Source: an uncultured Candidatus Peribacteria bacterium (GTDB lineage: Bacteria > Patescibacteriota > Gracilibacteria > UBA1369). Taken from it: 26,668 bases of DNA. Within the stretch, counting starts at the first letter, position 1; every line of letters starts with the position of its first letter. The stretch spans positions 1-26,668 of the forward strand of contig CAZZPB010000021.1 of assembly GCA_964655905.1 (NCBI GenBank), in the 5' to 3' direction. Positions 1-26,668 of the stretch are shown here, one piece after another. A model generated the notes under the pieces. That model searched no databases, was not told the origin of the DNA, and was given only the letters and a program-made list of their open reading frames with translations. Position numbers and translations under genes: made by a program.

Positions 1-9
1 GTTGGATGA
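1..9 (+). CDS. sufB: Probable extreme 3' end of sufB (…V-G-stop), gene lies upstream of the window
   Basis: 1-11 (gttggatgaat) is identical to 232-242, which ends a SufB-like C-terminus. Position directly upstream of sufD fits the sufCBDSU order. Only 3 codons are visible. Confidence 0.45.
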   Translation, partial: VG

Positions 10-80
10 ATGTGTTATCAACTTTATATGAAAACCGCAAACACAAATATTATTGCAAGAAAAGCTACAAAAACCTGCAT

Positions 81-190
81 CAAGCCTAAGAGTGGGTCTT
101 GTGGGTTCCCGCTCTTAGGCTTGCGAAGGGGAAAGGGGCCCCCGCGAAAGCGGGGGTACCTGGGGAAAACCGTAGGTTGCCCCCAGAAGA
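81..190 (-). mobile_element. Three-hairpin element E1 (homologous to E2 at 2484-2593, opposite orientation)
   Basis: Reverse complement aligns with E2: ttc(t/c)gggggcaacctacggttt, linker gcccc(t/c)ttccccttc, loop gggaacccac(a/g)agaccc. Hairpins: 81-96/108-123, 139-145/150-156, 160-186. Confidence 0.7.
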
Positions 191-192
191 AA

Positions 193-240
193 GAAATGAA
201 CCGTTTGATTGCGATGGAAATGACGGGGTCTGTTGGATGA
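193..240 (+). pseudogene. Copy of the last 15 codons of sufB (EMNRLIAMEMTGSVG*)
   Basis: The translation matches the conserved SufB C-terminus (…E-x-NRLI-x-x-EM-x-GSVG*). It is cut off from the rest of the gene by E1. Confidence 0.7.
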
Positions 241-241
241 A

Positions 242-269
242 TTAACAATTAATAATTAACAATTAATAA
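242..269. repeat. 14-bp tandem duplication (ttaacaattaataa x2) in the sufD leader
   Basis: Exact copies at 242-255 and 256-269. Confidence 0.9.
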
Positions 270-271
270 TT

Positions 272-916
272 ATGGATCCGGGCGCACTTAATAAAATAAC
301 TTTTCCAAAAGATAAAACAATTTTTGCCACAGGGTTCGAGAGTGCCAATATTTGCCTTGAAGAAGGGGTAAAATTGACTTTTATTTTGATCGCTACCGAT
401 GGGTTCCAGAGACCTGAAAAAGTCACTTTTGAACTTAAAGGCGCAGGGGCGCAGTTACAGTTTTTGGCCTTTATTGTGGGCAGAAAAGAAAAAATATTTC
501 CCTTTGAAACAGTTTCTCTGCATACGGCTCCAAATACAAAAGCCCATTATACTGTTAAAGCGGTCATGTTTGACCATTCGCAGGTTGATTACAAAGGCAA
601 CATTGTCATTGAAAAATCGGCGCAAATGACAGACAGCTATTTGTCACATCACACATTGCTGATGAGCGAACATGCAAGGGCAAAGTCCATTCCTGCTCTG
701 GAAATTTTAGCTGATGATGTGAAAGCTGGACATGCGGCTACAATCGGCAAAGTGGATGAAGAAATGATGTTTTATTTGAAGAGTCGCGGCATTGAAGAAT
801 GTGAAGCTGAACAAATGCTGGTGAATGGCTTTTTTGAAGGCCAATTAGCCATGATTATGGATGAAAACTTGCGTGAACGGGCTAGAAAAGCTATCATTGG
901 CTCTCTTATAACATAA
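272..916 (+). CDS. sufD: Fe-S cluster assembly protein SufD (short SufBD-family form)
   Basis: SIPALEILADDVKAGHAATIGKVDEEMMFYLKSRGI…LVNGF motif, within a suf operon. Confidence 0.9.
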   Translation: MDPGALNKITFPKDKTIFATGFESANICLEEGVKLTFILIATDGFQRPEKVTFELKGAGAQLQFLAFIVGRKEKIFPFETVSLHTAPNTKAHYTVKAVMFDHSQVDYKGNIVIEKSAQMTDSYLSHHTLLMSEHARAKSIPALEILADDVKAGHAATIGKVDEEMMFYLKSRGIEECEAEQMLVNGFFEGQLAMIMDENLRERARKAIIGSLIT

Positions 917-927
917 TATTTATTTTT

Positions 928-1092
928 ATGAACGATCAAAGTACTCAATGTGCCTGCGGTAAAGGCGAAACCGGTGCTTGTTGCGGAAAGAACGAATCCT
1001 GCGCCTGCGGCAAACAGGAAAGCTGCGGTTGCGATAGGAAGGAAAATGCTTGTAATTGTGGAAGTGAGGATGGCGGAGGTTGTTGCGGGTAA
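928..1092 (+). CDS. 54-aa Cys/Gly-rich metallothionein-like protein (absent from the ORF track)
   Basis: Hand translation: MNDQSTQCACGKGETGACCGKNESCACGKQESCGCDRKENACNCGSEDGGGCCG*. 12 Cys, all in CxC or CC pairs. ATG is 11 nt after the sufD stop, behind an AT-rich leader. Confidence 0.85.
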   Translation: MNDQSTQCACGKGETGACCGKNESCACGKQESCGCDRKENACNCGSEDGGGCCG

Positions 1093-1098
1093 TTTTGG

Positions 1099-1161
1099 TC
1101 CCCGCTTTCGCGGGGATGACACCTGGCTTTCGCGGGGATGACACCTGGCTTTCGTGGGGAT
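1099..1161. repeat. REP-like hairpin followed by a 22-bp tandem repeat x2.6
   Basis: Hairpin tccccgc-tttc-gcgggga at 1099-1116. Unit gctttcgcggggatgacacctg at 1104-1125 and 1126-1147, partial at 1148-1161. Confidence 0.85.
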
Positions 1162-1186
1162 CGGGTAAAAATAAAATAACTCCGTC

Positions 1187-1210
1187 TGTCATTCCCGCGC
1201 AGGCGGGAAT
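1187..1210 (+). repeat. TGTCAT-type REP with ATTCCC-N8-GGGAAT core (same pattern as Neisseria dRS3)
   Basis: tgtc-attccc-gcgcaggc-gggaat. Confidence 0.75.
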
Positions 1211-1227
1211 TAACTTTTTCTAAAATA

Positions 1228-2586
1228 ATGGATGTTAAGTCAGTGAAAAAAGATTTTCCAATCTTTGAGCGGCAAATCAACGGGCGGCCGCTGGTATACC
1301 TTGATTCCGCTTCCACAAGCCAAAAACCAAGGGTCGTGCTTGAAGCGCTGCAGCACTACTACACCACGATGAACGCCAACATCCACCGCGGCATCCACAC
1401 CATGGCGGAAGAAGCGACTCTGGCTTATGAAAGCGTACGGGAACACGTAGCGCGCTTCATCAACGCACGCACATCATCTGAAATTATTTTTACCCGCAAT
1501 ACGACTGAAGCCATCAATTTAGTGGCTTACAGCTGGGGAGAACACAACCTGAATGAAGGCGATGAAATTGTGGTGAGCATTTTGGAACACCATTCGAATT
1601 TTGTGCCGTGGCAGCAGCTTTGCAAAAGAAAAAAAGCTGTTTTTCGCGTCATGCCCGTTGATGAAAACGGCTTGATTCAGCCCAATACTCTTGAGAAGTA
1701 CATCACAAAAAAAACAAAACTTGTGGCCATCACGCAGATGTCCAATGTTCTTGGCACAATTATTCCTCTGGAGCCAATAATAAAGGCGGCTCACCAGAAT
1801 GGCGCGATTGTGCTCGTTGACGGCGCCCAGAGCGTGCCGCACATGGGCGTGGATGTGCAAAAACTGGACTGTGATTTTTTGGCTTTCTCAGGCCATAAAA
1901 TGTTTGGCCCGACAGGCGTTGGCGTTCTCTATGGCAAAAAAGCCCTTTTGGAAGCCATGCCGCCATTTTTGTTTGGAGGAGATATGATTAAAGAGGTTCA
2001 TGTAGCCGAAACTACCTGGAATGATATTCCATGGAAATTTGAGGCAGGAACTCCAAATATTGCCGATGTTATCGCTTTTGGAAAGGCTCTGGAATATTTC
2101 AACGACATTGGCATTGAAAATATTTCCCGCCATGAACAGCATTTATTGGCTTATGCTAGGGAAAAACTCGCCATGCTGCCGGGAATAATTTTTTACGGTC
2201 CACAAAATCACGGTATGTCGGGCGGCATTCTTTCATTTAATATTCCAACCGTTCACGCGCATGATGTGGCAGCCATTTTGAACGAGGAAGGCATTGCCAT
2301 TCGCGCCGGCCATCATTGCGCGCAGCCGCTGATGGAAGCGCTTAAGGTAGCGGCCACCGCCCGTTTGAGTTTTTATGTGTATAATGACGAAGCTGACATT
2401 GATCGCACGTTCGAAGCTCTTAAAAAGGTTTATAATATTTTCAAGCCAGAAAAACATGGACATCTACGGCGAAATAATCCTTGTTCCGGGGGCAACCTAC
2501 GGTTTCCCCCGGGCACTCCTCGGCAAGCCTCGGAGCCCCCTTCCCCTTCACATATTTTCAACCGGGAACCCACGAGACCCGCTTGA
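1228..2586 (+). CDS. sufS: Cysteine desulfurase SufS with an ~46-aa element-derived C-terminal extension
   Basis: YLDSAST, DGAQS, FSGHKMFGPTGVG (PLP lysine) and IRAGHHCAQP (catalytic Cys). The SufS-like sequence ends near KKVYNIFK (~2445), and the ORF continues through E2. Confidence 0.95.
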   Translation: MDVKSVKKDFPIFERQINGRPLVYLDSASTSQKPRVVLEALQHYYTTMNANIHRGIHTMAEEATLAYESVREHVARFINARTSSEIIFTRNTTEAINLVAYSWGEHNLNEGDEIVVSILEHHSNFVPWQQLCKRKKAVFRVMPVDENGLIQPNTLEKYITKKTKLVAITQMSNVLGTIIPLEPIIKAAHQNGAIVLVDGAQSVPHMGVDVQKLDCDFLAFSGHKMFGPTGVGVLYGKKALLEAMPPFLFGGDMIKEVHVAETTWNDIPWKFEAGTPNIADVIAFGKALEYFNDIGIENISRHEQHLLAYAREKLAMLPGIIFYGPQNHGMSGGILSFNIPTVHAHDVAAILNEEGIAIRAGHHCAQPLMEALKVAATARLSFYVYNDEADIDRTFEALKKVYNIFKPEKHGHLRRNNPCSGGNLRFPPGTPRQASEPPSPSHIFNREPTRPA

Positions 2587-2650
2587 AAATATGGCATATG
2601 TTCCATTATATTTTCTACTTTCAGCACATGGACATCTACGGCGAAATAAT
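2454..2650 (+). repeat. 25-bp exact direct repeat of the sufU start flanking E2
   Basis: acatggacatctacggcgaaataat at 2454-2478 and 2626-2650. It may extend left to atattttc (2435/2608) with divergence. Confidence 0.9.
2479..2625 (+). mobile_element. Three-hairpin element E2 inserted at the sufS/sufU junction
   Basis: 147 bp between the direct repeats. Hairpins: 2486-2512, ~2511-2538, and 2551-2566/2578-2593. Homologous to E1. Confidence 0.75.
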
Positions 2651-3002
2651 TCTCGACCATTACCGCAACCCGCACCATTACGGACGGCTTGAAAAAGCCA
2701 CTTTATCGGCAAAAGATGTAAATCCGCTCTGCGGGGACAGCATACAGATTGATTTGCTGATTGACGGCAACAACACAATTCAAGACATTGCTTTTACGGC
2801 TCAGGGCTGCGCCATAAGCCAGGCCAGCGCTTCCATGCTTAGTGACATTCTCATCGGAAAATCACTCAAGTTCGCAGCGCAAATATGCAGTGAAGATATT
2901 TACGAAATGGTGGGAGTGCCGCTATCGCCGGCGCGCATTAAATGCGCGCTTTTAGGCTTATCTGCAATAAAAAAAGCAATAACGCTGCAGTATGTTTCTT
3001 GA
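2628..3002 (+). CDS. sufU: SufU/IscU-family Fe-S scaffold or sulfur-transfer protein
   Basis: MDIYGEIILDHYRNP start, NPLCGD, GCAISQASAS, RIKCAL. The listed 2481 start lies inside E2 and is unlikely. Confidence 0.9.
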   Translation: MDIYGEIILDHYRNPHHYGRLEKATLSAKDVNPLCGDSIQIDLLIDGNNTIQDIAFTAQGCAISQASASMLSDILIGKSLKFAAQICSEDIYEMVGVPLSPARIKCALLGLSAIKKAITLQYVS

Positions 3003-3006
3003 ATTT

Positions 3007-3330
3007 ATGCCCCATCAAACCCACAAATTTGACCAGAGCAATCCCTACCATGCCATTTTAAACGAGGTGATTGACCCCGAAGCCGGTGTTGGCATCGTTG
3101 ATATGGGGCTTATTTACGATGTAAGTGAAGAAAATGGCATTGTAAAAGTTACAATGACGCTTACTTCAATGGGCTGCCCTGCCGGACCGCAGCTAACCAC
3201 GGATATTGATGATATCCTGCGCCTGCAGCCCCACGTTAAAGATGTTGAAATTGAAGTCGTGTGGGACCCGCCGTGGACTCCGGATCAAATGAATCCGGAG
3301 ATTAGACAGATGCTGTTTGGCGGATTATAA
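3007..3330 (+). CDS. sufT: DUF59/SufT (PaaD-like) Fe-S maturation protein
   Basis: VIDPEAGVGIVDMGLIYDV, MTLTSMGCPAG, VWDPPWTPD. The start could alternatively be 2992. Confidence 0.88.
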   Translation: MPHQTHKFDQSNPYHAILNEVIDPEAGVGIVDMGLIYDVSEENGIVKVTMTLTSMGCPAGPQLTTDIDDILRLQPHVKDVEIEVVWDPPWTPDQMNPEIRQMLFGGL

Positions 3331-3436
3331 ACCTATAAAAATGCCCGCATATCCGTGCCATATTAAAAAAGCTCCCCACAAAAGATCGCCAGGAAAGCTA
3401 TTTTAGAGGAATACCAGGATGGAATTACCATCAGTA

Positions 3437-3976
3437 TTATAACAAACTATTAATTTTTTCATAAATCAGAAAATTCAGTTCAATGCCGGAGTCTACCGCA
3501 GCTGGACTTTCATTTATAAGTTTAAATTTTTTGGGATCAATCTGCGGAAAAAATGTATCACAGTCAAAAATATGGTTTATTTGAGTAAGATAAATTTTTT
3601 GGCAGAATGGATGATTTATGGCTTGTTTAAAGACTTCTCCGCCGCCAATGACAAAAACATTTTCAATGTCGGCAGTCACAGCAAGATGCCCTAATGCTGC
3701 ATCAAGAGAAAAAAATAAAAGCACATTTTTTGGAAGATCCAGATGTGAATTATGGCTTAAAACAACATTTAACCGGTTTTTGAGCGGACGGCGGGATTCT
3801 GGAATAGACTCAAACGTTTTTCTGCCCATCATGACAGCATTTTTCTTTTGAGGATTATGAACGGTTGTTGTAATACTCGCGAAATACTTGAGATCCGCAG
3901 GCAGATGCCATGGAATAGCATTATTTTTACCGATGCCAAAATGTTTATCAACGGCGACAATAATGGAAAAATTCAT
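3437..3976 (-). CDS. folA: Dihydrofolate reductase
   Basis: [45 protein letters not shown]. Confidence 0.97.
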
Positions 3977-4788
3977 ACAGCGACGTCAAATTTAATAAAA
4001 GGATGGTGCTGATAGTTTTGGAGCTCAAAATCCTCATATTTTAGCTCATGGAAGGGTTTTTTTGTTATTTTGAGAATTGGGAGAGAATAAGGTTTGCGTT
4101 CCATCTGTTTTTTGAGGCCTTCAATGTGATTTAAATAAATATGGGCATCACCAAGAGTATGTGTAAAAATGCCGGGCTGCAAGCCACATTCCTGTGCTAT
4201 CATCATTAACAAAGTCGCGTAACTTGCGATGTTAAAAGGCACTCCCAGGGCGATGTCGGCGCTGCGCTGGTACAACTGCAAATCCAGCCTTCCATCCACG
4301 ACATAACACTGAAAAAGCAGGTGGCAGGGCGGCAACTTCATGCGGTCAAGGTCGGCAACATTCCACGCGCTCACGATTAAACGCCTGCTGTCCGGATTTT
4401 TTTTGATGCCATCAATAAGATTTTGAATTTGATCAATGTAATGGACATCATACTGTTTTTCTTGCTCATTCCAGGCGTATTTGTTCCATTTACGCCACTG
4501 GTAGCCGTAAATGGGTCCCAAGTCCCCTTTTTCATCAGCCCAGGCGTTCCAGATCGGCGTATGTTCAGCCAGATCATCATTAATATTTGTTGAACCGCGT
4601 AAAAACCACAACAATTCATATAAAACGCCGTCGTAGCGGATTTTTTTTGTTGTCAGCAGCGGGAATCCTTTCCTCAAATCATATTTTCGCTGTGCGCCAA
4701 AAATTGAGATCGTTCCAACGCCCGTGCGGTCTTTTTTTGTGATGCCGTTGCTTAAAACTTCCTGAACGAGACTAAGATACTGTTGCAT
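3973..4788 (-). CDS. thyA: Thymidylate synthase
   Basis: [47 protein letters not shown]. 4-bp overlap with folA. Confidence 0.98.
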
Positions 4789-4890
4789 GATTTTTGTTTA
4801 TTAATTCCGTTTTCATTGTATGAGAAAAATCTTGAAATGCAAATTGCGCTTTTTTATGCTACAATTAAAGGATAAATTTATTTATTTATT

Positions 4891-5478
4891 ATGAGCAACA
4901 ATCCTGAACAATCAGCCACTAAAGAGCGTGAATTCACATCCAGTGAAATTAATGATCGATATGAAGAATCTCTACGTGGTGTGGACTCAGAAACACAATC
5001 TTTTGTTAACAAAGTTGAAAACACACCAGAATGGAAAGCCTGGGTGGAAAAAGATTTGAAGATATTTTTACATAGTGAAGTTAAAAATAATGGAGCCGTT
5101 GCTAAAAGAACATTGAAAGACTTTGTAGAACGTTTGAAACTTGCATGGGACAGCGCTAAAACTGAAGAAAAAGAAGCGGCGCGGGCAAGGTGGCAAATTG
5201 CGGAAACAATTTTAGGTTTGCTGTTTCCTAAGGAAGGCATAACCGCTCCAGCGCAAGAGCAGGAGAAGACCGCCGTCCCCCTCTCGCGCAATGAACGGAT
5301 GGCTATGGGCGCCATTACAGGAATTGGAAGATGTGTCCGTGATGCGGTTTATAAGGTTTTAGAATGGACGGGTTTACGAAAAAGGCGCCACAAAACAGAA
5401 CCTGCGGCGGCAACGCCTTCCAATGTTGTTCCGTTACGTGGGGCAGAAAAACCGCCTGATGAACGTTTAGCCGCTTAA
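4891..5478 (+). CDS. Hypothetical charged, probably helical protein
   Basis: 195-aa ORF preceded by an extended -10 (TGcTACAAT, 4857-4865). No family recognised. Confidence 0.7.
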   Translation: MSNNPEQSATKEREFTSSEINDRYEESLRGVDSETQSFVNKVENTPEWKAWVEKDLKIFLHSEVKNNGAVAKRTLKDFVERLKLAWDSAKTEEKEAARARWQIAETILGLLFPKEGITAPAQEQEKTAVPLSRNERMAMGAITGIGRCVRDAVYKVLEWTGLRKRRHKTEPAAATPSNVVPLRGAEKPPDERLAA

Positions 5479-5506
5479 GTTTTGGATCTAGCAATACGAT
5501 CTCTCA

Positions 5507-5724
5507 AAAAACGCGCAACACAAACTTTAGGCCTATGTATGATTTTCGAATGGAATCAGCTTTCCATTGATCTATAAGCCATTATTGCTTAATCCATTTT
5601 GTCTTCGCCTTTATGACATTCATTAGAAGACAACCTTCAGATCTCAAACCCACTACCAAGCCTTTAAATCGTACGACCGCAGATACATTATCACTATTTT
5701 ATGAAAACTTTCTAAATTATTTCT
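5507..5724 (-). ncRNA. Candidate structured RNA, copy 1 (RNA ~5680 to 5506, promoter-like region 5687-5716)
   Basis: Homologous to 22973-23172, including an 18-bp exact block tcattagaagacaacctt. Stems pair through G-U only on the minus strand. Ends in a U-tract. Confidence 0.6.
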
Positions 5725-5786
5725 GAATTTTTCAAACTATTTGCCACAAGCCCTTAATTTTTTATTTTTTATGTTATTATATCCGC

Positions 5787-6398
5787 ATGAAACTTATGAA
5801 ATTCTTTTTATTTGGCCTTATTTTTGTCAGTATTTTTGCTGGGTGTATTCAAAAAAAACCTGCACCACCGCAATCTCCTAGCAAAAAGATATCACCCGCT
5901 GCCGGCCAATCGCCCGCTCAGCAAAAACCACCAGCGAAAACAGACGGCAAATCCATAGTAACCCGCCTTCCAGCCATGCTTATAAGGATCGTCGACGGAG
6001 ATACGTTGGAGGTTTCTTTGGATAATATTGCAGAAAAAGTGAGACTTCTTGGCATCAATAGCCCTGAAACCGTTGATCCCAGGCAGCCTGTGCAATGTTT
6101 TGGCCATGAAGCCGCGCAGTATTTAAAAACCTTGTTGCCTGGAAAAAATATTTTTCTTCAAAAAGATTCGTATGCTTCGGATCGTGATCAGTATGGGCGG
6201 CTTTTACGTTATGTCTATAATGAACAAAATCTTTTTGTTAATGTGGAAATGGTCAAAAATGGCTATGCGTTGGCTTATACTCCGGGTGCATTAGAACATT
6301 TTAGTGATTTTCGATATTACGAAAAAATTGCGCGTGATGCCAATCTTGGCCTTTGGAACGCGAATACCTGCCCATATAAATCGAACTATGGAAAATAA
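5787..6398 (+). CDS. Thermonuclease (SNase) family lipoprotein
   Basis: Lipobox IFAGC, IVDGDTL, VRLLGINSPE, DRDQYGRLLRYVY, VNVEMVKNGYA, GLW. Confidence 0.93.
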   Translation: MKLMKFFLFGLIFVSIFAGCIQKKPAPPQSPSKKISPAAGQSPAQQKPPAKTDGKSIVTRLPAMLIRIVDGDTLEVSLDNIAEKVRLLGINSPETVDPRQPVQCFGHEAAQYLKTLLPGKNIFLQKDSYASDRDQYGRLLRYVYNEQNLFVNVEMVKNGYALAYTPGALEHFSDFRYYEKIARDANLGLWNANTCPYKSNYGK

Positions 6399-7338
6399 AA
6401 ATATCTATGATCTTGTGATTATTGGAGCGGGTTGCGCTGGGGCAAGCGGCGCCATGTATGCCGCGCGCATGAATTTAAAAACGGTAATGATCGCTGAATT
6501 GCCCGGCGGACTCATAACAACAACTCATCTTGTTGAAAACTGGCCCGGGATCAAAAACATATCAGGACCAGACCTGGGAAGCGCTTTAGTTGACCATGCC
6601 GTATCATTTGGCGTCCCTTTGGTGAACGAACGCGTAATTGAAGTAAAAAAAGCCATTCCAGCTCCACCTGCGGAAAAACAAAGCGGATACATCGTAAAAA
6701 CGGCTTCCAACACCTATTATGCAAAGACCGTTCTTTTCGCGACAGGCACAAAACACAAAACGCTGGACGTGCCGGGCGAAAAAGAATTTACCAATAAAGG
6801 CCTTTCATACTGCGCCCTTTGCGACGGCGCCTTTTTTAAGGGTAAAACGGTTGCCGTGGTGGGCAGCGGCGATTCCGCGGCTAAAGAAGCGCTTTTATTA
6901 AGCGAATATTGTCCAAAAGTGTATATTTTTGTCCGCAAAGATAAGCTGAAAGCGGAACCTGTGAATTTTGACCGCGTGATCGCAAAAGGCATGGATAAAA
7001 TCGAAATACGGTATCGCACTGAAATCAAAGAAATTTTTGGCACAAAAAGCGTGGAAAAAGTTCTTTTGAACACAGGGGAAGAAATGGCTTTACAGGGCAT
7101 TTTTGTTGCCATCGGCCACACTGCTCTTTCAGAATTGGCGGGCCAATTGGGCGTAACATTAAATGACAACGGTGAAATTATCATTAACCGCAAGTCCCAG
7201 ACAAATCTATCCGGTGTTTTTGGCGCCGGCGACGTGTGCGATACTCCTTTTAAGCAGGCCATTACTGGCGCAGCGGAGGCCGTATCCGCCGCCTATTTCG
7301 CCTTTGACTATATTGGTAAAAACGATGTGGCGTTTTAG
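6388..7338 (+). CDS. trxB: Thioredoxin reductase
   Basis: IIGAGCAG, YCALCDG (CxxC), VVGSGDSA, VFGAGDV…KQAITGA. Start reassigned to MENK at 6388. Confidence 0.93.
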   Translation: MENKNIYDLVIIGAGCAGASGAMYAARMNLKTVMIAELPGGLITTTHLVENWPGIKNISGPDLGSALVDHAVSFGVPLVNERVIEVKKAIPAPPAEKQSGYIVKTASNTYYAKTVLFATGTKHKTLDVPGEKEFTNKGLSYCALCDGAFFKGKTVAVVGSGDSAAKEALLLSEYCPKVYIFVRKDKLKAEPVNFDRVIAKGMDKIEIRYRTEIKEIFGTKSVEKVLLNTGEEMALQGIFVAIGHTALSELAGQLGVTLNDNGEIIINRKSQTNLSGVFGAGDVCDTPFKQAITGAAEAVSAAYFAFDYIGKNDVAF

Positions 7339-7432
7339 TGACGAAATCTTGATGTAGTTGTCGTACCGGAAACGAATCCGGACGTGGCTGGTTTCGTTTA
7401 TAAAATATTCACACAGAAAAAACAGGCATCCG

Positions 7433-8182
7433 TCAGCGCCAGGCCCTAATTTTTTTAATTTCATCCCCAATAAACATTAATACCTCCTGTTTAAGGAATT
7501 TTCTTGTTTGATTAAAATCTTTTTTACCAATCAGGTGATTTAAATCTTCATCAAGCATGTTTTGTGTAACTTTTTTTTGAATAAAACCGTAAAGCTGTTC
7601 AAAAAAGCTTTTTACATTTGTTTTTCGTCTTTCTTCAATGATTTGCGGTAAATATGCATATCCGTCCCTAAAAAATGTGTGAATGTCAAAAATATCTCTT
7701 CCTGCTACTGACCTGTATTTCTCATATCTTTCTATTGCAGCCACCAGTTTATTGGCAAACATTGTAGGGATTGTTTGACAATAAAAAATCCGGTCAATTT
7801 CAGTAAAACGATATGGCTCATATTCATTTGAAACAGGCGGCGGATATGTAACATCAAAACGTAAAATACTTCTTTCACCGGGAATATTTTTATATCTCAA
7901 AAAAAATTGCGGCACTCTTTTACTGCGATCCTTGATTTCAAGTCCCAGTTCACTAAAAACTGCCTCCAGCTCCCTGTTTAATTTATCAATTTGTTCAGTA
8001 GTTGCCGGAAGCAGATCAAAGTCCAAATCAACAGAAAATCGTTCAATTATGCCTCTCATTGCCGCGCAGGTGCCGCCTTTAAAACGCAGCAAAGAAACCA
8101 GAAAAGTATGATCCGCCAATTTGCTCAGCACTCTATAAAGCCAGGCTTTATGGATGGCATCACCTGCTTTTGGTAAATCCAT
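7433..8182 (-). CDS. AbiEii-type nucleotidyltransferase toxin (type IV TA)
   Basis: FKGGTCAAM…RFSVDLDFD, ANKLVAA, RDIFDI. Confidence 0.88.
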   Translation of the reverse strand: MDLPKAGDAIHKAWLYRVLSKLADHTFLVSLLRFKGGTCAAMRGIIERFSVDLDFDLLPATTEQIDKLNRELEAVFSELGLEIKDRSKRVPQFFLRYKNIPGERSILRFDVTYPPPVSNEYEPYRFTEIDRIFYCQTIPTMFANKLVAAIERYEKYRSVAGRDIFDIHTFFRDGYAYLPQIIEERRKTNVKSFFEQLYGFIQKKVTQNMLDEDLNHLIGKKDFNQTRKFLKQEVLMFIGDEIKKIRAWR

Positions 8183-8750
8183 AACGTTTGGAAGTTAAAG
8201 GATAACCAATTGTTTTCTGTATCTCCCTAATTTTTGTCCAATCAATTGGCCGGTCGAAATGAAATTTTGGCATAAAATAAAGCATATCGGCAATTGCCCG
8301 CTCGACTGAAGCAACCCGTATTCCATCCATATTGTTAATACCAACAGGATTAAATAAAAATCTATTATTTGCTTTTCTGGATTTATACAAACAATCTCCC
8401 ACCTTAAATGTGTCTGATTTTGAACTGATAAATGTGAAAGAACCTGGTCTTTTTGATACATACCCTTCTCTATAAAGAATGCTTTCGGCGCTCAAATAGC
8501 AATAGGTGTGTAAAATCTTTGTCCCGAGCAATATGGGATCCAGGTTATCTGGTGGTAAAAGCGAATATAATCCTTTAAATAATCTATACAATAAGCCGGC
8601 ACTACAATACCGCTTTAGAGTGGTATACAAAGTGTTTTTGTTCTTGATAAGCCATAAATTAGCTAAATCACTTGTATGAAAAAGCTTCTCGTCCATCCTT
8701 GCCAACAAAGCGAAACGCTGTGCCTGTATATTGACTTTTCCTGTACTCAT
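8160..8750 (-). CDS. AbiEi-type antitoxin / wHTH regulator
   Basis: LYRLFKGLY, YLSAESIL, VASVERAIADMLY. Overlaps the AbiEii start. Start may be 8750 or 8768. Confidence 0.82.
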   Translation of the reverse strand: MSTGKVNIQAQRFALLARMDEKLFHTSDLANLWLIKNKNTLYTTLKRYCSAGLLYRLFKGLYSLLPPDNLDPILLGTKILHTYCYLSAESILYREGYVSKRPGSFTFISSKSDTFKVGDCLYKSRKANNRFLFNPVGINNMDGIRVASVERAIADMLYFMPKFHFDRPIDWTKIREIQKTIGYPLTSKRYGFTKSR

Positions 8751-8809
8751 GTGTACAGGATAATACAAGTAGATGCAAATTGCAAGCCCACGTGTGTCAT
8801 GCGTTATGC

Positions 8810-9235
8810 TTAATGTTGATTCAATTTTCGTAAAAAATCTTCCGCCTTTTTGAGGATGTTTTTTGCCTGTGAATACGTTATTTTTTGAAGAGCTTCCTCA
8901 TATGGAAGCCAAACGGAGCCCTGGTGTTCAAATGAAATGATAATTTTTTCCTGGGTCGTGCTCGCGAGGAAAAAAATCACTTCTTTTGTGCTGTATTTTT
9001 CGCCGCGTAAATATTTATAGCGGATTTTTTCACGGAATCCGGGGGTCCAGATAATTTTTTTAATGCCTGTTTCCTCGCTTAGTTCGCGAAGAGCGGCTTC
9101 ACGTTCCAGTTCATTTTTTTCAATATGCCCCTTGGGAAAATCAAAATGCCCCGAGGGGTAGTGCAACAGCAGATATTGCCGGCTTGTTTTTAGCTGACGA
9201 TAGATTACAATTCCAGCTGAAGTTTCGTTTATCAT
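8810..9235 (-). CDS. NUDIX hydrolase (Ap4A hydrolase-like)
   Basis: Nudix box FPKGHIEKNELEREAALRELSEETGI. Confidence 0.92.
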   Translation of the reverse strand: MINETSAGIVIYRQLKTSRQYLLLHYPSGHFDFPKGHIEKNELEREAALRELSEETGIKKIIWTPGFREKIRYKYLRGEKYSTKEVIFFLASTTQEKIIISFEHQGSVWLPYEEALQKITYSQAKNILKKAEDFLRKLNQH

Positions 9236-9241
9236 ACGACA

Positions 9242-10045
9242 ATGTTAACCAAACAGATGCCAATTACACAACCCAAAGTTAAGGGTTTGATGCCGCACCC
9301 CAGACCGGGGCTTCGTTGTGGCGTACCTGCAGGCATCAAAAAAATCATTGCGGTTCATAGCGGCAAGGGTGGCGTAGGAAAAACGTTTGTCGCGATAAAT
9401 TTGGCCGCGCTGTTGGCAAAAAAAGGCTATAAAATCGGCCTGCTCGATGCTGATATTGACTGTCCAAATGTGATGAAAATGTTGCAGTTGAGCGGAAAAT
9501 TGATTGTTGATAAGAATCAGAAAATAACACCGCTGGAAAAATTTGGAATGAAAGTTATTTCCATGGCCCCCATGTTGAACTCTGAAGATGAGGTCTTGAT
9601 GTGGCGCGGGCCGATTGTTTCACGGGTTGTTGAGCAATTTATTTTTGATGTAGCGTGGGACTGCCTGGATTTTTTGATTGTCGATCTGCCTCCTGGCACT
9701 TCCGATATTCCCCTGACGCTTTTTCAAATTGTAAAAGAAGCAAAATTATTGCTGGTTAGCACGCCACAGGAATTGGCCCTTTTAGATGCGAAAAAATCCA
9801 TCAACATGGCCAAAAGGCTGCAAACTGATATTATTGGAATAATGGAAAATATGGCCGGCCCCATTTTTGGGAGAGGCTCAGCAAAAAAACTGGCTTCCAG
9901 TTTGCAAATACCATTTTTAGGGAGTATCTCTCTTGAAAAATCATATACCCTTCCCAATAATTCTGGCATGCCACATGTTTTATCTGATCTAAAACTCCAG
10001 GAAAATTTTAAATGCACATTGAAAATATTAGAAAGTTGTTTGTAG
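9242..10045 (+). CDS. mrp: Mrp/ApbC/NBP35-family P-loop ATPase lacking the C-terminal CXXC
   Basis: SGKGGVGKT, LLDADID, MWRGP, LIVDLPPGTSD, STPQELALLDAKK, ENM. Confidence 0.9.
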   Translation: MLTKQMPITQPKVKGLMPHPRPGLRCGVPAGIKKIIAVHSGKGGVGKTFVAINLAALLAKKGYKIGLLDADIDCPNVMKMLQLSGKLIVDKNQKITPLEKFGMKVISMAPMLNSEDEVLMWRGPIVSRVVEQFIFDVAWDCLDFLIVDLPPGTSDIPLTLFQIVKEAKLLLVSTPQELALLDAKKSINMAKRLQTDIIGIMENMAGPIFGRGSAKKLASSLQIPFLGSISLEKSYTLPNNSGMPHVLSDLKLQENFKCTLKILESCL

Positions 10046-10064
10046 CCTAATTTGGCCGACGAGG

Positions 10065-10112
10065 GGGTCTCGTCCCACGCAGCGGGATCGCCCGCTTAGC
10101 GGGGGGTGATGG
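10065..10112. repeat. Short derivative of the E1/E2 family (E4)
   Basis: gggtctcgtccc…gcccgcttagcgggg..tgat, shared with 21749-21783. Confidence 0.6.
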
Positions 10113-10125
10113 GGTTTTAAGTTAT

Positions 10126-10209
10126 GGGCGGGTGGCGAAACTGGCAGACGCGCTACGTTCAGGTCGTAGTGATCGCAAGATCGTGGAGGTTCAAGTCCTC
10201 TCTCGCCCA
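10126..10209 (+). tRNA. tRNA-Leu (CAG)
   Basis: Acceptor gggcggg/ctcgccc, anticodon arm ctacg-ttCAGgt-cgtag, long variable arm gatc-gcaa-gatc, TTC T-loop. CCA not encoded. Confidence 0.97.
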
Positions 10210-10220
10210 ATGAATTTAAA

Positions 10221-10266
10221 AAATCCCCCGTAGGGAACGCAGATCTGCGTTCCCTACGGGGGATTT
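10221..10266. repeat. Perfect 46-bp GTAG-type palindrome, probable bidirectional terminator
   Basis: aaatcccccgtagggaacgcaga|tctgcgttccctacgggggattt, between the tRNA and a convergent gene. Confidence 0.85.
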
Positions 10267-10284
10267 ACAGGACAAAATGCCGAT

Positions 10285-10701
10285 TTATTTCCCTTTGGCC
10301 TTTTGAACCTTCGTTTCGACCTTCTTCATAACCTTGGTCTCAGGTTTTTTCGTCTCAATTGCAGGTTTCTTCATTTTGGTTTCAGGCTTTTTCGTTTCCA
10401 TTGCCGGTTTCTTTTCAACTTTCTTCATCTCCTGCTTTTTGAGACCTTTCTTTAACCCTTCACCTCTTTGAAGAGCGTTTTCAGTGCCGGTAACTTTTGG
10501 CTTGGTTGTCATTACCGGAGGAGTAGTAACAGTCTTTGCAGGTTTTGTGACAGCCTTCACCGGAGGTGTAACAACCTTCACCGGAGATGTAACAGCTTTC
10601 ACCGGAGGTGTAGCGGTCTTTGTCGCACCAGCCTGGGCAAACACCGGAGCGGTGGAAAGCAGCATGGACAAAGCGATACCGATAGCGACGTATTTTTTCA
10701 T
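10285..10701 (-). CDS. Secreted Lys/Pro/Thr-rich low-complexity protein (paralog A)
   Basis: Signal peptide MKKYVAIGIALSMLLSTAPVFA, 7-aa PVKAVT repeats, KKP repeats. Confidence 0.85.
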   Translation of the reverse strand: MKKYVAIGIALSMLLSTAPVFAQAGATKTATPPVKAVTSPVKVVTPPVKAVTKPAKTVTTPPVMTTKPKVTGTENALQRGEGLKKGLKKQEMKKVEKKPAMETKKPETKMKKPAIETKKPETKVMKKVETKVQKAKGK

Positions 10702-10740
10702 TAAGTTATGGAGTTAAAAAATAAAAATGTTATTGGAACT

Positions 10741-11370
10741 TTATTTGTCTTTTACCTTTTTGAGCCTTTCTTCCGTCTTTTTTACTTTATTCTCGTATTT
10801 TTTTACTTCACCTTCCTGCTTTTCCATCCTTTTCTCTAATTTTTTGGTTTCCTTTGCTTTTCTTTCTTCTTTTTTCTCTTCACGTTCAGCCTTATTTTCA
10901 GTCTTTTTCTTTTCCCACTTTGCCTTATCTTCAGCCTTTTTCTTGTCTGTTTCAGCCCTCTTCTCGGCTATCTTCTTGTCCGTTTCAGCCCTCTTCTCAG
11001 CTATCTTCTTGTCTGTTTCAGCCCTCTTCTTATCCATCTCGCCACTCTTTTCAGGATTTTTCTTGTCCGTCTCGGCCCTCTTTTCAGCCCTCTTCTTGTC
11101 CAACTCAGCTCTCTTTTCAGCTCTCTTCTTGTCCAACTCGGACCTATTTCCTTCCTGTTTCTTGAGACCTTTTTTCAATCCCTCACCTCTTTTTAGAGCA
11201 TTTTCAGTGCCTGTGACCTTTTGTTCAGTCTTTGGAGGAGTAGTGGTGGCGGGAGTAGTAACCGCAGGAGTAGCAGCGGCAGGAGCGGTTGTTCCAGCTG
11301 TCTGCGCAAACACCGGCGCGGTGGAAAGCAGCATGGACAAAGCTATACTTATTGCAATGTATTTTTTCAT
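10741..11370 (-). CDS. Secreted Lys/Glu-rich coiled-coil repeat protein (paralog B)
   Basis: Signal peptide nearly identical to paralog A, with 11-aa AETDKKxAEKR repeats. Confidence 0.85.
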   Translation of the reverse strand: MKKYIAISIALSMLLSTAPVFAQTAGTTAPAAATPAVTTPATTTPPKTEQKVTGTENALKRGEGLKKGLKKQEGNRSELDKKRAEKRAELDKKRAEKRAETDKKNPEKSGEMDKKRAETDKKIAEKRAETDKKIAEKRAETDKKKAEDKAKWEKKKTENKAEREEKKEERKAKETKKLEKRMEKQEGEVKKYENKVKKTEERLKKVKDK

Positions 11371-11462
11371 ATATTTTTAGAGTAAAAAAATAAAATTAGT
11401 TTATATTGTGGAATATCCCAACCCGTGTGACCAACAATTATAACGTAAAACTACTAAAAATA

Positions 11463-12149
11463 TTACTGATGATGTTTTGTAGCTTTATCAAGCCATTTTG
11501 ATGCATGTTCCTTGCCGCCCAGACCAAAAGCGAGACCAAATGCCAACGCCAGCATGGCAACCAGCCCCATAAATAGAGTTTCAATCAGATTGGTAGCAAC
11601 CCCAAGCTGAACCAGACTTGCAAGCAACGCAAAAATAATCAATGCCCATTTTGCAATTGCAGAAAGCATATGTGCTGTATGAGAAGTGACGTTCGATGCC
11701 TTCGCGGATTTTTCAACCACATCATGAACAAACTGGCCAACCACCAGGCCAATAGCCAAAATAATAACGGCGACAACAACATTTGGAAGATATTCGGCGA
11801 CTTTTTGTAGAAATACGGTTACCTGCGTGAATTTCAAAACTTCCACAACGGCAATTAATGTGACGATAATAAAGAACCATTTCACGATCCATGCGATAAT
11901 ACTGGCAAAACTAAACTTTAATCCAACTTCTTCCAGTTTCTGCGTCGCGTCGAGTTTGTCAACAAGTTTGTCTACATGGGTCAAATTTACAAGCTTATGC
12001 GCCAACTTACTTAAAAAGTGCGCGACCACAAGGCCAACTATAAGGATTACCAGCGCCCCAACCAGTTCCGGAACAAAAGCCACGACTTTATTCCAAAGAT
12101 TCTGGAGAGAAGCCACAACGGCCTGGTTCCAATCAGAGAAATAGTTCAT
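11463..12149 (-). CDS. Conserved TM-helix repeat membrane protein (CmpX / MscS-associated type)
   Basis: FVPELVGALVILIVG, YLPNVVVAVIIL, LALAFGLAFGLGGKE. Confidence 0.82.
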   Translation of the reverse strand: MNYFSDWNQAVVASLQNLWNKVVAFVPELVGALVILIVGLVVAHFLSKLAHKLVNLTHVDKLVDKLDATQKLEEVGLKFSFASIIAWIVKWFFIIVTLIAVVEVLKFTQVTVFLQKVAEYLPNVVVAVIILAIGLVVGQFVHDVVEKSAKASNVTSHTAHMLSAIAKWALIIFALLASLVQLGVATNLIETLFMGLVAMLALAFGLAFGLGGKEHASKWLDKATKHHQ

Positions 12150-12194
12150 ATAGTAAAAGATTTAAAAAATAAACTTATGAAAGTATAACAAAAA

Positions 12195-12223
12195 TTGCAA
12201 AAAATACAAGCTTTGTTTAGAAT
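12195..12223 (+). promoter_or_regulatory. Sigma70-type promoter
   Basis: TTGCAA-N17-TAGAAT. It overlaps a divergent TTGTAT-N16-TATACT on the minus strand. Confidence 0.6.
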
Positions 12224-12263
12224 CATGTTGTAAAAAGGTTTTACAAATTTAATTTTTATCCAT

Positions 12264-13205
12264 ATGGCGCCTCGAAAAAAAAAGAAAAAAGATTTTACCA
12301 CTCTTTATGTAGCGGCTCTGGCAGGCCTTGTTATTGTTTTGATTTACTTTGTAGCATACGCTACAAAAACGGTAAAATTGCCGTCATTTTTAATTGGTAA
12401 AAACACATCATCGACAACTCAAAAAGAAAATCCTTTGGTGCGTCCAAACCCATCTTTGAAGAAAATGCAGGAGAATTCGGATAAAAAATTACCGTCAATA
12501 ACCTATAAATCGGTTTTGGGAGACAACCGTGTAAAATATAAAATTGATCATTTTAAAAAACTTGATGTACAGCCTTTGGAATTTGAGGTTTTTGATGAAA
12601 ATCGCAAACCGTACACTCCAAATGATCTTCAAATTGTTCGTGGTAATAAGATGCACTATATTGTTGTTTCGGCGAATTTGAATGAGTTCCAACACCTCTA
12701 CCCCGCATTTACGAATGGCAAATGGAAAACAAGCGCAAAGCTGCCAAATCCCGGCATATATTACGCATTCGTTGATATTACCACGGTTGAGGGCAAAAAC
12801 ATGGTTTTGCGGACTTTGCTCACTGTTAAAACTTCACCGACATCAATTTCGTGGCCAAGAGCAACCACTGACCTTTTAGCAAATTCTGCAGGCTACAAAG
12901 CTCAAATGAAAATTGCATCACTCCAGATTTATAAACCGAATGTGTTATCTTTTTTTCTGAGTAAAAATGAAGCTGTCGAGAAAAATATTCAGCCATATTT
13001 GGATGCGTTTGGAAGCGTTGTTCTGTTTCGACAGGGCGATCTGGACAGTTTCTTTATGTACGCGCAGCCGTTTTCCAACGATCCGGAAAGAGGTTTGGTG
13101 GAATTTTCAACGACATTTATTTTGCCCGGACGCTACACGGTTTTTGCCGAATTCAAAATTGGGAACAGGATCGTGACGTTTCCTTTTACGTTTGATGTTG
13201 AATAA
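12264..13205 (+). CDS. Membrane-anchored protein with two beta-sandwich domains (YtkA / heavy-metal-associated secreted type)
   Basis: N-terminal TM, MHYIVVSANLNEFQHLYP…PGIYYAFVD, QPYLDAFG…PGRYTVFAEF…VTFPF. Confidence 0.65.
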   Translation: MAPRKKKKKDFTTLYVAALAGLVIVLIYFVAYATKTVKLPSFLIGKNTSSTTQKENPLVRPNPSLKKMQENSDKKLPSITYKSVLGDNRVKYKIDHFKKLDVQPLEFEVFDENRKPYTPNDLQIVRGNKMHYIVVSANLNEFQHLYPAFTNGKWKTSAKLPNPGIYYAFVDITTVEGKNMVLRTLLTVKTSPTSISWPRATTDLLANSAGYKAQMKIASLQIYKPNVLSFFLSKNEAVEKNIQPYLDAFGSVVLFRQGDLDSFFMYAQPFSNDPERGLVEFSTTFILPGRYTVFAEFKIGNRIVTFPFTFDVE

Positions 13206-13206
13206 T

Positions 13207-13252
13207 GATTTTGCCGTAGAGACGCAAAATTTTGCGTCTCTACGGCAAAATC
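13207..13252. repeat. Perfect 46-bp GTAG-type palindrome between convergent genes
   Basis: gattttgccgtagagacgcaaaa|ttttgcgtctctacggcaaaatc. Confidence 0.88.
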
Positions 13253-13265
13253 GCATGATCTGCGT

Positions 13266-14078
13266 TTAACTCCATTTTTTGTTCTTTAGCGCGTGCTCCG
13301 CCGCTTCCTGTTCAGCTTTTTGCTTGCTTGACCCTTTTCCTTCCCCAATCAATTCTTCACCAATATAGGCGCCCATTGTGAAAATTTTATCGTGGTCGGG
13401 ACCTTTCTGTTCGTGAACCCTGTATTCGGGAGTTATGCCAAGCGTTTCCTGTGATATTTCCTGCAGTTTTGATTTTGCGTCTATATGATGACCTTTTTTC
13501 AGAATTTCATCGAGCCGTTTGATAATAAATTCATCAATAAAAATATGTGCAGTTTTATAGTTTTGGTCAAGAAAAATTGCTCCAATAAGAGCCTCTAAAG
13601 TATTGGCAAGAATATAATTTTTTTTACGGCCACCCGAATGTTCCTCTCCTTTGCTTAAATAAAGGTATGTTCCCAAATCCAAATGATCTGCTATCTCCGC
13701 CAGATGTTTTCCCTTTACCAGAGCCGAACGCCAATTCGTCAAAACACCTTCTTCCTGTTGTGGAAAAGTTTTATAGAGATATTCCGTGACAACAAGCTCC
13801 AAAACAGCATCACCTAAAAATTCCAGCCGTTCGTTTGATGTAGGGGCTTGCGCCTGCCTGCCGGCAGGCAGGTCGCCCTCCAACCCCGCCTTGGCGGGGA
13901 TTGGAGCCTCCCCCTCTCGCACGCGTTGCTCGCTAGCAATTTTATATCCCTCGTGGGCCGATTTGATTTTTTTATGTTCGTTTAGATATGAGGTATGGAC
14001 AAAGGCGGTATCAAGAAGATCAATGTCCTTGAAGGCAATTTTGATTTTTTTTTGGAGTTTATCGTAGCTACTTGGCAT
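13266..14078 (-). CDS. rnc: Ribonuclease III with an in-frame palindrome-derived insertion
   Basis: NERLEFLGDAVL, ANTLEALIGAIFLD, C-terminal dsRBD (DAKSKLQE…GKGSSKQKAEQEAA). Confidence 0.96.
   Translation of the reverse strand: MPSSYDKLQKKIKIAFKDIDLLDTAFVHTSYLNEHKKIKSAHEGYKIASEQRVREGEAPIPAKAGLEGDLPAGRQAQAPTSNERLEFLGDAVLELVVTEYLYKTFPQQEEGVLTNWRSALVKGKHLAEIADHLDLGTYLYLSKGEEHSGGRKKNYILANTLEALIGAIFLDQNYKTAHIFIDEFIIKRLDEILKKGHHIDAKSKLQEISQETLGITPEYRVHEQKGPDHDKIFTMGAYIGEELIGEGKGSSKQKAEQEAAEHALKNKKWS
13840..13939. repeat. Nested REP-like palindromes inside rnc
   Basis: GTAG start at 13840, perfect cctgcctgccggcaggcagg at 13853-13872, ccccgcc-tt-ggcgggg at 13884-13899, ttgct-cgct-agcaa at 13926-13939. 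Confidence 0.85.
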
Positions 14079-14487
14079 CTTTTGGATATTTATGCATGAC
14101 AGTGCTTAAAACACCGTTTACAAATTTGGGCGCGTTGGTATCACCATAACTTTTTGCGAGTTCCACAGCTTCATTAATGGCAACAATCTGCGGCGCATCC
14201 TCGGAAAAAATAATTTCATACACGCCGATTTCAAGGATGGCGCGGTCCACTGGGGCGATTTTATCAATCGGCCATTCCGGAGCCTCTTTTTTGATAATTT
14301 CCGCAATCTGCTCTTTCTTTTCAAGCACGCCAAGGAGAATTGTCCGTGGGAAAACCGTGTCCGTGACTTTATCCGTAAATTCGCCCAGATTATACCGCAA
14401 AATAGCCTCAGCGTCACCGCCACGAAATTCATGGGCAAAAAGTGTCTGCATAACGGCGATCCGTGCTAAATGTCTGTAACTTGCCAT
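14068..14487 (-). CDS. nusB: Transcription antitermination factor NusB
   Basis: RHLARIAVMQTLF, APVDRAILEIG, INEAVELAKSYG…KFVNGVL. Start reassigned to MASY. Confidence 0.94.
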   Translation of the reverse strand: MASYRHLARIAVMQTLFAHEFRGGDAEAILRYNLGEFTDKVTDTVFPRTILLGVLEKKEQIAEIIKKEAPEWPIDKIAPVDRAILEIGVYEIIFSEDAPQIVAINEAVELAKSYGDTNAPKFVNGVLSTVMHKYPKDAK

Positions 14488-14509
14488 AAATACAATTTTC
14501 GGCACATCA

Positions 14510-14746
14510 TCAAGCCTTAACTTTTGTGATCTTATCAATCTCCCTGCTCATATCAATAATCTTTTTATCACCATAGTAACCGCAATTTTGGCATACAAAA
14601 TGGTTCAATTTTTTTTCCTTGCAATGAGGACAATTCACCAAATTTACCACACCCTCCAGCCGCACCTGTGTCTTATGCGTAAAACTGTGGTAGCGCTGCG
14701 CCGAACGGGGTTTCGATTTTTTATATTTGGGAACGGGATGTTTCAT
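14510..14746 (-). CDS. rpmF: 50S ribosomal protein L32 (zinc-ribbon type)
   Basis: PVPKYKKSK, CPHC…HFVCQNCGYY, and yceD-rpmF synteny. Confidence 0.93.
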   Translation of the reverse strand: MKHPVPKYKKSKPRSAQRYHSFTHKTQVRLEGVVNLVNCPHCKEKKLNHFVCQNCGYYGDKKIIDMSREIDKITKVKA

Positions 14747-14747
14747 G

Positions 14748-14862
14748 AGACGAGCCCGAAGGGCTTGTTAAGAAATTACAGCGACCGAAGGGAGCAACCA
14801 CAGACGAGCCCTCGCGAAAGCGGGGGCCTTGTTAAGAAGTCAACACCCCGCCACGGCGGGGT
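14748..14862. repeat. Duplicated hairpin motif plus REP hairpin in the rpmF leader
   Basis: agacgagccc…cttgttaagaa at 14748-14774 and 14802-14838, and accccgcc-ac-ggcggggt at 14845-14862. Confidence 0.8.
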
Positions 14863-14870
14863 AACATTCA

Positions 14871-15389
14871 TTATAATAATTTTTTTAAATTTTTGAACGG
14901 CTTGTGCGGTTCCAAATCCTCATTTTTACACTTGCAATCTATTTTATTTTTATTGACGCCACAATGAGGGCATAGCCCCTTGCATCCTCTAGAGCATAAT
15001 GGAATAAGCGGAAAATGCAAGATGATTTCCTGACGCACAAGGTCATTCAGGTCAATGGTCATTGCTTTTTTATTGATGAGAAAAATGTCGGCCTCACTTG
15101 GCCTGACAGCGCTCTGCTCATATAAAAATTCTCCTTCGGCTGCCGGTATTTCTATATTTTTTACGAATTTTTTGGTGCAAAGCGGGCATGTGAAACGGGT
15201 TCCGATGCTGCCATTTGTGATAATGGCGCTTATTTCTTCTTTGAGCTTGATGAGTTGAAGTTGGGCCGAAAAATTGGTTGAAAAATCCAATTCCGGATCA
15301 TCAGGAAAAGCAATTTTTTCATCAATATCATATTTTTCAACAGTGCCCTGCGAACTGCCCCAAAGACGCGCGATTTTATATGTGAGCAT
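14871..15389 (-). CDS. yceD: DUF177/YceD family protein
   Basis: CPLC, IDLNDLVRQEIILHFP…CSRGCKGLCPHCG…C-x-C…PFKNLKKL. Confidence 0.92.
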   Translation of the reverse strand: MLTYKIARLWGSSQGTVEKYDIDEKIAFPDDPELDFSTNFSAQLQLIKLKEEISAIITNGSIGTRFTCPLCTKKFVKNIEIPAAEGEFLYEQSAVRPSEADIFLINKKAMTIDLNDLVRQEIILHFPLIPLCSRGCKGLCPHCGVNKNKIDCKCKNEDLEPHKPFKNLKKLL

Positions 15390-15452
15390 TTATAAAAAGG
15401 AATTCAAGTTTTAAAGGCAAATGAAATTTGACGGAAATCAGTGTTATTCAAT

Positions 15453-16166
15453 TTACCTGCCGCGGGAAACGCCTGCAATAAGCCGCAAAATGTATAAAAA
15501 GAGATTAAAAATATCCAGGTAGAGGCGCAAAGCGGCGTCTATGTAACGATCCGGAGGGAAGCTTTTTAACTGCTGGATGTCGAACATTGTGTAGGCGGTA
15601 AAAACAATCACGCCAAAACCGGAAAAAATCATCTCAAAAGTATTGCTCCAGGGAATAAAAATACCAATTAAAGAAACCACAATCATGCCGATGATCGCCA
15701 TCCATAAAAATCCTGCCAAACCGCTCAGACTGCGGTTTGTGGTCCATCCAAAAACGGCGCTGGCGCTAAAGGTCAACGTGGTTGCCAAAAATGCCTTTAT
15801 AATAAGGTCCGGTCCGCCAAATTCAAGAATAAGACTGGCCAGTAACGGCACAATCATCATGCCCGTGGTGAAAGCAAAAAGTCCAAATAAAAAATAATTC
15901 AGCGGCCTTATCGCGCTCCATGCCCTGGAAGAAAGCACCAAAATAAGCTCAACCGCAAAGAAAATCCACATGACCGCGGGATACCGCAGAAAAATCTCGC
16001 CAAAATATTGGAAACCGGTATACGTCCCAGCCGCAGAAACGAGGATCGCCAAGCCAAAAAATAAAATCACTTTTGCCATAAAACTGTTGGCCGCGCGTGC
16101 CGAAGCAAAAAAATTCTGGTCCTCCATTGTCGCGTCCTGGGCATAAGGCTGATTGGTGTTTTGCAT
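15453..16166 (-). CDS. Bax inhibitor-1/YccA family membrane protein
   Basis: About 7 TM helices, YTMFDIQQL…AALRLYLDIFNLFLYILRL. Confidence 0.92.
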   Translation of the reverse strand: MQNTNQPYAQDATMEDQNFFASARAANSFMAKVILFFGLAILVSAAGTYTGFQYFGEIFLRYPAVMWIFFAVELILVLSSRAWSAIRPLNYFLFGLFAFTTGMMIVPLLASLILEFGGPDLIIKAFLATTLTFSASAVFGWTTNRSLSGLAGFLWMAIIGMIVVSLIGIFIPWSNTFEMIFSGFGVIVFTAYTMFDIQQLKSFPPDRYIDAALRLYLDIFNLFLYILRLIAGVSRGR

Positions 16167-16219
16167 AAACGTTTAAATAATATGGAATAGCGGCTTTATG
16201 GTATGGTAAAAATGTAATT

Positions 16220-16248
16220 TTTACAAGCGTGGATTTTGATTGTAACAT
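16220..16248 (+). promoter_or_regulatory. Probable alr promoter
   Basis: TTTACA-N17-TAACAT. Confidence 0.5.
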
Positions 16249-16264
16249 AGGGAACGGTTCCCTA
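16248..16264. repeat. Collapsed GTAG-type palindrome in the alr leader
   Basis: tagggaac-g-gttcccta (same core as 10231-10257), flanked by attgtaa direct repeats at 16239 and 16268. Confidence 0.6.
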
Positions 16265-16275
16265 CCAATTGTAAT

Positions 16276-17418
16276 ATGCATCCCACCCTCACCTGGATTG
16301 AGATTTCAAAAAAAAATCTCACACACAATATTAAAACGTTAAAAAAAATGTCAGGGGCGAAAACGGTTTTTTGCGCTGCGGTAAAAGCAAACGCCTATGG
16401 CCATGGTTTGCTGGAATGTGCTCCGATTATGGTGAAGGCCGGCGCGGATTGGCTTGGTGTGAATGCGCTTTTTGAGGCCATGGAATTGAAACAAATTGGC
16501 ATAAAAGCGCCGATTTATATTATGGGATACGTGCCCGAAAATGAACTTTCCGTAGTTGTGCAAGAAGGTTTTCATATTGTCGTGTACAACGAGGAAATTC
16601 TTAAAAAACTGGGAGAAATCTGCAAGCAATCAAACCGCTCCGTTTTTACGCATTTAAAGCTGGAAACAGGAACCCACCGCCAGGGAATTTTGGATCATCA
16701 ATTAAATAAATTTCTGGAATTTTACAGGAAAAATCCACAGGTGCGATTGGAGGGTGTGTCCATGCATTTTGCGAACATTGAAGACACGACGGATCACTCG
16801 TACGCGTTATTTCAACTTCAAAATTTTAATGCAATGTTAAATAAAATTCATGCGGCGGGATTCCATCCGCCCTATGTACACACGGCAAATACGGCGGCAA
16901 CAATGCTTTTTCCAAAAACACACTTCACAATGGTGCGTGTTGGAATCGGTAATTATGGCTTGTGGCCATCAAATGAAACATATCTTTCAGCTATTCAGGC
17001 AAAGAAAAAAATAGACCTGAAACCAGTCATGACCTGGAAAACAAAAATCGCTCAAATCAAAAACGTTGCCGCAGGCTCATACGTCGGCTACGGCTGCACA
17101 TATAAAACAACTCATCGAACCCGTCTTGCCATTTTACCGGTTGGTTATTATGACGGTTATGACAGGGGTCTTTCCAATCTTGGTTATGTTTTAATTCATG
17201 GTAAGCGCGCCCAGATTCGCGGAAGAATATTCATGAACATGACCGTTGTTGATGTTTCCGATATTCCAGAGGCGCGCGTGGAAGATGAAGTCGTGTTGCT
17301 CGGACAGCAGGGCTCCGATGCCGTTACCGCGGATCAAATGGCAAATTGGCTTGGAACAATTAATTACGAAGTTGTGACAAGGATAAATGAGAAAATTGAG
17401 AGAAAAGTTGTGGAATGA
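16276..17418 (+). CDS. alr: Alanine racemase
   Basis: AAVKANAYGHG (PLP lysine), HLKLETG, VGYGCTY, VGYYDGY, INYEVVT. Confidence 0.97.
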   Translation: MHPTLTWIEISKKNLTHNIKTLKKMSGAKTVFCAAVKANAYGHGLLECAPIMVKAGADWLGVNALFEAMELKQIGIKAPIYIMGYVPENELSVVVQEGFHIVVYNEEILKKLGEICKQSNRSVFTHLKLETGTHRQGILDHQLNKFLEFYRKNPQVRLEGVSMHFANIEDTTDHSYALFQLQNFNAMLNKIHAAGFHPPYVHTANTAATMLFPKTHFTMVRVGIGNYGLWPSNETYLSAIQAKKKIDLKPVMTWKTKIAQIKNVAAGSYVGYGCTYKTTHRTRLAILPVGYYDGYDRGLSNLGYVLIHGKRAQIRGRIFMNMTVVDVSDIPEARVEDEVVLLGQQGSDAVTADQMANWLGTINYEVVTRINEKIERKVVE

Positions 17419-17467
17419 TATCAATTATGATACGATTAGGACATCAAAATGATATGATTTTTAATAC

Positions 17468-18526
17468 ATGATAAACGATACTTATACACTGAACAAACGG
17501 CAGGATCACATATTGGATTTTATAGATAAAAAAGGAGACGCATCTATTTCTGAAATTTTCGCGGCTATATTCAAAAAAACCCGCGCTGTCGCTGAAATCA
17601 CTGTAAAAAGAGATCTCAAAAAATTGGTTGATTTGAATTTAATTGTTGCAAAAGGCGCCGGCAGAGCCGTGAAATATGAATTATCCCCGGCATATTCGGT
17701 TATAAGACCTGTTGATGTGGATAAATATTTTGAAAAGGAAATTGACGAACGGATGATACGGGAACGTTTCAATTTTCATGTGTTTTCACACCTCAAGTCC
17801 ATATTTTCGCGTGATGAAAAAATATTTTTACAAAAATTGAATAATAGTTATTTGAAAAAAGTGGGGCATCTGCCAAAAGATGTGTTAAAAAAAGAATTTG
17901 AAAGATTGACCATAGAGCTAAGCTGGAAATCGTCCAGAATTGAGGGTAACACCTATTCTTTGCTTGAAACAGAGCAGCTTTTAAAAGAAAACAGAGAAGC
18001 AGGGGGACATACCAAAGAGGAGGCTATCATGATTCTTAATCATAAAAAAACCCTGGATTATATACGCAATAATGTTCGGGGATTCAAATCTTTATCCTTA
18101 AAAAAGCTCGAAGAAATTCATTCTTTATTAATTGAAGGACTTGGCGTTTCAAAAAATGTCAGAAAGACAATGGTTAGAATTACCGGCACAAGATTTAAAC
18201 CTCTTGATAATCAATTTCAGATAACTGAATCGCTCAAAAAAGCATGCTCCCTTGTTAATCAGCGAAAAAATCCCTTTGAAAAAGCATTGATTATGATGCT
18301 TCTAATTGCGTACATTCAACCTTTCGTTGATGGAAATAAGCGGACAAGCCGCTTGGCTGGCAATGCTGTTCTTTTGGCAAATGGTTGCTGCCCTCTGTCA
18401 TACAGAAGCATCAACGAAATCGAATACAAGAAAGCAGTTTTAATTTTTTATGAACAAAATAATATTTCCTATTTTAAAAAACTCTTCTTACAGCAGTTTG
18501 AATTCGTTGTGAAGAATTATTTTTAG
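17468..18526 (+). CDS. Fic-domain protein with an N-terminal DeoR-like wHTH
   Basis: ITVKRDLKKLV…GAGRAVKY, WKSSRIEGN, YIQPFVDGNKRTSR. Confidence 0.9.
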   Translation: MINDTYTLNKRQDHILDFIDKKGDASISEIFAAIFKKTRAVAEITVKRDLKKLVDLNLIVAKGAGRAVKYELSPAYSVIRPVDVDKYFEKEIDERMIRERFNFHVFSHLKSIFSRDEKIFLQKLNNSYLKKVGHLPKDVLKKEFERLTIELSWKSSRIEGNTYSLLETEQLLKENREAGGHTKEEAIMILNHKKTLDYIRNNVRGFKSLSLKKLEEIHSLLIEGLGVSKNVRKTMVRITGTRFKPLDNQFQITESLKKACSLVNQRKNPFEKALIMMLLIAYIQPFVDGNKRTSRLAGNAVLLANGCCPLSYRSINEIEYKKAVLIFYEQNNISYFKKLFLQQFEFVVKNYF

Positions 18527-18543
18527 GGGATCTTGCGGTTTTC

Positions 18544-18572
18544 TTGACGCCCTGAGCTACATTCTATAGTAT
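18544..18572 (+). promoter_or_regulatory. Sigma70-type promoter of the FtsA-like operon
   Basis: TTGACG-N17-TAGTAT. Confidence 0.6.
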
Positions 18573-18595
18573 AAACTGGCTTTCTTACTCAATTT

Positions 18596-19846
18596 ATGGG
18601 CCTTTTCAGACGTTTGCCGCAGGTAAAAGGAAATCATTATTTAGCCCTGGATATTGGAACGGAAGTCGTGAAAGCGCTTGTGTGTTCGGCGGATGGAAAT
18701 AAAGGGAGGGTGGTTGGCGTGGGACGCAAAAAACAGCGCCTGGGTGAAATGCAGAGCGGCGCCGTTACAGACATTGCCGCCGTCATCAATAATTGCCAGC
18801 AGGCCATGTATGCCGCGGCAAAGATGGCTTCAGTTATGCCAACGCGCCTGATTATGGGCATAGCTGGGGAACTTGTAAAAGGAGCCACAACAACAATCAG
18901 TTATACACGTCGCGAACCTGATACAAAAATTGACCTGGCGGAACTCAAAAATATTGTGCATAAAGTCCAGTGGAAGGCATTTGACGAGGTGAGAAGCCAG
19001 CTTGCTTTTGAGACCGGTTACAGTGAAATTGACGTAAAACTCGTAAACGCGGCCATTACAGCCGTTCATATTGATGCCTATAAAGTGGCAAATCCCCTTG
19101 GTTTTCAGGGAAAAGAAGTGACAATTTCCATTTTTAACGCTTTCGCTCCCCTTGTGCATTATGGCGCGTTGCAAACAATCGCCGCCGAACTGGACAAAGA
19201 ATTAATGGCCATTACAGCCGAACCGTATGCTGTTTCGCGCTGTATTTCACATGAAGAGAGCGGCAATTTCAGCGCGATTTTTATTGATATCGGCGGCGGC
19301 ACAACCGATATCGCCGTGGTGAGAAATGGCTGCGTGGAGGGCACAAAAATGTTTACTTTGGGGGGACGCACGTTTACCAAGCGTCTTGCGCAATCTTTGA
19401 ATATTTCTTTTGAAGAAGCCGAAGAAATAAAATTGGCTTATTCCCAGGAACGTCTGGAAAAACAGTCATATCGTATTGTCCGCGAGGCCATGAAGAGTGA
19501 CTGCGAAGTTTGGCTTTCTGGAGTGGCTTTGACCCTGAGTGAATTTGAAAATGTGGACATTCTGCCATCAAAAATTTTGTTATGTGGAGGCGGTTCGCAT
19601 CTTCCGGAAATCAAGGAAGTCCTGGAAACGCGTGAATGGACTCAGCAGCTGCCTTTTCCAAAAAAACCGGCCGTTAATTTTATTCAGCCAAAAATGATCA
19701 CCAATATGAGTGATGAAACAAAACTTCTAAAAGACGCGCAGGATGTCACACCGCTGGCGCTTGCCAACATTGCCCTTGAATATTTGAGCGAAGAGCAGAT
19801 TCTGGCAAAATTACTAAAAAAAGTTGTAAGACTTATTCAAATATAA
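18596..19846 (+). CDS. FtsA/PilM-like actin-family ATPase
   Basis: LALDIGTEVVKA, FIDIGGGTTD, GGRTFT, LLCGGGS. Confidence 0.85.
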   Translation: MGLFRRLPQVKGNHYLALDIGTEVVKALVCSADGNKGRVVGVGRKKQRLGEMQSGAVTDIAAVINNCQQAMYAAAKMASVMPTRLIMGIAGELVKGATTTISYTRREPDTKIDLAELKNIVHKVQWKAFDEVRSQLAFETGYSEIDVKLVNAAITAVHIDAYKVANPLGFQGKEVTISIFNAFAPLVHYGALQTIAAELDKELMAITAEPYAVSRCISHEESGNFSAIFIDIGGGTTDIAVVRNGCVEGTKMFTLGGRTFTKRLAQSLNISFEEAEEIKLAYSQERLEKQSYRIVREAMKSDCEVWLSGVALTLSEFENVDILPSKILLCGGGSHLPEIKEVLETREWTQQLPFPKKPAVNFIQPKMITNMSDETKLLKDAQDVTPLALANIALEYLSEEQILAKLLKKVVRLIQI

Positions 19847-19854
19847 CTTATCAT

Positions 19855-21720
19855 ATGGCTTCAGATTCAAAAAAAGATAAAAACGGCGCAAAAAAAGTTG
19901 TCACAACAAAACGGATTGAAAAAACAGACGAATCTGAAAAAAAACCGGCTAAGCAGAACAAATTAAAAAAAGTTTTATATATTGAGATTGATGAGGAAGT
20001 TACAGCCATTTACGATCGTCTCAAACAGCTAAAAATAAAAAATATTTATCTGGTGGTGCCAAAACGCGCCATGCTTTTTCAAAGCATGGTCAATATAAAA
20101 ATTCTTAAACGCAAAGCTGAAGATCTTGAAAAAAATATTTACATCATTACGAATGATCCGAATGGCACACAGTTGGCCAGACAGATCGGTTTGACGGTAT
20201 ATGACAAATTGGAAGGGCATGAACATCCCAGCCTTGTCTCGGGAAAATTTCTTGAAGATCAGCTGAATATAAGCCCGCTAAAGGCAAGCGTCAATTCAAC
20301 GGAAAGTGAGACGCCTGTGCGTCAAACGGAAAAAAAACTTTCCATTTCAGAACTCATCCGCATAGGAAAAAAAGGGGGGCTTGGTTTTTTGACGAAAAAT
20401 TTTGCCGCAGGGAATAAAAATGCATATTCTGTAGAGCAAAAGGCGGCGGATAACAAAAAAATACAGGCGAAAAATAAACTTGTGCTGGAGGTTCCAAACA
20501 GGCAGGCTTTGATCGCGCTTGTGATTGTCAGTCTGATAATTTTATTGACAATCACTTATATTGCCCTTCCTGGAGCCACAATCAGGCTAACTCCAAAATC
20601 AAACGTTTTGCAGACATCGGCCAATGTTATTTTGGCCGATGCGGAAACAAATCGTGTTGAACTGGATACGCATCCGGCGCGTGAAATTGCAAGTTACGCC
20701 GTTGCTACTCTTATTAAACGGCCATTAACGTATCAGGCGACAGGAAAAAATTTTCAGGGAGAGAATGCCAAAGGGGTCATCACGATTATCAATACCAGCA
20801 ACCAGGATTGGGCATTATTGACAAAAACCCGCTTTCAGACGGCAAATAGTCTTGTTTTTCGCAGTCAAAGTTTCGTCACCGTTCCGGCGCAAAAAGACAA
20901 TAAACCAGGCTCTTTTGATATTCCCGTGGTTGCCGACGAAAAAGACGCTCTAGGCCAAGTAATTGGCGATCGCGGCAATATCGGTCCGACAAAAATTTTT
21001 CTTCCCGGTCTTTCATCGGAAAATCAAAAAAGGCTTTACGCTGAGAGCAAAAGCAATATGACGGGCGGCAAGACAATTGTGACAAAATTCATCACAAAAG
21101 AAGATCTGGAAGCATCACAAAAAAAACTTGCAGATGATTTGCGCAACTCGGCGCAGGCAGAATTGCAGGCTGTTGTTTCAAAAAAAAATGAAACTCAAAA
21201 AACAAATTTAGCTTTATTGGTTGGAAGCAATGCTATTGCCACAGCTGACACGGCTATCACGGTTCCACCAAATCTGGAGGGACAAAAACTGGACTCTTTT
21301 GATATTGAAGGTGAAATGATTGCGACTGGCACGGCTTACAATCGCGATGAATTTATGAATATTTTAAAAACAGAATTAAAACTCAAAAAAAATCCGGAAA
21401 AAACCCTGGTCTATATTGATGAAAGTTCTCTTGTATATCGCATTTTTGAGACGGATCCAAAAACAAAAAAAATAAAATTAACCGCGACCATAAAAGGTAT
21501 TGAAGAATTTGAAGTCAATCCGGAAAAAGAGAACGGCGAGCGCCTGGTGAAAAAAATCAAGGAGCACGTGCTTGGCAAGGACATTCGTGAAACGCGCAGC
21601 TACATTCAAAATCTTCCCGAGATCAACAAAGTCGTTATTGACACGTGGCCTGCCTGGGCGCCGACAATGCCAAACGTGCCGGACAATATCAAAGTGGAGA
21701 TTGTTAGGGGACAAAATTAG
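19855..21720 (+). CDS. Single-pass membrane protein with a baseplate-J-like extracytoplasmic region
   Basis: Cytoplasmic N-domain (LYIEIDEEVTAIYDRL), TM near residue 220, QATGK…AKGVITIIN…TRFQT…DIPVVA…G..GNIGP pattern. Confidence 0.65.
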   Translation: MASDSKKDKNGAKKVVTTKRIEKTDESEKKPAKQNKLKKVLYIEIDEEVTAIYDRLKQLKIKNIYLVVPKRAMLFQSMVNIKILKRKAEDLEKNIYIITNDPNGTQLARQIGLTVYDKLEGHEHPSLVSGKFLEDQLNISPLKASVNSTESETPVRQTEKKLSISELIRIGKKGGLGFLTKNFAAGNKNAYSVEQKAADNKKIQAKNKLVLEVPNRQALIALVIVSLIILLTITYIALPGATIRLTPKSNVLQTSANVILADAETNRVELDTHPAREIASYAVATLIKRPLTYQATGKNFQGENAKGVITIINTSNQDWALLTKTRFQTANSLVFRSQSFVTVPAQKDNKPGSFDIPVVADEKDALGQVIGDRGNIGPTKIFLPGLSSENQKRLYAESKSNMTGGKTIVTKFITKEDLEASQKKLADDLRNSAQAELQAVVSKKNETQKTNLALLVGSNAIATADTAITVPPNLEGQKLDSFDIEGEMIATGTAYNRDEFMNILKTELKLKKNPEKTLVYIDESSLVYRIFETDPKTKKIKLTATIKGIEEFEVNPEKENGERLVKKIKEHVLGKDIRETRSYIQNLPEINKVVIDTWPAWAPTMPNVPDNIKVEIVRGQN

Positions 21721-21748
21721 AATTTGCAAGGTAAATCTGTTTTCAAAT

Positions 21749-21792
21749 GGGTCTCGTCCCGCCCCGCTTAGCGGGGTGATAGGTTGCCCCCA
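21749..21792. repeat. Internally deleted derivative of the E1/E2 family (E3)
   Basis: gggtctcgt + ccccgc-tta-gcgggg + taggttgccccca. The last 13 nt are identical to 173-185, and the module order matches E1. Confidence 0.6.
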
Positions 21793-21802
21793 AATCAAAG
21801 CC

Positions 21803-21831
21803 TTGACATAATATTGTTTTTGGTGTACAAA
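21803..21831 (+). promoter_or_regulatory. Probable promoter of the PKD gene
   Basis: TTGACA-N17-TACAAA. Confidence 0.5.
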
Positions 21832-21860
21832 TACATCCTTGGTGTTTTAAGGATATATTT

Positions 21861-22961
21861 ATGTATTTTAAGCCAAAAATCGGGTTTGTGGTCTTAACAG
21901 GTATGCTCATATTACTGAGCGCGCCAGCAAATGCCAGCGCTGCGCAAGTAGGGACAGGTCGCAACCTGTCCCTACTTGCGCCCACGAATTTCACGCCAAA
22001 AACTTATATATCGCCGAAATATAACGCTTTTGACCATGATTATTATCGTGCGCCAAAATTAGCTGAAGGGGTTGATACGCCGCCCCAGGCTGATTTTTAC
22101 ATTTTCACCAACCAGGCAGGCTTTCAAAATTCCGCTACTGGAACAATTGAAACTGTCTTTACCTTCGATGCCAGCGCTTCAACAGACGCCGAAACGCCTG
22201 CTAGTATGCTAGAAGTTCGCTGGTATTTCGAAAACAGCGCTGCTCCGGATACTTATTTTTCAAGGGCAAAATCCACCCGCCATACCTTCAAAAAAGCAGG
22301 AACATATAACGTAAAACTTGAGGTATTGGATAAGGGCGGCAATATCGCTCAAATAAGTAAAAAAATTATAGTGGTCGAAAATACTTCTCCAATCCCTTTT
22401 TTTAAGGTTGAACCTGTGACCGGCACTGAAAATACTGTTTTTCATTTCGATACTTCCTTATCAAGAGACGATCAATATTTGGCTTCTCATCTGGAATACC
22501 GTTTTGACTGGGATAGCGATGGCAAATGGGACACCGCGTTTCAGAAAAAAACCCACTGGTATCATCGCTTTAACGCAACAGGCAATTATACAGTTACAAT
22601 GGAAGTAAAAGATCCGGACAATCAAAAAGCAGCGCTTAAAAAAGATATTGTTGTTGGCGCAAATACTCCTCCTGTTGCCAGTTTTTCTGTACGCGCACTG
22701 CGTTCATTGGACAAAAAAAATAACAACATTGATTATGAATTTGACGCAGCAGCAAGCTTCGACAGGGAAACGCCTCAAAAAGAATTATTTTATCGTTGGG
22801 ATTTTCATTATAATGGCCCGAATGACATTATTTATGACACAGCGTGGAGCCATTCTCCAAAATCTTTCGCCCGTTTCGAAAAATCTGAAAAATCCGTGGT
22901 AAAGTTGGAGGTTATGGATGCGGATGGAGATATCTCAAGCGCTATATATCGGATCGAGTAA
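21861..22961 (+). CDS. Secreted protein with three PKD domains
   Basis: Signal peptide, then three units of F-x-FDAS-x-S-x-D…(Y)RW(D/Y)…G-x-Y-x-V-x-(L/M)EV-x-D. Confidence 0.88.
   Translation: MYFKPKIGFVVLTGMLILLSAPANASAAQVGTGRNLSLLAPTNFTPKTYISPKYNAFDHDYYRAPKLAEGVDTPPQADFYIFTNQAGFQNSATGTIETVFTFDASASTDAETPASMLEVRWYFENSAAPDTYFSRAKSTRHTFKKAGTYNVKLEVLDKGGNIAQISKKIIVVENTSPIPFFKVEPVTGTENTVFHFDTSLSRDDQYLASHLEYRFDWDSDGKWDTAFQKKTHWYHRFNATGNYTVTMEVKDPDNQKAALKKDIVVGANTPPVASFSVRALRSLDKKNNNIDYEFDAAASFDRETPQKELFYRWDFHYNGPNDIIYDTAWSHSPKSFARFEKSEKSVVKLEVMDADGDISSAIYRIE
21942..21981. repeat. GTAG-type palindrome inside the PKD gene
   Basis: gcgcaagtagggacaggt-cgca-acctgtccctacttgcgc (18-bp arms). Confidence 0.85.
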
Positions 22962-22972
22962 TTTTTAATTAG

Positions 22973-23172
22973 AAAAACGCGCAGCCCAAACCTTAGGCCT
23001 ATATATGGTTTTTGCCTTCTATAAGCCATTTGTTCTTCAATCCCTTTCCGTCTTCACCTTTTACATATCATTAGAAGACAACCTTAGAATCTCAAACCTA
23101 CTACCAAGCCTTTTAATCGTACGACCAATTACGTATTATCACGTTTTTATGAAATCCATCTAAATTATTTCT
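22973..23172 (-). ncRNA. Candidate structured RNA, copy 2 (RNA ~23128 to 22973, promoter-like region 23135-23164)
   Basis: Homologous to 5507-5724, with pairing-preserving substitutions and a shorter variable loop. Confidence 0.6.
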
Positions 23173-23249
23173 TAAAAATTGTGTATATCGCAGCCGGAAT
23201 TTGTGGTACAATTACGAGAGCGGTAAAAAAATTTAATAAAATCAAACTT

Positions 23250-24206
23250 ATGCAAAATACTTTTAAGACAAATGTGGCTCCAATTATCTCTTCTTTGCTG
23301 GCTCTTGCCATACTTGCCCTGCCGGCGTTCGCGGCCACAGGACCGGGCGCTACGCCGCCCAGCGGCAATGTTGGAGCAAATTTTAATAGTATTTATGCTG
23401 AGAACTCAGACGGTAAGACCGGTGTCACTGGTGTGAGTACTGGCGGCGTGAGTGATGGTGACGGCGTTAGGGGCATTGGAGGTGGTGATGGTATTGTGGA
23501 TGGTGCCGGAGGCATTGGCGGAAATTTTACCGGTAAACGTTTCGGCGTTCGGTCACGAGTAAATAGCTCTACTGTTGGAGTAGCCGCCGGACATTTTGAA
23601 AATGTTGCCAGTGGCTATATAGTTGACGTTGGATTAGCTGATCTTGCCCTACAGTCACAGGGGCCAGTTACAGTTAAAGGGAAACTTACAACTGAAGGTG
23701 ATTCTTCTTTTCTTGGATATTTAAGTGCACAGAGTAAATCTGGAACCCTCCCCGCCGGCTATTTTAAAAGCAACACTGGTCTTGTTGAGAATGAAGTAAA
23801 TCTTGCAGGCTCTAGTAATGCTATTTTAACCAAAGGAGATATTACTGTAAGTTCTGGAGATATTAATGTATCGTCTGGAAAAATAACTGTTGGTTCTGTA
23901 GCAAGCATTTCGAGTACTGGCCATATCAAAGCAGCAGGTGGCGTCGGACGATTTTATACAGCTGTAGGCTCTTCTATCCTTGTCAGTGCTGGCCAGTATG
24001 TGTTTATAACTTCTAAATGTGATGACTTAACGAAGCATAGAAGAATAAGTTGTGGTTTTACTACATCAGCTTCAAATGTAGTCCAAGCTGACATGTCGGA
24101 CTCAAGTTATGCAAACCAGTGCGATTTCTATGTAAAAAATCTTAATACTGGTATATCAGATGCCAGTGTTACTGGTGTAGCTACATGTTTTGACCCCAAT
24201 GGTTAA
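23250..24206 (+). CDS. Secreted Gly/Ser/Val-rich beta-repeat protein with a 4-Cys C-terminal domain
   Basis: Signal peptide ending …LALPAFA, GVxG repeats, TxxGDIxV repeats, ends TCFDPNG*. Start reassigned to MQNT. Confidence 0.8.
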   Translation: MQNTFKTNVAPIISSLLALAILALPAFAATGPGATPPSGNVGANFNSIYAENSDGKTGVTGVSTGGVSDGDGVRGIGGGDGIVDGAGGIGGNFTGKRFGVRSRVNSSTVGVAAGHFENVASGYIVDVGLADLALQSQGPVTVKGKLTTEGDSSFLGYLSAQSKSGTLPAGYFKSNTGLVENEVNLAGSSNAILTKGDITVSSGDINVSSGKITVGSVASISSTGHIKAAGGVGRFYTAVGSSILVSAGQYVFITSKCDDLTKHRRISCGFTTSASNVVQADMSDSSYANQCDFYVKNLNTGISDASVTGVATCFDPNG

Positions 24207-24820
24207 TTTGATTTCAGTTTACTGGCAACCGTCTTGCATTGATCCCGCAGCTCAGCGGTTGAGGCCTTGTCACACCAGCTGATATTTTTTGTTGTAGAAA
24301 CTTTATTTGTAAGGATGGTAATTTCACATTCAGCCCTTTTGCCTTCAATTTTTATTTCTTTACAACGGCTTATATCACCGGTTTTTATAATTTGATCTCT
24401 TAACGTGCCGGCATTTTTACGTGCTTCTTCCTGTTTTTTACTATTTTCCTGCTCCTTCAATAAAACTTCAATACGAATCTTACAGGCTTTTTGCTGATCT
24501 GCACTTGATATTTTCGCGCAAACTCCCGCGTCAACTTTCACAATTGCTTCCTCAAGCTGCGACTGGTCATTAATGGCATCCTTGCAGGCTTTTTTATAAT
24601 TTTCATCACTGATTTTGTCGCAAAAACTTGGGTCTTTTAGTTGTTGAGCGCCGTCATAGGCCGCGCGGTCTGGGGCACTACTGCTTTGCGCGGACTGGGT
24701 TACATTTGTCGCCGCAGGTACTGGAGCCGTTTGACTGGAACTTTCCGAAGGCTTTTCCGTTTGGCATCCGGCTAAAAATAGCAGAGCCATAACCGGAAGG
24801 AGTATAAAAAGTTTTTTCAT
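24203..24820 (-). CDS. Lipoprotein with four paired-Cys helical repeats
   Basis: Lipobox LFLAGC, repeats FCDKI…ACK, VCAKI…ACK, RCKEI…ECE, WCDKA…QCK. Confidence 0.85.
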   Translation of the reverse strand: MKKLFILLPVMALLFLAGCQTEKPSESSSQTAPVPAATNVTQSAQSSSAPDRAAYDGAQQLKDPSFCDKISDENYKKACKDAINDQSQLEEAIVKVDAGVCAKISSADQQKACKIRIEVLLKEQENSKKQEEARKNAGTLRDQIIKTGDISRCKEIKIEGKRAECEITILTNKVSTTKNISWCDKASTAELRDQCKTVASKLKSN

Positions 24821-24925
24821 GTTGTATGAAAGTGAATAAATAAGTTGATAAACGTCTTTGGAAATATTGTAAGGAAAATCTTTCCAAAGCTCAAGCCAGA
24901 TTATCTGGTAAAGGTATTTATTGTT

Positions 24926-24957
24926 TTGCTTTACTTTAAAGATAATTGCTTTACTTT
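24926..24957 (+). promoter_or_regulatory. Probable autoregulatory operator of the AbrB/VapC pair
   Basis: ttgctttacttt repeated at 24926 and 24946 (20-bp phase), with an inverted gtaaag just upstream. Confidence 0.4.
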
Positions 24958-25010
24958 TTTCAATTTTTACCTTATTATCAGGGTATAGTAGCTTTTATTC
25001 TAACTTTATT

Positions 25011-25292
25011 ATGAGCGACATATCTAAATCTTCGCTTTCGGAAAAAGCCCAAACAACTGTTCCTGCTGAAATACGTAAAATGTTTAACGTCAGGGCTAAA
25101 GACCAGATTCTTTGGGTGCCGGTCGGTCCCGGCATGATCAGCCTTGTAGCTGTAAAAAAGTATAAAAAAGGGAGTTGGACAAAGAACATTTGCGGAAAAT
25201 ACTCAAATAATAAAGTTGATGCCGTTCAAAGTCTTTTGGATGACCGAAAGAAAGATCTTATTCTGGAAAAACGTGGATTTCTTAATAAATAA
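25011..25292 (+). CDS. AbrB/MazE/SpoVT-family antitoxin
   Basis: SSLSEKAQTTVPAEIRKMFNVRAKDQILW. Start reassigned to MSDI. Confidence 0.85.
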   Translation: MSDISKSSLSEKAQTTVPAEIRKMFNVRAKDQILWVPVGPGMISLVAVKKYKKGSWTKNICGKYSNNKVDAVQSLLDDRKKDLILEKRGFLNK

Positions 25293-25294
25293 AG

Positions 25295-25702
25295 GTGATT
25301 GACATTCTTGATGCTTCAGCCCTTCTGGCTTTTATAAAAAAAGAAAAGGGCTATCAAAAAGTGGAACAATTATTTCTTAATGCCGAATCAAGCGGCAAAA
25401 GTTTGTTCATGCATCAGGTAAATTTTATAGAATTTATTTATAAAGCACGGCAAATTTATAACATGGAAAAATTTAATGAGATTATTGCTGATTTGCAGAC
25501 TCCAATATTTGGCATTATGAATTACATGGAGGCCGATATTGGGTTTTATTGTGGCCATCTAAAGGCCGAGTATTATTTGTCGCTTGGAGATGCCATGGGC
25601 CTGGCGTACACAAAAATCATGGAAGGCAGATTTTGGTCAGCAGACAAGGCTCTATTGCCAATAGCCAATAAAGAAAAAATTGAACTTAATTTGTTCCGTT
25701 AA
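25295..25702 (+). CDS. PIN-domain toxin (VapC family)
   Basis: ILDASALLAF…E-KG, VNFIE, LSLGDAMGLA, WSADK. GTG start 2 nt after the antitoxin stop. Confidence 0.9.
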   Translation: MIDILDASALLAFIKKEKGYQKVEQLFLNAESSGKSLFMHQVNFIEFIYKARQIYNMEKFNEIIADLQTPIFGIMNYMEADIGFYCGHLKAEYYLSLGDAMGLAYTKIMEGRFWSADKALLPIANKEKIELNLFR

Positions 25703-25723
25703 ATTCATGTTTAGCATTGCAGA

Positions 25724-25788
25724 GATTTCTAGGACTCGTTGCACTCGCTCGAAATGACAGTGATGGGTTGCATTCGCTCGAAATGACA
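25724..25788 (-). repeat. TGTCAT-type REP with a duplicated half
   Basis: gttgca(c/t)tcgctcgaaatgaca at 25738-25759 and 25767-25788, with gatttct at 25724 pairing with the first copy. Confidence 0.8.
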
Positions 25789-25795
25789 ATCGTCA

Positions 25796-26404
25796 TCATA
25801 AACCAAGCTGCCTGCGAATGGCTTCCGCTTTGGCTTCATCTTCACTCTTTTTTCCTGTCTGCTTCTGTTTGAGTTCAATGTCCATCCAGTCGGAGTAGTG
25901 TTGCGCTTCGAGTTTTTTGAGCTGCTCCACGTGTTTTGCCGGAAGTTCAGCAAACTTTTTCCGTTCTTCTTCAAAAATACGTACAAGCTCATCAACCTGG
26001 CTTTGTTTAAGTTTTGGAATGGATTCGACGATGCGGACCTTTTCATCTCTTGTAAGGGAAATTGACCCCGCCAGTAAATGAAGAAAATACTGTTCGTCAA
26101 ATTGCAACTGGTGTGCCGGAATTTTTACTGAAATGACTGTTGGAAGTTTTGAACCTATCTGAAAATTGGCGGGCGTTGTATCCTCTTTTTGAGGAGGAGG
26201 TGGCGGAAAACCGGCGGCGCCCGGAAAATCACCGGCTGCGTAACCTGACGACGGCGGAAAAGCTCCGCCAAGCGGAAAGCCGCCAGATTGTTGCGATTGT
26301 GAATTGCCCGGAGGGAAACCCTGACCGCCTTGATTGCCCTGACCGCCTGGAGGATTCTTTCCGGGTGGATTTATAGGATTTTGAAAATTTTGCTGATCGG
26401 CCAT
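25796..26404 (-). CDS. Hypothetical protein: G/P/Q-rich disordered N-terminus plus a helical C-terminal domain
   Basis: 202-aa ORF with a low-complexity first ~80 aa, then FDEQYFLHLLAGSISLTRDEK…FEEER. Confidence 0.8.
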   Translation of the reverse strand: MADQQNFQNPINPPGKNPPGGQGNQGGQGFPPGNSQSQQSGGFPLGGAFPPSSGYAAGDFPGAAGFPPPPPQKEDTTPANFQIGSKLPTVISVKIPAHQLQFDEQYFLHLLAGSISLTRDEKVRIVESIPKLKQSQVDELVRIFEEERKKFAELPAKHVEQLKKLEAQHYSDWMDIELKQKQTGKKSEDEAKAEAIRRQLGL

Positions 26405-26498
26405 GTTATTTTAAGTTAAAAGTCGATTGATTTTAGCACGTTTGATACTACAATGCTATAATGTTTTGGCAAAATATATTTTTATTTTGAAGAAACGC

Positions 26499-26575
26499 GG
26501 AGTTATAGCTCAGTTGGTTAGAGCGCAACATTGACATTGTTGAGGTCGGAGGTTCGAGCCCTCCTAACTCCACCA
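26499..26575 (+). tRNA. tRNA-Val (GAC)
   Basis: Acceptor ggagtta/taactcc + ACCA, anticodon arm caaca-ttGACat-tgttg, GGTTCGAG T-arm, upstream TGcTATAAT at 26454-26462. Confidence 0.97.
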
Positions 26576-26641
26576 AAAAAAAATTGGGTCGATATGTTGT
26601 GCTCTAACGCGAGCGCACGGCGCGAACGCGAAACAAGTGAA

Positions 26642-26663
26642 GAATCCCCGCTTAGCGGGGTTC
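26642..26663. repeat. REP-like hairpin at the window end
   Basis: gaatccccgc-tta-gcggggttc, same core as 21762-21776. Confidence 0.7.
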
Positions 26664-26668
26664 TGAAC

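Follow-up and report, generated by a model that had tools for sequence, protein, structure and literature searches.

The suf operon of an uncultured Candidatus Peribacteria bacterium contains two short structured sequences, E1 and E2, each of which adjoins what looks like a spare copy of a gene end. This raises the question of what these sequences are and how the ends of sufB and sufU came to be duplicated around them. We analyzed the whole 26,668-nucleotide (nt) contig, referred to here as the window.

E2 lies on the forward strand between sufS and sufU. The 25 nt at positions 2454 to 2478 are identical to those at positions 2626 to 2650 and begin 2 nt ahead of the sufU ATG. The first copy is an orphan sufU start (AC, ATG, and 20 nt) in the native sufS context, as judged from the native sufS-sufU junction observed in the relative L018, and the second runs into a complete sufU (2628 to 3002) with an intact NifU_N domain. 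Between them lie a linker (2479 to 2485, CCTTGTT), a core made up of hairpin P1 (2486 to 2512), hairpin P2 (2516 to 2535), a C/T-rich linker (2536 to 2550), and hairpin P3 (2551 to 2593), and a 32-nt AT-rich tail (2594 to 2625) that is missing at empty sites; the core as a whole spans positions 2486 to 2593. The sufS frame (1228 to 2586, forward strand; Aminotran_5 over amino acids [aa] 23 to 393) now crosses the orphan fragment into E2, and the predicted protein has 452 aa, compared with 430 aa in L018 and 409 to 435 aa in relatives. A sequence-only reading had already placed E2 between exact 25-bp copies of the sufU start with a complete gene apparently preserved, and both points hold. Its suggested extension of the repeat to ~44 bp is unsupported (P of ~0.07), and the gap between gene fragment and P1, put at ~5 nt, measures 6 to 7 nt.

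E1 lies on the reverse strand ahead of sufD. From left to right, the window holds the visible end of one repeat copy (1 to 11; the last 9 nt of a presumably complete sufB, GTT GGA TGA, plus 2 nt), a 69-nt AT-rich tail (12 to 80; unconserved between copies and missing at empty sites), the core (81 to 186; P3 at 81 to 123, the C/T-rich linker at 124 to 138, P2 at 139 to 156, and P1 at 160 to 186), the linker (187 to 192, TTTCTT on the element strand), and an orphan 50-nt fragment of the sufB 3′ end on the forward strand (193 to 242; 15 codons, the stop, and 2 nt). The native spacer and sufD (272 to 916, forward strand; a short form of 214 aa, PF01458) follow this fragment, in a context like that in L018 to L020. 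Positions 193 to 240 encode EMNRLIAMEMTGSVG*, the SufB C terminus of L018, and positions 1 to 11 are identical to positions 232 to 242. Because the window is the entire contig and its first base already falls within the E1 repeat, the remaining 39 nt of the sufB copy on that side lie off the contig and cannot be read. Exact look-ups and a SufB homologue search yielded no upstream sufB for E1, SufB being too conserved. The left edge predicted for the repeat, position 193, is the exact start of an independent Logan contig (L001, run ERR3478687). The proposed ~50-bp duplication of the sufB end is backed by the 11 exact nt, the shared C terminus, and this edge. Read-through of the sufB stop by an alternative genetic code was ruled out because the fragment ends at the same TGA.

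The alignment of E2 with the reverse complement of E1 runs over the invariant blocks GGGGGCAACCTACGGTTT, CCCCyTTCCCCTTC, and GGGAACCCACrAGACCC, each of which occurs twice in the window, compared with 0.05 to 0.08 expected occurrences. Upon single-strand folding, both copies form P1, P2, and P3 (z = −6.0 for E1 and −4.2 for E2), with a weak P2 in E2 (4 + 2 bp). With a covariance model, on which E1 and E2 each score 110 bits, we obtained a three-hairpin family with a core of ~105 nt and 12 DNA copies scoring 67 to 124 bits: 2 in the window, 5 in one Candidatus Peribacteria metagenome-assembled genome (MAG), and 5 in two metagenomes. A thirteenth copy is known solely as an in-frame insert of a D-Ala-D-Ala ligase (Ddl) protein. 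Across the family (12 members), pairing is preserved in 92.5% of the P1/P3 cells, and 12 of the 21 P1/P3 pairs show a compensatory two-sided change, a level reached by none of 500 shuffles. The stem sequences vary, but not the P1 loop (AACC-TAC-GGTT, with the motif CTAC), the C/T-rich linker, or the P3 loop (GGG-AACCCACrAGA-CCC), a combination that is compatible with recognition of a hairpin by a protein. One copy (L015) has an optional additional hairpin within the P3 loop. The T-rich linker on the P1 side is present in all copies; the tails are AT-rich, 0 to 69 nt long, and mutually unrelated. Most copies are intergenic, and one lies within a gene. The compensatory changes first noticed between E1 and E2 hold up, and the view of E as a noncoding repeated element is supported.

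The element has no match among Rfam families at gathering or permissive thresholds; the best match on E1 is the sodF sRNA (25 bits versus a cutoff of 46), and the only matches in the window that reach the gathering score are two tRNAs. A BLAST search of phage and plasmid collections returned no match. In IMG/VR, the 17-mer of the P3 loop matched seven times, and we treat all seven matches as chance because none is accompanied by the P1 motif. Gapped patterns retrieved from IMG/VR only a remote P1-like hairpin (GGGAACCTACGGTTCCC and then CCCTCCCTT) with covariance-model scores of ≤30 bits and, except for the tandem array in L021, without flanking repeats; it does not belong to this family. Six-frame peptides from several copies matched only the SufS of the window and one Ddl protein, and an exhaustive search of representatives with the E2 reverse-frame peptide gave no match.

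Are the two copies insertions? We read the sufB-sufD and sufS-sufU junctions directly in L018, L019, and L020; in L042 to L045, the element was excluded by gene spacing together with a covariance-model scan. Both sites are empty in six related suf operons, and this sequence comparison identifies E1 and E2 as insertions, as had been surmised. The native empty site consists of the left flank, the repeat, and the right flank, with no tail. An origin of the tails as diverged native upstream DNA was rejected (P = 0.07 to 0.95), and no source for them was found in ~120 kb of local and related sequence. The window lacks the element at a tRNA-Leu site that is occupied in L009.

Direct repeats flank 7 of the 12 DNA copies and score 25 to 125 against a shuffle maximum of 8 to 14; their lengths are 25, 45, ~50, 62, 63, 89, and at least 125 nt. 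The five other copies have no flanking repeat, so the long duplication is frequent but either not obligatory or not permanent. Long gene-end duplications like those at E1 and E2 recur at five further loci in other genomes. The seven repeats are mutually unrelated: the sufB end, the sufU start, the 3′ part of a tRNA-Leu, the 5′ part of a tRNA-Arg, the typA end, and the starts of an MgtC-family gene and a kinase-like gene. The order is constant and polar, running from the gene fragment through the T-rich linker, P1-P2-P3, and the variable AT-rich tail to the complete gene, and in all seven repeat-bearing cases the fragment is found next to the P1 end, with the complete gene beyond the tail. At four loci, the outer boundary of the repeat is 0 to 2 nt from a start codon, a stop codon, or a tRNA end. 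The targets have no sequence in common, except that the repeats tend to begin with AT and to have TC after them.

Several loci add detail. Both repeat copies of L009 carry a tRNA variant specific to the MAG, and the duplicate therefore originated in the same genome. L010 is a tandem array of at least two units that contains a 100-N gap, and L010b has 45 identical nt beside wholly unrelated flanks. The L012 repeat contains 26 nt of the element itself and so is not a simple duplication from the first insertion; its partial element copy begins exactly at the P3 loop (GGG|AACCCAC). In L014, the two repeat copies differ at 7 of the first 21 nt and at none of the following 41 nt, the gene-side copy being a diverged, AT-richer start with a similar encoded peptide. 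A diversity-generating retroelement at L014 was rejected, since the differences are not adenine specific and a reverse transcriptase (RT) is absent. The in-frame insert in Ddl has a repeat of ~10 nt (3 to 4 amino acids), and both of its repeats align with the same Ddl residues.

In the best reading, E is a nonautonomous mobile DNA element of ~115 to 130 nt in which three hairpins lie between a short T-rich leader and an AT-rich 3′ end. It is not a classical miniature inverted-repeat element (MITE), as its three hairpins are local, its 5′ end (TTnTT-CTGGGGG) is not complementary to its AT-rich 3′ end, and its repeats are not short and fixed in length (~10 to at least 125 nt, with none at five copies). 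Integrative islands and casposons that rebuild the end of a tRNA gene or a protein gene likewise leave the gene intact, with a repeat that runs from the gene interior to its very end. Those elements, however, bring an integrase and a single, fixed attachment sequence, whereas E has a different repeat at each copy and no gene; seven unrelated repeats without a common attachment core led us to reject a site-specific integrative element.

A new copy of the element is flanked on both sides by the target DNA between break points ~10 to >125 nt apart. Where the duplicated stretch includes a gene end, an intact copy of the gene remains; within genes, insertions survive only if they keep the frame. 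Nicks at staggered positions, copying primed by the target or templated by RNA, integration of a circle with a gene fragment on it, and duplication after insertion each fit most of the data. We lean, at somewhat short of even confidence, toward an enzyme encoded elsewhere in the genome, most likely an HUH-type nickase or transposase, that inserts the element at breaks with a wide and variable stagger. Such an enzyme would recognize the element as folded single-stranded DNA and would set the P1 end fairly precisely while leaving the P3 end fuzzy, hence the variable tail. Each strand of the target would be nicked independently, the copy would be joined at the two nicks, and gap filling would make the duplication. 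A DNA-level HUH-like process is favored by the absence of any G-U pairing asymmetry between the two strands of the element, by the presence of both orientations inside one operon (suf), by the conserved loops on variable stems, by the start of the partial L012 copy exactly at the P3 loop, and by the precedent of the HUH element Replitron-1.

Such long and variable duplication is unusual for a bacterial mobile element. The background given in the sequence-only reading, that target duplications of insertion sequences are usually 2 to 14 bp, was incomplete: IS1549 and IS1634 generate variable direct repeats of 8 to 514 bp, described without a mechanistic model (PMC2266710), and Replitron-1, an HUH element of Chlamydomonas, combines a precise left end with a fuzzy right end and duplications of variable length (PMC10288648). 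E shares long repeats of variable length with IS1549 and IS1634 (PMC2266710). Those are autonomous DDE elements of 1.5 to 2 kb with terminal inverted repeats, however, and E is noncoding, ~120 nt long, and devoid of terminal inverted repeats and open reading frames; no DDE transposase of this type occurs in the sequences read. With Replitron-1 and its nonautonomous derivative Replitron-N1, E shares polarity, a defined left end, a variable fuzzy right end, and variable duplications (PMC10288648). Replitrons differ in that they are eukaryotic and have short duplications, fuzzy ends traced to the parental flank, and a known Rep gene. As expected of nonautonomous HUH rolling-circle elements of the IS91, Helitron, or Replitron type, E is polar, with a constant linker and P1 end and variable tails.

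REP/REPIN sequences and other hairpins derived from IS200/IS605 are, like E, short and noncoding, and like most E copies extragenic, with conservation at or near the loop or foot (a GTAG/CTAC motif in REP/REPIN and, in E, the CTAC of the P1 loop), and an enzyme supplied in trans (RAYT/TnpA, Y1 HUH) is presumed to act on their folded single strands, as we presume for E. They have one or two hairpins and no target duplication, whereas E has three, a C/T-rich linker, duplications of 10 to 125 nt or more, and one copy inside a gene. Peel-and-paste insertion of the IS200/IS605 type, which takes place 3′ of a fixed tetra- or pentanucleotide, was rejected given the long duplications and the lack of a shared target. 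The palindromic elements of Rickettsia also resemble E, being structured, ~100 to 150 nt long, resident in a small-genome bacterium, tolerated in frame, and mobilized by an unknown enzyme. They are without sequence relation to E, and we know of no long gene-end duplications described for them.

Neither the window nor the surroundings of the copies checked contain a transposase, RT, or HUH/Y1 (RAYT) gene; the sequence searched comprised ~26 kb from this genome and ~40 kb from the MAG. The only protein shared among copy neighborhoods is the housekeeping enzyme enolase. This agrees with the earlier view of a nonautonomous element. Some observations run counter to staggered nicking by an HUH enzyme. 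Random staggered nicks do not predict outer boundaries at gene ends, and the element sequence within the L012 repeat, the uneven differences in L014, the five repeat-less copies, the tails without a match in the available sequence, and the lack of an enzyme in the ~26 and ~40 kb searched are likewise at odds with it. A bolder version, which we regard as unlikely, is an undescribed prokaryotic transposition pathway in which a new HUH-type enzyme or a SINE/LINE-like RT would paste the ~120-nt element at gene boundaries, copying up to >100 nt of the gene end so that insertion does no damage in a minimal, gene-dense genome, with the outer break placed by the mechanism rather than by selection.

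Among the alternatives, a SINE-like retroelement seems doubtful to us: E would be transcribed and inserted by target-primed reverse transcription with an RT encoded in trans, the second nick falling at a variable distance, and the tail would be read-through sequence or extra nucleotides. SINEs, which depend on target-primed reverse transcription by LINEs, do share with E a structured nonautonomous body (~110 nt here), a variable 3′ tail, duplications of variable length, and 5′ truncation, as in the partial copy of L012, and the few additional nucleotides where E meets its 5′ flank fit as well. But SINEs are eukaryotic and RNA based with an A-rich tail, and the 3′ end of E is neither homopolymeric nor conserved. 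The pairing without strand asymmetry, the occurrence of both orientations relative to host transcription, and the lack of an RT in the sequences read speak against this route, and we know of no bacterial precedent.

Comparably improbable is a circle of linker, E, tail, and captured gene-end fragment that enters the matching gene, as such or as a concatemer, by a single crossover, the repeat then being homology borne by the element rather than a product of gap filling. Read in this way, all repeat-bearing loci exceed a single unit of the circle, with at least two tandem units in L010 and a permuted 1.5 units in L012; the diverged L014 gene-side copy with its similar peptide also fits. At 25 nt, the shortest of the DNA repeats is close to the RecA pairing minimum. 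However, a fresh gene fragment would have to be loaded for every target, the ~10-nt Ddl repeat is too short to recombine, and the host-specific variant in both L009 copies and the 45 identical nt next to unrelated flanks in L010b are not expected.

The repeats might instead have arisen after insertion, which we judge quite improbable. E would enter without a long duplication, and a later nick at the element, or replication stalled at its hairpins, would copy the downstream flank upstream. The L012 repeat that begins within the element, the five repeat-less copies, and the tandem amplification in L010 are in keeping with this scenario. Yet a simple tandem duplication should leave two elements rather than one, and in every simple case the left flank passes into the repeat across a native junction, exactly as one-step target duplication predicts.

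It is very improbable that E is an immobile, cis-acting structured RNA (regulator or ribozyme), for which the conserved loops, covarying stems, and extra L015 hairpin could speak, given the lack of an Rfam match, the opposite orientations in one operon, the unrelated neighboring genes, the absence from orthologous sites of relatives, and the in-frame occurrence within a protein. We give hardly any credence to assembly artefacts at a repeated element, suggested by the start of the window inside the E1 repeat and the 100-N gap in L010, as assemblies made independently (the window, a MAG from NCBI, and a metagenome from JGI) show the same architecture at different genes and the E2 locus is unbroken within a single contig.

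To our knowledge, no mechanistic model for long, variable target duplications has appeared since IS1549 and IS1634 were described, and an element of ~120 nt with clear polarity and both filled and empty sites makes a tractable system for them. Genomes of the candidate phyla radiation (CPR) are ~1 Mb with little spare DNA, and CPR mobile elements are poorly known. Repeats of this kind break short-read assemblies, as where the contig analyzed here begins inside one, and thus affect the quality of metagenome-assembled genomes. The family illustrates how a parasite-like repeat can spread without gene death, the gene end being duplicated or the frame kept; at three or more loci, an open frame is kept that may deliver ribosomes to the start or stop codon that follows.

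E is a mobile, non-coding element of ~105 nt with three hairpins (P1, P2 and P3). Three invariant blocks are common to the reverse complement of E1 (81-186, minus strand) and to E2 (2486-2593, plus strand), and the sequence between the blocks is unrelated in the two copies and self-complementary. The P1 block and the P3-loop block, the two that we tested, each occur exactly twice in the window, and P1, P2 and P3 are predicted for single strands of both copies (z = -6.0 for E1 and -4.2 for E2). Scanning GTDB genomes once with exact patterns turned up four copies, in a Peribacteria MAG; a single scan of JGI metagenomes added five further, more divergent ones. A covariance model, as the sequence-only reading had proposed, was built from 11 copies (window, Peribacteria MAG and JGI) and detected a twelfth, L010b, with true copies scoring 67 to 124 bits and all else at most 30 bits. 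Among the 12 copies, pairing holds for 92.5% of P1/P3 cells and both-sided changes occur at 12 of the 21 P1/P3 pairs, a level of pairing and covariation that neither shuffles nor slid registers approach. The three hairpins noticed earlier in E1 and E2 are borne out.

P2 varies in length and sequence among copies, with a different short helix in its place in L014 and L015. The L015 copy (7972-8121), which follows the dnaA stop codon by 3 nt, is without the usual P2; an extra 40-nt GC-rich hairpin sits within its conserved P3 loop, so the loop tolerates insertion of a helix. On contig L016, a degenerate second copy (168-237; 23 bits), with P1 intact and the remainder decayed, lies 45 nt downstream of the full copy.

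Empty sites were found in related suf operons. The nearest SufS (85% identity) belongs to Candidatus Peribacteria MAG GCA_964360095.1, in which contig L018 shows synteny with the window. There, the sufB C terminus reads ...EMNRLIAMEMTGSVG* with the sufD start 26 nt further on, and sufS reads directly into sufU, overlapping it (...AAACCCGAAAAACATGGACATTTACGGCGAAATT...). E is also absent from L019 and L020, by direct reading of the sites, and from L042 to L045, by gene spacing and a covariance-model scan. E1 and E2 are insertions, because these relatives lack E at the sites: the native sequence is left flank, repeat and right flank, to which the window adds a further repeat copy together with a linker, E and a tail. 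A tRNA-Leu site is filled in L009 and empty in the window.

The window, a whole contig of 26,668 nt, starts inside a gene, of which the final three codons (GTT GGA TGA) are present. Downstream lie sufD (272-916), a Cys-rich 54-aa ORF (928-1092), sufS (from 1228), sufU (2628-3002), a DUF59-type Fe-S assembly gene, folA and thyA. The Cys-rich ORF, with 14 cysteines and CxC/CC motifs, is metallothionein-like and kept in L018 and L019. Natively, sufS overlaps sufU by about 65 to 75 nt in the closest relatives (L018, 6077-6142; L019, 4546-4619), and the genes are adjacent without overlap in more distant ones; in L020 (2719-5208), SufB is an 829-aa protein with a LAGLIDADG intein. Defence or toxin-antitoxin genes encode an AbiEii toxin with an upstream partner ORF (7433-8768), a Fic/DOC protein (17468-18526) and a MazE/PrlF-like antitoxin with a PIN toxin (24921-25702).

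Insertion is associated with a duplicated target stretch that is long and variable. At E2, exactly 25 nt of the sufU start are repeated (2454-2478 = 2626-2650) around a 147-nt insert, as had been read from the sequence. For E1, where a ~50-bp copy of the sufB end had been proposed, fragment 193-242 is 50 nt of the sufB 3′ end in native context; 11 nt of the repeat are visible in its second copy, and an independent Logan contig begins exactly at 193, the predicted left edge of the repeat. Elsewhere, the repeat comprises 63 nt of the 3′ part of tRNA-Leu (L009), 45 nt from the ATG of an MgtC-family gene (L010b), 62 nt from the start of a gene named by eye as GHMP-kinase-like (L014), 89 nt including part of E itself (L012) and at least 125 nt of a gene 3′ end, by eye typA/bipA, as a tandem array of two or more units ahead of a gap of 100 Ns (L010a). 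Flanking-repeat scores far exceed those of shuffled flanks. No flanking repeat was found at L011, L013, L015 or L017, and L016, with a left flank of just 36 nt, may have carried one. A thirteenth copy, known from protein alone, is a 41-aa in-frame insert in a D-Ala-D-Ala ligase that equals the reverse-strand translation of E. As KDG(S/T) flanks this insert on both sides, the protein sequence implies a mid-gene duplication of ~10 nt; when aligned with solved Ddl structures, the two KDG(S/T) copies match one and the same set of residues.

E is also polar. At the repeat-bearing loci, the order on the element strand is native left flank, repeat copy A, linker, P1, P2, a C/T-rich linker, P3, tail and repeat copy B. 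Copy A is an orphan gene fragment whose internal end faces E across a linker of 4 to 9 nt ending in TTnTT, and copy B is continuous with the whole gene, which lies on the side of the tail in 7/7 cases (two-sided P ~ 0.016). The AT-rich tails (0 to 69 nt) are unrelated to native upstream DNA and had no source in the window and the related sequences compared; inheritance within a subfamily (L014 versus L015) is suggested for their first 13 to 15 nt only. TC directly follows the repeat in the target at four of six readable loci (E2, L009, L010a and L012), and the repeat starts with AT in five loci.

Selection in a gene-dense genome can largely explain the association of E with gene ends, since an insertion can survive only if it spans a gene end, sits wholly between genes or stays in frame in a tolerant loop. 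The outer repeat boundary lies 0 to 2 nt from a start codon (E2 and L010b), a stop codon (E1) or a tRNA end (L009), a placement with a chance of ~1e-4 given 20 to 75 nt of intergenic room. At the sharp-boundary loci, the outer boundaries are also a step from AT-rich to GC-richer DNA (0.10 to 0.40 versus 0.40 to 0.60 over 20 nt), which may be the real signal; L014 has no such step. The functional gene copy in L014 carries seven GC-to-AT-biased, mostly conservative changes, all within its first seven codons. These may reflect fast adaptation of a start region that strong hairpins now precede, or may indicate that the gene start came in with E. No model accounts well for the outer boundary, the L012 repeat and the L014 changes.

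Most copies have an E core that is free of stop codons in all forward frames, and SufS gains a 34-aa tail from the linker and E2, after eight residues from the repeat. In L010b (L010 minus strand, around 7039-7200), an ORF from the orphan ATG crosses E and terminates at TAATG, right on the true start codon of the MgtC-family gene; in L014 (2280-2450), the ORF through E stops (TGA) 4 nt before the true kinase-like start. Window ORF 10-240 opens directly behind the sufB stop codon (TGA ATG) and closes, still upstream of sufD, at the stop codon of the orphan sufB fragment. Read from sequence, these frames suggest that translational coupling is preserved under selection. Rickettsia palindromic elements are likewise tolerated in frame inside genes.

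Other repeats occur in and around the window. A 22-nt unit, GCTTTCGCGGGGATGACACCTG, is present 2.6 times in tandem (1104-1161) in the gap from the Cys-rich ORF to sufS, with a separate hairpin, GTCATTCCCGCGCAGGCGGGAAT (1187-1211), after it; the CCCCGC-TTTC-GCGGGG hairpin equals P2 of E1. These repeats look like a second REP-like family, as L018 DNA differs there. Two perfect 46-bp palindromes (10221-10266, after tRNA-Leu, and 13207-13252, after ORF 12264-13205) have the core CCGTAG...CTACGG, the P1-loop hexamer, and a P1-like hairpin enclosing a palindrome of this kind lies upstream of the L010b insertion. A ~230-nt intergenic sequence without an Rfam match occurs twice at ~80% identity (5484-5735 and 22953-23180), before a staphylococcal-nuclease-like gene and an unannotated 341-aa ORF. 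An in-frame repeat of 33 nt is present seven times (10830-11168) within overlapping ORFs 10727-11380 (plus) and 10741-11370 (minus), and L009 has a homologous repeat protein. In IMG/VR contigs L021 to L027, several labelled GVMAG, the hairpin GGGAACC-TAC-GGTTCCC followed by CCCTCCCTT is found in many copies on each contig, with its loop in either orientation, and L021 and L025 carry it as 75- to 87-nt tandem arrays. The hairpin and what follows it resemble P1 plus the C/T linker but lack P3 and flanking repeats.

A search of Rfam found no family matching E. A classical MITE would have terminal inverted repeats and a fixed duplication, which E lacks; a site-specific integrative element is contradicted by the different repeat at each copy, and an IS200/IS605-type element by the duplications themselves, which also speak against a REP element. 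IS1549 and IS1634, with direct repeats of 8 to 514 bp and no mechanistic model (PMC2266710), share with E its one unusual trait, the long variable duplications. The HUH transposon Replitron-1 (PMC10288648) shares its polarity, and a precise end, a fuzzy end and a variable duplication are otherwise described together for Replitron-1 only.

We favour a DNA-level process in which a hairpin-recognising HUH-type nickase would join E to its target. This is because either strand pairs equally well (G-U pairs are almost absent), one operon holds both orientations, loops are conserved and stems are not, and the partial copy in L012 begins precisely at the P3 loop (GGG/AACCCAC), four bases past the alaS stop codon. 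Pfam scans of window ORFs of at least 90 aa and of ten ORFs beside copies in L010, L011, L013, L016 and L017 returned housekeeping and toxin-antitoxin genes only. Long variable duplications at further loci fit the unusual insertion chemistry suspected in the sequence-only reading, for which staggered nicks or target-primed copying would be possible routes. That E reports a pathway new to prokaryotes is a real possibility, though less likely than not.

Follow-up and report, generated by a model that had tools for sequence, protein, structure and literature searches.

A putative metallothionein-like small-protein family in the suf operon of Peribacteria/Peregrinibacteria-type CPR bacteria

Introduction

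What makes a protein a metallothionein is its composition and the way it binds metal, and not descent. SmtA has histidine ligands, aromatic residues and a zinc-finger-like fold, and mymT is copper-regulated and located outside any suf operon, in contrast to the gene described here. To our knowledge, no other metallothionein-like family has its gene fixed within an operon for Fe-S cluster assembly. MymT is the Cu(I) metallothionein of mycobacteria (PMC11672702). Short cysteine-rich ORFs have also been described in a regulatory role: the polycysteine attenuator sORFs of the mycobacterial “Cys ribulon” are leaderless first ORFs that use an RNA duplex mechanism, with two consecutive Cys codons being sufficient (bioRxiv 10.1101/834739).

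The DNA analysed here, from herein “the window”, is the whole 26,668-base contig CAZZPB010000021.1 of an uncultured Candidatus Peribacteria bacterium, and it starts at the end of sufB. Between sufD and sufS it carries a small ORF whose sequence looks like that of a new metallothionein-like family, with putative metal binding, in the suf operon of a Peribacteria/Peregrinibacteria-type CPR bacterium.

The suf operon and its additional gene

The operon has the order rrf2-sufC-sufB-sufD-X-sufS-sufU-sufT, where X is the small ORF (Table 1). As the sufD stop ends at position 916, the gap to the ATG of the small ORF is 11 nt, and both the distance and the shared strand are as given in the first-pass annotation; the upstream ORF that it took for sufD is SUFBD_core by Pfam. 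No Shine-Dalgarno sequence is present in the 11-nt gap, nor upstream of most genes on the contig, and the region resembles the AT-rich, Shine-Dalgarno-less upstream regions of other window genes. The sequence ..ttatttttATG is kept in the related loci L001, L004 and L005. The small ORF is found between sufD and sufS and co-directional with them in the window, L001, L004, L005, L007, L012, L014 and L015. Two other loci lie at contig ends and have one flank each: L011, where the ORF and sufS are accompanied by a 45-aa fragment without assigned identity, and L016, with sufD and a truncated ORF. The small ORF is probably a suf operon gene, for which co-transcription is predicted and co-translation is likely.

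Table 1. Coordinates of the features discussed (positions in the window)
Feature	Position	Strand	Remarks
sufB, last ~15 codons	195..240	+	EMNRLIAMEMTGSVG, then stop; inserted repeat element before them
sufD	272..916	+	short SufBD-core protein, 214 aa; PF01458, E 2e-45; homologues named SufD at source
AT-rich gap, sufD stop to ATG	917..927	+	tatttattttt, 11 nt
Small Cys/Gly-rich ORF, metallothionein-like gene (metal binding putative)	928..1092	+	54 aa, ATG to TAA
Spacer between small ORF and sufS	1093..1227	+	palindromic and tandem repeats
sufS	1228..2586	+	class-V aminotransferase cysteine desulfurase; Aminotran_5, E 5e-159
sufU/IscU-family gene	2628..3002	+	124 aa; NifU_N; three conserved Cys (NPLCGD, GCAIS, RIKCALL)
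sufT	2992..3330	+	DUF59 / FeS_assembly_P
Thioredoxin-reductase-like flavoprotein	6304..7338
AbiEii toxin	7433..8182
ApbC/Mrp (NUBPL-type) Fe-S carrier ATPase	9242..10045
tRNA	10126..10209
Fic-domain protein	17468..18526
PrlF/MazE-like antitoxin with PIN toxin	24921..25702
tRNA	26499..26572

The translated product of the small ORF is MNDQSTQCACGKGETGACCGKNESCACGKQESCGCDRKENACNCGSEDGGGCCG. It has 12 Cys (22%) in pairs at positions 8/10, 18/19, 25/27, 33/35, 42/44 and 52/53, forming four CxC and two CC motifs, together with 11 Gly, and His, Phe, Trp, Tyr, Ile, Leu and Val are all absent; re-translation bears out every detail of the Cys pairs, Gly count and missing residues as first reported. The product is net acidic. 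The pairs had been described as evenly spaced, and there are indeed six of them, but the intervals vary from 7 to 10 residues and the internal periodicity of the ORF, at 8-9 codons, is weak (z about 2.5), with a unit approximating C-x-C-G-K-x-E-S. The Cys density of the ORF is far above chance. Window ORFs of at least 200 aa have a background Cys content of 0.94%, every other 54-aa stretch in all six frames of the window has seven Cys at most, and 200,000 base shuffles of the ORF yielded no open frame with 12 or more Cys (maximum 7).

The U-type protein encoded downstream has retained the Cys/Asp/Cys/Cys ligands of Zn-dependent SufU together with its R-x-K-C motif (PARIKCALL); the ligand motifs of Zn-dependent SufU are reviewed in PMC13066941. 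In the one alignment that covers the region, the U-type protein lacks the insertion of the solved T. thermophilus homologue 2QQ4, making its Zn dependence and metal status uncertain, and it may be intermediate between an IscU/MisU-type scaffold and Zn-SufU.

Orthologues and evidence of coding

Since direct protein searches were empty, orthologues were reached by way of the neighbouring gene, using SufD homologues to arrive at contigs of close relatives. SufD of L001, which is a “Candidatus Peribacteria” MAG, is 84% identical to that of the window, and SufD of L004 and L005 is 86% identical. All three loci carry an intact ORF of 51-55 aa, 11 nt after sufD: MTDQNTQCACGKGETGDCCGKDEACVCRQERAHGQESKSCACGNGNGGCCG in L001, MTDHNTECACGKGKNDDCCGSGESSSCREDEKVCTCQKEARSCICGNGSSGCCKD in L004 and MTDHDTKCACGKGETLNCCEKDASCACGQGKECACGRESQSCACGNDGDSCCRN in L005. 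Together with the window protein these are referred to as type A. The search for homologues across relatives proposed in the first-pass annotation has thus returned three distinct intact orthologues, all free of the frame disruption that it had named as contrary evidence, and, further out, proteins of similar composition in the same slot.

All four type-A sequences share ten of the 12 Cys positions of the window protein, seven of them within CxCG and CC motifs, and the Gly flanks and an N-terminal M-x-D-x-x-T-x-CACGKG are also conserved. The layout of six pairs is not strictly kept: the C33/C35 pair is missing from the L001 protein, and the L004 protein has 11 Cys. Indels among the orthologues are in frame (3 nt in the window-L001 DNA alignment). 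DNA similarity between the window and L001 extends across the ORF, is lost directly after its stop codon and is back at the start region of sufS.

Pairwise Nei-Gojobori comparison of type A gives pS of 0.63-0.81 against pN of 0.19-0.30, with omega of 0.11-0.19 where dS is computable and 0.17-0.30 with Cys codons excluded, values that come from only about 50 codons in four sequences with synonymous sites near saturation or saturated. By frame, pN/pS is 0.34 in the Cys frame and 0.50-1.30 in the other five, and SufD of the same genomes has a pN/pS of 0.16. The dN/dS check suggested at the outset hence indicates purifying selection, and in the Cys frame only (pN/pS as above). On this comparative evidence, the small ORF is a genuine protein-coding gene under purifying selection.

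Gene callers leave the ORF uncalled in the window, L001 and L005, and call a shifted Ala/Val-rich frame in its place in L004 (2651..2869) and L016 (904..1044). That the ORF was unannotated is confirmed, the exact product not being on record in the gene-call collection. Because gene callers skip or mis-frame the ORF, protein-database searches come back empty; the Cys-rich family is systematically missing from protein databases and almost invisible there.

Other occupants of the slot between sufD and sufS

The slot was surveyed more distantly using SufD homologues of 56-63% identity. Considering distinct loci with a readable sufD-sufS interval, a Cys/Gly-rich protein is encoded in nine of 12, a Rieske ferredoxin in one and no protein in two. 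The Cys-rich proteins outside type A can be grouped into three types. Type B is represented by a protein of 56 aa with 8 Cys (MDPKKAQHKKHDDADKTKKTDEGCCGRGCGDKCDDEKEVLKDEGGCCGGGCCKSQQ, L007) and by three further variants, P0121 (on L011), P0123 and P0124. P0123 comes from a Candidatus Gracilibacteria MAG and is called “hypothetical protein” there; no other source name was found. Type C proteins are 88-97 aa long with 16-17 Cys (L012, L015 and L016), and type D has 66 aa and 11 Cys (L014, P0126). The slot of L009 (3193..3552) holds a Rieske-type ferredoxin of 119 aa with CTH...CPRH motifs, and in L008 and L013 the slot is empty and sufD overlaps sufS. No Cys-rich extension was found on SufU or SufT of L008, L013 or the Rieske locus L009 in a Rosetta-stone test.

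The 11 distinct Cys-rich slot proteins are 51-97 aa long, net acidic and free of aromatics, with 14-22% Cys and 13-25% Gly, and GGCC(G/K/R) forms the C-terminus of most. Types other than A carry 8-17 Cys in other arrangements. With composition controlled for, type-A proteins are clearly homologous to one another (z 9.5-13), as are types B and D (z 11.4) and the members of type C (z 8.5), and homology of B and C is weakly supported (z 3.8-4.5). Between type A and types B, C and D, there is nothing beyond composition (shuffle z 0.7-1.7; hhalign probability 4%). As homology of A with B, C and D is not demonstrable, the family of the window protein consists of four known distinct members. Types B, C and D are best described from their sequences as positional and compositional analogues of type A, with a shared origin being possible. 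The small-ORF family is narrowly distributed and its Cys layout varies, and any function assigned to it is for that reason worded conditionally below.

Database and literature searches

A word-indexed search of 5.8 billion clusters with the 54-aa sequence gave no candidate, and an exhaustive phmmer search of 1.84 billion representative proteins gave no matches at E values up to 0.001. A profile of five slot proteins retrieved one further type-B protein and nothing else. Scanning metagenomes with the type-A profile gave no contig other than one identical to L001, and nothing of the family was found in two scans of viral contigs. In Pfam, which was searched with every metallothionein family included, no family was found for the 54-aa protein at E values up to 1, or for five relatives at E values up to 10; PF02069, the HMM of the SmtA/BmtA family, is among the models not matched. 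The first-pass annotation had proposed a new small-protein class distinct from SmtA/BmtA, and given that no Pfam metallothionein model matches, the description “new small-protein family” is fair. The 54-aa protein also matched no NCBIfam model (SCIFF-type precursors included), and its only phmmer match in the PDB is a chance one to a lipid-transfer protein (E 1.6). Rfam identified no known leader or riboswitch in or near the ORF, and neither small Cys-rich proteins of suf operons nor CPR metallothioneins turned up in the literature searched. AlphaFold2, run on the single sequence, gives a pLDDT of 56 and no confident fold, a prediction that would be compatible with a peptide folding only around metal and is not evidence for one.

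A RiPP precursor, of the SCIFF or TOMM/microcin B17-like kind, was considered and rejected, since the window has no maturase and the neighbours are always suf genes. No radical SAM, YcaO or dehydrogenase maturase domain was detected by Pfam in 33 window ORFs (nearly all of those of at least 100 aa), and no NCBIfam model matched.

Repeats and other elements of the contig

In the spacer between the small ORF and sufS, a 22-nt unit is present in 2.6 copies (1104..1161), and there are two hairpins, one at 1100..1115 and another, terminator-like and with a T-run behind it, at 1191..1210. Small GC-rich palindromes of the form CCCGC-N4-GCGGG number six in the window, where 0.5 would be expected, and a 22-nt tandem repeat fills intergenic spacers. 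Besides the spacer, elements of this sort are seen at 141..154, 13885..13898 and 14811..14860; they look REP-like and are absent from the same site in L001.

Inverted copies of an element of ~105-115 nt, at 81..194 (+) and 2478..2583 (reverse complement), bracket the segment from sufD through the ORF to sufS and are 75-83% complementary. Each copy adjoins a duplicated gene end (1..11 / 231..241 and 2454..2481 / 2626..2653): after the first, the last ~15 sufB codons are repeated, and around the second a 28-nt segment of the sufS end and sufU start is duplicated. The arrangement at both sites is uninterrupted in L001. The insertion rewrites the C-terminal tail of SufS and creates a decoy sufU start. 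For a MITE, target duplications of this length would be unusual.

Elsewhere on the contig, a 33-nt tandem repeat (10830..11168) with seven copies or more lies inside an ORF without Pfam match (ORFs 10727..11380 on the forward and 10741..11370 on the reverse strand), and a related segment is duplicated around this repeat (10430..10726 and 11153..11395). An intergenic repeat of ~200 nt with 83-88% identity (5507..5727 and 22973..23175) is located upstream of unrelated genes, one SNase-like (5787..6398) and the other without a recognised identity (23181..24206). This repeat might be mobile, or it might serve both genes as promoter or leader.

Proposed function and alternatives

We tentatively prefer, at somewhat less than an even chance, the reading that the small ORF product is a metallothionein-like metal-thiolate accessory of SUF, acting as a local Zn/Cu/Cd buffer and possibly as a Zn donor. 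Its CxC/CC-Gly architecture, polar linkers, weak 8-9-codon repeat and tolerance of changes in Cys number appear to be metallothionein-like hallmarks; metal binding, the identity of the metal and a protective or donor role we infer. The 54-aa protein would be cytoplasmic, probably disordered without metal, and would work through its thiolates, with the Gly-flanked CxC and CC pairs and the short polar or charged linkers wrapping several metal ions into metal-thiolate clusters. If it is made stoichiometrically with the SUF machinery, as we propose, it would act locally for that reason, taking up Zn(II), Cu(I) and Cd(II) that would otherwise fill Cys sites of SufS, SufU and SufBCD, and it might also pass Zn to the U-type sulfur-transfer protein. 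The local buffer model is preferred because Zn, Cu and other thiophilic metals interfere with Fe-S assembly. The accessory genes in ten of the 12 readable slots and the Zn-SufU ligand motifs of the adjacent U-type protein also speak for it. The relatives differ in Cys number (8-17) and spacing, so that a defined cluster stoichiometry is not a conserved property. Counting against a metal buffer are the lack of any metallothionein-model, NCBIfam or PDB match and the loci L008 and L013, which do without a slot gene.

It is conceivable that the product is irrelevant or does not exist. By analogy with the mycobacterial attenuators, a shortage of Cys-tRNA could slow ribosomes at the 8-17 Cys codons and, by coupling or polarity, reduce translation of SufS, a desulfurase that consumes cysteine. 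This has a slim chance of being right, even though the small ORF is immediately upstream of sufS in every locus, types B and C stop only 11-28 nt from the sufS start, two CC doublets provide consecutive Cys codons, and the window has the terminator-like hairpin described above. The ORF is internal to its operon, being neither first nor leaderless, and Rfam finds no leader or riboswitch. The spacer that would have to act measures 11 nt in L007 and L011, 28 in L012, 30 in L005, 135 in the window and 231 in L001. In the one pair aligned, window and L001, it shares no sequence, and the terminator-like hairpin of the window has no counterpart in that alignment; with mobile palindromic repeats also present, the RNA structure expected of an attenuator was not found. 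Selection also extends beyond Cys codons: the non-Cys codons are constrained (see the omega values above), and Gly flanks and the total lack of aromatics are kept across all types, which argues for selection on the peptide itself. A leader peptide is disfavoured on these grounds, that is the varying spacer, its lack of conservation where compared and the constrained non-Cys codons, and a classical transcription attenuator was rejected given the unconserved spacer; ribosome pausing with translational coupling is possible but is not the best reading. Even less credence, close to none, is given to a frame without function that is open by chance in G-rich intergenic DNA. The antisense strand and other frames are open too, and gene callers skip or mis-frame the ORF, but the frame-specific substitutions, conserved start and stop, in-frame indels and shuffle tests are all contrary to it.

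Two further readings keep the peptide as the active agent and give its thiolates another ligand. The stronger of these, still unlikely but a serious contender, is that they bind Fe(II) or a labile [2Fe-2S] or [4Fe-4S] cluster, making the protein an iron donor, a cluster carrier or a source of electrons or thiol reductant, and it would then be functionally equivalent to the Rieske ferredoxin of the relative. This would suit the conserved position between scaffold and sulfur-donor genes, the presence of the L009 Rieske protein in exactly this slot, the lack of a SufA/Nfu-type carrier in the fetched portions of these operons, and Cys numbers of 8, 12 and 16 in types B, A and C (the L012 protein), all multiples of four. 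Against it stand Cys spacing that differs between types and is nowhere of the ferredoxin-like CxxCxxC...CP form, CC doublets, which are poor ligand pairs for a single cluster, and an ApbC/Mrp carrier encoded elsewhere in the window. A narrower version is rather improbable, namely that a minimal SUF system has in this peptide its dedicated chaperone of the Fe(II)-thiolate or Fe-S kind, which either donates iron or is the first to accept a cluster, and that this chaperone and a Rieske ferredoxin are evolutionarily interchangeable. The other reading, to which we attach little weight, is that of a thiol or persulfide buffer which accepts sulfane sulfur from SufS/SufU as persulfides or polysulfides, or substitutes for a low-molecular-weight thiol; in the latter version, which assumes a host without a glutathione-like thiol, the peptide may reduce persulfide or shield SUF cysteines from oxidation. 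Adjacency to sufS and sufU, the very high thiol density with low constraint apart from Cys and Gly, and a thioredoxin-reductase-like gene nearby are in keeping with such a buffer. On the other hand, SufU is already a sulfur acceptor, the literature searches found no precedent, and a persulfide role cannot be separated from metal binding by sequence alone.

If the peptide does bind metal, as in the metal-thiolate reading that we prefer, it would represent a bacterial metallothionein-like family with no detectable relation to SmtA or the Pfam metallothionein families, MymT being outside that comparison, and it would follow that CPR bacteria with reduced genomes manage metal supply to SUF, or its poisoning, with a dedicated co-expressed peptide. 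If it were an Fe(II)/Fe-S chaperone, the iron-delivery step of Fe-S biogenesis, so far unresolved, would gain a candidate that is defined genetically. At 54 aa it is an easily synthesised reagent for asking how SufS, SufU and SufBCD admit or exclude Zn, Cu or Fe, and its gene illustrates clearly that standard gene callers can skip or mis-frame a small gene even when it is conserved.

Comparison with known systems

The Rieske ferredoxin of L009 has in common with the window protein its operon slot and the character of a small accessory metalloprotein (putatively so for the window protein), but it is a folded 119-aa domain with CxH...CxxH ligands and has no similarity to the window protein in sequence or composition. 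Like the sORFs of the Cys ribulon, the window ORF is short, unannotated and rich in Cys codons, and it precedes a gene of cysteine metabolism on what is predicted to be the same transcript. The ribulon sORFs, however, have runs of consecutive Cys codons, whereas the slot ORFs are internal and 51-97 codons long, with constrained non-Cys residues in the window ORF and no conserved RNA structure downstream of it.

SmtA and BmtA are, like the window protein, small bacterial Cys-rich proteins, with metal binding proposed in the case of the window protein; they differ in having His ligands and aromatics, neither of which is found in the window protein. MymT can be likened to the window protein by description only: it too is a bacterial peptide of ~50 aa, confined to one lineage and overlooked by annotation, and it sequesters a thiophilic metal in the cytoplasm, a role that is putative for the window protein. 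As to the general features of metallothioneins, low mass (<10 kDa) is seen in the 54-aa protein and its relatives of 51-97 aa, high Cys content in CxC, CC or CxxC motifs in both (22%, and 14-22% in relatives), and few or no aromatics in all 11 distinct slot proteins, which have zero Phe, Trp and Tyr.

The closest resemblance in these respects is to the eukaryote-type metallothioneins of plants, fungi and animals (PF00131, PF01439 and PF11403, among others). The window protein is of similar size (~5.5 kDa), and shares with them ~20% Cys as CxC/CC, linkers rich in Gly, Lys, Ser, Asp and Glu, the lack of aromatics, a weak internal repeat and, probably, an unfolded state without metal. It differs in having no detectable homology to them, in being bacterial (CPR) and in that its metal binding is putative. 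The setting of the genes differs as well, with eukaryote-type metallothioneins in a metal-responsive locus and the window ORF in an Fe-S assembly operon.

Follow-up and report, generated by a model that had tools for sequence, protein, structure and literature searches.

OmrA and OmrB of enterobacteria are adjacent, paralogous base-pairing small RNAs (sRNAs) of ~85 nt that depend on Hfq and end in a canonical terminator hairpin. The unit described here, present twice in the window (the whole stretch of 26,668 nucleotides that was analysed), resembles them in having two paralogs, each with a promoter-like site of its own, a near-identical 5' part, a diverged centre and an end in a U-run. However, its copies lie 17.5 kb apart, would be ~160-175 nt long, have no strong terminator hairpin, are Rfam-negative and bear no sequence relationship to OmrA/OmrB. 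The 6S RNAs (RF00013 and related families) are of similar size, are likewise encoded by stand-alone genes and sometimes come as two paralogs, but the unit shows no match to a 6S covariance model, no rod fold and no conservation at the loci of relatives. The omega RNAs of TnpB and IscB and the bridge RNAs of IS110 are structured RNAs of 150-250 nt that accompany DNA moving between sites, which is also suggested for the unit. These RNAs are encoded in, or overlap, a transposon with a protein gene, whereas the window has no such gene, and the unit carries its own promoter-like site and U-run without element ends. Lastly, the unit is comparable with MITE-like elements or 'mobile promoters' in that it is short (~220-285 bp), occupies two intergenic insertion sites and is missing in relatives. 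In contrast to such elements, it has neither terminal inverted repeats nor a consistent target-site duplication, and its conservation is internal and not terminal.

The window is a piece of a Peregrinibacteria/Gracilibacteria-like chromosome (candidate phyla radiation), its best protein matches being to such bacteria, and encodes the housekeeping functions Suf, DHFR, ThyA, TrxB, RNase III, NusB, YceD and Alr. Peregrinibacteria have tiny genomes and few known regulators, and a full-text literature search returned no described regulatory sRNA from them. Judged by its sequence, the unit is a plausible new small-RNA family, so far seen in this organism only, and a well-formed candidate. If validated, a lineage-specific sRNA pair near genes for secreted proteins would be a first handle on RNA-based regulation in this group; if the unit is mobile, it would also illustrate the spread of new RNA genes.

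Two copies of one unit

An earlier note on this DNA had claimed that two stretches 17.5 kb apart align end to end, which is borne out by alignment on the minus strand (~81% identity), and each of the five exact blocks quoted in it is found in both copies. Across the unit, the copies agree at 160 of 198 ungapped columns (81%) and are separated by one indel of 19 nt and two small ones of 1 and 2 nt.

5506-5724, minus strand: copy 1, whole unit, comprising promoter-like block, RNA body and U-run; nhmmer E = 3e-74, covariance model 213.6 bits
22973-23172, minus strand: copy 2, whole unit; nhmmer E = 2e-65, covariance model 183 bits

A 20-nt probe taken from the 5' block finds the two copies alone in the window when up to 3 mismatches are allowed and has 0 matches in shuffled sequence, and neither nhmmer nor a covariance model detects a third copy in the window. 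The longest exact stretch common to both copies is shorter than 31 nt, and the mismatches between them are clustered (permutation p ~0.02). The repeat is no assembly artefact, since the independent Logan assembly of run ERR3478687 contains a contig (L186) that is identical to the window over 22888-23091, which takes in part of copy 2. Two short Logan contigs of this run, from the same population, are broken within the units: L186 ends at window position ~23091 and L187 starts at ~5703. These breaks could reflect low coverage, or more copies elsewhere in that genome.

Promoter-like block, 5' block and 3' end

Both units begin, on the minus strand, with a block in which 33 of 38 positions are the same in the two copies and which holds two hexamers in the arrangement TTTAGA-N18-GATAAT.

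5687-5724, minus strand: copy 1 promoter-like block, AGAAATAATTTAGA; -35 TTTAGA at 5716-5711 and -10 GATAAT at 5692-5687 (consensus scan)
23135-23172, minus strand: copy 2 promoter-like block; -35 TTTAGA at 23164-23159 and -10 GATAAT at 23140-23135 (consensus scan and alignment)

The hexamers, already named in the earlier note, lie at 5716-5687 and 23164-23135, and their sequence, spacing and offset are kept in both copies, as a consensus match to a promoter. The -35 box is weak and the spacer measures 18 nt. Sigma-70-type promoters are in use here, given that the tRNA-Val gene of the window has the canonical promoter TTGAyw...TAyAAT. Immediately after the -10 box, similarity is lost, with 1 of 8 positions matching between the copies (5686-5679 in copy 1). 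Conserved sequence resumes with GGTCGTACGATT, which had been placed about 8 nt past the -10 box and lies exactly 8 nt downstream of it (5678-5667 and 23126-23115), within a near-invariant block.

5641-5678, minus strand: copy 1 near-invariant 38-nt 5' block, opening with GGUCGUACGAUU; 36/38 positions identical between copies
23089-23126, minus strand: copy 2 near-invariant 38-nt 5' block; located by alignment, with the probe unique to the two copies

The consensus of this block is GGTCGTACGATTwAAAGGCTTGGTAGTrGGTTTGAGAT, the two copies differing at the two ambiguous positions. Counting G-U pairs, the RNA form of its opening, GGUCGUACGAUU, is complementary to itself along 12 nt; alternatively, it can be drawn as a GGUC-GUAC-GAUU mini-hairpin of 4-5 bp with a GUAC loop.

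At the other end, the UGCGCG-U5/6 terminus reported in the earlier note is present as read, with the U-run after UGCGCG kept in both copies.

5506-5517, minus strand: copy 1 3' end, UGCGCG followed by six U (read directly)
22973-22983, minus strand: copy 2 3' end, UGCGCG followed by five U (read directly)

A terminator scan found no local hairpin before the U-run of copy 1 and, in copy 2, a weak terminator-like hairpin at 22999-22983 with 7 pairs, 3 of them G-C. Genuine terminators in the window, for instance the one after tRNA-Leu, are strong hairpins, unlike the 3' end of the unit. A long-range helix between the two ends, formed by CGUACGA with UUUG..UGCG and ending at UGCGC, is possible in both copies. 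The clearly conserved unit stops at the T-run in both cases, and weak similarity continues for ~25 nt further, which makes the true 3' boundary uncertain.

On the plus strand, a four-codon mini-ORF of the form ATG AAA nnn nTC TAA (MKTF / MKSI) occurs at 5693-5707 and 23141-23155. It is built from the conserved promoter spacer and -35 box, lacks a Shine-Dalgarno sequence and is probably a coincidence.

Predicted RNA structure and strand

The minus-strand RNA is predicted to form one helix in common to both copies at high probability, stem A, and a second candidate helix, stem C, whose pairing differs between them.

5599-5633, minus strand: copy 1 stem A, UUGUCUUC (5633-5626) with GAAGACAA (5606-5599), 19-nt loop; pair probabilities 0.71-0.98
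23048-23081, minus strand: copy 2 stem A, UUGUCUUC (23081-23074) with GAAGACGG (23055-23048); pair probabilities 0.89-1.0
5530-5580, minus strand: copy 1 candidate stem C, GGCUUAU (5580-5574) with AUAGGCC (5536-5530); seven pairs possible
22996-23027, minus strand: copy 2 stem C, GGCUUAU (23027-23021) with AUAGGCC (23002-22996), short arm; pair probability 0.98-0.99

For stem A, an 8-bp hairpin stem also drawn in the earlier note, predicted pair probabilities lie between 0.7 and 1.0 in the two copies, and it alone reaches high probability in both. Its partner strand reads GAAGAC(AA/GG) and its loop differs between the copies. Two U-A pairs of copy 1 become U-G in copy 2 (one-sided changes, alignment columns 84 and 85); such changes are tolerated only on the minus strand and hence count for an RNA gene, and stem A itself is present in the consensus folds of both strands. 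An adjoining helix that both copies could form reads GAUCU/GGAUU in copy 1 and, with one pair more, GAUUCU/GGGAUU in copy 2. The GGCUUAU/AUAGGCC stem and the difference in the length of the arm that it closes are also real: copy 1 has an AUGGAA/UUCCAU hairpin at 5567-5550, and the arm of copy 2 is shorter by 19 nt. A second GGCUU near the 5' end, previously mentioned as a possible competitor for AGGCC, turns out to be a serious one. In copy 1, pairing of AGGCC with the 5' AGGCUUG is favoured over GGCUUAU by 8 kcal/mol (-40.6 vs -32.6 kcal/mol), whereas in copy 2 the GGCUUAU pairing is favoured by ~6 kcal/mol (-33.9 vs -28.2 kcal/mol).

The defined multi-stem structure originally proposed is not supported by this comparison. 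Minimum-energy topologies differ between the copies, the only helices consistent between them are stem A and the adjacent GAU(U)CU/GG(G)AUU helix, and the G- and U-rich strand makes dozens of alternative helices of 5-8 pairs compatible with both. Two sequences are too few to settle the global fold.

With respect to strand, the RNAalifold consensus has an energy of -21.65 kcal/mol and 39 pairs on the minus strand and -9.92 kcal/mol and 13 pairs on the plus strand. In the minus-strand fold, one pair is changed on both sides and about ten on one side, in a comparison of two sequences only. The pairs had been said to work on the minus strand alone, which is an overstatement: stems A and C persist in weakened form on the plus strand, although the consensus fold is clearly better on the minus strand. 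Single-sequence folding z-scores for copies 1 and 2 are -0.7 and -1.2 on the minus strand, which is unexceptional, and -2.6 and -0.3 on the plus strand. What makes sense only on the minus strand is the combination of hexamers, their spacing, the fixed offset from the conserved body and the terminal T-run.

Coding potential and known RNA families

No ORF is conserved between the copies, and every reading frame is disrupted by the three indels (1, 2 and 19 nt). The statement that the family was not recognised stands now that Rfam has been consulted. At the gathering threshold, Rfam 15 identifies two tRNAs and nothing else in the whole window, and in E-value mode, with both copies and both strands searched, nothing comes near a family threshold; the best matches, ES003 (19.7 bits, threshold 37), SNORD45 (14.7) and snoU19 (15.9), are all at chance level.

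Two of the identities suggested earlier fare poorly. There is no Rfam 6S match up to an E-value of 10, and the minimum-energy and consensus folds of both copies are branched, with no rod made of a closing stem and central bubble. As for a nuclease or recombinase guide scaffold, genes for a transposase, TnpB, IscB, IS110, Cas proteins or a reverse transcriptase (RT) are all absent from the 26.7-kb window. The search for tnpB and iscB, the partners of omega RNAs, covered all sizeable ORFs of the window with Pfam and NCBIfam, and no IS110-type gene that could accompany a bridge RNA was found there. The minus-strand RNA heads toward the 3' end of an unrelated convergent gene, and this gene end, with no RT in the window, is what lies downstream on the minus strand where a retron msr-msd would be followed by its enzyme.

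Genomic context and related genomes

Copy 1 is flanked by the stop codon of a gene for a 195-aa protein on one side and by the promoter of a lipoprotein-type SNase nuclease gene on the other; for copy 2, the flanks are the stop codon of a PKD-domain gene and the promoter of a gene for a secreted 318-aa protein. Both units are antisense to both neighbours, each pair being two plus-strand genes, and the products of both downstream genes have signal peptides. The mechanically called ORF beyond copy 2 opens at GTG 23181, but within 23181-23252 there is an ATG at 23250 that is followed by the clear signal peptide MQNTFKTNVAPIISSLLALAILALPAFA and preceded by the conserved promoter TGGTACAAT; the true gene is thus probably 23250-24206.

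Three proteins, namely RNase III, the SNase-family nuclease and the PKD protein, served to locate the loci of relatives, and their homologs were collected together with flanking DNA in about six different genomes. Synteny is good, with neighbouring proteins 55-70% identical, and the intergenic regions at the syntenic sites measure 23-154 nt. Three relatives (L133, L136 and L137) have 23-84 nt between the two genes of the copy 1 site, vs 308 nt in the window, and the additional sequence appears as a clean gap.

5479-5763, unstranded: window-only segment at the copy 1 site, 285 nt; clean gap in a three-way alignment with L136 and L133

The flanks of this gap, GAACGTTTAGCCGCTTAA and ATTTTTTrTGTTATTAT...ATG, are conserved in L136 and L133. 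At the copy 2 site, L130, L131 and L185 carry 115-154 nt, which include a canonical terminator on the plus strand and, for the next gene, the conserved promoter TGGTAnAAT; L183 has 25 nt. Neither nhmmer --max nor a covariance model found a homolog of the unit in ~100 kb of the relatives' loci. The absence of the unit from the same sites in every relative fetched indicates that both copies are lineage-specific insertions. As the neighbours keep their own conserved promoters outside the unit, and relatives do without it, the unit is best seen as a separate, added transcription unit and not as a regulatory region of its neighbours. The suggestion of a mobile sRNA is hence strengthened in so far as both copies are insertions relative to related genomes, but terminal inverted repeats were not found at either unit. 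The direct repeats on either side are weak, imperfect and unequal: that of copy 1, AGCC(G)CTTAAnTTTT, is ~14 nt long and includes an indel, and that of copy 2 is the 7-nt TATATCG.

That the sequence downstream of copy 2 might be displaced PKD codons was considered and rejected; the sequence in question, TTTGTGGTACAAT, is the promoter of the downstream gene and is common to L130, L131 and L185. The closest relative at the copy 2 site is L183, a MAG from Hainich groundwater (GCA_964360095.1), in which restriction-enzyme-like ORFs of the HinfI and EcoO109I families (4491-5697 of that locus) replace the gene downstream of the PKD protein. The copy 2 junction is a hotspot for gene-content change.

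Searches for homologs and targets

The GTDB genomes are the likeliest place for relatives of the unit. A pattern that was too loose for an effective search, TCGTACGAN{3,7}GGCTTGG, gave at least 120 chance matches in them, and none of those listed came with another block of the RNA. In the JGI metagenomes, the exact 18-mer AAAGGCTTGGTAGTNGGTT from the most conserved block had 21 matches, and in IMG/VR three blocks had 6, 0 and 24 matches, all of them due to chance; phage and plasmid records gave no match with blastn in 'distant' mode. The DNA collections scanned for homologs excluded the window's own contig and its source, which makes the negative result weaker than it appears. A full-text literature search returned nothing relevant for fragments of the unit's sequence or for small RNAs of candidate phyla radiation bacteria. 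The window has no site complementary to the 5' block, and duplex energies, computed for every translation start region of the window, say little about targets given the G- and U-rich RNA.

A candidate small RNA gene pair and its alternatives

The blocks of the unit are 87-95% identical between copies and lie beside stretches of near-random divergence (the stretch after the -10 box, the loop of stem A and the arm). As far as two sequences allow, this patchy conservation is the trace to be expected of purifying selection on a promoter and its RNA product after an old duplication. Together with the strand evidence, it favours two independently transcribed small RNAs over the other readings. Our hypothesis is that each unit is a small non-coding RNA gene transcribed on its own, that the two are paralogs and that their family is not yet described; we give this an even chance of being correct. 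Transcription as such, the ends of the RNAs and a role as trans-acting regulators are what we infer. The RNAs would be made from the minus strand, with lengths of ~175 nt (copy 1) and ~156 nt (copy 2), from a sigma-70-type promoter within each unit; transcription would start a few bases upstream of GGUCGUACGAUU and end at the U-run after UGCGCG. The constant 5' domain, comprising the mini-hairpin or self-complementary 12-mer and then the G/U-rich AAAGGCUUGGUAGU.GGUUUGAGAU, is likely a functional surface, and could interact with its partner either as a target-pairing seed or as a protein-binding site. Stem A and the adjacent GAU(U)CU/GG(G)AUU helix may provide a structural scaffold, with the arm closed by GGCUUAU/AUAGGCC free to vary, and the unit would have been copied into two intergenic sites in this lineage. 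The independently transcribed RNA put forward in the earlier note is thus retained in part: the self-contained minus-strand unit, the promoter-like site, the T-run and the lack of a coding frame speak for it, and the ordinary folding z-scores and the missing strong terminator hairpin against it. Also weighing against the sRNA reading are the disagreement of the predicted folds, the weak -35 box with its 18-nt spacer, the uncertain 3' boundary, the lack of homologs in the collections scanned and the lack of a target for the 5' block in the window.

The alternatives rank, by weight, from a DNA-level element through an RNA partner of an enzyme and a plus-strand cis element to a 6S-like RNA. The unit might act at the DNA level only, as a small mobile element of the non-autonomous kind or as what a duplication left behind; it would then have no RNA function of its own, and its promoter and terminator features would be incidental in AT-rich intergenic DNA. 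This is unlikely, although the insertion of both copies relative to relatives, the short direct repeats flanking each of them, the unremarkable minus-strand folding statistics and the two same-population Logan contigs that break off within the units, as can happen at repeats, would all fit. Against such an element, terminal inverted repeats are absent, the direct repeats on either side are imperfect and differ in length (a 7-mer match being expected by chance, ~0.4, in windows of this size), no transposase is nearby and the window holds just two copies. The block-wise conservation, with near-random divergence between the blocks, points instead to selection on specific segments. A plus-strand cis element between co-directional genes, acting as a 3' UTR, a terminator/insulator or a leader for the secreted-protein genes, would account for the position of both units between two plus-strand genes, for the signal peptides in both downstream gene products and for the canonical plus-strand terminator that relatives have in place of copy 2. 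Also, stem C is followed by a moderately U-rich tract on the plus strand, and the plus-strand z-score of copy 1 is -2.6. However, that of copy 2 is -0.3, the plus-strand consensus fold is weak (-9.92 kcal/mol, 13 pairs), stems A and C acquire C-A mismatches on this strand, and the conserved hexamers, their spacing and the T-run fit the minus strand only. The promoters of the downstream genes are, moreover, conserved in relatives that lack the unit, and we consider a cis element quite improbable.

Returning to an RNA product of the minus strand, the unit could encode a scaffold or guide for an enzyme encoded elsewhere (an RNA-guided nuclease, a recombinase or an RT), the two sites reflecting the mobility of that system. 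In the known cases of omega and bridge RNAs, the RNA is contiguous with its protein gene or with the element end, whereas TnpB, IscB, IS110, Cas, Tas and RT genes are absent within 26.7 kb. Moreover, the most variable parts of the unit are a hairpin loop and an arm, no terminal guide segment adjoins the flanking DNA, and the U-run end falls inside the unit. The size of 155-175 nt, the constant domain with a variable arm, two insertion sites specific to the lineage and the absence from Rfam would suit such a partner, and one report describes RNA-guided systems in candidate phyla radiation bacteria, e.g. TIGR-Tas (PMC12045711). On balance this explanation is improbable. By analogy with the two 6S RNAs of Bacillus, a divergent 6S-like pair binding RNA polymerase might be imagined from two ~160-175-nt paralogs, each with a promoter-like site and with 5' and 3' ends that can pair in the consensus fold. 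The branched folds and the failure to match any Rfam 6S model argue against it, as does the absence of the unit from the syntenic sites and ~100 kb of relatives' DNA, given that 6S is a conserved housekeeping RNA, and we regard this as very unlikely and the least probable of the alternatives. A more speculative extension of the small RNA gene pair, to which we attach a slim chance, is that the unit is an RNA gene cassette of candidate phyla radiation bacteria, self-contained and mobile, which would spread without an adjacent transposase. Such a cassette might be the cargo or partner of an RNA-guided or reverse-transcription-based system elsewhere, or might use an unknown copy-and-paste process, with the constant 5' domain as its recognition module.

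Other repeats and gene clusters in the window

The window contains further repeats that are distinct from the unit. A 16-nt palindrome, CCCCGCTTAGCGGGG(T), occurs in three intergenic copies, upstream of tRNA-Leu (10090-10105), upstream of the PKD gene (21762-21777) and downstream of tRNA-Val (26646-26661), and looks like a small repeated hairpin element. Within 10285-11395, the minus-strand ORFs 10285-10701 and 10741-11370 share segments of 69-107 nt with 82-83% identity; the latter ORF contains seven 33-nt tandem repeats (10830-11168) and weakly matches the repetitive basic protein Asr. A 28-nt direct repeat (2454-2481 and 2626-2653; 96% identical, 172 nt apart) spans the overlap of the cysteine desulfurase and NifU-like genes, where a local duplication may have produced it. 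Interspersed with the housekeeping genes are several of toxin-antitoxin type, namely AbiEii/AbiEi (7433-8768), a Fic/DOC protein with an HTH domain (17468-18526) and a MazE-like antitoxin with a PIN toxin (24921-25702).

What the first reader, a model, noticed from the sequence alone, without database searches (positions are those of the whole stretch)
13837..13950. RNase III carries ~40 extra residues encoded by nested palindromes next to its signature motif
Seen: 47 residues separate SYLNE from NERLEFLGD, where roughly 5-10 are usual. The DNA is a stack of at least three palindromes (a degenerate GTAG element containing perfect cctgcctgccggcaggcagg, then ccccgcc-tt-ggcgggg with tccaa/ttgga arms, then ttgct/agcaa), and the frame stays open. 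Established: Rickettsia palindromic elements insert in frame into surface loops, and E. coli RNase III autoregulates by cleaving a hairpin in its own mRNA. Inference: successive REP insertions created new protein sequence, and the hairpins might provide an intragenic autoregulatory cleavage site.
Basis: partly seen in the sequence, partly recalled or inferred. Interest (0 to 1): 0.65.

Follow-up and report, generated by a model that had tools for sequence, protein, structure and literature searches.

The report
Mobile hairpin repeat translated inside RNase III
The extra 39 residues in this Peregrinibacteria-type RNase III are one in-frame copy of a small GC-rich three-hairpin DNA repeat that is scattered through very distant bacterial phyla and often sits, translated, inside ordinary genes; nothing suggests it is a device special to RNase III.

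Summary
All 40 relatives, 49 aligned homologues and 32 metagenome relatives lack it and have an 8-residue loop.

The insert is not a local pile-up of REPs. It is a copy of a roughly 76-90-nt element:
- (G/A)TAG-GGGGC-N7-GCCCC
- CTCCA-hairpin-TGGAG
- CCTCCCCCTCTCGC
- a third hairpin.

This genome has four copies. Three are in frame, in rnc, atpH and a cobalamin adenosyltransferase gene. None occurs in 40 relatives.

The same core occurs in Syntrophorhabdus (93 or more copies), Nitrospirae, Syntrophus and CPR genomes. Its stems covary and no Rfam family matches. Inside real genes (LeuRS, MetRS, LptF/G and others) it is nearly always read in one frame: ..SEREGEAP..LEGATxAP...

The rnc copy has two extra nested modules. 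A related organism in another sample has the same insertion without them (69 nt, still in frame).

AlphaFold gives the insert low confidence (block means 38-61) on an otherwise normal RNase III fold.

I found no support for autoregulatory cleavage. How the element moves is unknown.

The parts
13266..14078 (-). rnc, 270 aa: RNase III catalytic domain plus dsRBD, the only RNase III gene found in the genome
   Evidence: ORF list. Pfam PF14622/PF00636/PF00035. One match in G000. The AlphaFold model matches E. coli and Aquifex RNase III, TM 0.79 normalised by target length.
13836..13952 (-). 117-nt in-frame insert encoding E43-S81 (EGYKIASEQRVREGEAPIPAKAGLEGDLPAGRQAQAPTS). The element's model strand is the window's + strand.
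   Evidence: Clean 117-nt gap against G001. Missing in all 40 relatives. Covariance-model hit at 13840-13939 on the + strand, 39.5 bits. nhmmer E = 2.9e-23. Mean pLDDT per 10-residue block 38-61.
13840..13852 (+). Element head: GTAG tag plus the 5' arm of hairpin P1 (GGGGC) and the start of its loop (TTGCG)
   Evidence: Identical head in the C90 and C116 copies. Conserved as (G/A)TAG-GGGGCT(C/T)(G/A)CG across phyla.
13853..13872 (.). Perfect 20-nt palindrome CCTGCCTGCC/GGCAGGCAGG, an extra module nested in the P1 loop
   Evidence: Inverted repeat I1. Absent from the canonical copies C90 and C116 and from 26 copies in other phyla. A related CCTGCC..GGCAGG module occupies the same position in the atpH copy and occurs again at C110:4447. 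Absent from the short rnc allele in run X2.
13873..13878 (+). 3' arm of P1 (TCGCCC). It is two C shorter than the family consensus TCGCCCCC.
   Evidence: Alignment of the four genome copies.
13878..13906 (+). Hairpin P2. The conserved outer arms CTCCAA/ATTGGAG enclose CCCCGCC-TT-GGCGGGG, which replaces the usual CCGGC-NNN-GCCGG tip.
   Evidence: Inverted repeat I2. Fold -20.3 kcal/mol. CCCGCC-NN-GGCGGG is a hairpin module with 26 copies in this genome. P2 is absent from the short allele in X2.
13907..13920 (+). Invariant unpaired C-rich tract CCTCCCCCTCTCGC, the most conserved part of the family
   Evidence: Identical in C21, C90 and C116. The 20-mer that includes it picked out 28 loci in several phyla. 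Summed contig depth here is 2400-3600 against about 8 for the flanks.
13921..13939 (+). P3 region (ACGCGTTGCTCGCT) with the short TTGCT/AGCAA palindrome
   Evidence: Sequence. P3 is a covarying 5-6-bp hairpin in many copies of other phyla and a GCTCGC-NNN-GCTCGC variant in others.
13940..13952 (+). AT-rich tail (TTTTATATCCCTC) with no counterpart in the other copies; origin unknown
   Evidence: Alignment of copies. No significant duplication of the flanks was found.
13953..13955 (-). Codon of H42, the last residue before the insert, nearly invariant in homologues
   Evidence: Protein alignment A3.
13833..13835 (-). Codon of N82, the first residue after the insert and the invariant N of NERLEFLGD
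   Evidence: Protein alignment A3.

Best explanation
The extra 39 residues come from a single in-frame insertion of a non-coding, GC-rich, three-hairpin interspersed DNA element. It landed in the short loop just before the catalytic signature helix of RNase III.

**The element.**
- It belongs to a family with a nearly invariant core, found in very distant phyla.
- The family is absent from this organism's relatives, so the lineage probably acquired it horizontally (inferred).

**The rnc copy.**
- It carries two additional nested palindromic modules.
- Such modules come and go, as shown by a shorter allele with the same junctions in a related organism.

**Consequences (inferred).**
- The insert is translated as an acidic, Pro/Ala/Gly-rich, probably disordered surface excursion.
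- The enzyme tolerates it. It is selfish or neutral DNA, not a regulatory device specific to rnc.

**Shown versus inferred.**
- Shown: the insertion relative to orthologues, family membership, modular nesting, frame preservation, and the recurrent use of one reading frame in other genes.
- Inferred: translation, tolerance, horizontal origin.
- Unknown: the enzyme that moves the element.
For: **It is an insertion.**
- There is an exact 117-nt gap against the same-genus genome. All 40 relatives match residues 1-42 and 81/82-269 on adjacent DNA.
- The loop is invariably 8 aa in 49 homologues.
- None of 32 metagenome relatives carries the insert.

**It is a copy of a repeat family.**
- The genome has four copies. 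Three lie inside rnc, an OSCP/atpH gene and a Cob_adeno_trans gene. All three are read in the same orientation and frame.
- The adenosyltransferase site is empty in G001.
- The covariance model finds the family in 1 of 41 relatives (the own genome) and in 3 of 401 genomes sampled from the phylum.

**It is a cross-phylum family.**
- The 20-mer is found in 28 loci from Nitrospirae, Syntrophorhabdus, Syntrophus, Deltaproteobacteria, Patescibacteria, Peribacteria and Saccharibacteria.
- Eight of those genomes carry between 2 and at least 93 copies each.
- Compensatory changes occur in P2 and P3, and 0 of 500 shuffles reach the observed covariation score.

**It is read in frame elsewhere.**
- It lies in frame in LeuRS, MetRS, a NuoN-like protein, a decarboxylase and a TPP enzyme.
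- 247 representative proteins carry the peptide, among them LptF/G, TamB, L,D-transpeptidase and a Ser/Thr kinase.

**It is tolerated.**
- The 117-nt and 69-nt alleles share both junctions and are both in frame, in lineages about 10% apart.
- dN/dS for rnc against G001 is 0.05.
- The AlphaFold model keeps the RNase III fold at about 90 pLDDT. The insert's 10-residue blocks average 38-61.
Against: - No expression or protein data exist; no RNA run holds the gene.
- The insert splits the conserved H|NERLEFLGD junction right next to catalytic residues. An effect on activity, or loss of activity, cannot be excluded.
- dN/dS covers the whole divergence from G001, not only the time since the insertion.
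- No transposase, terminal inverted repeats or target duplication could be tied to the rnc copy. Mobility is therefore inferred from presence/absence patterns only.
- The short allele rests on one 160-nt Logan contig at depth 3.9.
Confidence: 0.8

Rival explanations
1. The hairpins in the insert form an intragenic site that RNase III cleaves in its own mRNA, giving autoregulation.
For: - The sense RNA of the insert is strongly structured: -66.5 kcal/mol, z = -3.4.
- From general knowledge, E. coli RNase III cleaves a hairpin in its own 5' leader.
Against: - The same element sits in atpH, an adenosyltransferase gene, LeuRS, MetRS and many other genes. Its presence in rnc therefore needs no special explanation.
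- A related rnc keeps the insertion but lacks both strong hairpins.
- The predicted helices are about 13 bp (with a bulge) and 8-10 bp. No continuous helix of about 20 bp is predicted.
- No RNA data could be found.
Confidence: 0.06
2. The insert has been co-opted as a functional loop that changes the substrate choice, the partners or the regulation of this RNase III.
For: - It lies next to the catalytic signature.
- It has been kept in frame in two lineages about 10% apart.
- The gene is under strong purifying selection overall.
Against: - Predicted confidence is low, with block-mean pLDDT of 38-61.
- 16 of the 39 codons are dispensable in the short allele.
- The same peptide occurs in dozens of unrelated proteins.
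- The insert is absent from every other homologue.
Confidence: 0.08
3. The insertion inactivated rnc, and the open frame is a young pseudogene that has not yet decayed.
For: - The insertion separates the conserved H42 from N82, one residue before the catalytic helix.
- From general knowledge, RNase III is dispensable in some bacteria.
Against: - There is no stop or frameshift.
- Two alleles of different length, both in frame, occur in diverged lineages.
- dN/dS is 0.05.
- It is the only rnc in a small genome.
Confidence: 0.07
4. The segment is removed before the mature protein forms, as an intron, an intein or a translational bypass.
For: None directly. The only hint is that it is a discrete, structured, GC-rich block.
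Against: - No Rfam intron or other family matches.
- 39 aa is far too small for an intein.
- All measured alleles and copies keep the host frame open (117, 69 and 105 nt). That would not be required if the block were removed.
- One reading frame is strongly preferred inside genes, although all six are often open.
Confidence: 0.02
5. Assembly or binning artefact: a repeat wrongly stitched into rnc.
For: - The genome is a fragmented assembly of 165 contigs.
- The element core is several hundred times more abundant in the sample than the flanks, by summed contig depth.
Against: - An independent Logan assembly of the probable source run gives an identical contig across the 13952/13953 junction.
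- A contig from an unrelated study spans both junctions in a diverged relative.
- The insert is exactly in frame.
Confidence: 0.02

Closest known systems
Rickettsia palindromic elements (RPE; Ogata et al. 2000, 2002, as summarised in PMC10969869)
   Same: - Small palindromic repeats inserted in frame into unrelated housekeeping genes.
- Each family encodes a conserved peptide.
- The host proteins apparently stay functional.
   Different: - RPEs are about 100-150 bp and are described within Rickettsia.
- This family has a 76-90-nt core with three hairpins.
- It occurs in Nitrospirae, Deltaproteobacteria/Syntrophia and CPR phyla with a nearly identical core.
- Homology to RPEs was not tested.
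GTAG- and CGTC-tagged REPs and their RAYT transposases (Di Nocera et al. 2013, PMC3733652)
   Same: - GC-rich hairpin repeats with an unpaired tag. The copies in this genome start GTAG-GGGGC-N7-GCCCC.
- Grouped hairpins are common.
- Intragenic copies encoding 20-30 residues are documented in several species.
- This genome encodes two RAYT-like Y1 proteins.
   Different: - The element is a fixed array of three different hairpins with long invariant unpaired tracts, not a 20-40-bp palindrome.
- The tag is GTAG in only a few copies and mostly ATAG, TTAG or AAAG elsewhere.
- The Y1 genes examined are not flanked by it.
- The RAYT-like genes of this genome are flanked or invaded by a different REP (GTAGGGAACG..CGTTCCCTAC).
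Bacterial MITEs that make in-frame fusions (ERIC, Correia/NEMIS, Coxiella QMITE; review PMC10969869)
   Same: - Non-autonomous, high-copy, structured repeats.
- They are patchy between close relatives.
- They are sometimes translated as part of host proteins.
   Different: - No terminal inverted repeats were found.
- No short fixed target duplication was found.
- No parent insertion sequence was found.
Insertion with long target duplication (Furuta, Abe and Kobayashi 2010, PMC2853133)
   Same: Some family copies are bracketed by long, variable, imperfect direct duplications of the target with no mobility gene nearby. Examples are 27 nt at the adenosyltransferase gene here and 50-83 nt in other phyla.
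   Different: - That phenomenon was described for kilobase-sized restriction-modification gene units.
- The rnc copy itself shows no duplication.
GC clusters of yeast mitochondrial genomes (from my own knowledge, not tested here)
   Same: Short GC-rich palindromic mobile modules in an AT-richer genome. They can nest in one another and lie in frame in a coding gene (var1).
   Different: They occur in organelles. Nothing links the two beyond the general resemblance (no sequence comparison was made), and the proposed mobility mechanisms differ.

Membership tests
Bacterial class 1 RNase III (host protein) | RNase III catalytic domain with the signature motif ERLEFLGD | tested here: met
   PF14622 125.7 bits and PF00636 98.4 bits. 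NERLEFLGD at residues 82-90 is invariant in 50 sequences.
Bacterial class 1 RNase III (host protein) | Four catalytic acidic residues (E. coli E41, D45, D114, E117) | tested here: inconclusive
   E86, D90 and E162 are present. The D114 equivalent is N159 in all 50 homologues of this clade. The same ANxxEAL form aligns with Drosha RIIIDa. This is a clade trait and is unrelated to the insert.
Bacterial class 1 RNase III (host protein) | C-terminal dsRNA-binding domain and the overall fold | tested here: met
   PF00035 72.8 bits. The AlphaFold model matches 7R97 and 2NUG with TM 0.79 normalised by target length.
Rickettsia palindromic elements (RPE) | Palindromic repeat present in several copies and inserted in frame into unrelated genes, encoding a conserved peptide | tested here: met
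   Three of four copies in this genome, and copies in LeuRS, MetRS, LptF/G and other genes elsewhere, give ..REGEAP..LEGATxAP...
Rickettsia palindromic elements (RPE) | Sequence homology to RPE families 1-10 of Rickettsia | not tested
   No RPE sequences were compared. The hosts here are unrelated phyla, so I claim only 'works like', not membership.
REP / RAYT system | 5' GTAG tag followed by an imperfect palindrome | tested here: inconclusive
   GTAG-GGGGC-N7-GCCCC occurs in three of this genome's four copies (the atpH copy starts ATGGGGGC) and in one Nitrospirae copy. Most copies elsewhere have ATAG, TTAG, AAAG, ACAG or TATG.
REP / RAYT system | A cognate RAYT gene flanked by the same repeats | tested here: not met
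   Y1_Tnp matches were found in 7 of 9 element-bearing genomes. No element copy lay in the fetched flanks (about 3 kb per locus) of the six Y1 genes examined. The RAYT-like genes of this genome carry a different REP.
MITE | Terminal inverted repeats, a short fixed target-site duplication and a related autonomous IS | tested here: not met
   No terminal inverted repeats appear in the alignments. The rnc junctions are exact, with no duplication. No parent element was found.
Insertion with long target duplication | Direct duplication of tens of bp of target bracketing the insert | tested here: not met
   Not at rnc. Met for other family copies: 27 nt at C90, 59 nt at L065, 50 nt at L069 and about 83 nt (diverged) at L056.
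RNase III autoregulatory hairpin (E. coli rnc leader type) | A dsRNA helix of about two turns in the rnc transcript that RNase III cleaves | tested here: not met
   The predicted helices are about 13 bp (bulged) and 8-10 bp within a three-way junction. The site is intragenic rather than in the leader. Cleavage itself cannot be tested with these tools.
Any Rfam RNA family | Match to a curated covariance model | tested here: not met
   Nothing beyond chance-level hits for the rnc copy, for a canonical copy, or in 16 loci holding copies.

The most novel reading that the evidence does not exclude
The rnc insert is one copy of an apparently undescribed family of roughly 76-90-nt three-hairpin DNA elements that spreads horizontally across phyla. 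In this reading the family has three properties.
- It becomes fixed inside genes almost only in one orientation and frame. This adds a conserved '..SEREGEAP-x-LP-LEGATxAPIIE..' peptide module to dozens of unrelated protein families, including aminoacyl-tRNA synthetases and RNase III.
- It acts as a scaffold whose hairpin loops take up or lose further palindromes while the reading frame is kept.
- It inserts by a non-canonical route that sometimes duplicates 27-83 bp of target and needs no element-encoded enzyme.
Probability: 0.5. Interest if true: 0.75.

Novelty: new variant of a known kind. Interest (0 to 1): 0.6.

Why it matters
**For this gene.** An odd-looking RNase III is explained as an ordinary enzyme carrying a translated piece of selfish DNA. 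That guards against reading a regulatory function into it.

**More broadly.**
- In-frame palindromic inserts are known from Rickettsia and from some REP-rich bacteria. Here the same element, with an almost invariant core, appears in candidate-phyla-radiation bacteria, Nitrospirae and syntrophic Deltaproteobacteria.
- When it lies inside genes it is read in one preferred frame.
- This gives a tractable case for three questions:
  - how non-autonomous hairpin repeats cross phylum boundaries;
  - how proteins absorb 20-40 residue inserts next to active sites;
  - how palindromes nest and are lost without breaking a frame.
- Syntrophorhabdus aromaticivorans UI, a cultured strain with 93 or more copies, is a possible experimental host.

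Tried and rejected
- **Rfam.** Searches of the rnc copy, of a canonical copy and of 16 loci found no family.
- **First element alignment.** The MAFFT/RNAalifold alignment showed no covariation because the variable stems were misaligned. I replaced it with an ungapped alignment of fourteen 76-nt copies.
- **Target duplication at rnc.** None was found above shuffled controls. A possible KIxS echo between the tail and the host loop is AT-rich and not significant.
- **RAYT link.** Y1 transposase genes exist in most element-bearing genomes, but none of the six examined is flanked by the element.
- **Vectors.**
  - The 20-mer is absent from IMG/VR viral contigs.
  - The 76-nt consensus has no plasmid match.
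- **More insert-bearing Rnc alleles.**
  - None among the top 120 of 8000 homologues.
  - None among 32 metagenome loci.
- **RNA runs.** None were found for expression or end mapping.
- **Literature by sequence or peptide string.** Only chance hits in unrelated papers.
- **tRNA-like or anti-Shine-Dalgarno mimicry** by the conserved tracts. I considered this from the sequence only, found no test, and did not pursue it.
Full report
**The observation.** rnc is the 270-aa ORF at 13266-14078 on the minus strand, with RNase III and dsRBD domains. The 47 residues between SYLNE and NERLEFLGD consist of the normal 8-residue loop (HKKIKSAH) plus 39 extra residues, E43-S81. The same-genus genome G001 is 93% identical over the matched part of the protein (residues 82-269) and 85.6% in DNA outside the insert. 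Aligned with the window it shows a single clean gap of 117 nt, which places the insert at 13836-13952. In all 40 relatives searched, the protein matches as residues 1-42 and 81/82-269 on directly adjacent DNA. In 49 aligned homologues the loop is always 8 residues. None of 32 metagenome relatives has the insert.

They are not expected by chance. The insert is 65% G+C in a 39% gene and a 41.5% genome.

**Is it real DNA?** Logan's independent assembly of the probable source run (X1) gives a contig identical to 13841-14047, which crosses the junction at 13952/13953. An unrelated run (X2) holds two informative contigs.
- One is a roughly 88% identical rnc with an empty site. It is exactly 117 nt shorter.
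- The other is 160 nt long at depth 3.9. It covers 13807-13852, then TCGCCC, then 13907-14014.

The second contig comes from a relative about 10% diverged. It has both host-insert junctions in the same places but an insert of only 69 nt (23 codons). That allele lacks the 20-nt palindrome and the whole CTCCAA..TTGGAG hairpin. The insertion is therefore older than the split of these two lineages, and both versions keep the reading frame.

**What the insert is.** A BLAST and an nhmmer profile against the whole genome find four related copies: C21 (rnc), C90, C116 and C12.
- C90 and C116 show the canonical form: GTAGGGGCTTGCGTCGCCCCCTCCAACCGGCTGAGCCGGATTGGAGCCTCCCCCTCTCGCTCGC..GCTCGCT.
- The rnc copy has the same head, the same outer arms of hairpin P2 and the same C-rich tract. 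It differs in having a 20-nt perfect palindrome inside the loop of the first hairpin. It also has CCCCGCC-TT-GGCGGGG in place of the usual P2 tip.
- The atpH copy (C12) has a related CCTGCC..GGCAGG palindrome at the same place and lacks P2.

CCCGCC-NN-GGCGGG is itself a hairpin module with 26 copies in this genome. A third CCTGCC-type module lies at C110:4447. They are modules nested in the loops of one pre-existing composite element, not independent insertions into rnc.

**Coding context in this genome.** Three of the four copies lie inside genes: rnc, an OSCP/atpH gene and a PduO-type cobalamin adenosyltransferase gene. All three are antisense to the element's model strand and use the same frame. 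They encode ..SE.xxREGEAPI....LEG..QAPT... Relatives lack the corresponding segments. The fourth copy starts at the stop codon of a membrane-protein gene upstream of leuS.

In the adenosyltransferase gene the element is bracketed by a 27-nt duplication of host coding sequence. AERAIVALQ occurs twice, with four synonymous differences. The first 21 nt of the element are also repeated.

**Distribution.** The conserved 18-mer (with up to two mismatches) and a covariance model built later both find the family in none of the 40 closest genomes. The model finds it in only 3 of 401 genomes sampled across the phylum.

Yet the exact 20-mer TTGGAGCCTCCCCCTCTCGC occurs in 28 loci of the species-representative genome collection. 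The hosts are Nitrospirae, Syntrophorhabdus (including the cultured strain S. aromaticivorans UI), Syntrophus, other Deltaproteobacteria, Patescibacteria, Peribacteria and Saccharibacteria.

The flanks show a shared element: (TCTATTA)TAG-GGGGCT(C/T)(G/A)CGTCGCCCC-CTCCA-[hairpin]-TGGAG-CCTCCCCCTCTCGC-[hairpin]-GCT(A/G)G.

On 14 ungapped 76-nt copies, the inner P2 pair and three P3 pairs change on both sides while pairing is kept. None of 500 shuffles reaches the observed covariation score. No Rfam family matches.

Copy numbers found with the model:

| Genome | Copies |
|---|---|
| S. aromaticivorans UI | at least 93 |
| Nitrospirae MAG | 52 |
| Syntrophus MAG | 48 |
| Patescibacteria MAG | 22 |
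| One further genome | 9 |
| Three further genomes | 2 each |

In the X1-X3 metagenomes the summed contig depth over the conserved core is up to several hundred times that of the flanks.

**In-frame use elsewhere.** Of 51 distinct copies sampled, 36 are not spanned by long open frames. Fifteen have at least 40 open codons on both sides. Eight of these are antisense and end in the ..EGATxAP frame. The ones I checked lie in recognisable genes: LeuRS, MetRS, a NuoN-like antiporter subunit, a PLP decarboxylase, a family-9 glycosyltransferase, a TPP enzyme and an AsmA/TamB-like protein.

A profile of the peptide finds 247 representative proteins at E <= 0.001 among 1.84 billion. Most are short and probably spurious calls. 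The long ones include LptF/LptG, TamB, an L,D-transpeptidase, a Ser/Thr kinase, SpoIID-like proteins and a histidine kinase, with the motif in most of them lying within or between recognised domains.

All six frames of the element are often stop-free: 8-25 of 39 copies per frame, and 19 of 39 for the used frame. The strong preference for one frame is therefore not explained by stop codons alone. It points either to selection on the encoded peptide or to an orientation bias of insertion relative to transcription. I could not separate the two.

**Effect on RNase III.**
- The AlphaFold model, built from a 50-sequence alignment, has a mean pLDDT of 83. Most 10-residue blocks outside the insert average about 80-97. 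Blocks covering residues 41-80 average 38-61, with a weak helix at 45-54.
- The model superposes on E. coli and Aquifex RNase III with TM 0.79, normalised by target length.
- The signature and catalytic residues are intact. The one exception is N159, which replaces the Asp equivalent to E. coli D114 in the entire clade. Drosha's first RNase III domain has the same form. This has nothing to do with the insert.
- dN/dS against G001 is 0.05, with dS 0.90.
- Together with the two in-frame alleles, this fits a tolerated, probably disordered excursion.
- It does not prove activity, because the insert sits one residue before the catalytic helix.

**Mechanism.**
- Shown: this is an insertion, it is a member of a dispersed and structured family, and its modules turn over.
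- Inferred: horizontal acquisition, from the family's absence in relatives and its presence across phyla. Mobility at the DNA level is also inferred.
- Unknown: the mobilising enzyme.

This genome has two RAYT-like Y1 proteins, but they are flanked or invaded by a different REP (GTAGGGAACG..CGTTCCCTAC). Six Y1 genes in element-bearing genomes are not flanked by the element.

Some copies are bracketed by 27-83-nt imperfect duplications of the target. This recalls 'insertion with long target duplication' (PMC2853133). The rnc copy has none.

**The autoregulation idea.** I found nothing in its favour beyond the RNA being structured.
- The element is not specific to rnc.
- The short allele does without the two main hairpins.
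- No helix of about two turns is predicted.
- No RNA data exist.

**Comparison with what is known.** In-frame palindromic inserts are established for RPEs (PMC10969869) and for GTAG- and CGTC-tagged REPs in several species (PMC3733652). This case works like those. It differs in four ways:
- a fixed three-hairpin architecture with long invariant unpaired tracts;
- a cross-phylum distribution;
- one preferred reading frame;
- occasional long target duplications.

I found no description of this family in Rfam or in the searchable literature. Earlier notes of this scan from other genomes describe what looks like the same family. I treated them as leads only.

Noticed in passing
window 14748-14870 (both strands); about 55 occurrences of GTTAAGAART genome-wide: A second repeat family has the form GAC-hairpin-GTTAAGAAATTAnnGC-hairpin-GCAACCAC, with variable GC-rich hairpins. 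Two tandem copies fill the spacer between the DUF177-like gene and rpmF and end at the rpmF start codon.
   Followed up: partly
window 10230-10257 and 21948-21975; genome C48:2185-2709 and C8:10211-10768: There are classic GTAG REPs (GTAGGGAACG..CGTTCCCTAC and variants) and two RAYT-like Y1 transposase genes. The C8 RAYT-like ORF itself contains a REP translated in frame (..PVGNADLRSLQ..) that its C48 paralogue lacks.
   Followed up: partly
genome C8, about 9847-10160: The last roughly 74 nt of an HU-like gene, stop codon included, occur twice. They bracket a roughly 165-nt insert of yet another structured GC-rich element (..GAAGGGGAAAGGGGC-hairpin-GTACCTGGGGGAAACCGTAGGTTGCCCCCAG), which is also seen on C110 and C158.
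   Followed up: no
genome C90:3438-3680 (cobalamin adenosyltransferase gene): The element copy is flanked by a 27-nt duplication of host coding sequence. All 4 differences between the two copies are synonymous, while the duplicated 21-nt element head is identical. This is odd for a simple recent duplication.
   Followed up: partly
rnc residue N159 (window about 13602-13604, minus strand): The catalytic Asp equivalent to E. coli D114 is Asn (ANTLEAL) in all 50 aligned homologues of this CPR clade. Drosha RIIIDa has the same form.
   Followed up: partly
L060 (Syntrophorhabdus aromaticivorans UI), 3100-3400, and G041:C1:323124-323377: Element copies form head-to-tail arrays with a period of about 90 nt. 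The genome holds at least 93 copies, so a cultured strain could be used to study the family.
   Followed up: no
L059:335-521 (Deltaproteobacteria MAG): A group I intron (Rfam RF00028, 58 bits) lies about 6 kb from an element copy. It is probably unrelated.
   Followed up: no
L063, L066, L044, L057 and G042 copies of 106-107 nt: Other phyla also have long variants. Either a different hairpin replaces the P2 tip or an extra hairpin sits in the P1 loop, the same two positions as in the rnc copy.
   Followed up: partly
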